Assembly: GCF_902713615.1 (NCBI RefSeq)
Contig: NC_052162.1
Location: 93,320,559 to 93,384,558, forward strand
Direction: 5' to 3'
Origin: Scyliorhinus canicula
Lineage: Eukaryota
Length of the DNA stretch: 64,000 nt
Part shown: piece after piece, positions 1 through 64,000 of the stretch
Position numbering within the stretch: the first letter of the stretch is position 1
Layout: every line of letters starts with the position of its first letter
Notes under the pieces: generated by a model
The model's database searches: none
Seen by the model: the letters and a program-made list of their open reading frames with translations, nothing else
Told to the model about the DNA's origin: nothing
Made by a program: the position numbers and the translations under genes

Positions 1-3000
1 GTGCTGGACTGGGTCACCCTGCAGTGCCGTGCTGGGCTGGGTCACCCTGCAGTGCCGTGCTGCACTGGGTCACCCTGCAGTGCCGTGCTGGACTGGGTCA
101 CCCTGCAGTGCCGTGCTGGACTGGGTCACCCTGCAGTGCCGTGCCGTGCTGGACTGGGTCACCCTGCAGTGCCGTGCCGTGCTGGTCTGGGTCACCCTGC
201 AGTGCCGTGCTGGTCTGGGTCACCCTGCAGTGCCGTGCCGTGCTGGTCTGGGTCACCCTGCAGTGCCGTGCCGTGCTGGTCTGGGTCACCCTGCAGTGCC
301 GTGCCGTGCTGGTCTGGGTCACCCTGCAGTGCCGTGCTGGTCTGGGTCACCCTGCAGGGCCGTGCTGGTCTGGGTCACCCTGCAGTGCCGTGCTGGACTG
401 GGTCACCCTGCAGTGCCGTGCCGTGCTGGACTGGGTCACCCTGCAGTGCCGTGCCGTGCTGGACTGGGTCACCCTGCAGTGCCGTGCTGGACTGGGTCAC
501 CCTGCAGTGCCGTGCCGTGCTGGTCTGGGTCACCCTGCAGTGCCGTGCTGGACTGGGTCACCCTGCAGTGCCGTGCTGGACTGGGTCACCCTGCAGTGCC
601 GTGCTGGACTGGGTCACCCTGCAGTGCCGTGCTGGACTGGGTCACCCTGCAGTGCCGTGCTGGACTGGGTCACCCTGCAGTGCCGTGCTGGACTGGGTCA
701 CCCTGCAGTGCCGTGCTGGACTGGGTCACCCTGCAGTGCCGTGCTGTACTGGACTGGGTCACCCTGCAGTGCCGTGCTGGGCTGGGTCACCCTGCAGTGC
801 CGTGCTGGACTGGGTCACCCTGCAGTGCCGTGCTGTACTGGGTCACCCTGCAGTGCCGTGCTGGACTGGGTCACCCTGCAGTGCTGTGCTGGTCTGGGTC
901 ACCCTGCAGTGCCGTGCCGTGCTGGTCTGGGTCACCCTGCAGTGCCGTGCTGGACTGGGTCACCCTGCAGTGCCGTGCTGGTCTGGGTCACCCTGCAGTG
1001 CCGTGCTGGACTGGGTCACCCTGCAGTGCTGTGCTGGACTGGGTCACCCTGCAGTGCTGTGCTGGACTGGACTGGGTCACGTTGCAGTGCCGTACTGGAC
1101 TGGTCTGGGTCACCCTGCAGTGCCGTGCTGGTCTGGGTCACCCTGCAGTGCCGTGCTGGTCTGGGTCACCCTGCAGTGCCGTGCTGTGCTGTACTAGAAT
1201 GGTCTGGGTCACCCTGCAGTGCCGTGCTGGGCTGGGTCACCCTGCAGTGCCGTGCTGGACTGGGTCACCCTGCAGTGCTGTGCTGGTCTGGGTCACCCTG
1301 CAGTGCCGTGCTGTACTGGACTGGGTCACCCTGCAGTGCCGTGCTGTACTGGACTGGGTCACCCTGCAGTGCCGTGCTGTACTGGACTGGGTCACCCTGC
1401 AGTGCCGTGCTGGGCTGGGTCACCCTGCAGTGCCGTGCTGGACTGGGTCACCCTGCAGTGCCGTGCTGGACTGGGTCACCCTGCAGTGCCGTGCTGGACT
1501 GGGTCACCCTGCAGTGCCGTGCTGGACTGGGTCACCCTGCAGTGCCGTGCTGGACTGGGTCACCCTGCAGTGCCGTGCTGGACTGGGTCACCCTGCAGTG
1601 CCGTGCTGGACTGGGTCACCCTGCAGTGCTGTGCTGGACTGGACTGGGTCACGTTGCAGTGCCGTACTGGACTGGTCTGGGTCACCCTGCAGTGCCGTGC
1701 TGGTCTGGGTCACCCTGCAGTGCCGTGCTGGTCTGGGTCACCCTGCAGTGCCGTGCTGTGCTGTACTAGAATGGTCTGGGTCACCCTGCAGTGCCGTGCT
1801 GGACTGGGTCACCCTGCAGTGCTGTGCTGGTCTGGGTCACCCTGCAGTGCCGTGCTGTACTGGACTGGGTCACCCTGCAGTGCCGTGCTGTACTGGACTG
1901 GGTCACCCTGCAGTGCCGTGCTGGGCTGGGTCACCCTGCAGTGCCGTGCTGTACTGGACTGGGTCACCCTGCAGTGCCGTGCTGGGCTGGGTCACCCTGC
2001 AGTGCCGTGCTGGACTGGGTCACCCTGCAGTGCCGTGCTGGACTGGGTCACCCTGCAGTGCCGTGCTGGACTGGGTCACCCTGCAGTGCCGTGCTGGACT
2101 GGGTCACCCTGCAGTGCCGTGCTGGACTGGGTCACCCTGCAGTGCCGTGCTGTACTGGACTGGGTCACCCTGCAGTGCCGTGCTGTACTGGACTGGGTCA
2201 CCCTGCAGTGCCGTGCTGTACTGGACTGGGTCACCCTGCAGTGCCGTGCTGGACTGGGTCACCCTGCAGTGCCGTGCTGTACTGGACTGGGTCACCCTGC
2301 AGTGCCGTGCTGGTCTGGGCCACCCTGCAGTGCCGTGCTGTACTGGACTGGGTCACTCTGCAGTGCCGTGCTGTACTGGGCTGGGTCACCCTGCAGTGCC
2401 GTGCTGGACTGGGTCACCCTGCAGTGCCGTGCTGTACTGGGTCACCCTGCAGTGCCGTGCTGTACTGGGCTGGGTCACCCTGCAGTGCCGTGCTGTACTG
2501 GGCTGGGTCACCCTGCAGTGCCGTGCTGTACTGGGCTGGGTCACCCTGCAGTGCCGTGCTGTACTGGGCTGGGTCACGTTGCAACGCCGTGCCGTGCTGG
2601 ACTGGACTGGGTCACCCTGCAGTGCCGTGCTGTACTGGACTGGGTCACCCTGCAGTGCCGTGCTGGACTGGGTCACGTTGCAATGCCGTGCCGTGATGGA
2701 CTGGGTCACCCTGCAGCGCCGTGCTGGACTGGGTCACCCTGCAGTGCCGTGCCGGACTGGGTCACCCTGCAGTGCCGTGCTGGACTGGGTCACCCTGCAG
2801 TGCCGTGCCGGACTGGGCTGGGTCACGTTGCAACGCCGTGCCGTGCTGGACTGGACTGGGTCACCCTGCAGTGCCGTGCTGTACTGGACTGGGTCACCCT
2901 GCAGTGCCGTGCTGTACTGGGCTGGGTCACGTTGCAACGCCGTGCCGTGCTGGACTGGACTGGGTCACCCTGCAGTGCCGTGCTGTACTGGACTGGGTCA

Positions 3001-3277
3001 CCCTGCAGTGCCGTGCTGGACTGGGTCACGTTGCAATGCCGTGCCGTGATGGACTGGGTCACCCTGCAGTGCCGTGATGGACTGGGTCACCCTGCAGCGC
3101 CGTGCTGGACTGGGTCACCCTGCAGTGCCGTGCCGGACTGGTCACGTTGCAGTGCCGGAGTGGGTCACCCTGCAGTGCCGTGCCGGACTGGGTCACGTTG
3201 CAGTGCCGGAGTGGGTCACCCTGCAGTGCCGTGCCATACTGTGCTCGACTGGGTCACCCTGCAATACTGGACTGGAC
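1..3277. repeat. Tandem satellite/minisatellite, 28-bp unit CTGGGTCACCCTGCAGTGCCGTGCTGGA with +5-bp variants; runs off the window start
   Basis: Directly visible tandem array of roughly 100+ units. Variants insert GTGCC, CTGTA or CTGGA, and divergence rises toward 3270. Confidence 0.98.
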
Positions 3278-3464
3278 AAATGAAATGTAAAATGAAAATC
3301 GCTTATTGTCACAAGTAGGCTTCAAATGAAGTTACTGTGAAAAGCCCCTCGTCGCCACATTCTGGAGCCTGTTCGGGGAGGCTGGTACGGGAATTGAGCC
3401 GTGATGCTGGCCTGCCTTGGTCTGCTTTCAAAGCCAGCGATTAAGCCCTGTGCTAAACCAGCCC
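3278..3464 (-). mobile_element. Short (~190 bp) tRNA-headed SINE with (CATTT)n tail
   Basis: Reverse complement starts GGGCTGGTTTAGCACAGGGC, has a B-box-like segment and ends ...TGTGACAATAAGCGATTTTCATTT. Six further copies in the window. Confidence 0.9.
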
Positions 3465-4388
3465 ACTAAGCCTACAAAGTGGTATATGTTGTACTGTGAA
3501 CGCCTGACAGCAAAAGACAAGACTAAAAGGAATCAGTCGAAAAAAACATTAAGTTATCTCTCATGAATCCATAGTTCCCACATATGACTCTTTAATGGGA
3601 CTTAATTTGATGTATTGAAACCATATTGAATGCAGTTTATGTGAAACTCAATTCGTCAATATCTGTGAATATATGCTGTCATCCTGTTCAACAAATTAAA
3701 TTTCTGTTGGAGAATATATTTTGTGGTATCAGAAAGAACAGTAGTCTGGGTGGTTAAGTACACACTAGCCAGTGTGTATATCACATTAAGTGTGCTGATT
3801 TAAACACTTTCCCCCTGTGATGAGGCAAAACTGAAAGAACCCAAGAATAAATAGTACAAAAGCAGATTGTAGGTCTGTCAACTTTCAGCTCTGCTGTCCA
3901 TTAAAATTCTGAACATGATTTGCAAACAATATATGAGGGATGGTGGAGAGCGTTAGAGGTGCCAGGGGAACTGAGACGCAGAGGCAAATGCAAAATACCA
4001 GGCCAATAAATTCTAGTAACGAGACGAGTCTGGGAAGAAGGCAAGTCCCAGTGGAACTGAGTGAGGATGAATAGAAGTGAGTGGAGCTGCTAAATCAGTG
4101 GGTTTCTATAGCCTTTGCCAGCGAGGACACTTTTAGATTATGCAGATCTGTCAATTGACAGCCATGAGACGTGTTATTGAAACGGGTTGTTCTCGCTCAG
4201 CATAATAACCCGACTCTTCATCTAGAACCTCGGAGCGAGATAGAAAGAGATTTGAGGGATTTGCTATTGAGAAACTTGAAGGGTGCAGTAAACAATTGGG
4301 TTGTTGCAATAAACTGCAACTATGGAAGGGTAGTACTATATTTAAGAATAATGGCATAACCATATTTGAGAAATACAGATTTGTTAAG

Positions 4389-4560
4389 GAGTTACAGCCA
4401 GGAATTACAGTCCATTATAGAGTTACCCAGAGGATCGCAGTCCATCAGAGAGTCATCCCTGGAAATTACAGTCCATCAGAGAGTATTTCCTGGGAAGTAC
4501 AATCCATGAGAGAGTCACCGCTGCGGATCACAGTCCACTTGAGAGTCTGCCCGAGGAATA
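4389..4560. repeat. Degenerate ~31-bp minisatellite (about 5-6 units, core CAGTCCA..AGAG)
   Basis: GGAATTACAGTCCA-like motif recurs at about 4401, 4432, 4462, 4493 and 4526. Confidence 0.8.
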
Positions 4561-5009
4561 CCAACAATTGCTGCATTTGTTTAAGATAGAATAACATCCT
4601 CAAATGCTTCACAGAGCTTAAATCAAAAGAATGGGCATTGAGCTATGGGAAATTATGACAGGTCGGCACAAAAGCTTGATCAAGGAAGCAGGTGGAATGA
4701 TCAGGTGTTTGAATGCATATTGATGTGGCGAAGGACATGAGGGTGCTGAAGACGCCAGAGATAGAAGAATGGCGAGGTTGTGTGACCTGGTGTTGAAGGG
4801 CTGGTCAATATTTCAGAAATAGGAAGAAGTGAAGAAATTTAATGATGAAGGTGAGCACTCTAAATTCAAAGCATTTGGGAACCAATGAAGTTTGGTAAAG
4901 ACAGGGCTGTTGGGCGAACAGGCCTTAGAGCAGAATAGGATGCAGACATGATGGGTACACTGAAGTTGCAGAGAGTGACTGCCAGTCAGGAGAACATTTT
5001 TAAAAATGT

Positions 5010-5775
5010 ATTTCACAGTATATGGGCATCATTGGCATTTATTGTCCATCTGTAATTGGCTTGGGAAGATGGTATTGAGCTGCCTTCTTGAACCACTGCA
5101 GTCCATGTGGCATAGGTCCATCCACTGTACTGTTAGGGATTTTGATCCAGTAACAGTGAAGGAATGGCGATATAGTTCCAAGTCAGAATGGTATGTGGCT
5201 TGGAGGGGTGATATTCCCAAGGGTCTGCTACCCTTGTCCCTCTAGGTGCTAGAGGTTGCAGGTTTGGAAGGTGCAGGTGCTGGCAAAGGAAGCTTGAAGA
5301 CTTGCTGCAGTGTATCTTGCAGATGGAACACCGTGCTGCTATTGTGCATTGGTCGTGGAAGGAGGTAATGTTTAAGGTGGTGGAAGAGGTGCCAATCAAG
5401 TGGGCTGCTTTGTCCGAGATGATGGGGAGCTGCACTCATCCGGGCAAGTGGGGAGTATTCCATCACACTTCTATCTTGTGCCTTGCAGGTGGTGGACAAG
5501 CTTCGGAGAGTCGGGCGTGAGTAATTTATGAGAGAATTCCCAGCCTCTAACCTTCTGTTGTAGCCACAGTATTAAAATGACTGGTTCAGTTCCATTTTTG
5601 GTCAATGGCAGCCCCCAGAATGTTGATAGTGGGGAATTCAGCAATGGTAATGCCATTGAATGCCCAAGACAGATGGTTAGTTTATCTCTTGTTACAAATG
5701 GCCATTGTTTGGCATGGGTGTTGCTTGCCACTTATCAGCCCAAGCCTTAATGTTGTCCAGGTCCTGCTGCATGTA
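5010..5775 (-). mobile_element. 3' fragment of a CR1/L2-group LINE
   Basis: Reverse complement resembles 49975-50730 (e.g. GGACTGCAG.GGTTCAAGAAGGCAGCTCA; TGACTTGGAA.TATATC). Confidence 0.8.
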
Positions 5776-7409
5776 GACACATTGGCATGCTGCACCAGCG
5801 TGCCAAATGTAGAGTGATCAAGTTATTGGTAGAGTTGAGTGCTGTTAGCATGAACATAGCTGATGTTGTGTGGTAGCATACAGATGAGGAAAAAGACAAG
5901 GTCGGGGATAGATCCACGGGCGTATCTGCAGATAGCAGTGTGGGAGCAGAAAAGCAAACCTAGCTGGAACTGCTATGGTCGCAGACAAATGGGTAAGATT
6001 GAATCCAAACATGTACAGTCTGACTGAGCCTTGGAAGAGAAGAGATGGAGGAGGAAAGTGTTGTCGGCCATGCTAAAGGCTGCAAAACTCAAAGAAAAAT
6101 AATGCACCACTGTCACGTTTGCAGAAGATGTCCTTTGTAGCTTTGCTTTGGGTCATTTCAGTGCTGTTCTCTGGACTGGACCTGATTAGAAAGTCAGAGA
6201 GGGATTTCAATGCAAACTCTCCGTTGTTGAAGGATTTTGGTGGGGATGAGCCTCGGCAGATGATAGTTAGCATGGGCCAAGAGTTTGAGGGTACATGTTT
6301 TGGATGGCCTTGGGAGTGTGAGCTGATGATGGTTTTGACCGGAATGTGGGGTGGATGGGGTGTGGTTGTGATTAGCGCTGAGGTTGGTGGATCCATAGTT
6401 CCATTAAACTGCAGTCAGTAATCAAGAAACTAACAGAATCAATAATCAGAAAAAAAATGGAAGACTGTCTGAAAATAACCCAATAAGTAACTAGTACCAT
6501 GGAGTTAGAAGGAGCAGATTTCCCTTCACCCAAGTGAAGTATTTTTCCCAACGTAACAAGGGGAAGCTCTTAAGGCCTGGAGTATCCAAAATTCCAAAAA
6601 GATTTTTGATAAACCTTTGAAGTGCCATAGAATCCTGGGGCTGAATTGTCATTCAGGGATCAGGAAAATGGCCTGGAGGCTAATTCTGGATCGCAATCTC
6701 ACAGGACATTCCCAATACTAATTGAAAATGGGAGCCATATAAAGGCCAGGGAGCGGGCAGGCGATCCAGTCAGGGAAGGTGCGCAGACCACTATGCTGCT
6801 GGAGATCCATCACTCTGTTTGGCAGCCAGCTGAAGTGAGAGCTGTTGATGTGGAGATGGGAGGCATTCAGGGAGATGGCCAGATCATTTGCTAAGATGTC
6901 TTAAAAGGCTGCAGTTACTTGGGCAGGATTCTCGAAATCCGACAGTCACATCTTCGGCTTGATGAACATCCTGGATGCGTAGATTGGAGGCCTTCACAGC
7001 CTCTCATCTCCAGCACATCCTGTGTATACCATGTTGGATGCAACATGTGTGGTCAGCAGAGCAACAAGCCTTTAAACATACCATAATTAAATTAATTGGT
7101 TGACAATTGGGTACCCTTTCATTTGCCGGCAGCAGCCAATCCAACCCCAAATCCTGCCCGACTGGAAATGGCTCAGAGTCGGGATCGTGGCTGGGAACTG
7201 GCACACCGACTGGCAGCAGAAAATTGCAGGCTCACCCATTGCGTGGCCTCGAGTGAAAGCTCAGCCCTCACTGTCTCACTGCAGACTTGCAGATAGCATC
7301 AAGCTGGCATTTACTCAGAGGAGCCCGACTGGACTGACCACGGTAAAAGAAAAATTTAAAATAGACAAGTGGTAGGTTTTGTGTATTTCAAATAGAAAGG
7401 GTGCACGTA

Positions 7410-7922
7410 CAGGTTGAGCATCCCTTATCCGAAATTTCGAAAACCAAAAGATTCCTAAATCTGCACTTTGTTTTGAGCACACCATGCTTGCGCAGTTCCA
7501 ATGTTCCACACATGCACAGTTCCCAACGCGCACCGCGCATGCGCAGTTCCCAATGTTTCACACATGCACAGTTCCCAACGCGCACCGCACATGCGCAGTT
7601 CCCAATGTTTCACACATGCACAGTTCCCAACGCGCATTGCACATGCACGGTTCCCAATGTTTCACACATGCACAGTTGCCAACGCGCACCGCACATGCGC
7701 AGTTCCCAATGTTTCACACATGCACAGTTCCCAATGCGCACTGCACATGCGCAGTTCCCAATGTTCCACACATGCGCAGTTCCCAATGTGCGCCACAAAT
7801 GGGAAGCTCCCAAAGCGCACTGCACATTTGCAGTTCCCAATGCGGACTGCACCTGCGCAGTAAATTCCGAAATCTGATACACACTTGGTCTCAAGCATTT
7901 TGGATAAGGGATTTTCAACCTG
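7410..7922. mobile_element. TcMar-Tigger-like (Tigger4/MER46-like) MITE with internal tandem array
   Basis: TIRs CAGGTTGAGCATCCCTTATCCGAAA and TTTGGATAAGGGATTTTCAACCTG, flanked by TA at 7408-7409 and 7923-7924. Confidence 0.9.
7485..7862. repeat. 52-bp dimeric (25+27 bp) tandem repeat inside the Tigger-like MITE
   Basis: Unit GCGCAGTTCCCAATGTTTCACACAT+GCACAGTTCCCAACGCGCACCGCACAT; period 52 (7541, 7593, ...). Confidence 0.92.
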
Positions 7923-8309
7923 TATTACACAAATGAGATGGAGGACATTGAAAGAGGTGAATGTAAGGATTAATTTCCCCACCATTCATATTGTGCAAAC
8001 AATGCGAGGGATTGCAATAACAAAGTGAATATGATGTCAGGTTATATGCCCCAATGAGTTGTAGATTCATGCTGCAACTCTGCAGTTCCTCAGCCTGGAC
8101 TGATGCATGGGGTTCTGTCAACCTCAGGAACAACTAGATGCTGTAACAGAAAGGAAGTTAAAATGAAATGCTGACATCCTGGAAATGGGGATCAAATGTA
8201 CTGAAAAGTGTTCTTAGATTGAAGATATTGGTCAGTTGCTTTCCTCTTTGTTCCTGCCTAAAATCCGGTGGAATTTGTTGTAAAGAATAAAGGAGAAGGT
8301 GACTGGTGA

Positions 8310-9330
8310 GAACAAAGAAAAGTACAGCACAGGAATGGGCCCTTTGGCCCTCCAAGCCTGCGCTGACCATGCTGCCCGTGTAAACTAAAATCTTCTACAA
8401 TTCCAGGATCTATATCCGTCTATTCCCATTCTATTGATGTATTTGCAAAGATGCCCCTTAAATGTCACTATTGTCCCTGCCTCTTCCACCTCCTCCGGCA
8501 GCGAGTTCCAGGCACTCGCTACCCTCTGTGTAAAAAAACTTGCCTCGTACATCTCCTTTAAACCTTGCCCATTGCACCTTAAACCGATGCCCCCTAGTAA
8601 TTGACCCCTCTACCCTGGGAAAAAGTCTCTGACTATCCACTCTGTCTATGCCACTCATAATTTTGTAGACCTCTATCAGGTCGCCCCTCAACCTCCGTCG
8701 TTCCAGTGAGAACAAATCAAGCTTATTCAACCTCTTCTCATAGCTAATGCCCTCCATACCAGGCAAGATCCTAGTAAATCTCTTCTGCACCTTCTCTAAA
8801 GCCTCCACATCCTTCTGGTAGTGTGGCGACCAGAATTGAACACTATACTCCAAGTGTGGCCTAACTAAGGTTCTATACAGCTGCAACATGACTTGCCAAT
8901 TGTTATACTCAATGCCCCGGCCAATGAAGGCAAGCATGCCATATGCCTTCTTGACTACCTTCTCCACCTGTGTTGCTGCTTTCAGTGACCTGTGGACCTG
9001 TACACCAAGATCTCTCTGACTGTCAATACTCTTGAGGGTTCTACCATTCACTGTAGATTCCCTACCTGTATTAGACCTTCCAAAATGCATTATCTCACAT
9101 TTGTCCGGATTAAACTTGATCTGCCATCTCGCCACCCAAGTCTCCAAACAATCTAAATCCTGCTGTATCCTCTGACAGTCCTCATCGCTATCCGCAATTC
9201 CACCAATCTTTGTGTCGTGCGCAAGCTTACTAATCAGACCAGTTGCATTTTCCTCCAAATCATTTATATATACTACGAACAGCAAAGGTCCCAGCACTGA
9301 TCCCTGCGGAACACCACTAGTCACAGCCTT
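8310..9330 (-). mobile_element. 5'-truncated CR1 (HER1-like) LINE: RT C-terminal half and 3' UTR
   Basis: ORF 8458..9456 has SGVPQGSVLGPLLF, YINDL, DTKIGG, LYRTLVRPHLEY and LERRRLRGDLIEVYK. The catalytic ADD is changed to AHD and there is a frameshift near the end. Confidence 0.95.
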
Positions 9331-9877
9331 CGACAGTGAAGGTGACTGCCACCTCACCACTTGGCCTGAAATCTCCTCTTCTGCCTCTACCCCCATCTTA
9401 CCCAACTGGAAAATCCCCATCCTGGCACATCCCGAGAGTGTTTCCTTCCAGCTCATCCCACTTAATGCGACTTCTCAGGGTTGCCATGGAGAGGAAGTGA
9501 CAATAATAATTCCTTGATGTAAAAGGACTTTGCTGTGCTCTCTGTTCGCTCCAGTATCACTTGGAAGTTCAGCCCTGGTGTTAGCCAAGCTCGTCAGTGG
9601 TGCAGCTGCCTCATCTTGGATGTTCCTGTCCGTTTAAGGTCCCTCATTGGTGATTCTGCTGCATGCCATTCCATCTTTCGTACTGCTGGACTTCAACCTT
9701 GACAATTGGTATCCGCTCTTCCCACCCACCCCATAATGACTCTTCACCTCTCACCTTTGATGATGTTAATCCGAATTTCACATTAACTCCCCCCCCCCCC
9801 CCCCCCCCCCCCCCCTTCAACTCCACTCCATGCGAAGGGGCAGAAGTCTGGTAATTCTGTGGTCTTCCACTTGTGGT

Positions 9878-10205
9878 ATAGAATCATAGAATCCCTACAG
9901 TACAGAAGGAAGCCATTCGGCCCATCGAGTCTGCACTGACCCTTCAAAAGAGCAGCCTACCTAGGCCCAATCCCTGCCCTAACCCCACCTAATCTTTGGA
10001 CACCCAGGGGCAATTTAATGTGGCCAATCCACCTAATTTGCACATCTTTGAATTGTGGGAGGAAAACGGAGCCCCTGGAGGAAAGCCAGGCAGACAGGGA
10101 GAGAACATGCAAACTCCAAACAGACAGTCACCCAAGGTCATAATCGAATCCTGGTCCCTGACACACTGAGGCAATAGTGCTAACCACTGTGCAACCATAC
10201 TGCCC
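9878..10205 (-). mobile_element. HE1-like V-SINE (CR1-type tail)
   Basis: tRNA-like head, central ...TTTCCTCCCACA..TCAAAGATGTGCA..TTAGGTGGATTGGCCA, tail ...GATTCTATGATTCTA. Confidence 0.92.
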
Positions 10206-10335
10206 TGAGGAGGTTCTCTGGAGTATAGATTGTTTCCTCATTGTCAGAACATTCTGGAAAACAAAAGCTTGTTCACAGCATTTTGCAATCCTACAGTGCA
10301 CTAAATTTTACATTCTTTCTATGTCTTTACTACAG

Positions 10336-10439
10336 GCTTTTAAAAAGCATGAGAACCTTACCAAATGGAACTTGGAGAAAAAAGCCAAACTGAAGGAACA
10401 ATTTCAACAAGAGCAAGAACTGTTGGCAGGAAAGGAAAA
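10336..10439 (+). CDS. Candidate internal exon of an unidentified host gene: AFKKHENLTKWNLEKKAKLKEQFQQEQELLAGKE(K), coiled-coil-like
   Basis: Pyrimidine tract plus TACAG acceptor at 10335, open purine-rich frame, donor AA|GTAACT at 10440, non-repetitive context; phase 0 to 2. Confidence 0.62.
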
Positions 10440-11149
10440 GTAACTGGGATAAACCTAACTGTACCAGTTCATCAGTGGGTTTGGATGGTTGAAAACTAGC
10501 AATTAGTTTCATCGATAACGAGTTCCCAAGCAAATCAACACACTGTTGTGACAGCCAAGGATTGGTGCACATTCTCAACAACTTCATAGATTGTTCCCCA
10601 AAATGAACAGACTCGCACCTTTAGTAGTCATTTTAGGATTTTCCCATTCATATTTATATTGTCAAATTAAACAACATAAGTATTCAGCATAAACATTTGA
10701 TGCCATTAGTGCAATTCCTGTTCCATGTTTATAGCAGAGCTGTAAACTCATTTTCTGAGTCGATATCTCCACTGGTATCAGATTGGGGAATTTGAGATGT
10801 ATTTTCCGGGTTTGTGTGACCTTGTCACAGATATTCAGAGCACACCCACATTCAATTATTAACCTCATTACATCGGATTTTCTGCAGCGAGTGCCTTCTG
10901 GTGCTCGGAATAAGGGGCTAACATAGTCTGATCTGATGGGGCAATCTCACATTAACTATCCTCAGTGTCACTTCAAGCACCTGCAGCATTTTGCTTTTGT
11001 AGTATAATTCTATCACTTTTAAAAACCAAGATGGCCTCCTGCTGCCTCACTCAGTTTTCATCAAAGTGATGCTCTGGCAGTTCAAGTTAAAACACAACAT
11101 CAGTGAGCCAGGCCAGTAAGCCACATTTGAGGCATTATTTCAGCATATC

Positions 11150-11373
11150 TGTAATGAACTCCAATTGGCTTTATTGGTTGGCCAATTGGAGTATGAGCTC
11201 CCTCAATGATAGCTCATTGAGGGGGCCCATATAATCACCTGTGTAGGCTTTGTGAGCCAGTCTTAAGTTGACTGGACTGCTAGCAGCACTGTTTGTAGCT
11301 GCTCCTGTAATATCATTATTGTAAATAAATATTGGTGTGGTGACGGAACTCCTGCCTCCCATGGATTACTACA
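11150..11373 (+). mobile_element. Solo LTR (224 bp)
   Basis: TGTAAT...ATTACTACA termini, 5-bp TSD ATATC on both sides, internal AATAAA. Confidence 0.88.
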
Positions 11374-11890
11374 ATATCTCACACAGGAAAGGATTCTTTA
11401 ATTGTGAGAGTCAGCCTTTAAGGCTTAATGTCTATCATGCTGTGAACAGTCATGGTTAAACCAATTTAATATGTGTAGCAGAGCGTAATCTGATCATTGT
11501 TGTTAATATCTGAATAAAGTGTTATCTGTATCTCACTGTCTAAATACTTTTCAGATGGACCTTTAGTTTGTATCTAAAGCCACAAATCTAAAGTCGTTAA
11601 TGTTTATTTGTTCTTGAGATGCGGGTGACACTTACAAGGTTGTTTTATTGCTTGTCCCAAGTTAGCGTGAGAGAACAAATGAGGCCATTCAATCCATCAA
11701 TATATTCCCCTATTCAATTAGATCATGAGTGATCATGACGTGTCTCAATTCCATGCACCTTGCTTGGTTCCATAACACCCATAATATTCTTTCCTAACAA
11801 AAACCTATCAATTTCAGTTTTTACGAGGGAGAGCATTCCAGATTTCTTTTGGCTGAAGAATTTCTCCTTAAATCGCTTTCGAAAGACGTA

Positions 11891-12494
11891 CACTGGGATT
11901 TTCTCTCTTTTTGACTGTCAAGTCAGGTGTGAAAATCGACGTGTAGCCTGTCAGCCGCATATTTTCCTGCCATTTTTTGACACACTATAGAAAGAAAATT
12001 CTAGAAGCAGGTCTCACTATGTCATGCTGACAGAGCAAACCCAGCCCCTGCCCAGGTCAGGATGCCCCAATCGGAAAACAATGAAATAAAAGAAAACGCA
12101 AGTACCCCACGACAAGGGAACCCCTTCCACCCTAAACCCACTCAATGGAAGCCGCCATGGCAGTGCCCAGGCATGACCCACTTTCCTCTCCCCAGAGGCT
12201 CTCACCAGGTCCGCGTTTGTCAGGGCATGTTAGAAATCCCGCTACTGTCACATCACACATGGGTGGGTGTGAGGGGAAGTTAAATCCTGACGTGAGGAGT
12301 TGATGCAACGGGAAAGCCTGCTAATGATGTTTAAATTAATGGTAATAGGGTTCCCAACCTTCCATGGTGGAAATCCCATTATGTTACCAGTAGGTGGTGG
12401 GAACAATCGAGCGGGGAAATTCCGATGGCGTGAAAGCCATTTTGGAACTCCCCCTCGATTCTCCGCTCCCACCTAATGCCGGAAAAATCATCCC
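11891..12494. mobile_element. Old Harbinger-like non-autonomous element
   Basis: Degenerate termini CACTGGGATTTTC...GAAAAATCATCCC, flanks GTA/ATA, internal GATTCTCC motif. Confidence 0.5.
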
Positions 12495-12582
12495 ATAGTT
12501 TTAATTTTGAAGTTGAATCTCGTTGTTTTGGATCCCCCAAACACCACCAGAGAAAATAGCTTGCCTGCATACACCTCCTTGA

Positions 12583-13245
12583 GGAGATCTTGTGGTAGAA
12601 TTTCATAGAATAGAAGATCTTGTGGTAGAATTTCATAGAATAGAATTTACAGTGCAGAAGGAGGCCATTCGGCCCATCGAGTCTGCACCAGCTCTTGGAA
12701 AGAGCACCCTACCCAAGCCCACACCTCCACCCTATCCCCATAACCCAATAACCCCACCCAACATTAAGGGCAATTTTGGACAGTAAGGACAATTTACCAT
12801 AGCCAATCCGCCGAACCTGCACCTCTTTCGACTGTGGGAGGAAACTGGAACACCCGGAGGAAACCCACGCACACATGGGGAGAATGTGCAGACTCCGCAC
12901 AGACAGTGACCTGAGCCAGGAATCAAACCTGGAATCCTGGCGCTGTGAAGCAATTGTCCTAACCACAATGCTACCAAGCTGCTGCAATGGGTAAAATCCC
13001 TGCCTCCGAGTCAGAAGCTCTGGGTTCAAGTCCCACCTCAGGACTAACTGGCCGTGGAAAATGTGTTTCCGATGTGGCCAAACAGGTTGATTGTCAACCT
13101 ACAAAATCATCCAGCATGTCAATGGGTGAGAGAAATTCCTGTGATGGAAAGAAGGCTGGAGCCGCTACCATCACGATCCATCGCTTCAGGCTACAACATG
13201 CCTCGAAAAGGTGCTTGATGCCACAGCAACTTGGACTCCCTGTGT
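12583..13245 (+). mobile_element. Older tRNA-headed SINE interrupted in its head by an HE1-like SINE
   Basis: GATCTTGTGG|TGCAATGGGTA...CTCTGGGTTCAAGTCCCAC gives an A/B-box head when 12595-12983 is removed. Confidence 0.55.
12625..12983 (-). mobile_element. HE1-like V-SINE (CR1-type tail)
   Basis: Near-identical to the copy at 62930-63277. Confidence 0.93.
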
Positions 13246-13502
13246 GAACTGTAGCACAGCACCATCTCCATGTTGAAGATCAGTACTGACAGTGGAGCCT
13301 GACTGGGTAAAGATGATCTCTGGAAGGTACTAGTGAGCTTGTCAAGCTCTTATAATATTCCAGAACATTTTATGACACCAGCTCATAAATAGTGTGCTTT
13401 GTTGAATCTGATTTCACCACTTGCCCTGATCTAATATGTCAACCATAAGGTTTATCCTATTCAGATATGATCAGGTTTGGGCAAAGCTCCTCTGAAATTA
13501 AA

Positions 13503-14129
13503 GGGTGGGATTCTCTCAGCCCGGGGCCGGACAGGAGAATCGTCCCGACCGGCGCGAATCACGCCACGCCGTCCCGCTACCGGGACGTGTGGAGAATTGG
13601 TGCTGGCGCGGTGCCAGTCGGGGACTGCTCGAAGCATGCCCCCACATCCCCCCCACCTGCCGATACTCGGCCCAGGATGGGTCAAGCGGCCGTAGCAAAA
13701 ACTCTGAGTTCCGCTGGCGCCATTCTAACCTGCTCTCAGCCGGCGGGACCGCGGTGTGGAAGGGTCCGGGGGCGGCCTGTGGGGGGGAGAGGGTCCGTTG
13801 TGGCCTGTCCCGGCAGGCTGGCCTCTTATGCTGGGGGCCTCCTTTCTTCCAGGCCGGCCCCTGCAGCCCTACGCCATGTTGCGTAGCGGCTGACGCGGAG
13901 AAGGGATCCACTGCGCACGCGCACGTTGGCGCCGGTGCCACTGTGCCTGCCGCAGTGCCCAGTTGACACCGGGATCAGCAGCTGGAGCGGCGTGGGTCAC
14001 TCCAGTGCCGTGCTGGCCCCCTGTAGGAGCCAGAATTGCTGATCCTGAGGCCATGTTGACACCGTTGGAAAATACGACGCCGTTTCCGATGGCATCAGCG
14101 CTTAGCCTCAGGATCACCGAATCCCACCC
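13503..14129. mobile_element. Harbinger-like MITE (GC-rich)
   Basis: TIR GGGTGGGATTC...GAATCCCACCC; 3-bp TSD AAA (13500-13502 and 14130-14132). Confidence 0.88.
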
Positions 14130-14882
14130 AAAGTTCTTTCAGAAAAGTATTTTAGCCCCTATAGGTCTCCCATAAGAATACACCCGAATGGACCAATTAG
14201 GCTGCAGCTTCTGCATCAACACAACTTTGTTTCTACTTTTGTATTGGTGCAGAACCTGGAAGATAACTTTGGCATCAAGTCACTAATCTCAGGAGGCATT
14301 ACATTTTTGGCGAATTGTGACTAAGGTTGGAGTGGTTTTAGTTTTCAGTTGAAGGTAGCACGGGTTGAACAGTTTTGCGTCTTCTGTAGATTACAACCAC
14401 TTCCAGGCGCGGTGAGATCCTCTCTTGGCATGGCTGCACAATCTCATCTTGGAAGAAGAGTGCATGGCAGGGGATCTCGGGGACACTGTGATCATGAGTA
14501 CATTCAAGAAGGTAGGGTAGTTTGATCATGTTCACTACAGTTAGAGCTCTGTGCTGCCGACTACAGGTAAAGATCATTGCAATGATCTTCCTCAACCTCC
14601 CAGTAGCCAAGGAACTCCTTCCATGGTTAGAGTACTTTTTTTAGATCATCGAGAAGCATCACAAACATGACCTTTGCTGCGCAGCGAGTTCGAGAAACTC
14701 GAGAACAGCACCAACCACTGCACCTGTTTTTTTTTTTACCTCATAAAATTTTTGAATCTGTCAATTGCAAAGGCTTACAAGCTATCCTCAAATGCCATTG
14801 CCCTCAAATTTATCACCTTCCTCCATTTACTAAGCAATGAAATGCAAGCCACGATCCTCACCAAAGAATCACCACAAACCTT

Positions 14883-15445
14883 GGGTGGGATTCTCTGATC
14901 CTGAGGCTAAGTGTTGTGACCGTCGTAAATGCTGTCGCGTTTCACGACGACGTCAACTTGCCCTCAGGAGCAGCGATTCTGACCTCTTCAGGGGGCCAGC
15001 ATAGCACTGGAGTGACCCACGCCGCTCCAGTTGCCGATGCCGGCGTCAGATGGGCACCACGGGTCTGTGCATGTGCAGTGAGACTGGTGCCAATGCGCGC
15101 ATGTGTAGTGGCTTCGTTCTCCGCGCCGGCCCCGACACAACATGGTGAGGGGCTCCAGGGGCCGGCGCAGAACAAAAGAGGCCCCCAGCCCGAGAGGCTG
15201 GCCCATCGATCAGTAAGCCCTGTTCGCGCGTGAGGCCGCAGCCGAGGTTCCCGCGAGGGTCGGACCCCCCCCCTCCCCATCAGACCGCCCCAAGATGCAT
15301 GCACGCTGAGGTCCCGCTGGTTAAGAGCACACGTGGATGGCGCCGACAGAACTCTGGGTTTTTGCACGGCTGCTTGGCCCATCCCAGGTGGAGAATCACC
15401 GGGGGGGGGGGCGGCCAGCGCCAATGGCGCTGATTCTCCGCTCGC
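14883..15445. mobile_element. Harbinger-like MITE related to 13503-14129, inverted, one end lost
   Basis: Begins GGGTGGGATTCTCTGATCCTGAGGCTAAG, close to the reverse complement of 14101-14129; homology continues to about 15440. Confidence 0.85.
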
Positions 15446-15656
15446 CAGCTGCATCTCACCTCCAACCCCCTCTCATTGAGTCACAACAATCCTGATGGCA
15501 CCGAATCTCCAGAGATTCCATTCTCCAATCTTTAAAGGGTCTGGTGGGCTCTGGCAACAATGCGTCTTGTCCTGCTATCTCGTCCCATGATCTCCTACTA
15601 TTCCTCTCCTCAGCTCTCTGTCCTTTCCAACTCTATAATGCAGAAACAGTAACACA

Positions 15657-16479
15657 GGGCGCGATTCTCCGCCCCCCATGACGGGTCAGAGAATAGCAGG
15701 AGGGCCTTCCCGACATTTTTCCCGACCTCCCGCTATTCTCCCCCCCCCCCCCCACACCTGCCCCCCGACACGAATCTCTGCTCGCCATTTTTTTACGGCG
15801 TGCAGCGATTCTCCCCTAGCCGATGGGCCGATTTCCCAGGCCGCACCACGGCCGTGCCAAGGGTGCCATGGGCCCGCGATCGGTGCCCACCGATCGCGGG
15901 CAGCGGGTCCGAACCCCACGCACTCTTTATTCCTCCGCCGCCCCGCTGGATCAGTCTGCGGGGCGGCTGAGGGGCATACCGGCCCGCGCATGCGCGGGTT
16001 TCACGCTGTAGCCACCTAAGATGGACACTGGGCTACAAAATGGAGAACTGCTAAGGCTGCAGGGAGAAAACAGTCTTAGCCACATTATATTGTGTCTAAG
16101 GTTAGAGGTGTCTAAATACGGCACCTGGCGACTCCTGAGCAGAATTACATACACAGAGCCGTAGTAGTGTTAAGCACACGGCCTTTAAACGGAGGCGTGT
16201 TAATACACTCCAATAAAACATGTAACACTCAAGTAAAACGTGCAATAACGCATATGCATGTGCGGCTGACGTCATCGTGCGCATCAGCCGCCGTTAACTT
16301 TGGCGCGCGGGCTTAGTGAATTTCGCTAAACCTGCGATGCCGAGGTTCACGGGGCCCCGCTGCTAGCCCCGACCGGGAAGCAGAATCGGGTCCCGGGAGG
16401 GGGTGCGGAGGCTGCCGGGAAACACGGCCGGTTTCACGGCAGCCTTCACGACTCTCCGCATTTGCGGAGAATCGCGCCC
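15657..16479. mobile_element. Harbinger-like MITE (same family as 43343-44061) with nested solo LTR
   Basis: Perfect 16-bp TIR GGGCGCGATTCTCCGC / GCGGAGAATCGCGCCC; TSD ACA. Confidence 0.92.
16007..16247 (+). mobile_element. Solo LTR-like insert within the MITE
   Basis: Absent from sibling copy 43343-44061. Starts TGTAG, ends CAATA (CA end mutated), has AATAAA at about 16212 and a 4-bp TSD ACGC. Confidence 0.75.
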
Positions 16480-16744
16480 ACAGTCTCTGCTGTACTCTCA
16501 GAATCCTGCTTCACCACAAGTACCCGTTCGAAAACTGGCAAACAGGAACTCTCATTTGGAAAGAACTGTGCTTGCAGATTCTCAGTGTTTTCTGAATCGT
16601 TTAACAGAAACCTCACCCAAATACAATTAGCTTTCTATTTACCCCTTGCTTCTTAGCTGTTCTCCATGGCAACTTCAGAAAATAATCAGGAAACTCCACT
16701 TTGACAAAAAGGCGACATCACACAAAAAGAAAATACAGGCTTTT

Positions 16745-17030
16745 CCCAAAGCACATAGGGTCATCACAGTATTTTAGTTGCACCACCATTGATGGCCATG
16801 TCTTGAGCTACCAAAACCTATAACATTGGAATTCCCACCCTGAACCACCCCAACTCTCCACCTCTTATTCCATCTTCAAAGTTTCTTAAAAAAATACCTC
16901 TGTGACTAACCAGTCCGAATAGTTCTGTCGGTGGCATCATACCAAATTGTACTTGATATGCTCCTATGCAGCACCTTGAGATGTTTTACTAGGTTTAGGG
17001 TGTTATATAAATACAAGTTGTTGTTGTTAA
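16745..17030 (+). mobile_element. Old L2-like LINE 3' end with (GTT)n tail
   Basis: Ends ...GCAGCACCTTGAGATGTTTTAC...ATATAAATACAAGTTGTTGTTGTT. Confidence 0.6.
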
Positions 17031-17502
17031 CACAACGTGTGCTTTTTAGAGGCAGCTTGCTGACCTTGAACTGAGAAGTCTGACAAGAGTCTGATACTAC
17101 AGAGGCAGCAGTGGCCCTCATAGGGAGGGGTGCAAGCATCAGAAATGGAAGGAAGTGGCAGGTGGAATTTAACACTGCTGCAACAGCAGCAAGAAGATTC
17201 ACGATAATACTTTGAGGCTCGAAACCATCAAGGAAAGTGTGGTAAAATTACAATGTGTCAAAACTGCCTTTCTGCCTTCCCTGCCTGCAGATTAGCCCCC
17301 TCTTAACATGTGTAGAAAGTAAACATCTACCTCTCAGCTTTGATGACTATGACCAGGAATCGGTGATAATCTATGGCCAGAAATAAAATTGACTTCAGCA
17401 TTCATAATTGCAACATTTCACCCTGACAACAATTAGCTGGAAAGCTTCTCCGTTTTCAGTGGGAGCTCTGGCCATCAAAACACGAGAAATGGGACAGGTG
17501 GG

Positions 17503-18140
17503 ACATAGACACATAGAAATAGGAGCAGGAGGAGGCCATTTGGCCCTTCGAACCTACTCCACAATTCATTATGATCATGGCTGATCATCCAACTCAATAA
17601 CCTAATCCCGCTTTCCCCCATATCCTTTGATCCTCTGTGCCCTAAGTGCTATATCTAACTGCTTCTTGAAAACATGCAATCATAGAATTTACAGTGCAGA
17701 AGGAGGCCATTCAGCCCATCGAGTCTGCACCGGCCCTCGGAAAGAGCACCCTACCTAAGCCCACACCTCTATCCTATCCCAGCAACCCCTCCCAACCCTT
17801 TTGGACACTAAGGGCAATTTAGCATGGCCTATCCACCTAACCTGCACACCTTTGGACTGTGGGAGCAAACCGGAGCACCCGGAGGAAACCCATGCAGACG
17901 CGGGGAGAACGTGCAGACAGTGACCCAAGCCGGGAATAAATCCTGGGACCCTGGAGCTGTGAAGCAACTGTGCTAACCACTGTGCTACCATGTCGCCCTT
18001 ATTTTGTTTTGGCCTTCACTACTTCCTGTGATAACTATTTCCACAGGCCGACCACTCAGTGGGTGAGGAAAGTTTTCATCTCTAACATAAATGTTCTACC
18101 CCGTATCCTCAGACTGTGACCCTGGTTCTGAACACACCCA
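17503..18140 (-). mobile_element. CR1 3' end with nested HE1-like SINE
   Basis: ACATAGAAATAGGAGCAGGAGGAGGCCATT.GGCCCTTCGA 3'-UTR signature; resumes after 17998. Confidence 0.8.
17679..17998 (-). mobile_element. HE1-like V-SINE
   Basis: Same consensus as the other HE1-like copies. Confidence 0.92.
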
Positions 18141-18634
18141 CCATCAGGAACATTCTTCCTGCATCTACTCTGTCCCGGCCTATTAGAATTTTATAGATTT
18201 CAACTGCACACACAGTTTTGTTACCTCGGCCACCCCATTTCTGGGCACAAATGAGGCAATAGGGACACATGAACTGCCCCAATCATGTTCGTCAGCCACT
18301 GACCTTGTCAGAACAACTCTTACCTGGAGTCGAAGGGCTGACAGTGGCCTGCCTCAGCCTCATAATGACTCAGTACTAAAACTTGTGGCCTCACCAATAT
18401 CTCTGGCGTTGAGGCTAATGTTTGATACGGAGGATAAAAAATGCTCTACATTTCCCCCCGATTTCAATTCCATTAATTTAACATGGAGGGACATAAACAG
18501 GGCTGGTGATTCGCCATCAGCTCTTTTATTTTATCATGCAAGATCTAGCCCCCAGTGATTCAGGTAGGCGTGACTGCAAACTGAAGTGTTTACCTTGATG
18601 GTGTGTTCAAACTATCATAATCAGCTGATTTATT

Positions 18635-19015
18635 TTCTCAATTCAGTCACAGGGTGTGGGCATCACAAGCAGGCAAAGCAAGGATTGTCCTATCCTAATA
18701 ATGCTGAGTGACTCGCTAGGCTATTTCAGAGGATAGTTAATAGCCAACCACATTGCTGTGGGTCTGAGTTACATATAGACCAGACCATGTAAGGATGAAA
18801 GATTTCATGAGTGAACCAGATTTTTTTTACAAGAACAGAGTCACCATAACTGCTGCGAGATTTCTTAAACTCAAAATTTATTCAATTAACTGAATAAAAA
18901 ATCCCCCACCCACTCCCACCCCCAGATGCCATGATGGGACTTCAACTCGCATCTCCAGATCATTGGTCCAGATCTTTAGATTACTTCGCTAATAACATAA
19001 CCAGCATGCTACCAC
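18635..19015 (-). mobile_element. tRNA-headed SINE ('type A') whose tail matches the LINE at 49465-50735
   Basis: Degenerate reverse match to 43133-44422 (AACCACATTGCTGTGGGTCTG, GTGAACCAGAT). Confidence 0.7.
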
Positions 19016-19369
19016 ACTCACATCGTCACCCTGCCAGCTCAAACTCACAAAGTCATCATGACTGCAGGAAATTTGAACTATCTGATGGCTGTCTGGTTGT
19101 AATTATGAGCCTTGGAGCAAAACTGCTTTGTTTGGTATGTATGTATTTTTAATGTAACATCCATTCCGAGAGAACAGAACTTATGGGTTGAAAGTCTCCC
19201 TCTCAGTCGGTACCTAATGAGCTGTGAAGTTACTAACCCATCTGTGTTGCAATTCATGAGGGATTAATCTGTTCTACACACTTAAATAATCCCCAATGAA
19301 ATAAACCCAGGAGTATTCTAATTAAAGGGATCATTTGAATATTGCTGGAAAAATTAGACAAATTGCAGA

Positions 19370-20635
19370 AGCCTTTAAACTTGCAACTATCAGGATGCAA
19401 GAATACCAACTTTCAAATGATCAGGACAATTTATGCGAGAGGAAAGAAGGGTGCAAGTCAGCGCTGATTAGCAAAGGAGTTGTCATGAAGAAAGCAATGG
19501 TTGTGAGCATTTGAAATTGGGAATTCTTGGGTTTGTCCTGATGAGGGCAGGATGGAAAGGTAACATGTCTCTCTGAAATATTCAAAAGCATTATTATTCA
19601 TGCACATGAGAGTCATTAATCTAGTCTACAGAGCATGAGTGTTGCTGAAAAAATACATTTTATCAAAGCTTTTTATCTTGCACTATCACGAATACCAGTG
19701 TCGGGGGAACAATGACTTCATATTGTATGAGAAGAGAGTGTTGATCGCTCAGTAAGTGGATTCTGATTGGTAGAGACATTGCCATGAAGAATGTACCAGT
19801 GGATGGTGACTGACAGCTAACTGCCAAACATTATTTGAAATTTAAGCCAGGCACCTTGACTCTGATTGGTCAAGGCGCCATGAATGGTTATCTCTTATTT
19901 TGTGCAGCGGAAACAGGTGCAATGTGTGTACATGTTCTTTCTGTCTGAAAATAACAGGGTCTTGTAAAGTGGTATATGTAGCTTCCAGTGCTCACAAATG
20001 TGTCACACTGTGAGCCCAACTGACAGTGTAGTTTTGCAGGTATATTACTCAAATTCATGAATGTACCTAAGGCCGTCATTCTTGGCCCTGGAACGTGTCA
20101 GTCTACCTCGGATTGCCCTGAAAGGAAACAATATATCAGAAATTTGAGCAACAGGTGAAGCTGGCTGTTTCATGCTGATCATTTGCGGTAGCAACACGTG
20201 TTGTATTCTCCACAAACAGGATGCTGCCGACAAGCCAAAAGGATGTTTTGCCAATCACACAAATGAGTAATGTGGTGTATAACATTCAGTGCCAATATGA
20301 AGCTCGGTATGTAGCCTGTACGCCTCAAAGACCGGTAGGTCATATCAAACAGCATGTCCCTTCTGCTGTACGCAACTGCCAAGGTGCAGACTACCCAACC
20401 AGTCCATGTTTACAAAACTCAGAATATTGTGTCCAACATTAGATCCGACTCTGCATTTGGACAACATTTGCTAAATAATCCTCAATGTGCTAAAAATGAA
20501 TTAGAATGAATCATTCACCTGAGGAAGGAGCTGTGATCCAAAAGCTAGTGATTCAAAACAAACCTGTTGGACTTTGACCTGGTGTAAGACTTCTTACTGT
20601 GCTCACTGCAGTCCAACGCCGGCCTCTCCATATCA
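19370..20635. mobile_element. Cluster of Penelope-like element fragments with hammerhead-like pLTR remnants
   Basis: GIY-YIG remnant, GTCCTGATGAG at about 19535, and CCTGAGGAAGGAGC...AAAGCT at about 20518-20546. Confidence 0.75.
20070..20480 (+). pseudogene. Penelope GIY-YIG endonuclease remnant
   Basis: ORF 20221..20442 KDVLPITQMSNVVYNIQCQYEARYVACTPQRPVGHIKQH matches the Penelope-type VVY..C.C...YVG.T.R....I.QH pattern. Confidence 0.85.
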
Positions 20636-21019
20636 TTTATGCAACAGCCAGCAGCCATTATTGAGCTAATGTTGTTTAAACTTCCCCAACAGAGGGGGCA
20701 GCAGAGCAGGCAATATAACAAAATGTTCAGATCTTACAACAATCTACAGGTGGAACAGACAACAGTGCATGAACAACGTTCAACCGATACTGTTAATTGC
20801 TTAGAAAGTAGCACACTAAATTGGTGTTGCCCGCTGTTTACATAGAGCCACAGAAAATTGGTTGGCTCTTACATGCCCTCTGAATAGGCCAAGCAAGTTA
20901 CTCAGTTCAGCTTCAGTTAGGGATGGGTAATAATTGCTGGCCCAGTCAGCAACGGCCACATCCCGTGAACAACTAAAAACAAACACTGACACACTTCTTT
21001 CGTTATTGCAGAGAAGATG

Positions 21020-22565
21020 CCGCATAATCGCAGAAAATACAGTGCAGAAGAGGCCCTTCAGTATATCAAGACTGCAGCGAGACATGAAAAACACTTGACC
21101 TACCTACTAAGGTAAACAGCGGCTCTCTACCCACCCTGTCCATGCCCCACATAATCCTGTACACCTCGATCAAGTCGCCCCTCAGTCTTCTCTGCCCCAA
21201 CAAAAACAACCTATGCCTATTCAACCTGGCTTCACAACTTAAATGTTCCATCCCAGGCAACATTCTGATCTATCGCCTCTGCACCCCCCTCCAGTGCCAT
21301 CACATCCTTCCTGTAAAGTGGTGACCAGAACTGCACATAGTACTCCAGCTGTGGCCTCACCAAAGTTCTATCCAATTCCAACATGACCTTCCTGCTTTTG
21401 TAATGTGTGCCTCGATTGACAAAAGCAATGTCCGATATGCCTTTTTCACATCCCTATCAAACTACCTTCTGCCTTCAGAAATCTGTAGACAAACACGCCA
21501 AGGTCCCTTTGTTCCTGAAACTTCACAGTGTCAGGCCATTCATTGAACACTTCCTTGTCAAATTTCTCCTCACAAAGTGTGTCACCTCACTTTTCAGAAT
21601 TAAATTCAATCTGTTACTTATCTGTCCATTTGATCATCCCGTCTATAACTTCCTCTAACCCAAATCATTCAACCTCACTGTAAACCACCAGCCCAATTTT
21701 TGTAACATCTTCAAACTTACTGATGCTACCCCCCCCCCCCCCCCCCCACCCCCCCGCCCCCAACATAGTCATATCTGTAATTTAGATAAATGACAAATAA
21801 TAGGGGACCCAACACAGATCCTCGTGGTACGCCACTGGACACTGGCTTCCAGTCACTAAAGCAGCCTTCTGTCATCACCCTCTGTCTCCTGCAACAAAGC
21901 CAATTTTGAATCCACCTGATCAGATTACCCTGTATTCAAATGAATTTGTCTCCCATGTGGGAACCTTGTCAAAGGCTTTGCTGAACTTCATATAAACTAC
22001 ATCAGCTGCACTACCCTCATCTACACTCCTAGTCACTTCATTAAAAAATTCAATCACATTTGTTCGGCAGGGCCTCCCTCTGACAAAGCCATATTGACTA
22101 TCCCTGATCAAACCTTGCCTCTCCAAGTGGAGCTAGATTCTCTCCTTAAGAATTTTCTCCAAATGTTTCCCTACTCGCTGGTTTGTAGTTCCATGGCTTA
22201 TCTCTTCAACGTTTCTTAAAAATTGGAATCACATTAGCTGTTCTCCAGTCCTCTGGCACCACCCCCATGGCCAGAGAGGAATTAAAACATTCGGGTTAAA
22301 GGCCCGACAATCTCCTCCCTCACCTCCCACAGTGGTCTGTGACACAATTCATCCAGACCTGGAGATTTGTCCACATGTAAGTCTGCCAACACCTCCAATA
22401 CCTTGTCATTCCCTATGTCAATTTGCTCAAGAACCTCACTGTCTCTGTCCCTGAGTTCCATACCTGCATCCACCATTCACTTGGATGAAGTCAGATGTGA
22501 AGTATTCGTTCAACACCCTACCTTTGTTCTCTGGCTCCACCCACAGGTTGCCCCATGGGCTCCTA
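21020..22565 (-). mobile_element. Degraded CR1 LINE (RT region)
   Basis: Fragments SQYGFVRGRPCRTN, FSKAFDKVP, DKSPGLDE and RRLRGDLIEVY. Confidence 0.88.
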
Positions 22566-22567
22566 AT

Positions 22568-22758
22568 GGGCTGGTTTAGCACAGGGCTAAATAGCTGGCT
22601 TTGAAAGCAGACCAAGGCAGGTCAGCAGCGCGGGTTCAATTCCCGTACCAGCCTCCCCGAACAGGCGCAATGTATCGACTAGGGGCTTTTCACAGTAACT
22701 TCATTTGAAGCCTACTTGTGACAATAAGCGATTTTCATTTCATTTCATATCATTTTCA
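22568..22758 (+). mobile_element. Short tRNA-headed SINE, (CATTT)n tail
   Basis: Full-length copy of the family at 3278. Confidence 0.92.
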
Positions 22759-22869
22759 TGTGACTCCAGATCCACACCAATACCGTTGACTCTTAGGGCA
22801 ATTCGGGATGGGCAATAAATGCTGGACCAGCCTGCAACGCCCACCACGAGCCATGAATGAATAAATTAA

Positions 22870-24135
22870 AGTCCTGGGAGGAGAATACAAAATGCAGGAG
22901 GGACCTTAAAAAGGAAGTTAGGAAAGCTAAGAGACTGCAAGGAAATTGGCGATCAGGCATTGTATAAAGAACAAGAGAATAACTCGGGTGGGGGGGGGGG
23001 GGGGGGGGAAGTACGGCCAATTAGGGATCATATAGATAATGTGTGGGGGACCAGAAGACATGTGTACAGCCCCTAATTAATACTTTGTGTCAGTTTTCAC
23101 AATGGAAAAGGATTATGCAGGTGTAGACATCATTGGGAGGATTATACAGTGAATGGTAGAACCCTCAAGAGTATTGAAAGTCAGAGATATCTAGGTGTTC
23201 AGGTCCACAGGTCACCGAAAGGGGCAACACAGGTGGGGAAGGTAGTCAAGAAGGCTTACGGCATGCTTGCTTTCATTGGCCGGGGCATAGAGTATAAGAA
23301 TTGGCAAGTCATGGTGCAGCTGTATAGAACCTTAGTTGGGCCTCACTTGGAGTATAGTGTTCAATTCTGGTTGCCACACTACCAGAAGGATGTGGAGGCT
23401 TTAGAGAGGGTGCAGAAGAGATTTACCAGGATGTTGCTTGATATGGAGGGCATTAGCTATGAGGAGCGATTGAATAAACTCGGTTTGTTCTCCCTGGAAC
23501 GACGGAGGTTGAGGGGCGACCTGATAGAGGTCTACAAAATGATGAGGGGCATAGACAGAGTGGATAGTCAGAGGCTTTTTCCCAGGATAGAGGGGTCAAT
23601 TACTAGGGGGCATAGATTTAAGGTGCGAGGGGCAAGGTTTAGAGGAGATGTACAAGGCAAGTTGTTTACACAGAGGGTAGTGGGTGCCTGGAGCACGCTG
23701 CCGGAGGAGGTGGTGGAAGCAGGGACAATAGTGACATTTAAGGGGCACCTTGACAAATACATGAATAGGATGGGAATAGAGGGATAGAGACCCAGGATAT
23801 GTAGAAGATTTTGGTTTAGACGGGCAGCATGGTCGGCACAGGCTTGGAGGGCCGAAGGGCCTGTTCCTGTGATGTACTTTTCTCTGTCTTTGTTCTTTGA
23901 CTCTGAATATTTGAGGAAATAGAGAGAGAATAAAATAGAGAGAGAGAAGAGTTCATAGGAGGTTTAGCAGTATTAAAAGTGGATAAACCCGCTGGGCCAA
24001 ACAAGATGTATCCCTGGCTGTTCAGGAAGGCAAGGGAGGAGATATCAGATGTACTGGCAGTAATTTTAAAATCCTCTGTGGCCTCAAGTGAGTTGCCAAA
24101 GGGACAGCTAACATTGTCTTATTATTAAAAAAGGG
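22870..24135 (+). mobile_element. Older CR1 fragment interrupted by a younger CR1 3' end
   Basis: CR1 pre-RT sequence (TACTTTGTGTCAGTTTTCAC; GTGGATAAACCCGCTGGGCC) on both sides of 23140-23899. Confidence 0.75.
23140..23899 (+). mobile_element. Young CR1 3' end (same subfamily as 8310-9330)
   Basis: ORF 23149..23787 is nearly identical to the C-terminus of the 8458 ORF; 3' UTR GGGCCGAAGGGCCTGTTCCTGTG. Confidence 0.95.
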
Positions 24136-24975
24136 AGAGCGCTCACGTGCACTCGGGTCAGCAATGAGAACTCGGGTCACTCACTGGTGAGAACTTGACA
24201 GCTGATGATCTATAGCAGGCGGAGGCTGCAATATCCTAGCATTCCAGCACTCGGAGGGAAGCCGGAGCCAAGGACTCTGCTGAGCCACGGTCACATGACG
24301 TTCCCCTGGATTCAGTCGTCCCACAGTTGCTGGAACTGCAAAGGCAGAGGTGCAAGCATCAGGAAAGGACGACAGCGTCTCTCCTCAGACTGGAAGGCTG
24401 ACTGGAGGAGGCCCATCATCTTCTTGCCTGAGGAGATGGTGCCGACACTCCAAGGCAATGAGGCCAACACTGCGAGGGTGGCATTCGCAGTGGAGACCTT
24501 GGTGTAGGATGATCACTCCATGGCTCAGCTCATGACCTCCATGGCTCAAGGCTTGAGTTCCATGGTGCAGCTCTTCATTTTCATGGTGCAGGCACTTGTG
24601 GGAATCGGCGAGTGTCTGTGCCAGAGGACGGCGGGGCTTCTGAATCTCACTCCAGCTGCCCCTGTATCCTTGGAGGAGCCCAGGGGCCCTCAGGCAACCG
24701 TAGGGAAGAGGACCTGCAGGGGCGCAGCCCGTGGCTTTTCACCCAAGAGACGCTGGGTGTGTCCAGCCCATCTGTGTCCAGTGACTGACACACCTGCAGC
24801 TCGTATACCGAGGAGGGCAGCACTGCAACATCCGTGCAGCCTGAAAGCAGGACTGGGCCCTCAAGGCCACATCCACCAAGGTCATCTCAGGCAACAGGGC
24901 GTGGAACGCAACATGTCGCCTCATCCTCAGCTGCAGATCGTGGGGGTACACCTAGACATAGCAGGAGGCTGAGAA
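24136..24975 (+). pseudogene. Probable C-terminal part of the Harbinger second (Myb/SANT-like) gene
   Basis: Near-continuous frame EEMVPTLQGNEANTARVAFAVETLV*DDHSMAQLMTSMAQGLSSMVQ (helical, repetitive), convergent with the transposase. The Myb domain itself is not seen. Confidence 0.45.
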
Positions 24976-25821
24976 AGGCAAAGAAAAGATAATAACATAG
25001 TGGGCATGGGTGAACAAAGGCACGAGTAGCAACTAATCACCAGTGTTAGCACCATTAAATGTAATAAGTGTCATGTTGATGACCCATAAAGTGTCCCTTG
25101 CTTTCAATTAATTGCAACACACTCTGCCAACTCTCAAGCAACGCAAGTGCTTCCTCCATTTTCTCTGTGAGCTCAATGATTCGCCAACCCACCATCCATC
25201 CCCACTGTGATTACACAGTCATACTGACATGATACTGGCAATGCCATCACAACCACCCCTGCACCCAAAGCAACACTCCCCACCCACCCAGGCTAATGGA
25301 CAGGCCTTCCGTTTCTAGCAGCATTCATTCATTATGAGAATACAATCGCCTGAAAGCTCGTGAAAATCTGTCCATCTCATCAAGAGGTGGGGATCCAGAA
25401 TGGGACCCTTGACATCTGAGGAGGCAGGAGCAGCTGTGATGTATCATTCAGTCTCTCATCATCTCTAGAACACCCTGTTCAGCGGCAGTTCACCTTCATG
25501 CCTCTTTCAGGCAGATATTTGCAGGAGATATAAGGAGCATTGCTCAGTCTTCACTGATCATTTTCCTGCATCGACCGCTCATGTTGTATTCACGCCCTGC
25601 CCATGAAAGGAGCAATCAACAGAATGACCTCCTACTGGCAAGACACAAGTGAAATGGTCTCACACCCCCACCCGGAGACATAGTCCCGGTCGTCTCCAAA
25701 TCGAGAGGCAATGAGGGCGTCCCCAGTCCTGCGCCTCATTTGGGCCCAGGCCACCGCCTGTGGTCCTTCCGCTCGCTCCTCCGGGGTTGTCCGTCGCCAC
25801 CCTCTTCAACTTCCTCCTCTT

Positions 25822-27150
25822 CTGAACAGTTTCAGAGGAGGTTCACCAGATTAATTCCAGGGATGCAAGGCTTGAAGTATGAGGAGAGATTGAACAGTTT
25901 GGGCTTAGACTCGCTGGAGTTTAGCAGAATAAGAGGGGATCTGATCAAGGTATATAAAATACTAAAAGGGATTGATGAAGTAAACGTAGACCAAGGGTGG
26001 GATTCTCCATTTCAGTGTGGTCGCTGGGACAGAATCAGTGGACTTTTATGACAGCAAAGGTGGCGCCAGTCCCAGGGCAATTCAATGACTGTCAATGGGC
26101 TAGCACCGGCACCGCGTAGAACACGAGTGATTCCAATGAAAAACATTGTCAGATTCGCTGGGGTCGGGATTGGTACTCGAGAGGCTTACAAGCTGCAGCC
26201 ACAAATTAGCACTCCACTCCCCACACACCCCATATTTCCCAGCCAACAAGATGGCACAGGTTGCGCCGGAGAACTCCCATCCCATTGATGGGTCGACTGG
26301 GTACCTAGGGAGGCCCTGGGGAGACACCCATATGATCCGTGGCACTAAGTTCACAGTGGGCAGTAAGCAGCATGCGCAGTCACATGGCTGCCTTGCAGGC
26401 TGCGGCAGTGGTGTTCCATGCCATCCACCCTGACCCCACGGCCCACCTCCTGGTTTCACCCTGCTACTACCCCGGCCCTGGCAGAAGCGCCCCGACCATC
26501 GGCATAACTGTCAGCACACTATGGCGATGTTGGACATTTTTCCGTACCCCGTCTCTCTCCCTCAGCAGCCACAGCGCATGTTCCCTAATTTTGGAAACTA
26601 CAAGTGAACCTCGTCCTTAGTAATTCCTCCTCGCAGAGGCACATCATCACGGAGGCCCCGGAGAATACCGGGTCAGACCAGCTAATGATATGCCAACAGC
26701 GTTTACTGCACATGCAGAGTAGAACGCACTGACGCCGCTGTTGAGGCTCCTGTTGAGCATGGCATTCTGTCGGGTGCCAGGCATGGGCCACGACTTCACC
26801 TCACCTGCCATTCTTTGTCCAATTGTGTTTGCTGATTCCGGCGTTGGCTGACAGAGAATTCCACCCCAAATGTTGCCCCTTGTGGGAACTGAGATAAGAA
26901 GGAACTATTTCTCACAGAGGGTGATTTATTTGTTGAATTCGTGCCCCATAGTGCAGTGGAGTCTGAATCATTCAATGGTTTCAAGAGGGAGATAGATATA
27001 TTTCTGATAATGGGTTAAAGGGATATGGGGAACAGGCAGGGAGGTGGATTTGATACCAGGAAGAGATCAGCCATGATCTGATTGAATGGTGGAGCAGGCT
27101 CGAAGGGCTGAATTGCCAACTTCTGCTCCTGATATCTCTGTACCTATGTA
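25822..27150 (+). mobile_element. CR1 3' fragment inserted in the Harbinger transposase
   Basis: QRRFTRLIPGMQGLKYEERLNSLGL...RIRGDLIKVYKIL; resumes at 26870 and ends in the CR1 3' UTR. Confidence 0.88.
25995..26866. mobile_element. Harbinger-like non-autonomous element inserted in the CR1
   Basis: TIR GGGTGGGATTCTC / GAGAATTCCACCC; TSD CAA; removing it rejoins the CR1 sequence. Confidence 0.88.
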
Positions 27151-27404
27151 CGACCTCATCCAGCCCTTCGACCTTTTGCAGTGCCAGGTTTTACAGAGCA
27201 CAGCACACCACAATGATGCACAGCACCCTCTAGCGGTTGTACTGGAAGACTCCCCTTGACTGGTTCATGCACTGGAACTGCACCTTTAGCAGGCCTATTG
27301 CCAGCTCAAGCAGCACACATGTTGAAGCATGAGCCTCACTGTATCGGGCCTCAGATTGTGTTTGGGGCCAGCTGCCTCTTTGTCCTGAGGAGCCATCCCT
27401 CCAG

Positions 27405-27553
27405 CCATCAACTATTTGTTGATGTATCATTTGTCAATGTACTCTTTCGATTATTCTTTTGTCTACTATGTACGTACTGTGTACGTTCCCTTGGCTGCAG
27501 AAAAATACTTTTCACTGTAATTCGGTACATGCGACAATAAATATCAATCAATC
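27405..27553 (+). mobile_element. Rex1/Babar LINE 3' UTR fragment inserted in the transposase
   Basis: Near-identical to 30075-30210; (ATCA)n tail. Confidence 0.85.
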
Positions 27554-28424
27554 ATTCAGCTGCTGGTTTCCCTTGAATATGGTTGGGATCTGAGAGCATC
27601 TGAAAATGCAGCTGTCATGGACGCTCCCCTGGAAATGGGCAAACACCTGCCTTTTTCGTATGACCTAGTCACAGACGATCTGCATTTTTAGGGAATGGAG
27701 TCCTTTCCAGTTCCTAAAGGGTGCCCCATGCCACCATGGGGAACGCAAAGGCTCCTGTGAGCAGTCTATGAGACCCTCCATTTGGGGCAAGCCAACCAAG
27801 TTGGTGAAGCTCATGGTCCTGGCTCACCTGTGCCTGGTCCAAATTAATGTACATGTGGGTCCTCGCAAATAGTGCATCTGCCTTGTGCACTTAAGTGCGG
27901 CAGACTGGGATATGCCACACAGCTCCCCCATGCAGCCCTGAAATGGGACACTGGAATTAAAGTTCAGCGCGGCTGGAATTTTCAGGGCTACAGGCAATGG
28001 GTACCATCCCAGTCCAGGTGGTGCCAACTGCTGCACCATCCAGCAGAGGTGGTCCACTCGCTCTTGGGACAGTGGCAGTCATCTTCGACACTGGACGCCT
28101 GACATTCTGGAGATATGATGCTCCCCTCTGGTAGACCCATGGCCGGCAGTGTCTCCTCTGAACCACCTCCATATGTGGGCCTGCACTCAGTGCATGAATG
28201 GGCCCTGCCACCCCTTCTTGTGCGGGGCACTCGTCCTATCCACATGCAACCGCATGGTGTCTGGTTGTTGCGAATGGCCCACAATTATCAATAGCACTGC
28301 CATCATCTTCTCAATCCAAAAACTGAAAGGAAGCAAACTGAAATGTGAGCATCCTGGAGACCTGACAATGCTCTGACCCATTGCCCGATCAACACATGCG
28401 ACATCTGCCCGTGCACATTCCGGC

Positions 28425-28733
28425 AGTTAGCACTACCCCTCACAGTACCCAGGAACCAGCTTCAATTCTGACCTTGGGTGACTGCCTGTGTGGAGCTTGC
28501 ACTTTCTCCCAATGTCTGCGTGGGTTTCCTGCAAGTGCTTCAGTTTCCTCCCACAGTCCAAAGATGTGCAGATTAGGTGGATTGGCCATGCTAAATTGAC
28601 CCTTCGTGTCCAAAGATGCGCAGTTTAGGTGGGGTTACGGGGATAGGGTGGGGGACTGGTGGGGTGCTCTTTCAGAGGGTCGGTGCAGTCTCGTTGGGCC
28701 AAATGGCCTCCTTCTGCACTGTCGAGGTTCTAT
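28425..28733 (+). mobile_element. HE1-like V-SINE
   Basis: V-domain and tail GGCCTCCTTCTGCACTGT. Confidence 0.9.
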
Positions 28734-28811
28734 GGGGGTAGGTGTGTCGGTTCTCCCTTATGGAGAGGTGAGTGTAAGCCATGGCGTTCAATGCTTGGGG
28801 GCTCACCGCAC

Positions 28812-29165
28812 AAAGGGTTAAATAGCAGGTGCCAATCAATAGCTACATTAGTGAGCGAGGATCTTCAATCGGAAGATCAAGATGTAGGATCAATTTGGTT
28901 AGAACTAAGAAACATGAAGAGTTGCATTCAGCCACCAAACAGTAGTGATAATGCAGGGCACATTATAAACCAGGAAATTAGAGGTGTATGCAACAACGGG
29001 AATATAGTAATTATTGGGGATTTTAATCTACATATAGACTGGGTCAGCCTAATTATCACTAATGTTGTGGAAGATGAATTCTGGAACGTATGGTTCTCTG
29101 GCCCAATCTATTGAGGAACCAACTGGAAAACAGGCTATTTTATGAGAAAGGGCTGATCAAAAATC
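28812..29165 (+). mobile_element. CR1 APE endonuclease fragment
   Basis: SIWLELRN...IVIIGDFNLHIDW in ORF 28659..29114. Confidence 0.85.
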
Positions 29166-29297
29166 TCAGAAAGTGCTGCAAAAACTCACCAGGTCAGGCA
29201 GCATCTGTGAGAGAGAGACAGAGTTAATTATTTAAGTCCAAATGGCTTCTTTGGTACTGTCCTGAAGAAGAGTCATATTGGACTCAAAACGTCTTTT
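29166..29297. mobile_element. Penelope-type pLTR fragment with decayed hammerhead core
   Basis: AAACTCACCAGGTCAGGCAGCATCTGTG...CCTGAAGAAGAGTCATATTGGACTCAAAAC. Confidence 0.65.
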
Positions 29298-29592
29298 CTG
29301 TCACGCTGGGCTCGCGCAATCAGTTCCAATCCCATTTGGCCCGAGTCGCGTCTCAGGTGAAATTAGATTTTATATCGATAGCTGTGGGTTTGGTTGAGTT
29401 AAATTCTCTACAGTCACCAGGTTTGTAAAATTAAACACAAGCAACCTTTTATTATTTACAGTAATTATAATTAAAGAGGCAAAAATACAACTGGTAATTG
29501 ACTACCTGATGCTGAACACTCCCCCCTCCACTTTCTAACTACCCCCCTCTCTACAGACACTCAGCCAAACAACACAGATGGGAAATGTTGGT

Positions 29593-30210
29593 TGAAACTA
29601 CTTCCTACGGAAGCTAAAGAAATTTGGCATGTCTACATTGACTCTCACAAACTTCTACAGGTGCGCAATAGAGAGCATCCTATCCGGTTGCATTGCAGCC
29701 TGGTATAGCAACTGCTCGGTCCAAGATCGCAAGAAACTGCAGACTGTGGTGAACTCAGTCCAACACATCACACAAGCTTGCCACCCTCACATTGATTCTG
29801 TATACACCTCATGCTGCCTCAGTAAGGCAGACAGCATTATCAGAAACTGCACCCACCCAGGAATTGCCTTCTTCCAGACCCTTCCAACTTGCAGAAGGTG
29901 AAGAAGTCTGAAGAACCGCACATCCAGACATAGGAACAGCTTCTTCCCCACAGCTACAAGACTCCTCAACGACTCCCTCGGACTGACCTGTTCCCTGTAA
30001 GAACACTATTCACGACGCCCTATGCTGCTCTTGCTCACGTATTTGCTTTGTTTGGCCCCTTGATCCGCACTGTAACCAATCACTGTTTGTCGATGTTCTC
30101 TATTGATTATTCTTTTTGTCTACTATGTACGTACTGTGTACATTCCCTCGGCCGCAGAAAAATACTTTTCACTGTACTTCTGAACATGTGACAATAAATC
30201 AAATCAAATT
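29593..30210 (+). mobile_element. Rex1/Babar-clade LINE 3' end
   Basis: LTNFYRCAIESILSGCIAAWYSNC...RNSFFPTATRLLN (DUF1891-type C-terminus); tail TGTGACAATAAATCAAATCAAAT. Confidence 0.88.
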
Positions 30211-30259
30211 AAAGGTAAGGAAAATGTTAATAAAATAAAATAATAAAAGATTTTTAAAA

Positions 30260-30585
30260 GACCTGATCCCGGGGTGTGCCCCAACGGTGGCCTGGCCCGT
30301 GATCGGGGCCAACCGATCGGCGGGCGGGCCAGTGCCTTGGGGGCACTCTTTTTCTTCCGCCTTCGCCATGGTCTTCACTCCGGCGCATGCGCGGACTTAC
30401 GCCGGCCGGTAAAGTCCTTTCGGCCCCAGCAGGCGTGGCGCCAAAGACCGTTCACGCCAGCCGGCGGAGTGGGAACCACTCCGGCGTGGGCCTAGCCCCT
30501 CAATGTGAGGGCTTGGCTCCTAAAGGTGCGGAGACCTCCAACACGCTGGGCCCCCTGCCCCGCCGGGTAGGGGAGAATCCCGGCC
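30260..30585. mobile_element. Harbinger-like MITE, one end only
   Basis: Ends GGAGAATCCCGGCCC; internal similarity to 58150-58345. Confidence 0.75.
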
Positions 30586-30659
30586 CTTAAATCTAAACTA
30601 AGGTAACTATGAAGTAGGGTGGCACGGTGGTGCAGTGGTTAGCACTGACTGTGAAGGTA

Positions 30660-31130
30660 TTTTTTATTTTATTTGTTGATGGGACGTGGGTGTTGCAGAC
30701 TGAGCCAGCATTTATTGCCAATCCCTAATTGCCTTTGAGGAGGAAGTTAAGAGTCAACCACATTACTGTGGATCTGGACCAGGTAAGGTATTAGTGAACC
30801 AGATGGGTTTTTACAACAATCGTTTCACGATCATAAATAGACTTTAAATTCCAGGTTTGTATTGAATTCAAATTTTATGGGGTGGGTTTAGCACAGTGGG
30901 CTAAGACAGCTGGCTTGTAATGCAGAACAAGACCAGAGCACGGGTTCGATTCCCGTTGCAGCCTCTCCGAAAAGGCACCGGAATGTGGCGACTAAGGGCT
31001 TTTCACAGTAACTTCATTGAAGCCGCCTTGTGACAATAAGTGATTATTATTATCCATCTGCGGTGACAAGATTTGAACCTGGGTCCTGGGTTACTAGTTC
31101 AGTAGCGATACCACTATGCCACTGCCTCCC
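30660..31130 (-). mobile_element. Type-A SINE with a short SINE nested at 30879-31053
   Basis: GCCAGCATTTATTGCCAATCCCTAATTGCC tail; head at about 31070-31130. Confidence 0.8.
30879..31053 (+). mobile_element. Short tRNA-headed SINE, (ATT)n tail variant
   Basis: Same body as the 22568 copy; ends TGTGACAATAAGTGATTATTATTAT. Confidence 0.88.
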
Positions 31131-31287
31131 CTGCTTGGGAGAAGGTGGGCTGTGGTGGATTGCAGGGGAAGGTTTACAATGAAACACACTCTGCACCAGG
31201 CACGTGGCCCTCAAATGACAAGGGCGTCAACATGCAGGATAGTGCCGGAATGGCATTTGACTGACTAATCTTTGAAAATGCGATAAA

Positions 31288-31386
31288 GTTGCTCATCCAA
31301 TCACAGGATGATTCCTCCCTCCATTTACTGCTGATAGCTCACTAGTAAAAAAATACGAGAAATCAGTCTGTGATTGGATGAGCAAC
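31288..31386. other. Long hairpin/inverted repeat with opposed CCAAT boxes
   Basis: Perfect 19-bp arms GTTGCTCATCCAATCACAG / CTGTGATTGGATGAGCAAC; imperfect pairing continues inward. Confidence 0.9.
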
Positions 31387-33049
31387 AAAGCGTAGGGGGG
31401 AAGGTAAGATTCCAAGAAAGGAAATTCAAACGATTGGGACAAGTGAGCCTGCCCTGGAGCCCAGCAGGTGTGTGAGAGGCAGCTGGCCCCAGGCACGGGC
31501 CAGGCAGCAGGCCTGATAGAACTACCATTCGGTTTCAACTGCACTTTCCGATTACTGGAAGTCGGTAGAAATCTAAGTTAAAACTTCTCAGGTGCAAATA
31601 AGAATTGTTTATTTGTCTTCTATTGGTTACAATTTGAAAGTAATTTAAAAGGTAATTCGTAGACAATTTGAAGCTTTCAAAGAATCACAGAAATGATCGT
31701 CTTGCTTAGACAAACAGCTCGCAATAACTTTAAAAGTCAAAGTCTGAAAATGAAATACGAATACAGGGAGACAGTGAATATTTCAGATCAAAGTATAGAT
31801 GGTTCATGAAAAAGAGAGAGAGAAAGCAATCCAGCTTCAGCTCCAGCTAAAAATGGCCAAACAAAACTTTACAGCTCTACTGTTTCATATCTGTCTTAAG
31901 CCATCTAACTACACCCCAATATAATCCTAATTGGTTTGGGTTAGACTCAAACACATCTGATTTGACGGCAAGCCGTCCATTGTTAATATGCAACATTAGT
32001 TCTAATTGTTTTGTATCTGCATATTTGTGTATGTTAAAGAAAGCGATATTGTGCTGTTATCAAGGCCAGTTTTAACTGGTCTTTTGCTGACTTAGCTGTT
32101 CTTACATTAGAGCCTTCGTGTCACTTTGTCGTGCCACGCTGTTGCTATAGATCCTGCCCTGTCCTTGGACACTGTCTTGAAAAATATATTCATTAATTCA
32201 GTTAAAGTGTTTGTTTTCATCTCTATGCCTTTGCCTGTATCAGGTTCTTTTGTGTAGTAAAGTGAATTATGCTGTGTTATGCTGTTTTGTAAGCAGTATG
32301 TTTTGAGATGACCTGAGGTTATGAGAGTGTTGAAATCCTTAATTTAAAATGGGTAAAACTGGGACTTAATATTTATCTAAAATAGCTATCTTTTACCTAT
32401 TATGTGTGTTAGGAAATAGTTGACTTCTACAAGGCCCCAACAAGTGAGGGGAGGAAGCAAGCCCCAGGCGAGGGCAAAGCAGTGAGCAGCACCAGGTGGC
32501 CAAGACAATGGACGGACCCTAGGCGATGTCGTAGACAGAGAAACCCAGGGCCCAGGCAAGGCAGTGGGCAGAGGACCCCAAGCCCAGGTGAGGCAGTAGA
32601 TGGAGGACCCAAAATGAGGTGAAAGAGGGGGCGGTGGGAAGAATCTGGAGTGGTGGTGGGAGGAGGGTGTGGGGGGGATTGTGGTGGGAGAGAGTGAGGG
32701 GGTGTAGGGAAACTGTGAGGAGGTTGGGAAGAGAAAGAGTGTGCGAAGGGGTGTGTGGAGAGACAGTGTATGAGGGGAGTGGACAGGGGGAGAGAGAGTG
32801 TTATAGAATCACAGTTTCATAGTTTAAAGATAAATCCTGTTTTTGCAGAGCCTGATAAATAGTGGGATTGACTCAGTCTGATGCTTTATTAGCTGCTTTA
32901 TTCAAGGTCAGATTTTTAGCAATATAAAGCGTCACCAAGAGCACTGCAGTCAAAAATACAGAAAAATGAAGGAAAGGCATGAAGATGAACCAAATCAGAA
33001 AGATAGTTTGGCATTAAGTGACACTGGAACTTCAAGATATTGATGATAT

Positions 33050-33745
33050 TGTCAAAGTAAGGGAGGAGGCCCTCCCCAAAGCTATTGCATATGGCCAAAA
33101 TCTGTTACATTGGATACAATGCAATATTTATTACTATCCAAACCAGAAACTATAGGTGTTATGGTCACTGAGGGTGAAGAGAAATGGGACGACAGAAATG
33201 AGAAATCGGCAGTACAGTGGCACAGTGGTTATCACTGCTGCCTCACGTTGATGAGGTCTCAGGTTCGATCCCGGCTCTGGGTCACTGTCCATGTGGAGTC
33301 TGCACATTCTCCCCGTGCCTGCGTGGGTCTCACCTTCTCAACTCAAAGATGTGCAGGTAGGTGAATTGACCACGCTAAATTGCCCCTTAATTGGAAAAAA
33401 TTGGGTACTCTAAATTTATTAAAAAGGTGAAATGAGAAATTGGTTGATTTTTTTCCGTAACCCACTAACGCAATCTACTGTTATGTTTGCAAATTATTTC
33501 CTGACCCTAGTAAAGGAATACAAACATTGTTGATGGGCACTCTAATTGGAGAAAAATTAAACGAGATATTGCTGACAATAAATCTTCTAAAGCTTATATT
33601 TCACAGCATGTGTAAGTTTGTTTGAAGGTGCAAAGTATTTTGCATTGTCAGAACAGTTTGAAAAGGAGTGTTCTTATTGGAGGAAAGTGCTGAGGTGTGT
33701 TGCCACGGTCAAACTGCTGCCTTCTTTGGGACCACCTCAACGTTG
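33050..33745 (+). pseudogene. hAT (Tip100/ZMYM1-like) transposase remnant
   Basis: RNWLIF...AIYCYVCKLF (TTF-type Zn finger), GHSNWRK and EQFEKECSYWRKVLRCVATVKLL; interrupted by a SINE. Confidence 0.75.
33207..33428 (+). mobile_element. Short V-SINE variant with A-rich tail
   Basis: 12-bp TSD GAAATGAGAAAT (33195-33206 and 33429-33440). Confidence 0.9.
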
Positions 33746-33753
33746 CTGGGCTG

Positions 33754-33980
33754 GCAGCACGGTGGCTCAGTGGGTTAGCACTGCGGCCTCACGGTGCTGA
33801 GATCCCAGGTTCGATTCCGGCTCTGGGTCACTGTCCGTGTGGAGATGGAAAGTTTTCCCCGTGTTTGTGTGGGTTTCGTCCCCACAACCCAAAAACATGC
33901 AGGCTAGGTGGATTGGCCACTCTAAATTGCCCCTTAATTGGAAAAATGATTGGGTACACTAAATTTATTTTAAAAAATCT
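33754..33980 (+). mobile_element. Short V-SINE variant with A-rich tail
   Basis: 11-bp TSD TTGCTGGGCTG (33743-33753 and 33981-33991). Confidence 0.9.
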
Positions 33981-34491
33981 TTGCTGGGCTGATAAAATGG
34001 CTGCAGATGAAACTTCCTCACCTAAAATGGCGGCAGATAGTCACAGATTGGTAGTTTTGCACCAGCAGTCTGCCTCTGACCACCAACTTGCTCCAAGATC
34101 TCCAGAAAATCTCTAGGACAGGGTACGGAATTCTTCCAGACAAAGCCACCTGAAATTAGTCTTGGACTCCCTGGGCTCCACTCACATGAATTCATGTCAA
34201 TATCTGTTTTGATTTCTTCAGAGGAAGTCATTACTATTTATCAAACTGAATAAGAATCTATAAGACGTAGGAAATGGCAGCCAGTGCATCTTAGTGATTG
34301 GAGTATTTGCTCCTGCACAGGCTGATTCTCAATATGTCCTAATTGGGATGAATGACCTTTAAAAAAAATGAGTTGCTGGCAATGTTTTTACTGACTGTTT
34401 AGGTCGTTTATAACATTTAGTTAAAATTATCGAAAAAAGGACTTGACCATTCAAAATGCTTCCATTTGCACAGCCGCATAGTTTTCACTTC

Positions 34492-34720
34492 TGTGGTAAA
34501 CACCACTGGTCATACACTACGTGTATTATGGTACTGCCTCTGTACTACAGTTAATACAGTAAATCCCAGCCTGCTGGCTTCTCCCAGCAGGCGCTGTATA
34601 AAAGTGTATACTCTCCTGCGCTGCCTCCATTCTGGTTCCAGCTGCAGGAGGCTTAACATCTAGCACAAAATAGCCTCAATAGTTTCACCATTTCGTCGCG
34701 TGGTCATTGATGGTACATCA
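34492..34720 (+). mobile_element. Solo LTR (229 bp)
   Basis: TGTGGT...GGTACATCA, 5-bp TSD ACTTC, internal TATAAAA. Confidence 0.88.
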
Positions 34721-35253
34721 ACTTCTATATGGATCATAAAAAGCGCATATAAAATAAACAGTGAGAAAACAAAGTACATTTCCTGAGAACTAGGAGCAGG
34801 AGGAGCCAGTTGAGCCCCTCAAGCCTGCTCTGCCATTACATCTGTTCTTCTCTCGCCCTCAACTCCACTTTCCTGCCTGTTCTCCTGAACCCTTCAACCC
34901 AACTAATTAAAAATCTGTCTACCTCCTCCGTAAATTAACTCCAAATCCCAGCATAAGACCAGAAGACCACAAGACATAGGAGCAGAATTAGGCCACTCGG
35001 CCCATCGAGTCAGCTCTGTCATTCAATCATGGCTGATATTTCTCTCATCTCTATCCTGATGCCTTCTTCCCATAACCCCTGATCCCCTTATTAATCAAGA
35101 ACCTACCTACCTCTAACTTAAAGACACACAGTGATTTGGCCTCCCCAGCCTTCTGCGGCAAAGAGTTCCACAGATTCACCACCGTCTGGCTGAAGAGATT
35201 CCTCCTCTTCTCTGTTTTAAAGGATCACCCCTTTTGTCTGAGATTGTTTCTTG

Positions 35254-35359
35254 AAATGAAATGAAAATGAAAATCGCTTATTGTCACGGGTAGGCTTCAA
35301 ATGAAGTTACTGTGAAAAGCCCCTAGTCGCCACATTCCGGCGCCTGTTCGGGGAGGCTG
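35254..35359 (-). mobile_element. 5'-truncated short SINE, (CATTT)n tail
   Basis: Matches the tail half of the 3278 copy. Confidence 0.88.
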
Positions 35360-36240
35360 TTACAGCCCTCTTGACATGAATGCTAACATTGCATTTGCCT
35401 TCGTAACTGCCGACTGAACCTGCACGTTAACCTGTGGAGAACCGTGAACAAGGACACCCAAGTCCCTTTGAGTTTCTGATTTCCTAAGCATTTCCCCATT
35501 TAGAAAATAGTCTATGCATAAATTATTCTTTCCAAAGTGCATAACCTCACACTTTTCCACATTGTATTTCATTGCCACTTAATTGCCCACTCTCCTAGCT
35601 TGTCCAAATCCTTTGCAGCCCCCTTGCTTCCTCAATAGTACCTGTCCCTCGACAGATCTTTGTGACATCTTAGCAACAGTGCCTTCAGTTGCTTCTTCCA
35701 GATCATTAATGTATATTGTGAAAATTTATGGTCCCAGCGCAGTCTCTGAGGCACACCACTAGTCACCGGCTGCCATCCTGAAAAAGAGCCCCTAAATCCC
35801 CACTCTCTGCCTTCTGCCAGTCAGCCAATACTCTATCCATGCCAGGATCTTACCCTTAACACCATGGGCTCTTAACTTATTTAACAGTCTCCGATGCGGC
35901 ACCTTGTCAAAGGCCTTCTGAAAATCTAAATAAATCACATCCGTTGGTTCTTCTTTCTCTAATTTCCTTGTTACCTACTCAAAGAACGCTAACAGATTTG
36001 TCAGAAATGACCTCCCATTGACAAAGCCGTGCTGACTCAGTCCTATTTTATCATGCACTTCCAATCACTTCGCGATTTCATCTTTAATAACAGACATAAC
36101 AGACTCTAAAATCTTACCAATGACCAAAGTCAGGTTAACCTGTCTATAATTTCCCGTCTTCTGCCTCCCTTCCTTCTTAAACAGTGGTGTTACATCAGCC
36201 ACTTTCCAGTCCTCTAGGACATTCCTGCCTGAAAGAACCA

Positions 36241-36588
36241 ATAGAACATAGAACAGTACAGCACCGAACAGGCTCTTCGGCCCTCAATGTTGTGCCGAGC
36301 CATGATCACCCCACTCAAACCCACGTATCCACCCTATACTCGTAACCCAACAACCCCCCCCATTAACCTTACTTTTTTTTTAGGACACTACGGGCAATTT
36401 AGCATGGCCAATCCACCTAACCCGCACATCTTTGGACTGTGGGAGGAAACCGGAGCACCCGGAGGAAACCCACGCACACAGGGGGAGGACGTGCAGACTC
36501 CACACAGACAGTGACCCAGCCGGGAATCGAACCTGGGACCCTGGAGCTGCGAAGCATTTATGCTAACCACCATGCTACCCTGCTGCCC
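36241..36588 (-). mobile_element. V-SINE with alternative CR1 tail (GGGCC.AAG.GCCTGTTC.GTGCTGTACTGTTCTA)
   Basis: Near-identical to 61613-61955. Confidence 0.92.
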
Positions 36589-38659
36589 AATGCCTCCACA
36601 ATTTCCTCAGCTATCTCTTTTAGGACCTTGGGGTGTAGTCCATCCGGTACAGGTGACTTATCCAGGTGACCTTTCAGTTTACCTAGAACCTTCTCCTTAG
36701 TGATGGCCACTGCACTCACCTCTGCCCCCGAGTTCTCCTGGAGCTCTGGCATCCCACTCGTGTCTTCCACCGTGAAGACTGATGCAAAGTAACTATTCAA
36801 TTCATCTGCCATTTCTTTGTTTCCTATTACTTCTCCAGCCATGTTTTCCAATGGTTAAATGCCTATTTTTGCCTCTCTCTTACCTTTTATATATTGAAAG
36901 AAACTCTTACTATCTTCTTTTATATTACTGGCTAACTTGCACTCATATTTCATCTTCTCTCCCTTATTAATTTTTTAGTTGTCCTCTGCTCGCTTTTAAA
37001 TGATTCCCAATTCTCTGACTTCCCACTAATCCTTGCCACTTTATATGCTTTTTCTTTTGCTTTTATGCTGTCCTTGATTTCCCTCACCAACCATGGATGC
37101 CTTGTCCTGCCCTTAGCATGTTTCCTCCTTGGGATGAATTTCTGCTGTGCCTCACGAATAACCCCCAAAAACTCCTGCACTGTCCTCCCTGCTAGTCTCC
37201 TTTTCCAATCAACTCTGGCCAGCTCCTCCCTCATGTCTTTGTAGTTACCCTTATTTAATTGTAATACCTTTACATCTGACTCCAGCTTCTCCCTCTTAAA
37301 CTGCAGGGTAAATTCTATCACATTGAGGTCACTGCTCCCTCAGGGTTCCTTCACCTTGAGATCCCTAATCAAGTCTGCCTCATGACACATCACCAAATCC
37401 AAAATTGCCTGATCCCTAGTGGGCTCGAACACAAGCTGCTCCAAAAAAACATCCCTTAAACATTCCCCAAATTCCTTTTCTTGGGATCCACTGCCAAGCT
37501 GATTTTCCCAGCCCACGTGCATATTGAAGTCGCCCACGATTATTGTGATATTGCCTTTTTTACATGCTTTCTCTATCTCCTGATATATTTTTTGCCACAC
37601 ATCCTGACTACTGCTTGGGGGCCTGCACATAACTCCCATCAGGGTCTTTTTACCTTTGTGATTCCTCAACTCTACCCACAGAGATTCTATGCCTTCTGAT
37701 CCTGTATCGCTCCTTGCTATCGATTTAACTTCATTCCTTACTAACAATGCAACCCCGCCCCCTTGTTCCGTATATTGCGCGCATTTAGGTACAACACCCT
37801 CAGTCCTGCATTGACCACCTCCCCTCTCACACTTGTCACCTTTTTTGCTCTGCCTGAGGGTGATGTTATTCCCTTATTTTTGTTCTCTATTTCCCCTTCA
37901 GTTATGACACCTTCTCAGCGAACCTCTGGTTCCCACTGTACTCTGGGCTAGTGAATTCCACAGATTCATGCCCCTTTGAGAGTAGTAATTTCTCCTCATG
38001 TCTGTTCTAATCTGCTACCCTTTATCCTAAAACTATGATCATTCTAGATTGCCCCATAAGAGGCAGCATCCACTGCATCTCTACTTTGTCAATATCCTTT
38101 ATCATCTTATATACCTCAATTAGATCTCCTCTAATTCTAAACTCGAGGGAGCGTAAACCTAAACTGCTCAATCTCTCTCTACAAGCCAAGCCCTTCATCT
38201 CTGGAATCAATCCAGTCAACCTCCTCTGAACTGCCTCTAATGCAGTTCTACATCCCTCATCAAATAAGGGGACCAGAACTGTGCTGGTTTTCTGTAACAA
38301 TTTGGCTTTGCTGCCTTGAAGGTCTCTGTGGTGTAGTGACGTGATCGGCTGATTCTTCCATCTTGTTTCGCGTGAGCAAATTCCACGTTTGCTCGTCTGG
38401 CGTCTCAACATTTATAAACTTTACCATCATTCAGACAGGGAGTAAAAGGAAATTATCCATATAGGCATGTTTTTACACATGAAGAAGCACTATCAATGTG
38501 TGTATTTTCTCGGTTTTGGTCGTGGGGGGGTGGGGGGGGTGGGGGGAGGGGACAGGGGCAAGAATGAAGCTGAGCACAGGGACGCACAAACTGTAAACAT
38601 GTCATTGATAGATTGTGAAGCTCCGCTAAAAGGTGTGAGGGAAGACAGGCAAAGGCTAG

Positions 38660-39689
38660 TTTTTAAAGAACTAATACATGGTTTACCACAAATTTAAATT
38701 CCTTTGAGGCACAAAAACCCAACAGGGAAAATGATCCAAATGTGGCTGACAAGAGAAGTAAAAGATTGTTTTAGGCTAAAGGTTGAGGCTTATAAGATTG
38801 GCAAAAACAGTAGTAAACCTGAAGATCGTGAGCATTTTAGAATTCCGCAAAGGGGGACCAGAACAGCAAATTATGGAGAAACATAAAGGTAGACAGTAAA
38901 AGCTTCTATGTGAGCCCATTAGAGGTGGGGACAGGAGCATTTATGGTGGAGAATAAGAAAATTGTAGAGAAATTATACACATACTTTGTCTCTGTCTTCA
39001 TGAAGGAAGGTACAAAAACTTCTAAGAAATACTAATGAACCAAGGGATGAGTGAGAATGAACTGAATGATATTAGTATTAATTTTTGAAAAGTACTGGAG
39101 TAATTAATGGGACTGAAAATTGATTAATCCCGGGACTGATGATTTGCATCTCTGAGTGGAAGAGTCGGCTGGAGAGATAATGGATGCATTGGTGATGGAC
39201 TTTGAAAATACTATAGATTCTGGAATGGTGCCTGCAGATTGGAAGGTAGCACTGTTTAAAAATAGGAGCGAGAGAGAAATGGGAAATTACAAATGTTAGC
39301 CTGAGATCAAAGGAGGGAAAATGCTAAAGTTTATTAGAAAGGAAGTGATAACTGCACGCTTGGAAAATAATAGTAGGATTGGGCAGATTCCATGTGGATT
39401 CAATGTGTATTACATTTGACAAATCTGTTGGAGTTTTTTTGCAGATTTAATTATGGTTGGGGATGTGGTGCATTTGGATTTCAGAAGACATTCAACAACA
39501 TTCCAGAAATGAGGTTAGTAAACAGAATTAGAACACCTGACATAGTGATTCTTTGGAATTCTCTACCCTAGAAGACCTGGTCAATCATCGAGGACGTTAA
39601 AGACAGAGATTGATGGATTTCTAGAGAGGGACGATATCAAGAGATATGGAGATATGGGGTTGAGGTAGAAGATCAGCCATGATCTGGTT
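38660..39689 (+). mobile_element. Degraded CR1 LINE
   Basis: WLTREVKDC, TACTTTGTCTCTGTCTTCA, GATTTCAGAAG.CATT and CR1 3' UTR at about 39545-39689. Confidence 0.8.
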
Positions 39690-40605
39690 CAGGATTTTCC
39701 AAACTGCAGGTCGTGTCCCACAAGCGTGTCGAGGGCGGATGCCAGGAGGTTCGCGGAGAGATAAATCGCAGCATTGCCGATCATGGGAAGAAGTACCCAA
39801 TGACCGCGAATCCATGTCTACAACTGGCTTTTAAGTTGAGAATATCAGCTGCTAACCGCCAGAAGCGATGGCAGAGAGCAGGTTATGCACCCGGCACATA
39901 CACTGATGTCACGCAGAAATGTCCGTCCAGGCTTTGGGCAAGAAATCACAAAGGAGAGATTACTCCATTTTGTAGCTGCCAGAAGGCAAGCAACTGGACT
40001 ATGAAGAACCCACGTTGGATCATCTCATATTAAGAAAGAGAGGACCAGAGACACAATCAGGCCAGGATCTCACAACTGAATCTACTGGAGAGAGCTACCC
40101 AGGAGAGTCCACGGCAGAACAAAACAGTGCTGGTGTGAGCTGTATATAGAACTCCAGGGCCTCTGGTGAACAACTCATTAAGAAGAAACAGAAATCAGCA
40201 ACAAAACAGTCCGAAGATGATTTCTTGAGGTATGACTTTGTTAATTGTGCCAGTGCAAATCAGGATGTAAAGCCCATGTGTGTTAAATGCAGGGAAGTAC
40301 CAGAAAATGAGTTTAAAACCCTCAAAACTTCAAAGGCATTTGAAGACGAAGTTTGGTGAGTTTGAGGACAAGCCCCTTGATTTTATCAAAGGATGCAGCA
40401 AAAGCTTAAATTATCAACATGAAGTCCTCAGCAAGAGCCAGCCTCCCCGGACAGGCGCCGGAATGTGGCGACTAGGGGCTTTACACAGTAAGTTCATTGA
40501 AGCCTACTCGTGACAATAAGCGACTTTCATTTTTCATTTTCAAATGTAGCATTGAATGACAAAGCAAGTGAGATCATAAGGAACAAGCAGGCTCACCTAT
40601 CTTTT
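39690..40605 (+). mobile_element. Internally deleted hAT-Charlie (Buster/ZBED-like) transposon
   Basis: Left end CAGGATTTTCCAAACTG; KPMCVKC...SLKPSKLQRHLKTK...KPLDF Zn finger joined to C-terminal KQAHLS; short SINE fragment nested at 40437-40542. Confidence 0.8.
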
Positions 40606-40614
40606 CTTCAATTA

Positions 40615-41086
40615 TTCTGCAGCCTGACACCCTGGCAGTGCCACCTGGGTGACAGCCTGGCACTGCCAGGGTGCCCAGGTGGCACTACCAAACTGCCAGG
40701 GCACTGTCAGGGTACCAGACTGGTAACGCCAAGGTGCCAAGCTGACATTTTTCCTGTGCCGGGGAATGGACCCAAGGGTGTCCTGCTGGTATATGTTGGG
40801 GTGCAGGGGGCTCGAGGACTCCCCAACAGGTGAGTTGGGGGTGTTGGAGGGGTCTGGGGATCACATCAGGGGATCGAGAGATCCAGACGTCATTTAAAAA
40901 TAGCATCCCGATCTCTCGGTGTAGTAAATGACGCTAAGTGCGGCCTTGGGTGGGGGGAGGTGGTGCATTTCACACCGAGGTCCGAAATAGCAACAGGGTG
41001 TGCCGTTAGTTATCAGGGTCGCTCTCGTTGTTTTGACCCCACTAATCCCACCCAGAACGGACTCTTTTTTTGGTTCGATCTCACCC
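40615..41086. mobile_element. Harbinger-like non-autonomous fragment related to 46085-46640 (opposite orientation)
   Basis: CATTTAAAAATAGCATCCCGATCTCTC resembles the reverse complement of 46280-46305; ends GATCTCACCC. Confidence 0.65.
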
Positions 41087-41319
41087 ACTATTTAATTGGA
41101 GGTGGTTCAGAGAAGGTTCTCTTGAATGATCCCCAGTATGGAGGGACCGTCTTCTGAGCAAAGGTTAAACAGGTTGGGAGTCTATTCATTGGAGTTTAGA
41201 ATAATTCAGCCCCGTGGTGTTCATTTCTTTCGGTTTGCAGTCCACCTGCATATTTCCGGTGGGACTTGCTGGCCTTGGCAAAGGAATTTGTATATCCCCC
41301 AACGAGTGATGGCAGCTCA

Positions 41320-41702
41320 TCAGGAATGATAGCAGAAAGTAATCCAGAGGCCTGGAGTAATGATTTGGTGACATGAGTTCAAATCTCACCACAGCAGCTG
41401 GAGGAATTCATATTTAGTTCATTAACTAAATCTGAAATGGAAAGCAAGTATCAGTTATGGTGACAATATAATCTCTGGATTGTTGGAAGCTTCTGGTTCA
41501 TTGATCTAATTTAGGGAGGGAATTCTTCCCTCTTCACCCAGTCTGGTTGGTTTGTGAATACAGACCCACGGCTAACTACCCTCTGAAATGGCCATCCATT
41601 GTCTAGAAAGTGATTCATTGTCACCTTCTCAAGGGCATTTCGAGATGGGCAATAAATGCTGGGCTTATCTATGATGCACACATCCAGTGAATGAATAAAA
41701 AT
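41320..41702 (+). mobile_element. Type-A SINE
   Basis: Head GTAATCCAGAGG...GAGTTCAAATCTCACCAC; tail GATGGGCAATAAATGCTGG. Confidence 0.8.
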
Positions 41703-42279
41703 AAGCATGCAGAACACCAAGTCGCTATTACAAATCAGTATGCAATTCTGATTTCATGTCAGCGCTGCTATTTTACACACCGTCAGCAAAACCTTTGCCT
41801 TAACCCTGTTCTAGTCTTGTGCAGCTGAACATGGCATTAAACAGCCTGAAGGACCATCCCTGTCATCATCACTATTTAAAGGAATCATTGTAAAGGATGT
41901 TTGGTGCTTTATGAAGGAGGTTTGGAGCCTTGCTTGGATGAACATAAACCATTCATTGGTAATCAATAACTATGCGCATATCCAAGGTTACGTTGCTGCT
42001 GTCTCTGTATTGCTCCCTTCCAATATCCTCGCCACAGGTAGCCTACTACCATGTGCCTCTCTCCATCACAACATGGGCGGTACTGTTCCCCAGTCCCACG
42101 TTAACCCTAACTCTGCTAAACACCTTTATGCTACCGAGGTCATGAACTACTGACAGGTTCGTTGCAGGATTATCTCTTCTGGCTGTGTTTGTGGTGTGCT
42201 TTTAAATCTTTCTGATAAAGTTTCAGTGATATACAGGCTGCAATTTTAAGTTGTGTAGAAGAGAGCCGGAATTGAGGGA

Positions 42280-42560
42280 TGATGTACCATCAATTGAGAC
42301 GAGTTGCTGAACAAAAGTATGGCTTTAATATACTAGATGTTAAGCCCTGCGGTCGATTACAGTAGAAGGACGACCGCCGGAAGTACTGGGTATTTATACC
42401 CCACCCTGGAGGCGGGGTTAACTCAGCCTCTCAACCAATCGGGGAGCCGTTACATGACTGGTCTCAACCAACTGGTCGAGAGGCACATGACCGACCAGGG
42501 CCAATGGTAAGCCGGTGTTATGCACCAATGGCAGGCAGCTATGCTAATCATACCACCACA
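42280..42560 (-). mobile_element. Solo LTR (281 bp), termini related to 34492-34720
   Basis: Reverse complement TGTGGTGG...ATTGATGGTACATCA; 5-bp TSD AGGGA. Confidence 0.9.
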
Positions 42561-42604
42561 AGGGATACCGAAGAAATTAGTCCGAAAAACTGCAGCAGAC
42601 AAAG

Positions 42605-42924
42605 TTAATGATAATAATTATCTTTATTATTGTCACAAGTATGCTTACATTTGACACTGCAATGAAGTTGCTGTGAAAATCCCCTCGTCTCCACACTCCG
42701 GTGCCTGTTCGGGTACACTGAGGAAGAATTCAGAACGTTCAATTCACCTAACAAGCACATATTTCGGGACTTGTGGGAGGAAACCGGAGCACCCGGAGGA
42801 AACCCACACAGACACGGGGAGAACGTGCAGACTCCGCGCAGACAGTGATCCGAGTCGGGAATTGAACCTGGGACCCTGGCCTTGTGAAGCAACAGTGTTA
42901 ACCACTGTGCTACCGTGCTGTCCC
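42605..42924 (-). mobile_element. V-SINE head joined to the short-SINE-type tail (...TGTGACAATAATAAAGATAAT)
   Basis: 5' part matches HE1-like copies; 3' part matches the tail of the 22568 family. Confidence 0.88.
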
Positions 42925-43342
42925 AAGTTCAATGTGGGGAAGTGTGAAGTCCTTAACTTTGGGTTCAAGAAATACAAGTTCGAATTTTTGTATGAACATC
43001 GGGCGAGTAGGAAATATTGAACAAAGGGATTTTAGTGTTCATGTACAAAATACACTAAAGACAGTTCATACGTTGGAAGAGAAACACAGAGACGAATGGA
43101 ATGTTGACCTTTATTTAAAATTTTTGGAGAAACAGTGGTATATAATGGTAATGGTTAGTCATCCAGACACCCAGACTAAAGCTCCGGGACCACCGTGGCA
43201 GCTGGTGGAACTAAAATTCAATCAATAAATCTTGAATTGAAAGCTAACCACAGTAATGGAAATTAAACCATTGCCAATTGTTTTAAAAACTCATCTGGCT
43301 TATTAATGTCCTTTGGGGAAGGACGTCAGCTGTATCAACCTG

Positions 43343-44061
43343 GGGCGCGATTCTCCGCCCCCCACGATGGGTCGGAGAATAGCGGGAGGGCCTTCCCGAC
43401 ATTTTTCCCGACCTCCCGCTATTCTCCCCCCCCCCACGGCTGCCCCACGACACGAATCGCTGCTCGCCGTTTTTTACGGCGAGCAGCGATTCTCCCCTAG
43501 CCAATGGGCCGATTTCCCAGGCCTTTACGGCTGTTTTCACGAACTCCAACACACCTGCTCTCACAGTTCGTGAAAACGGCCGCAAAGTGCCGTTCTGGAG
43601 AACCATGCCACCGATTGGCACGTCCGCACCACGGCCATGCCAAGGGTGGCATGGGCCCGCGATCGGTGGGCACCGATCGCGGGCAGCGGGTCCGAACCCC
43701 GCGCACTCTATGTTCCTCTGTGGGGGACTGATCCAGCGGGGCGGTTGAGAGGCATACCGGCCCGCGCATGCGCGGGTTTCACGCATATGCGCGATGATGT
43801 CATCCGCGCATGCGCGGGTTGGAGCCGTCCAATCTGCGCATGCGCGGCTGACGTCATCGTGCGCGTCAGCCGCCGTTAACTTTGGCACGCGGGCTTAGCA
43901 AATTTCGCTAAGCCTGCGATGCCGAGGTTCACGGGGCCCCGCTGCTAGCCCCGACCGGGGAGCAGAATCGGGTCCCGGGAGGGGGCGCGGAGGCTTCCGT
44001 GAAACACGGCCGGTTTCACGGCAGCCTTCACGACTCTCCGCATTTGCGGAGAATCGCGCCC
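43343..44061. mobile_element. Intact young Harbinger-like MITE (719 bp)
   Basis: Perfect 16-bp TIRs, TSD CTG, CpG-rich; highly similar to 15657-16479. Confidence 0.95.
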
Positions 44062-44070
44062 CTGGTCTTT

Positions 44071-44265
44071 AAAATCCCCAAAGTCCCAGGTGACCATAGG
44101 CTGCTTTCCCCCTTCAGAGGGAGAGATGACTGGTGATGATCTAACCTGAAGATTACCACATCTCAGACTATCGGCAAGGTTGAGAATAACCTCAGCCAGT
44201 ACAGGAGTCGAACCCCGCTGTTGACCCGGTTCTGCATCACAAACGACCAGCCAACTGGGCTGAAC
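44071..44265 (-). mobile_element. tRNA-headed SINE ('type B')
   Basis: Reverse match to 52490-52705 (GGGGAAAGCAGCCTATGGTCA). Confidence 0.78.
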
Positions 44266-46084
44266 CTGGTCTTACCTACATGTGACTCCAGACCGACAGC
44301 AATATGGTTCACTTTTAAGTGCCCTCTGAGATGGCCTTGCAAGCCACTCAGCTCAAGGGCAATTAAAGATGGGAAATAAATGCTGGCCTTGCCAGCGACA
44401 CCACATCCCACCAAGGAATACATTTTTGAAAAGGGGTTTACGTTACAAAAGTGAGGAAGCGACAATTCAATGTTAAAGAAAGTTCAGACCTCCTCTCGGG
44501 TTTTGGGCACTTCACCCATTGGTCTCTGAAAGGGGCACAGCCCAGGTTCACCAGAAATGGTATCGGGACAAAAATCACGAGGACATCCGAAGTAAACGTG
44601 GCTTGCATTCCTTTGTGTTTGGGAGGATGCGCTTAAAATGATCAGGAGGTTCAGAAAGGTTGAATCAATTTCCTCTGGTGAACCAGAGGGTTTCAGATTT
44701 GCGTGTTTGTGTGTGTTTGTGTGTGAACAATTGTAACCACCCATTTATATCAGGAAGAGGGGATAACGTTCTCCCCTAATGTCATGAGTGAACTCATTTT
44801 ATTCCAAAAAGAGTTAGTGATTCATGACCCAATTGACTGAATTTTCCAGATGTGGAGTTGAAGGGACTGGCAGGGGTGGTAAAATAGTGAGGAAATGTCA
44901 GGAGGGTTCCCAGTGATACCCCACCTCCAGGGAGGTCTCTCATAGGTGGGTCGGGAGTCGAATCATCTACCACCGCACAAACCAATTAAAACAATCTAAT
45001 CGCCTATTAGTGACAATTTGTTGGAGCTGCTGCATTTTTCTGGTGGCATAGTAGCCCGCTGACATGTTGGGAGGCAACCAGCTTCATGGAGTTACCTTCC
45101 TGTGCTATCCTGGGGAGGCATTGGAGGTGGAGGCTCCATTCCCCCAAAGAATGGGGCATGGGGAGGAAAGGAAGCCCCAGTATACGCTTTGGACTCGTTT
45201 TCCTCACCTCTCGATCCTTGATGTGCCTCAGCAACAACATCTTCTACCAGTGGGGCTGCAGAGGCATTGCAATTCAATTCCACAGCGGGTCTAGAGATGG
45301 GCAATGAGGAGGCAGTCCCTGGAAAAATCACCGAGCTGGTTCTGTTGGTAGTAAGTGTGGGCCTTGGGAACCCTTATTTGGTCCCAAGGTCAGAGTTCAG
45401 AAACCTACAGACTTTATAATCGATGATTAATATGCCTAAACAAATACCATTGGGATATTATTGCACTTGGGAAGATTGGCATGTTAATATTATTTATTTA
45501 TAACCAAAGCAGTCAGCTTGCATTATTGATATCACTTATGTAATAGCAGGCTCTGACCCTCGGGCAGTCTTGTTGCTATTTTGGGATTTGAAACATCAGA
45601 ATTTTCAATCTTTTCAGGCTGGAAGTAATAAACCTGCGACCCTGTTCTCCTGTACCCTTGACCTGAATATTCTACTGTGCTGTTGTTGGGGTCTGAAAAT
45701 TCTTGGTTGGTCTTTCATTACTCTGAAGAAATGTTTCATTATCTTGACACTTGCATCCAATGCTGTGACAGATAGTCTGTCACGCTCATTGCTCAAAACT
45801 ATCCAAGTTTAATTTTGTTGATTGCTATTATTTTCTCTGAAAAGTCATCAGCCAATTTACAAATTGACAGCGACTAATCTACCATCCGGCAACAAGGAGA
45901 TGATGGATGTGGTAGCACACCTCTTTTAAGGGACGAGCCCTCATAATCCATGTGACTGGCTCGTGGCCTATCGCGCAGCAATGTGTGAACCCCAACCAAT
46001 GAGGAAATAACACAGGTCCTGGGAGCGCGATCCCTGGCAGAGTGGACCCAGGAGCCAGAGAGTGAAGACCGGTTTAGTGACCCT

Positions 46085-47821
46085 GGGCGCGACTCTCCCA
46101 ATTGGAAACTAAGGCTTGATTTTCCCAAAAGGGAACAAAGTCCCCTAGTGAGTGTGTTTAACTGTGTGTTTCCTGACACTCGCAGTGCCAAAAAAACGCA
46201 TGGCTATTCAATGCGACTTGAGTTGAAGAAGAGGTCTGAACGGGAACAGGCAGCCTCGCCAGAGGTCCCCAGTGTAGCGAGAGATCGGGATGCCATTTTT
46301 AAATGGTATCCCGATCTCCAAGTCCCTTAAACAATCCCCAAGCTCCCCCCCGCCCCCCCCTCCCCACCAACCCGAACACAGCATGCGCTGGGCACCTCGG
46401 CCCAATCACACGGACGATGCCAGCTTGGCATGTTGGCAATGCCACCTTGGCAGTGCAAGGCTGGAACCCAGGTGGCACTGTCCAAGTGCCAGGCTGGCAC
46501 TGCCAGAGCGACAAGCTGGCATTGCCAGGGTACCCAGGTAGCACCAGCAGTGCCAGGGCACCACCTTGCCCAAAGGACATGCAGCTGGGGGTCTCCAATC
46601 CGCTGGCAGACCCCCAAGAGTGATGTTCTATCTGGTCCCCAGATCTGGTTCTATCTGGAACAAAGGGACAGCCTCTTTAAAAACAACTGTGGTTGGAACA
46701 AATTGCTGCTCCTCTGAATTAAAGGACCCCAGGTTGAGCTATATAAATAAACAACCTTATTTCTCCCGTTGAAACTGCCTGGACCTGTCAATAAAAAGCA
46801 CGTAAAAGGCAATGGTGAAATTGAGTGTAAACAATGCAGGTCAAAGCTTTTAGGCCTGTTGTCATACAAAGGCTTGAAAAAGTTAAAGGTTAATGAAGTT
46901 GACTGTGAAAAAAACACTTTTAAGGTTCCCACCACATTAAAGGGAATCCTTTTACCTTCATCTCATAAATCCTTTAACTTTTTTTTCTTTTTACATTTAG
47001 AGTACCCAATTATTTTTTTTCCAATGAAGGGGCAATTTAGCATGGCCAATCCACCTACCTTGCACATCTTTGGATTGTGGGGGTGAAATCCAGGCCAACA
47101 TGGGGAGATTGTGCAAACTCCACACAGACAGTGACCCAGAGACGGAATCGAACTGGGACCTCGGTGCCATGAGGCAGCAGTGCTAACCACTGCACCACCA
47201 TGCTGCCCTAGATCCTTGAATCTGATGTGCTGTCAGACAATTTAAAGGAATTAAGGCTGCAGATGGGGAAGACGTTCATTTCGTTGTCAAAGATCTTTAA
47301 TTTTGATATACTGACAGACAATTTAAAGGGTTTAAAGGTTCAGATGGGAAGACCAGCCAAACAACACACATTCCCAGGAAATTCACTCGACCTGAGCTCC
47401 TCCATCCCAGCCCAAGCCCCCTGACTGCTCCCTCCCATGAAGGATTGCGCCCCCCCCTGCCCCCCAGCATCCTGGAGGTAATTGTAGGGAGCGTACTCAA
47501 CCTCTTCCCACCCCTCAGAATACCAGCCACCAGATCTTCATTTCTCAGGAGTTGCACCAATTCAGGCCAGTGGGAATCCCGATTCGGGGGAGTCAGGTGA
47601 ATTTGGCATCCTGCCCTTAAATCACATTCAAATTAGAGTTAATAACTAGTTTCCATATTCCGCACGGGTCTGAGTGGGAACCTCATTGGGACCGACGGGC
47701 CAAGTCGGGAGACTCGCAGCAGGTTTCGCGAACGGCGTGAAAGCTGTTTTTTGTTTGACACCCGATTCACCGGGCCATCAGGATTCCCGCCACTGACTGG
47801 CGGCCTCTGAGAATGCCAGGC
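46085..47821. mobile_element. Longer Harbinger-like non-autonomous element inserted in the LTR
   Basis: Left TIR GGGCGCGACTCTCC, degenerate right end GAGAATGCCAGGC, flanks CCT/TCT; the LTR rejoins when it is removed. Confidence 0.6.
46978..47208 (-). mobile_element. Short V-SINE variant with A-rich tail
   Basis: Imperfect TSD TAAATCCTTTAA / TAGATCCTTGAA. Confidence 0.88.
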
Positions 47822-48042
47822 TCTGTAACTGTGTGCAGTTTACCTTTACTTGTTACCAATAAATTCTTGTTCTGTTGTACTAAGTCTCTACAGTTTTGTG
47901 TCGAGTTGTCATATTGGAGACGTGTGTAAACTGGAGTGTTACAGCAGTAAGTTACAATTCGAGGGGAAAGGCAGAAGACTACAAAAAAGGAACAGAGAAA
48001 TTGAAAAGCGTCAATGAAAAATGCCCATGATTGGGCAGCTAT

Positions 48043-48280
48043 AGGGCGGCACGGTGGCGCAGTGGTTAGCACTGCCGCTGCACGGCGCCAAGATCCCAGG
48101 TTCGATCCGGGTTCTGGGTCGCTGTCTGTGTGGTTTGCACATTCTCCCCGTGTTTACATGGGTTTTGCCCCCACAACCCAAAACATGTGCAGAGTAGGTG
48201 GATTGACCACGCTAAATTGCCCCTTAATTGGAAAAAATGAATTGGGTACTCTAAATTTAAAAAGAAACAAAAAAGAAAAT
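48043..48280 (+). mobile_element. Short V-SINE variant with A-rich tail
   Basis: TSD ATGATTGGGCAGCT / ATGATTGAGCAGCT. Confidence 0.88.
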
Positions 48281-48903
48281 AATGATTGAGCAGCTTGACC
48301 TATTCGACCAGGGGGCAAACACTGGAACCAGTGTATTGTGCAGCTCCATTACTTCTTTACAGCAAACAAAATAACAGGGGAGGATAAACAGGTTATTCTA
48401 TTAATGGTTTGTTAATACCACATACTAAACAATCACGCAGCATGCCACCGATTAGTGTAGCAAACTTCAGCCATGTAAGGGAGTTGCAGGTGATGGATGT
48501 GAACAACAGGACACTGTGGAAACACGTTGTCCATGTAAGAAGCTGTGGTGCCACAACCCCTTCTCTGAACAGTTCAAGCCAGCAGGCAGTTCCAGTACTC
48601 CTGGGGTGGAGCCAGAGCCGAGGGAAGTTCTGAGGAGGTCCCGCCAATGATCCAGGAGGGAGTTGGAGTAGGGAGTGCCCCTGCTGTTGTGGTCAAATCT
48701 CAGAGATAATCTTCTACGGATGACAACGTTGCTCCCTTAAAGTTGGAGGAGCCAGTTGGGAGGTCTAATGAGGTCTATGAGACCCAGAAAGTCCCCTGAC
48801 AGATTGACATTGTGATGAACTGTTATGGACTCTCTCCCCTTGTGTTTCTCAACCTTTTTATTGTACCTAGTTACTGTAAATAACCTGTTCTGTAAATATG
48901 TTA

Positions 48904-49229
48904 TCATAGAATTCCTACAGTGCAGCAGGTGACCATTCAGCCCATCGTGTCCTACCTAGGCCCAATTCCCCACCTGTCCCTGTAACCCCACCTAACTGCA
49001 CATCTTTGAACACCAAGGGGCAATCTGGCATGGACAATCCACCTAACTGCACATCTTTGAACACCAAGGGGCAATCTGGCATGGCCAATCCACCTAACTG
49101 CACATCTTTGGACTGTGGGAGGAAACCGCAGCACCCAGAGAAACTCATGCAGACGTGGGGAGAAAGTGCAAACTCCACACAGTCGCCCGAGGACGGAATT
49201 GAACCCGGGTCCCTGGCACTGTAAGGCAG
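48904..49229 (-). mobile_element. HE1-like V-SINE with internal 51-bp tandem duplication
   Basis: CCACCTAACTGCACATCTTTG at 48988, 49039 and 49090. Confidence 0.88.
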
Positions 49230-49464
49230 GGAAGGATGTGGTAATGCAGGGGCAAGCCCTCGCAGTCTACATGACCGGCTCAGGCCCTATCACACGGAAC
49301 ACGCAAACTCCGACCAATGGGAAACCAGCGCAGGGCACAGGGAGCAGGGCCCTGGGCAGAGTGGACCCTGGAGTCAGAGAGTGAAGGCCTGTTTAGCGAT
49401 TCTGTGCCTGTGTCTAACTTGTTACCAATAAACCCTTGTTTAGTTAGGAAACTCTTCCTAGTAT

Positions 49465-50735
49465 TGCCTCAAGGTTAAATATGGGCAAGGAAACCTCCTG
49501 CTGAATCCCACTTACTGGACACCATCAGCAGATGAATCAGTATTCCTCCATGTTGAACATCACTTGGAGGAAGCACTGAGTGTGGCAAGGGCACATAATA
49601 TACTCTGGGTGGGGGACTTCAATGTCCAATACCAAGAGTGGCTCGGTAGCACCATCACAGACTGAGCTGGCTGGGTCCAAAAGGACATATCTGCTAGACT
49701 GGTACAGAGAGAAAAATATACTTGACCTTATCCTCACCAACATGCCTACTGCAGATGCACCTGTCCATGACAGGATTGGTAGAAGTGATTCCCGCACAAT
49801 CCTTGTGGAGACAAAGTCCCGTCTTGACATTGAGGATTTCCTCAATCATGTTGTGTGGAACTACCACCGTGCTAAATGGGATAGACTTCGAACAGATCTA
49901 GCTACTCAAGACTGGGCAACCATGAGACAATGTGGGCCTTCAGCAGCAGCAATCTACAACATCATGGACTGGCGTACATTCGTGCCACTCAAATGCCAAG
50001 CAATGACCATTTCCAACAAGAGAAGATCTAACCATCGCCCCTTTTCATTCAATGACATTACCATCGCGGAATCCCCCATAGTCAACATCCTGGGGCTTAC
50101 CATCGATCAGAAACTGAACAAGAGTGGCTAAATGTCGTGGCTACCAGGGCAGGACTACCAGGGTAGTCCTACAGCGAGCAACTGACTTCCTGACCCCGCA
50201 AAGCCTGCCCACCATCTGCGAGGCATAAGTCAGGTGTGTAATGGAATACTGTCCACTTGCCTGGATGAGTACAGCTCCAACAACACTCAAAAAGCTCAAC
50301 ACCATCCAGGTAAAGTAGTCCACATGATTGCTCCCCCTTCCACAAACACTCAAAATCTCCACCACTGATGAACAGTGGCAGCCATATATACCATGCACAA
50401 GATGCACCGCAATAATTCACCAAGGTTCCTTGGACAGCAGCTTCGAAACCTACGACCGCAATCATCTAGGACAAGAGCAGCTGATACTTGGAAACCACGC
50501 CATCTGTAACTTCCCCTCCAAGTCACTCACCACCATGACTTGGAAATATATCACTGTTCCTTCACTGTCGAAATCCAGGAACTCCCTCCCTAACAGCATT
50601 GTGGGTGTACCTGCACCTTAAGGACTGCAGCGGTTCAAGAAGGCAGCTCACCACCACCTTCTGAAGGGCAACTAGGGATGGGCAATAAATGTTGGCCTAA
50701 TAAATGATACCCATATTCTGTAAATGAATTTTTAA
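49465..50735 (+). mobile_element. Internally deleted CR1/L2-group LINE (APE fragment joined to 3' end)
   Basis: GTGGGGGACTTCAATGTCCA (GDFNV), NILDLILTN, YHRAKWDRLRTDL; 3' end GGGCAACTAGGGATGGGCAATAAATG. Confidence 0.85.
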
Positions 50736-51397
50736 AATCTGGAACTTTGACTTAAAAGCTAGTCTCAGTAATGGTGAGTGTATGGGCTGCACACCCTTTG
50801 CCTTCTTACCTTCGTCAGCCATCCAGTCAAGCCTTTTCACTCTCTTTTACCATCTGGTGGTGGTGAAGGTCCCAGTGGAGGAATCTCAATGCAGGAGACC
50901 TCCTTCTTACCATTGAGGATCTGGGGTGGAGGATCTTGCATCCATATAACCATAGGATGAGCTGGTTTGCAAACTCCCAGATGCCAGTGTTCTTTGCAGC
51001 TTGGCATAGTCTGTGGACCACGTTTATGTTAGTTCCAATAAGCTACTGCCTCTTTTTAGTTTTTTGAAGTGGCTTAATTTTTAATTGCACTTCAGTCCCA
51101 CGCTCTTGATCTCAGGACACTAGGTGTGGGGAGGGGATGGGAAGGGAGGACAACCTCTTTGAAAGCTTGCTCCTTGGTCTGGTCAAGCTGCCCACTAACG
51201 GGTCTAGGCAGTGGTGTCTGAAGGGATCATCTGACCCAATTGTCTACCTCTCTTCCATGGCTATGTTCATGGCCAGATGTCCTTGGAGAGTATTGGATGT
51301 CAGATAAGCAGTCTGCTTGTTTAGCCAGTCAACGAGCTGAGAGAGTTGACAATGTGATAGAGCTGATAGACACCAGTAAACATATAAAACCCAACAC

Positions 51398-51749
51398 TGC
51401 ACATGGTAGCATAGTGGTTAGCACAGTTGCTTCACAGCTCCAGGGTCCCAGGTTCGATTCCCGGCTTGGGTCACTGTCATTGCAGAGTCTGCACGTTCTC
51501 CCCGTGTCTGCGTGGGTTTCCTCCGGGTGCTCCGATTTCCTCCCACAGTCCAAAGGTGTGCAGGTTAGGTGGATGGACCATGCTAAATTGCCCTTAGTGT
51601 CCAAAAAAAAGGTTAGATGGGGTTACGGGGATAGGTGGAGTTGTGGACTTTGGTAGGGTGCTCTTTCTAAGGGCCAGTGCAGACTCGATGGGCTAAATGG
51701 CCACCTTCTGCACTGTAAATTCTATGAAAATCTATGAAATCTATGAAAT
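51398..51749 (+). mobile_element. HE1-like V-SINE, (TCTATGAAA)n tail
   Basis: Full consensus match to the other copies. Confidence 0.93.
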
Positions 51750-52489
51750 GGTGGCAGCAAAGGGCATCAAGTAGTTGACAACCGGGGTGGGGGGGGGGGG
51801 GGGGGGGGATGGAGGGGAGAGACACAAGAATCTTTGGGGAAACTGGTGGTAACAATTTAGGAGCAGGAAGAGAAACCATTAAGAGTGATACTCTTCCTAT
51901 GCTTAGATAGACAATAATGGAACCAGGTATGTGTAGTCCAGGCAAGTGGACAACACTGTCATGGTGTGGTCAACCATATTAAAGGCTAGTCCGGAAGGTT
52001 GAGGAGGGAAATCTTATCTTGGTCACAGTGACACTGGATGTAATTTGTGACTTTGATAAGGTTTTGGTACGGGTAGAACCCTAATTGGAGACATCCAAAC
52101 ATGAAATTAATGGAAAGATGGGCATTGGATTAGGAGGTGACAACATGTTCAAGGGTTTCGCAAAGGAACGGGAGGTTAGAGGTAGGACAATATTTTGCAA
52201 GGATGGTAGGGTTACATTTAAAGCAGAGGTTGATGATGGCAGTTTTAAAGGAGAGAGAGACACCACTTGAAGGGAGAGAATCATCAACATAGCAGCTAAC
52301 ATGCTCACTGTTGGGGCTGCTTTCCAATTCAATTTACTTTTGTTAGTTTAAGCATAAGTCTCAGTTGTAACAACCTGAGAAGATATTTGTCTTTAATGAG
52401 CTTATGTTGCACAATCTAGCATTATTGCTCTGTCAAAACATCCACTAATGATTCCACTATAATAATATTGTTCTTGTTATATTGTTCTT

Positions 52490-52705
52490 TATCATGGTTT
52501 GTGATGCAAAATAAGGCCAGCAGCGCAGGTTCAATTCCCATACTGGCTGCTGAGGTTATTCATGAAGGGCCACCTTCTCAACCTTGCCCCTCACCTGAGG
52601 TGTGGCGATCTTCAGGTGATCTGGGACCTTAAGCCATCCCAGTCAGCTCTCCCCCTCATAGGGGGAAGCAGCCTATGATCATCTGGGTTTATGGTGACTT
52701 GACCT
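52490..52705 (+). mobile_element. Type-B SINE
   Basis: Head GGCCAGCAGCGCAGGTTCAATTCCC shared with the short SINE; different tail. Confidence 0.78.
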
Positions 52706-52849
52706 GACCCATTATTCTTTATTATTGAGCTCACGGTTCACTATCAACCTCCAAGAAATGTTTGTTACTGCATACCTAATCAAACTATATCTCGAAAGTC
52801 TTCCTGATTCCAAAAAACACATAATAAGGCTAAGTAGTCACAATATTAA

Positions 52850-53026
52850 GGGGCTGGTTTAGCACACTGGGCTAAACAGCTGGCTTGTAATGCAGAACAA
52901 GGCAGCAGCACGGGTTCAATTTCCGTACCAGCCTTTCCGAACAGGCACCAGAATGTGGTGACTAGGGGCTTTTCACAGTTACTTTATTGAAGCCTACTCG
53001 TGACAACAAGCAATTATTATTATTAT
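52850..53026 (+). mobile_element. Short tRNA-headed SINE, (ATT)n tail
   Basis: Full-length family copy. Confidence 0.9.
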
Positions 53027-53204
53027 CAGCTCCCTAATTAAAAATAAGAAGAATTTTATTATAATCTATAACTTTGAAGATTGCATGCGACTAACAGGAA
53101 ACAATGGATAACCTATTTAACTCATTAATTTGTAAAGCCTTTGGAATTTGTTTAGTGTTGTATAATTCAGGAGCTATTTTTGATGATTTTATCTTATGAA
53201 GTCA

Positions 53205-53352
53205 GTCTCTCCTATCTCCCTGCCACTTCTTTATCCTTCTATCTCTCTACTTCCTTTTTTTCTGTTGTCCCTCTTCCTTTAATTCTCTCTGTATCTCTTT
53301 TTTTCTTTTTACTCCTTTTTCTCCCTTCTCCTTCTGTCTTTCTCTTTTTCCC
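53205..53352. repeat. CT-rich polypyrimidine low-complexity tract
   Basis: About 150 bp, predominantly C/T. Confidence 0.85.
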
Positions 53353-53431
53353 AATGTAGCCTTAAGTACTTGTAACTCAAAGCACAGCTCAGTAAATCTG
53401 CATGCAGCACTTACACTCGATATATTTCATC

Positions 53432-53447
53432 CCACCAGAGGGTGCTG
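53432..53447 (+). promoter_or_regulatory. Candidate CTCF motif
   Basis: CCACCAGAGGGTGCTG versus the core CCACCAG(A/G)GGGCGC, with one CpG-type transition; sequence match only. Confidence 0.35.
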
Positions 53448-54247
53448 CTGTAACGCTGGGAAAAACATGGAATACAAACACACACTTACGGCTGAATTTT
53501 ACGCAGGGCTGAGTCCCATTGGGGCCTTTAATGGGTTTGAAATATTCCACCCCATCGGAGAGGAAGATTCACCTCCAAGGGCTGCCAGCAGTGGCTTAAT
53601 AGTGTGCCCCTGGAAACAAAATTTCAAGTAATCTGGGTATTGTTGAGGCCAGGCTGGCAACTCAGGTGAAGGGTGAATGGGGCAGGTCAGACCAGCTTCC
53701 AAAAGTACGGGTGGGAGGGAAAACCCATCAGGGAGATTACATTATAGGGTGAGCCTCAGAAGGGTAAATGGTGTCCAGATAAGAGGCACCTGCACCAAAT
53801 CCTTGGTGGGGTCACAAAGCTGAGAGATGAATGTGAACCTCGCCCTCTGTGTGTGAAATACCAATGAGGGCACAGCGTCACTGGCATGATGCTGAATTTT
53901 ACAAGCCCTCACCCGCAGGACATCCTGAGCGCTATGAAAGTGAGCCTTTTGTTTTGTGCAGAGCTCTGTTTAAGGCCCTTGGGCCTATTGGCAATCCAGA
54001 CAGCTATGGAAAAAGCAAATCATCTGGGACAGCACAACGCTCTCTCCACAAATGCATTTTTCCTTCCTGAATGAATTGTCCCAGTAGTTAAAGGTCTTAG
54101 AAATACACACTTTACATGAATGCATTAAGGTTAAAGAATCTTACAAGTTCAACATGCTGTGCCTAGTGTCATATAAAGCACTTTGAACATTGATTCTCTA
54201 CCACCTAGGTTTATGTTGAGAAATTTTTCAATGTTTTCCTTTCACAG

Positions 54248-54263
54248 AAATGCATTGGACTGA
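54248..54263 (+). CDS. Candidate terminal coding exon (K)NALD-stop
   Basis: Strong acceptor TTTTCAATGTTTTCCTTTCACAG, phase-compatible with exon 10336-10439; ATTAAA at 54291. Confidence 0.3.
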
Positions 54264-55001
54264 TCTTGTCAGCAGAAAATAGGGTGCACCATTAAAACAC
54301 TTCTCGGCTCCTTAGAGCTTGAACATAATTGCAGCATGACTTTCCAGAAGTGTGAGCTGATGACAGAGTTACATGGACAATAGGGAATGTGGGACCACAG
54401 TGAATGACAGAGCCAACAGTGTATCTCCTTAGGGCAATGAGATTTAAGATTGAGAAGGAAACAAAGTATGACAGGGAAAGAAAGCAGGATGAGTTTAAGC
54501 CAAAACCGGTCCAGGAGGTTCATCAACCAGAGGACTCAGATTTAAGAAAATTAGCAAAAGGAGTGAAGGACAAGATGAGGAGATTTTGTTTGCCACTGCC
54601 AGCTGTTATGGTCTGGAATGACTGCGCTGAACGTGTGGGGGAGCAGATTCATTCTGCATTTTAAAAAAGGGAGTTGCTTGAGAAAAACAAAGGATTCACA
54701 GTCTTGTGGGGAAAGAAAATTGAGGAGTGGAACTGATTTGAGTACAATAGGCCGAAACGCTGTCCTCTGTACAGTTTGATTCTATGATTCAGTTTGGCAT
54801 GTGTTTTGGACTGTACCATTTCATAAACTTGGATCAATTATTTGTCAAAACATCTTCTAAGGGTGCACTTTGCATGGTGATATGCTACAACAGATTTATT
54901 TTCAAAAAGGTTATTTGTTGATATATGCAAAATATAAATAATTACCACAACACCTGTCATTGTTTGGCAATGCAGGGCTTGATTGTTGCTGAAAAAGGCG
55001 G

Positions 55002-55076
55002 CATGTCAAAGTTTTTCATCTTAACTCATCAGCATACGTCTGTTCTGATGAGGGCAAGATGAAAAACTTTGACATG
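55002..55076. repeat. Inverted repeat of Penelope-type hammerhead-like motif
   Basis: Perfect 21-bp arms plus CTCATCAG/CTGATGAG; 12-nt loop. Confidence 0.85.
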
Positions 55077-56199
55077 TCTCTTTTTTTCAATGACACTTGC
55101 CCTGGGAGGGTAGAAAATTGTACAAATGTATGTTATTAATGCAGTATTGTATTGCAGGAAAGTACATTTCACTCAGTGATGGAATGATTTTTAAACAGAA
55201 AGCTGTTTTTATGTTGCAGCAAAACCATGGAAAACAGCCCAAGACGAAAAATGAGAGGAACAGTCATTGGTGTAACCAAGATAAGCAACACAGCTGAAAG
55301 GGGAGGTTTCAATAAGGCTCTGTAAGGTAGAGGAGGAGTAAGCAGATGAGGGGCTTCGAGAGGGAGTTCGAAAGGATTTAGCAATGACAGGGAGGAGACT
55401 GAAACACAGAAGGTCAGAGTGAAAGAACTGACAAGCCCCAGAGGAGAAGTTAAAGTGGGATAATCCTGCCCAAATCAAGTGTAAATAAAGGGTCTGAGAA
55501 CAAAAGTGAGGATTTTCAGTTCAATTTGATGTGGAGTTAAAGTCAGCCAAAGGGATTCAATAGGGTAGATGCAGATAAACTTTTGTTTTGTTTGGTGGGC
55601 TAACCCATTTAGGGCTAAAATGAGGAAACACAGAGAGCAGTCGAAATCTAGAACTCCATCCCCCATGAGGCTGAGGATTCTGGGACAAATTAAAAATTCA
55701 AGGCAAGGTGGAGTCAATGTAAAGATCAGTTGTCATCTTATTGAATGATGGAGCAGGTTCAATGGCCCCCCCCCTATTCCTAGCTTCCTACTGGTAGTGT
55801 ATAGATTAGCATGAATAAGGGCAGTGAAGAGCGATGAAGTTCAGGATGGGGTTTCTGGAATACGGGGCCATAAAGGAGAGTATGGAGAAACACATTCCAA
55901 GCTGCTGAATGCATGGCTAGTGTTTTCAGCGATGGTAGTGGTTATGGGATGGAGCAGGTGTTGAACAATGTTCTGGAAACAGTTGATGGATATCATGTGG
56001 AGATTGAAATTCATATCTATCTTGAAAATATAGCCAGCATTTTGCACAGCACATTTCAGTTGCAAGAGGGTAGGAGTCAGTGGTAAGATAATGGTATTAG
56101 TGGTGGGAGACATAATGTACATTGATCCTCCTTATTTTCAGTTGGAGGAAATTGTTTGCCTCATCCGTGACTTCATGCCAGCTGAGCAGAGGTGGTCAC

Positions 56200-56521
56200 A
56201 GAGTCATAGAATCACTACTGTGCAGAAGGAGGTCATTCAGCCCATCAAGTCTACACCAAACCTCCGAAAGAGCACCCTGCCCAGGCTCACTCCTCCACCC
56301 TCTCCCTGTAACCCCACCTAATCTTTGGACGCTAAGGGATAATTTAGCATGGCCAATCCACCTAACCTGCACATCTTTGGACTGTGGGGGAAATCCGGAA
56401 AAATCCCACGTAGACAGGGAGAGAATGTGCAAACTTCACACAGTCAACCAAGGTCAGAATTGAATCCGAGTCTCTGGCGCTGTGAGACAGCTGTGCTAAC
56501 CACTGTGCCACCGTCATGCCC
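56200..56521 (-). mobile_element. HE1-like V-SINE
   Basis: Family consensus match. Confidence 0.9.
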
Positions 56522-57049
56522 AGTGTGTGGTCATGGGACCAAGGGAAATGGTCAAGAGATAAATGTGGTTATCAACATTCTGACCCCACATTTACAGATG
56601 ATGTCAATAAGGCAAAACATATAGATGGGGAACGGGTGAGGAATGAGGACTCTTCAACTGATTTGATGGTCTCAGGAAGCAAGATCTCCATTGACGCAGA
56701 TGCGTTGGAGAATCACATAGCTGAGCTTAGAGGAGAGGGCTATAATGATCAAACCTGCATTGGTTTGTCTACAGGTTCCTTCACATTTGGAAGAAGCATC
56801 ACACCTGAGACCACAATCTGAATCCCTAGTGCCTGAAGAGGGTAATCTAGGATTTCTGACTATGTTACACAATGTGACTAAATTGGGAGAGAGAAAGAAG
56901 AAACATGTGTTGAAAACATTAGAGCAGAAGGACAGTTCAGGATGTGTGGCCAAATACTTGTTTGCTAAGCAAACACATGGCACGTAAGGATCGAATTGAA
57001 CCAAATATTTAGCTTTGAGATTCTAATGTGGCCATTCCTGTGATCTGGC

Positions 57050-57710
57050 TGTAAGGCAGTCAGGACTGAGGGCTAAATATAACCGATTACAGGGCCTACT
57101 GGAAGCTTGTATAGGTTGCTAAAGTGGGAGTAGCCTTAGTGGTTACAGATTAAATTACTTCAATGATGAAAGAGGAAATAACTGGAGGTGAGAAGGCTGT
57201 GGAGACTGTACAAGCAAATTAACAGAAATGTAGAAAATAATAGCACTAAAGTATGACAGATCCCAGGTGCAGATTCTTTCCATCCCATGGCCTAAGTGAA
57301 ATTAGATGATTGCACATGCCCTAGCTATAAATGCCCAACAGTCTCTTAATTCAGGAACCATTCCTTCATCTTGGAAAATACATGTCACTCTGCTGGTTAA
57401 CAAAGGTGAGAGACAAAAACATTTATTTCAAGAACTTATTTGTGTCAGTAATTTAGAATAGAACAATGAACACATTGAAAATGTTCAGCTGGTCACAGAA
57501 TTGCTTAAGGGAGCTCATGCCTGATGAACCTGGCTGATTTATTTTATCAAAGAGGCAATTGAAATAGTGGACAGGGGGAGTTCTATGGATCTTATTGGTA
57601 TAGCCTTCCAGAAAGCTTTGAGCAAATTACCTCATTGGAGGGGATTAGATAACGCTGATGCTCATTAAATTGAAAGAAAGTTATTGGCCTTATTATGATA
57701 TTGGCTTGTT
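57050..57710 (+). mobile_element. Highly degraded CR1 RT fragment
   Basis: TCCCAGGTGCAGAT, CTTCCAGAAAGCTTT (FQKAF), AAATTACCTCAT. Confidence 0.65.
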
Positions 57711-57883
57711 CTGGACTTCCGGTGGCGGATATGAAGGAGTAACACGCACATTTGGTGGCTCCCTCTCTGGTTGGACTTTTGGACCTTTCCCCCAGACTTT
57801 ATTTCTGGTTTTAAATGGTGAATTCAAAGGCTGAGGCAATTGGGCATCATTTCCACGTATCGGTGTATGGAGAAAAGAACCAG

Positions 57884-58345
57884 GGGCGGGATTCTCCGAC
57901 CCCCCACCGGGTTGGAGAATCGCCGGGGGCCGGCGTGAATCCCACCGCCACCATCTCCCAAAGTCTCCGGCACCAGAGATTCAGCGGGGACGGGAATAGC
58001 GCCACGCCTGTCGCCCCCCTCCCCCCCAGGGATTCTCCGGTCCGCAATGGGCCGAAGTCCCACCGCTGTCATGTCGGTCCCGCCGACGTGAATCAAACCA
58101 TCTACATTACCGATGGGATCAGGTGGCGCAGGCAGGCTCCAGGGTCCTGGGTGTGAGGGGTGCCCCCATGGTGGCCTGACCCGCGATTGGGGCCCACCGA
58201 TCGGCGGGCGGGCCTGTGCCGTGGTGGCACTCTTTTCCTTCCGCGTTTGCCATAGTCTTCACGATGGTGGAGGCGGAAGTGACCCCCTCCCCAGCGCATG
58301 CGCGGTGATGACGTCAGCAGCCGCTGACGCTCCGGCGCATACACG
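57884..58345. mobile_element. Harbinger-like MITE (left part) in the L1 5' region
   Basis: AAC-CAG then GGGCGGGATTCTCCG; right end lost together with most of L1 ORF1. Confidence 0.8.
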
Positions 58346-58349
58346 GACT

Positions 58350-58551
58350 ATACCAGGGCCTGAGTGTGGAGGTGGCTAGGAAAAGGGCAGGCTTCAACCA
58401 AGTTAAGTCAATCTTCTTCAAGAAACAGGTGAAGTTTGGACTTCTGTATCCGGCTTGTCTTTGGGTCACATATGAGGACCAGCATCAGTATTTTGAGTCG
58501 CCCAAAGATGCGCTGGGCTTTGCGAAAAGAAAAGGACTAATGGGGGGCTGA
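58350..58551 (+). pseudogene. L1 ORF1 C-terminal domain remnant
   Basis: EVARKRAGFNQVKSIFFKKQVKFGLLYPACLWVTY. Confidence 0.85.
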
Positions 58552-60706
58552 GAACTTTCAAATTTTGAGGCAACTTGTTGTCTTATATTGGGCCCCTTTC
58601 TTGTTTAAATTTGTTTGTTCTCTTATTTTTTTCTCTTCTGTTTTTGAGTTCTGTTTAAGAAGAGGGGGAAAAGCATTTTTGTCTTCGGGTTTTCTTTTCG
58701 GTGGATGTTGGCAATATTTTTTTTGTTGATGTGCACTTTTATGGGATGGAGACGTGCTTGATTGAGTTTCGGTGGGTGGTGCTTCTTTTTGCAGCTGGGT
58801 GATTGTGTGGGGATTGTTAGATGAGGGAATTTGTTTATCCGAGTGGAGGGGAGGGGAGCGAGGGAACAATAGGTGGGGAGACCTTTTGGCGTCGGGGTGG
58901 GGGCCACCAAGCTAGCTATGTGAGCTAGCTCACGGAAGCACAGTGGGGGGTGTGCATATGTTTAGTTTACTATATGGGTTAGGTTTTAGAGTAGTGTTGC
59001 TTGGGAGGGGGGAGGGGGGAGTGGTTCTGCTGACGAGGGAGGGACTTCGGTGGAGGGACAGCGAGGAGGTCGGTGTGGGGGCCGCCGGGGGAGGGCCGGA
59101 GGAGGCGCGGCACATGGGCTGGAGGCGGGCCCAAGAAAGGGGATGGCTTATCGGCGGAGGGGGGGGGGCACTTTGCCCCCCAACTGGGCTGATCGCCTGG
59201 AATGTTCAAGGGTTAAAAGGGCCGGTTAAGAGGGCATGTGTGTTCGCGCACCCGAGGGGACTGAAGGCGGATGTGGTAATGCTGCAGAACACGCACCTTA
59301 GAGTAGTGGACCAGGTTAGATTAAGGAAAGGCTGGGTCAGTCAGGTTTTCCACTCAGGCTGGATACAAAGACTAGAGGTGTTGCAATCTTGATTAATAAG
59401 CGGGTGATATTTGAGGTGGGTAGAATAGTTTCGGATGTAGGGGGTCGATATATTACGGTTAATGGTAAGCTGGGGGGGATGAACGTAGTGCTGGTTTATT
59501 TTTATGCACCAAATTGGGATGATGTGTAATTTACAAAGAGGATGTTGGGGAACCTGGATTCACACAAACTGTTCATTGGAGGGGACTTTATTGATCCCGG
59601 GTTGGATCAGTCATGCTCGAAAACGGGGAGGGTGCCAGCAATGGCAAAGGAACTGAGAGGGTTCATGGAGCAATTTGGGAAAGGGGGGGGGGGGGGGGGA
59701 TCCCTGGAGATTTAGGCAGCTAAGTGCAAAGGAGTTTTCCTTCAACTCCCATATGCATAAGGTATACTCTTGGATCGATTTTTTTGTATTGGGTAGGGCC
59801 TTGCTGCCAGGGGTGGTGGACACGGGGTATTCGGCAATTACGATCTCGGACCATGCGCCACACTGGGTTGACCGGCAGGTTAGAACAGATAGCAATCAGC
59901 ACCCGCAACGCAGTTTGGATGTAGGGCTATTGCCGGACGAAGCAGTGTGCGAGAGGCCGAGGAAATGCATTCTGAATTACCTGCAGGTAAATGATACGGG
60001 GGAGATCTCAGCAGCGGTGCTCTGGGAAGCGCTGAAGGCAGTGGTGAGAGGAGAGCTGATCTCGATCCAGGCTCACAGGGACAGGACAGACAGGGCAGAG
60101 ATGGGCCGACTGGCAAAAGAGATTCTACAAGTCGACAGGAGGTACGCGGAGATTCCAGAGATAGGGCTTTTAAGGGAACGGCGGAGGCTACAGGTGGAGT
60201 TTGGCTTGTTAACCACAGGGAGGGCGGTGGAGCAGCTGAGAAAGGTGAGACAGGCGATCTATGAGCATGGTGAGAAGGCCAGCAGGATGCTTGCACAGCA
60301 GCTCAGAAAGAGGGAGGCAGCTAGAGAAATAGGGAAAGTTAACAACGAGGATGGGAACTTAGTTGGGGACTCGGCAGGGGTGAGGAGGCGTTACGGGATT
60401 TTTACGGCAGGTTGTACAGGTCGGAACCCCCTGCGGGGCCGGAGGGGATGAGGCACTTCCTGGAGGGGCTGACTTTTCCGAAGGTGGATGGGGAGATGGT
60501 AGAAGTGCTGGGGGCCTCGATCGGGTTGGAAGAGATAGCGGAGGGCTTGAAGGCCATGCAATCGGGTACGGCCCCGGGACGGGACGGGGACCCAGCGGAA
60601 TTCTATAAAAAGTTCTCTGGCATATTGGGACGATTTCCCTGTTGAACGTAGATGCCAAACTGCTGGCCAAGTTTTTGGCCTCCAGGATTGTGTGCCGAAC
60701 GCCATC

Positions 60707-60887
60707 GAAATGAAATGAAATGAAAATCGCTTATTGTCACAAGTAGGCTTCAATGAAGTTACTGTGAAAAGCCCCTAGTCGCCACATTCCGGCGCCTGTC
60801 CGGAGAGGCTGGTACGGGAATCGAACCATGCTGATGGCCTGCTTGGTCTGCATTAAAAGCCAGCGATTTAGCCCAGTGAGCTAAACA
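60707..60887 (-). mobile_element. Short tRNA-headed SINE in L1
   Basis: Matches the 3278 copy. Confidence 0.9.
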
Positions 60888-61087
60888 GAGTTTGCTAAGG
60901 GCAGGCAGCTGGTGGCCAATGTAAGAAGTCTCTTAAACGTGATCATGATGCCCCGGAAAGTAGGGTGGTGGAGGTAGTGGTTGAGATTGATGTGGAGAAA
61001 GCTTTTGACTGGGTTGAGTGGGATTATTTATGGGAGGTTCTGTGGCGGTTCGGCTTTGGGAGGGGCTTTATTGACCGGGTCAGGTTA

Positions 61088-61980
61088 AAACATAGAACAT
61101 AGAAAAATACAGCATAGAACAGGCCCTTTGGCCCATGATGTTGTGCCAAACTTTTGTCCTAGATTAAGAACAAATTAATCTACACCCCATCATTCTACCG
61201 TAATCCATGTACCTATCCAATAGCTGCTTGAAGGTCCCTCATGTTTCCGACTCAACTACTTCCACAGGCAGTGCATTCAATGCCCCCACTACTCTCTGGG
61301 TAAAGAACCTACCTCTGACATCCCCCCTATATCTTCCACCATTCACCTTAAATTTATGTACTCTTGTAATGGTTTGTTCCACCCGGGGAAAAAGTCTCTG
61401 ACTGTCTACTCTATCTATTCCCCTGATCATCTTATAAATCTCTATCAAGTCGCCCCTCATCCTTCTCCGTTCTAATGAGAAAAGGCTGAGCACCCTCAAC
61501 CTTTCCTCGAAAGACCTACTCTCCATTCCAGGCAACATCCTGGTAAATCTCCTTTGCACTTTTTCCAAAGCATCCACATCCTTCCTAAAATGAGGCGGCC
61601 AGAACTGCACACAGCACGGTAGCATGGTGGTTAGCATAAATGCTTCACAACTCCAGGGTCCCAGGTTCGATTCCCGGCTGGGTCACTGTCTGTGTGGAGT
61701 CTGCACGTCCTCCCCGTGTGTGCGTGGGTTTCCTCTGGCTGCTCCGGTTTCCTCCCACAGTCCAAAGATGTGCAGGTTAGGTGGATTGGCCAGGCTAAAT
61801 TGCCCGTAGTGTCCTAAAAAATAATGAAGTTAATGGGGGTTGTTGGGTTACTGGTATCGGGTGGATACGTGGGCTTGAGTAGGGTGATCATTGCTCGGCA
61901 CAACATTGAGGGCCAAAGGGCCTGTTCTGTGCTGTACTGTTCTAATTCTAATTCTAAAATACTCCAAATGTGGCCTGACC
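61088..61980 (-). mobile_element. CR1 3' fragment inserted in L1, itself interrupted by a V-SINE
   Basis: CVQFWPPHFRKDVDALEKVQRRFTRMLPG; L1 rejoins as GGGTCAGGTT|GCTGTACCAGG. Confidence 0.9.
61613..61955 (+). mobile_element. V-SINE with alternative CR1 tail
   Basis: Near-identical to 36241-36588. Confidence 0.92.
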
Positions 61981-62114
61981 AAGGTTGCTGTACCAGGCTC
62001 CTGTGGCAAGTGTACGGACGAACAGGATGACTTTGGACTATTTTAGACTGCACCGGGGGGACAAGTTCTCCCCACTGCTGTTTGCGCTGGCTATAGAGCC
62101 GCTGGCAATTGCTC

Positions 62115-62490
62115 CAGGCAGAGGAAGCCAGCCATATCTGATGGCCAGAACGGCCTCGAGTCCGTCCATGCTAATAATATCCGCCTCCGGGCTACCATGT
62201 AAGCAAAGGCCAGAACGTCTGCCTCTTTCTCCTCCTGCATTCCCGGATCCTGCGACACCCCGAAAATCACCATCCTCTGGACTCAATGCCACCCTTGAAT
62301 TTAATACCTTGGACATGATGTCCGCAAACCCCTGCCAAAATCCCCTCAGCTTTGGACATGCCCAAAACATGTGGACACGGTTCGCTGGTCCTCTCACGCA
62401 TTTTGCGCATCTGTCCTCCACCCCAAAGAATCTGCTCATCTGGGCCATTGTCATGTGAGCCGGTGTGCGACCTTGAATTGAACCAGGCCT
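62115..62490 (-). mobile_element. Inverted fragment of the L1 ORF2 C-terminal Cys-rich region
   Basis: - strand CAKCVRGPANRVHMFWACPKLRGFWQ lies inside the + strand RT domain. Confidence 0.85.
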
Positions 62491-62929
62491 TAAGGGGCTG
62501 GAAAGGCTGGTCCGGGGGGGGTGGAGCACAGAGGCTCGCTGTATGCGGACGACCTGCTTTAGTATGTTTCGGATCCAATTGAAGGGATGGAAGAAATTAT
62601 GGGAATTTTAGCGGAATTCGGCCGGTTTTCGGGACATAAGCTTAATATGGGGAAGACCGAGATGTTTGTGGTCCAGGCGAGGGGTCAGGAGAGGCGACTG
62701 GGGGAGCTGCCGTTTTGAGTGGTAGGGGACAGTTTCGGGTACCTAGGTATCCAAGTGGCGCGGGATTGTGTCAGGCTACAGAAATTCAACTTGGCCCGGT
62801 TGGTGGATCAGATGAAGGAGGATTTCCGGAGATGGGATGTGGTCCCGTTGTCTCTAGTGGGCAGAGTTCAAATGGTGAAAATTGTGGTCCTCCCGAGATT
62901 CCTATTTGTTTTTCAATGTCTCCGCATCT

Positions 62930-63277
62930 TCATAGAATTTACAGTGCAGAAGGAGGCCATTCAGCCCATCGAGTCTGCACCGGCTCTTGGAAAGAGCACC
63001 CGACCCAAGGCCAACGCCTCCACCCTATCCCCATAACCCAGTAACCCCACCCAACACTAAGGGCAATTTTGGACACTAAGGGCAATTTATCATGGCCAAT
63101 CCACCTAACCTGCACATCTTTGGACTGTGGGAGGAAACTGGAGCACCCAGAGGAAACCCACGCACACACGGGGAGGATGTGCAGACTCCGCACAGACAGT
63201 GACCCAAGCCGGAATCGAACCTGGGACCCTGGAGCTGTGAAGCAATTGTGCTATCCACAATGCTACCGTGCTGCCCC
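62930..63277 (-). mobile_element. HE1-like V-SINE in L1
   Basis: Family consensus; L1 frame resumes afterwards (PQSFFKRVNK). Confidence 0.93.
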
Positions 63278-64000
63278 ATCTTATTGCCGCAGTCCTTTTT
63301 TAAGCGGGTCAATAAAGTTATAGTGGGCTTTGTATGGGGGGGGGGGGGCAAGTCCCCGCGAGAGAGGAAGGTAATGCTTGAATGGAGTCGGGGAGAGGGT
63401 GGGCTGGTGCTGCCGAACTTTAGCCATTATTACTGGGCGGCTAACATAGCCATGGTTAGGAAGTGGTTGTTGGGGGTGGGGGGGGGGTCGGCATGGGTGT
63501 GTATGGAGGCGGCTTCTTGCATGGGCACAAGTCTGGGGGTGCTGGTAACTGCGCCTCTGCCGTTCCCGCCGGAGCGGTATTCCACCAGCCCCGTGGTGGT
63601 GGCAGCCTTGAGAGTCTGGGGGCAATGGAGGAGACATGTGGGTGCAGTGGGAGCATCGGTCTGGTCCCCAATCTGCGATAATCACCGGTTTGCCCCGGGG
63701 AGGAAGGACTGGGGGGGGGGATTCTGAATTTGGCGGAGAGTTGGGATTGAGAGGATGGGGGACTTGTTTGTAGAGGGGAGCTTTCCGAGTATGAGGGCAC
63801 TGGAGGAGAAGTTGGCATTGGCGGGGGGAAACAAATTTTGATGTCTGCAGGTGCAGGACTTTCTGTGTAGACAGATATCAACCTTTCCACTCCTACCGCT
63901 AAGGGGGATTCAGGATAGGGTGGTTTCTAGAGGATGAATAGGAGAGGGGAGCATTTCTGACATTTATAAGGAGCTTTTGTGATCAGAGGAGATGCAGACC

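What the first reader, a model, noticed from the sequence alone, without database searches (positions are those of the whole stretch)
1..3277. Satellite monomer matches an internal segment of the Harbinger MITE 11 kb away
Seen: the satellite reads TGGGTCACCCTGCAGTGCCGTGCTGG. The MITE at 13993-14016 reads TGGGTCAC--TCCAGTGCCGTGCTGG, an exact 8-mer plus an exact 14-mer, with one mismatch and a 2-nt gap. The sibling MITE has the same segment on the - strand at 14996-15019. Known: satellites can arise by amplification of short internal segments of DNA transposons. Inference: this array was seeded from a Harbinger MITE, linking the transposon family to satellite birth. Any shared role as a binding site for the Harbinger partner protein is speculation.
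Basis: partly seen in the sequence, partly recalled or inferred. Interest (0 to 1): 0.72.

Follow-up and report, generated by a model that had tools for sequence, protein, structure and literature searches.

The report
Minisatellite grown from hAT-type transposon end
A 28-letter repeat, copied about 140 times at one spot, begins exactly at the end of an old jumping gene of another family and likely grew from that junction; its likeness to the nearby Harbinger element is likely chance, although that Harbinger family does carry such repeat arrays elsewhere in this genome, which is a known kind of process.

Summary
The match is there as described and is better than shuffles (48 of 10,000), but the array does not sit in the MITE. 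It is a single-locus minisatellite of 4,208 bp and 141 units that starts about 930 bases before the window. Its first 8 bases are the last 8 bases of an old non-autonomous DNA transposon of another family (profile hit E=1e-16 up to the last model base; 8-bp target duplications; hAT-type). No MITE sequence lies within 10 kb of either end. The bases where the monomer departs from the MITE are those of that terminus. Other MITE segments do the same, one reaching 13 kb. Of 14 outside loci examined, 13 keep MITE flanks on both sides. The 14th is an orphan with an equally good match, so such matches recur. Verdict: ordinary transposon-derived minisatellite; MITE origin of this array unlikely. The scan noted a similar transposon-end minisatellite in another genome (e1-9048825).

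The parts
1..3277 (+). In-window part of a minisatellite of 4,208 bp and 141 units (90 of 28 bp, 41 of 33, 4 of 38, 2 of 43, 2 of 23, one 27, one terminal 24). It starts outside the window, at G000:C17:93319628 (L031:8970), where its first 8 bases are the last 8 bases of an old hAT-type non-autonomous transposon remnant (L031:8644-8977, also outside the window; left end not found in this copy)
   Evidence: single locus; transposon remnant: nhmmer E=1e-16, model 145-428 of 428, profile from 25 other copies, second locus ending at the same base, family ends and TSD
3278..3463 (-). Short dispersed repeat (SINE-like; label recalled, not tested) whose A/T-rich tail abuts the array's right end
   Evidence: 13 further matches in the 123-kb stretch; no tRNA gene or Rfam match
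13503..14129 (+). Harbinger-type MITE, 627 bp, TIR GGGTGGGATTC, target duplication AAA
13993..14016 (+). MITE segment that resembles the monomer
14883..15447 (-). Second MITE copy, about 100 bp missing at its 5' end; segment at 14996-15019 has two substitutions

Best explanation
The array is a single-locus minisatellite whose first unit begins on the last 8 bases of an old hAT-type non-autonomous transposon, and it likely arose in place by duplication of a 28-bp junction (8 bp of terminus plus 20 bp of flank), so its likeness to the Harbinger MITE is likely coincidental. Shown: position, overlap with the terminus, family structure, absence of MITE flanks, unit lengths in 5-bp steps. Inferred: a first duplication by slippage or repair at the junction; growth by unequal exchange or conversion between units; 5-bp indels from slippage within the degenerate pentamer run of the flank; no function.
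For: Profile from 25 other copies aligns through its last base to the first TCACCCTG of the array, E=1e-16. 26 terminus-motif matches against 1 control; homology stops at that base and the flanks differ. Family has short TIRs and an 8-bp duplication peak: 81 of 152 bases (53%) against 21-36% for other lengths, 0 of 20,000 permutations, 19 paired copies. No MITE profile hit between about 34.5 kb upstream of the window and window 13,494 at E up to 5. The monomer reads CCCTG (terminus) where the MITE reads CTC; the 8-mer is absent from 31 of 31 MITE copies; 0 genome hits for monomer start plus MITE continuation. 13 of 14 outside arrays found with MITE 14-mers keep MITE flanks on both sides; the 14th (L193, 29 bp x 52) scores up to 34-36 against MITE copies with no MITE flank, so an equal match recurs without one. 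The hAT-type family is older (66% to consensus over 110 bp) than the MITE (86%), which argues against its insertion into a MITE.
Against: The MITE match is uncommon (0.13-0.8% of shuffles), about as uncommon as the 8-bp terminus match (602 of 50,000 dinucleotide and 47 of 50,000 mononucleotide shuffles), so the verdict rests on flanks and position, not on p-values. The exact 14-mer starts right after the terminus. About 8,000 copies carry the segment (4,201 exact 19-mers; 16 of 31 copies match), roughly one per 0.5 Mb, so even one copy within 12 kb is about a 1-in-20 event (my arithmetic) and there are two. One of 141 units has the MITE's ACTC. This very segment is amplified in four MITE copies. 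The L193 orphan could itself be MITE-derived. MITE copies were best hits, which inflates their identity. The left end and target duplication of this hAT-type copy were not found, and the unamplified state in a relative was not seen.
Confidence: 0.8

Rival explanations
1. Composite: a break at the hAT-type terminus was patched with about 14 bases copied from a MITE (possibly the copy 11 kb away), or a deletion joined the terminus to the inside of a MITE, and that junction was then amplified.
For: The 14-mer begins on the first base after the terminus. The neighbouring copy is among the 3 of 31 with the full 24-mer. The match is rare in shuffles.
Against: No MITE continuation at the right end and no MITE remnant within 10 kb. 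The junction is not at the shared GGTCAC microhomology. The family ages differ. An equal match occurs in another flankless array.
Confidence: 0.09
2. One reading: the array grew inside a MITE copy, like the four arrays found elsewhere, and both MITE flanks were later deleted, the left deletion landing on an 8-bp microhomology at the hAT-type terminus.
For: Four MITE copies hold arrays of this segment, periods 17, 23, 29 and 32 bp. About 23 of 28 monomer positions align to the copy, within the family's divergence.
Against: Needs two deletions and a chance 8-bp match to a terminus. 13 of 14 outside arrays keep both flanks. All four arrays of this segment keep the GGCCCC continuation, which none of the 34 unit types here has. 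Consensus is less similar than the copy; 0 hits.
Confidence: 0.05
3. Convergence on an instability motif: this G+C-rich pentamer-periodic motif is prone to amplify wherever it occurs, possibly through a sequence-specific protein (recombination-hotspot or Harbinger DNA-binding protein; names recalled), so arrays share it without descent.
For: Five independent arrays share the 14-mer; two adjacent probes (MITE profile positions about 530-585) account for 12 of 14 outside loci, against 1 each for two other probes.
Against: The adjacent, different 14-mer gives more loci (at least 8) than this one (4); only four segments were probed and genome copy numbers were not counted for three of them. No binding evidence.
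Confidence: 0.05

Closest known systems
TE-derived minisatellites (Ahmed and Liang 2012, PMC3389668; parts 1-3 of 4 of the text read)
   Same: Single-locus, G+C-rich array of 20-100 bp units that begins on a transposon copy and expands locally; that paper counts 23% of human minisatellites as TE-derived and reports hotspots within some TE consensus sequences.
   Different: Only 8 of 28 bases come from the element, so this array would fail that paper's own criterion (overlap of at least one period, or 70% similarity); the donor is an old DNA transposon, not Alu, L1 or ERV.
MITE-borne tandem repeats: Xstir on Xmix and miDNA4 in Xenopus (as reviewed in PMC9659126; passages read)
   Same: The Harbinger-type MITE here holds tandem arrays inside individual copies, from dimers to 13 kb; the review also notes TIRs as frequent monomer sources.
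   Different: Here each array has its own period or phase at one locus, so they look like independent events after insertion, not one satellite riding on a moving subfamily; the window's array is not among them.
hAT superfamily non-autonomous elements, Blackjack-like termini (resemblance recalled; PMC12730594 passages name Blackjack as an animal hAT lineage)
   Same: Short TIRs and 8-bp target duplication.
   Different: No transposase-bearing partner found; 8-bp duplications also occur in Zisupton (PMC12730594).

Membership tests
PIF/Harbinger MITE (13503-14129) | Short TIRs, small size, high copy | tested here: met
   TIRs; 7,774 candidates; 4,201 exact 19-mers
PIF/Harbinger MITE (13503-14129) | 3-bp target duplication (PMC6850418 passages) | tested here: met
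   12 of 25 copies exact at 3 bp, 69% identity against 26-31% at other lengths; 25 of 31 copies had both ends
PIF/Harbinger MITE (13503-14129) | Ends shared with a DDE_Tnp_4 (PF13359) transposase element | tested here: met
   6 of 30 transposase loci were fetched wider (three chosen because a TIR-like end was already seen): paired similar TIRs 5.3-5.5 kb apart in 5 of 6, exact 3-bp duplication in 3 of 5, weak MITE-profile hit at one end in 6 of 6
MITE-derived tandem array (window array) | Array flanked in register by the rest of the MITE | tested here: not met
   contrast 13 of 14 outside loci
MITE-derived tandem array (window array) | Monomer significantly similar to the MITE consensus | tested here: inconclusive
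   score 29, 6 of 4,000 shuffles; lower than to the nearby copy
hAT non-autonomous element (upstream) | Short TIRs | tested here: met
hAT non-autonomous element (upstream) | 8-bp target duplication (feature recalled) | tested here: met
   53% at 8 bp against 21-36%; 0 of 20,000 permutations; 19 paired copies from 48 loci, the rest lacking a second end under the mismatch limits or being a duplicate
hAT non-autonomous element (upstream) | hAT transposase element with the same ends | tested here: inconclusive
   0 of 30 top PF05699 loci (1.5-kb flanks) hit the family profile; 3,298 candidates, 150 scored
Satellite DNA family (multi-locus or very long) | Same monomer at several loci or in very long arrays | tested here: not met
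   All close matches lie in one 4.2-kb array; other hits are 71-79% and have different units
Variable-number minisatellite | Length polymorphism between individuals | not testable with these tools
   Only short contigs were served; one search covered just the first two units of the array

The most novel reading that the evidence does not exclude
A short stretch in the 3' half of this Harbinger MITE is a sequence-specific tandem-amplification hotspot, bound by a host recombination protein or the Harbinger DNA-binding partner; it has seeded about a dozen independent arrays up to 13 kb, and can be copied onto unrelated breaks such as this hAT-type end to start orphan arrays.
Probability: 0.07. 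Interest if true: 0.6.

Novelty: new member of a known kind. Interest (0 to 1): 0.22.

Why it matters
Modest. It is a clean case of why a short monomer match cannot assign a repeat's origin without the flanks: the true neighbour lay about 930 bases outside the window. The side result, a MITE family with at least 13 tandem duplications from dimers to 13 kb in one genome, is a usable series for studying how minisatellites start and grow, but the process is already described in human and Xenopus.

Tried and rejected
Left end and target duplication of the local hAT-type copy: not found. MITE remnants near the array: none at E up to 5. A MITE subfamily reading like the monomer: 0 hits. The segment as a unique hotspot: not supported; 4 loci against at least 8, 1 and 1 for three control probes, and 125 of the 529 hits were not examined (529 minus 358 in the C2 array, minus 46). 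A null with real G+C-rich flanks gave 724 of 10,000 but is confounded by true shared repeats and is not used. Similar arrays on C2, C3 and C11 have other units: C2 runs into a SINE-like body, and none has the hAT-type end. Ortholog: contigs of organism B cover most of L031:6906-8339 at about 92-95% but none covers the transposon end; a hole in contigs proves nothing, so the ancestral state stays open. No tRNA or Rfam match. No Harbinger transposase ORF was evident among ORFs of 150 aa or more in the window (read by eye, not scanned). Paper searches (listings and abstract starts only) showed no description of these elements; the library is open-access only and Repbase or Dfam were not available. 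No earlier notes on this genome.

Full report
Setting. The window is G000:C17:93320559-93384558 of a 4.22-Gb genome in 646 contigs. Its repeats recall a cartilaginous fish (recalled, not tested).

Observation. The array fills window 1-3277. With the upstream DNA it is 4,208 bp and 141 units, starting about 930 bases before the window; 139 of 141 unit lengths are 23, 28, 33, 38 or 43 bp, that is, 5-bp steps within a degenerate pentamer run. All close matches in the genome lie in this one array. Score 34 against window 3291-64000 is reached by 48 of 10,000 dinucleotide shuffles, 78 of 10,000 pentamer-structured shuffles and 13 of 10,000 with 16 terminus-like bases fixed. So the match is uncommon for one window, though a genome with many such arrays (2 long ones in the 123 kb examined) will hold some by chance (inference).

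The MITE. It has short TIRs and 3-bp target duplications (12 of 25 exact). It shares its ends with 5.3-5.5-kb elements that carry a PF13359 transposase (paired TIRs in 5 of 6 loci fetched, exact 3-bp duplication in 3 of 5). Harbinger-type is therefore well supported. About 8,000 copies carry the segment (4,201 exact 19-mers; 16 of 31 aligned copies match). The consensus is less like the monomer than the nearby copy (29 against 34; G 16, A 14 of 31 at 13999, a CpG site).

What the array touches. Upstream it runs into another dispersed element: a locus on C5 shares the sequence up to the same place, and a terminus motif finds 26 places against 1 control, with unrelated DNA beyond. A profile from 25 copies, this one excluded, aligns to L031:8644-8977 at E=1e-16 and ends on the first TCACCCTG of the array. 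The family has short TIRs and a duplication peak at 8 bp (81 of 152 bases, 53%, against 21-36%; 0 of 20,000 permutations; 19 paired copies of 48 loci, some pairings possibly wrong). That fits hAT (feature recalled), but 8-bp duplications are not exclusive (Zisupton, PMC12730594 passages) and no transposase partner turned up in 30 loci. The family is old: 66% to consensus, against 86% for the MITE, whose copies were best hits. Downstream the array abuts the tail of a SINE-like repeat. No MITE profile hit lies between about 34.5 kb upstream of the window and window 13,494. The monomer has the terminus letters CCCTG where the MITE has CTC; none of 31 copies holds that 8-mer and a genome search for such a variant found none.

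A search for tandem pairs of the 14-mer gave 112 hits: 56 in this array and 56 at four other loci. All four lie inside MITE copies with both flanks in register: 23 bp x 3.1 (C2), 17 bp x 55 (C7), 29 bp x 49 (C15), 32 bp x 9 (C17). Controls show this is a general habit of the family. One probe near the TIR gave 1 dimer, one mid-element probe a 31 bp x 9.4 array. The adjacent 14-mer gave at least 8 loci, among them 33 bp x about 393 (13 kb, C2) and 31 bp x 78 (C18); 125 of its 529 hits were not examined. In all, 13 of 14 outside loci keep both MITE flanks. The 14th (L193, C9, 29 bp x 52) has none; its three commonest units score 36, 34 and 24 against the best MITE copy and 26, 26 and 17 against the consensus: a second case like this one, which is either another chance match or another orphan.

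Mechanism. Most likely (0.8) a 28-bp stretch across the transposon terminus was duplicated in place and expanded by exchange between units, with pentamer slippage making the length variants. Position and structure are shown; the steps are inferred from the minisatellite models summarised in PMC3389668 (parts 1-3 of 4 read). Against this: the two coincidences are of similar size (terminus 8-mer in 602 of 50,000 dinucleotide shuffles), the 14-mer starts right at the junction, two segment-bearing copies lie within 12 kb, and the unamplified state was not seen (one search has no relative's contig over the junction). A composite junction (0.09), a MITE-born array stripped of both flanks (0.05) and convergence on an unstable motif (0.05) remain open.

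Comparison and verdict. TE-derived minisatellites are common (23% in human, PMC3389668), and MITE- and TIR-derived tandem repeats are reviewed in PMC9659126 (passages read). Seven paper searches showed nothing on these elements, in an open-access library only; no supplements were read, and repeat catalogues in supplements of genome papers may already list both families. New member of a known kind; interest 0.22.

Noticed in passing
L146:5752-L147:8682 (G000:C2:5860751-5873681): 13-kb array of a 33-bp unit (about 393 copies) inside one MITE copy, both flanks in register; it lies among several other long minisatellites.
   Followed up: partly
L132, L133, L134, L135, L136, L137, L143, L185, L186, L188, L189, L192: Twelve further MITE copies with internal tandem duplications of 2 to 78 units, periods 17-32 bp.
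   Followed up: yes
L070:4123-5746 (G000:C2:5131122-5132745): 33-bp x 49 array that runs directly into the body of a SINE-like element, apparently its amplified 5' head; it shares an exact 14-mer with the window monomer.
   Followed up: partly
L193:4036-5562 (G000:C9): 29-bp x 52 array matching another MITE segment about as well as the window array does, with no MITE flank.
   Followed up: partly
L067:8379-L068:3793 and L068:5472-8425 (G000:C3:9538378-9548424): Two arrays of the same 26-bp unit in inverted orientation, 1.7 kb apart, with a 31-bp array between them.
   Followed up: no
G000; L179-L184: Very large Harbinger transposase family (37,069 first-look candidates; many open frames of about 450 aa among the 150 scored), full-length elements 5.3-5.5 kb.
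   Followed up: partly
L031:6860-9000; runs X13-X16: Four small runs (about 240-300 million letters, kind not on record) hold 75-82% of the words of this stretch, more than the larger DNA runs; possibly RNA or enriched libraries, which might mean the region is transcribed.
   Followed up: no
L033:3329-6993: A second long minisatellite (26 bp x about 141, G-rich) about 23 kb upstream of the window.
   Followed up: no
window 7489-7861: 52-bp tandem repeat of about 6-7 units.
   Followed up: no
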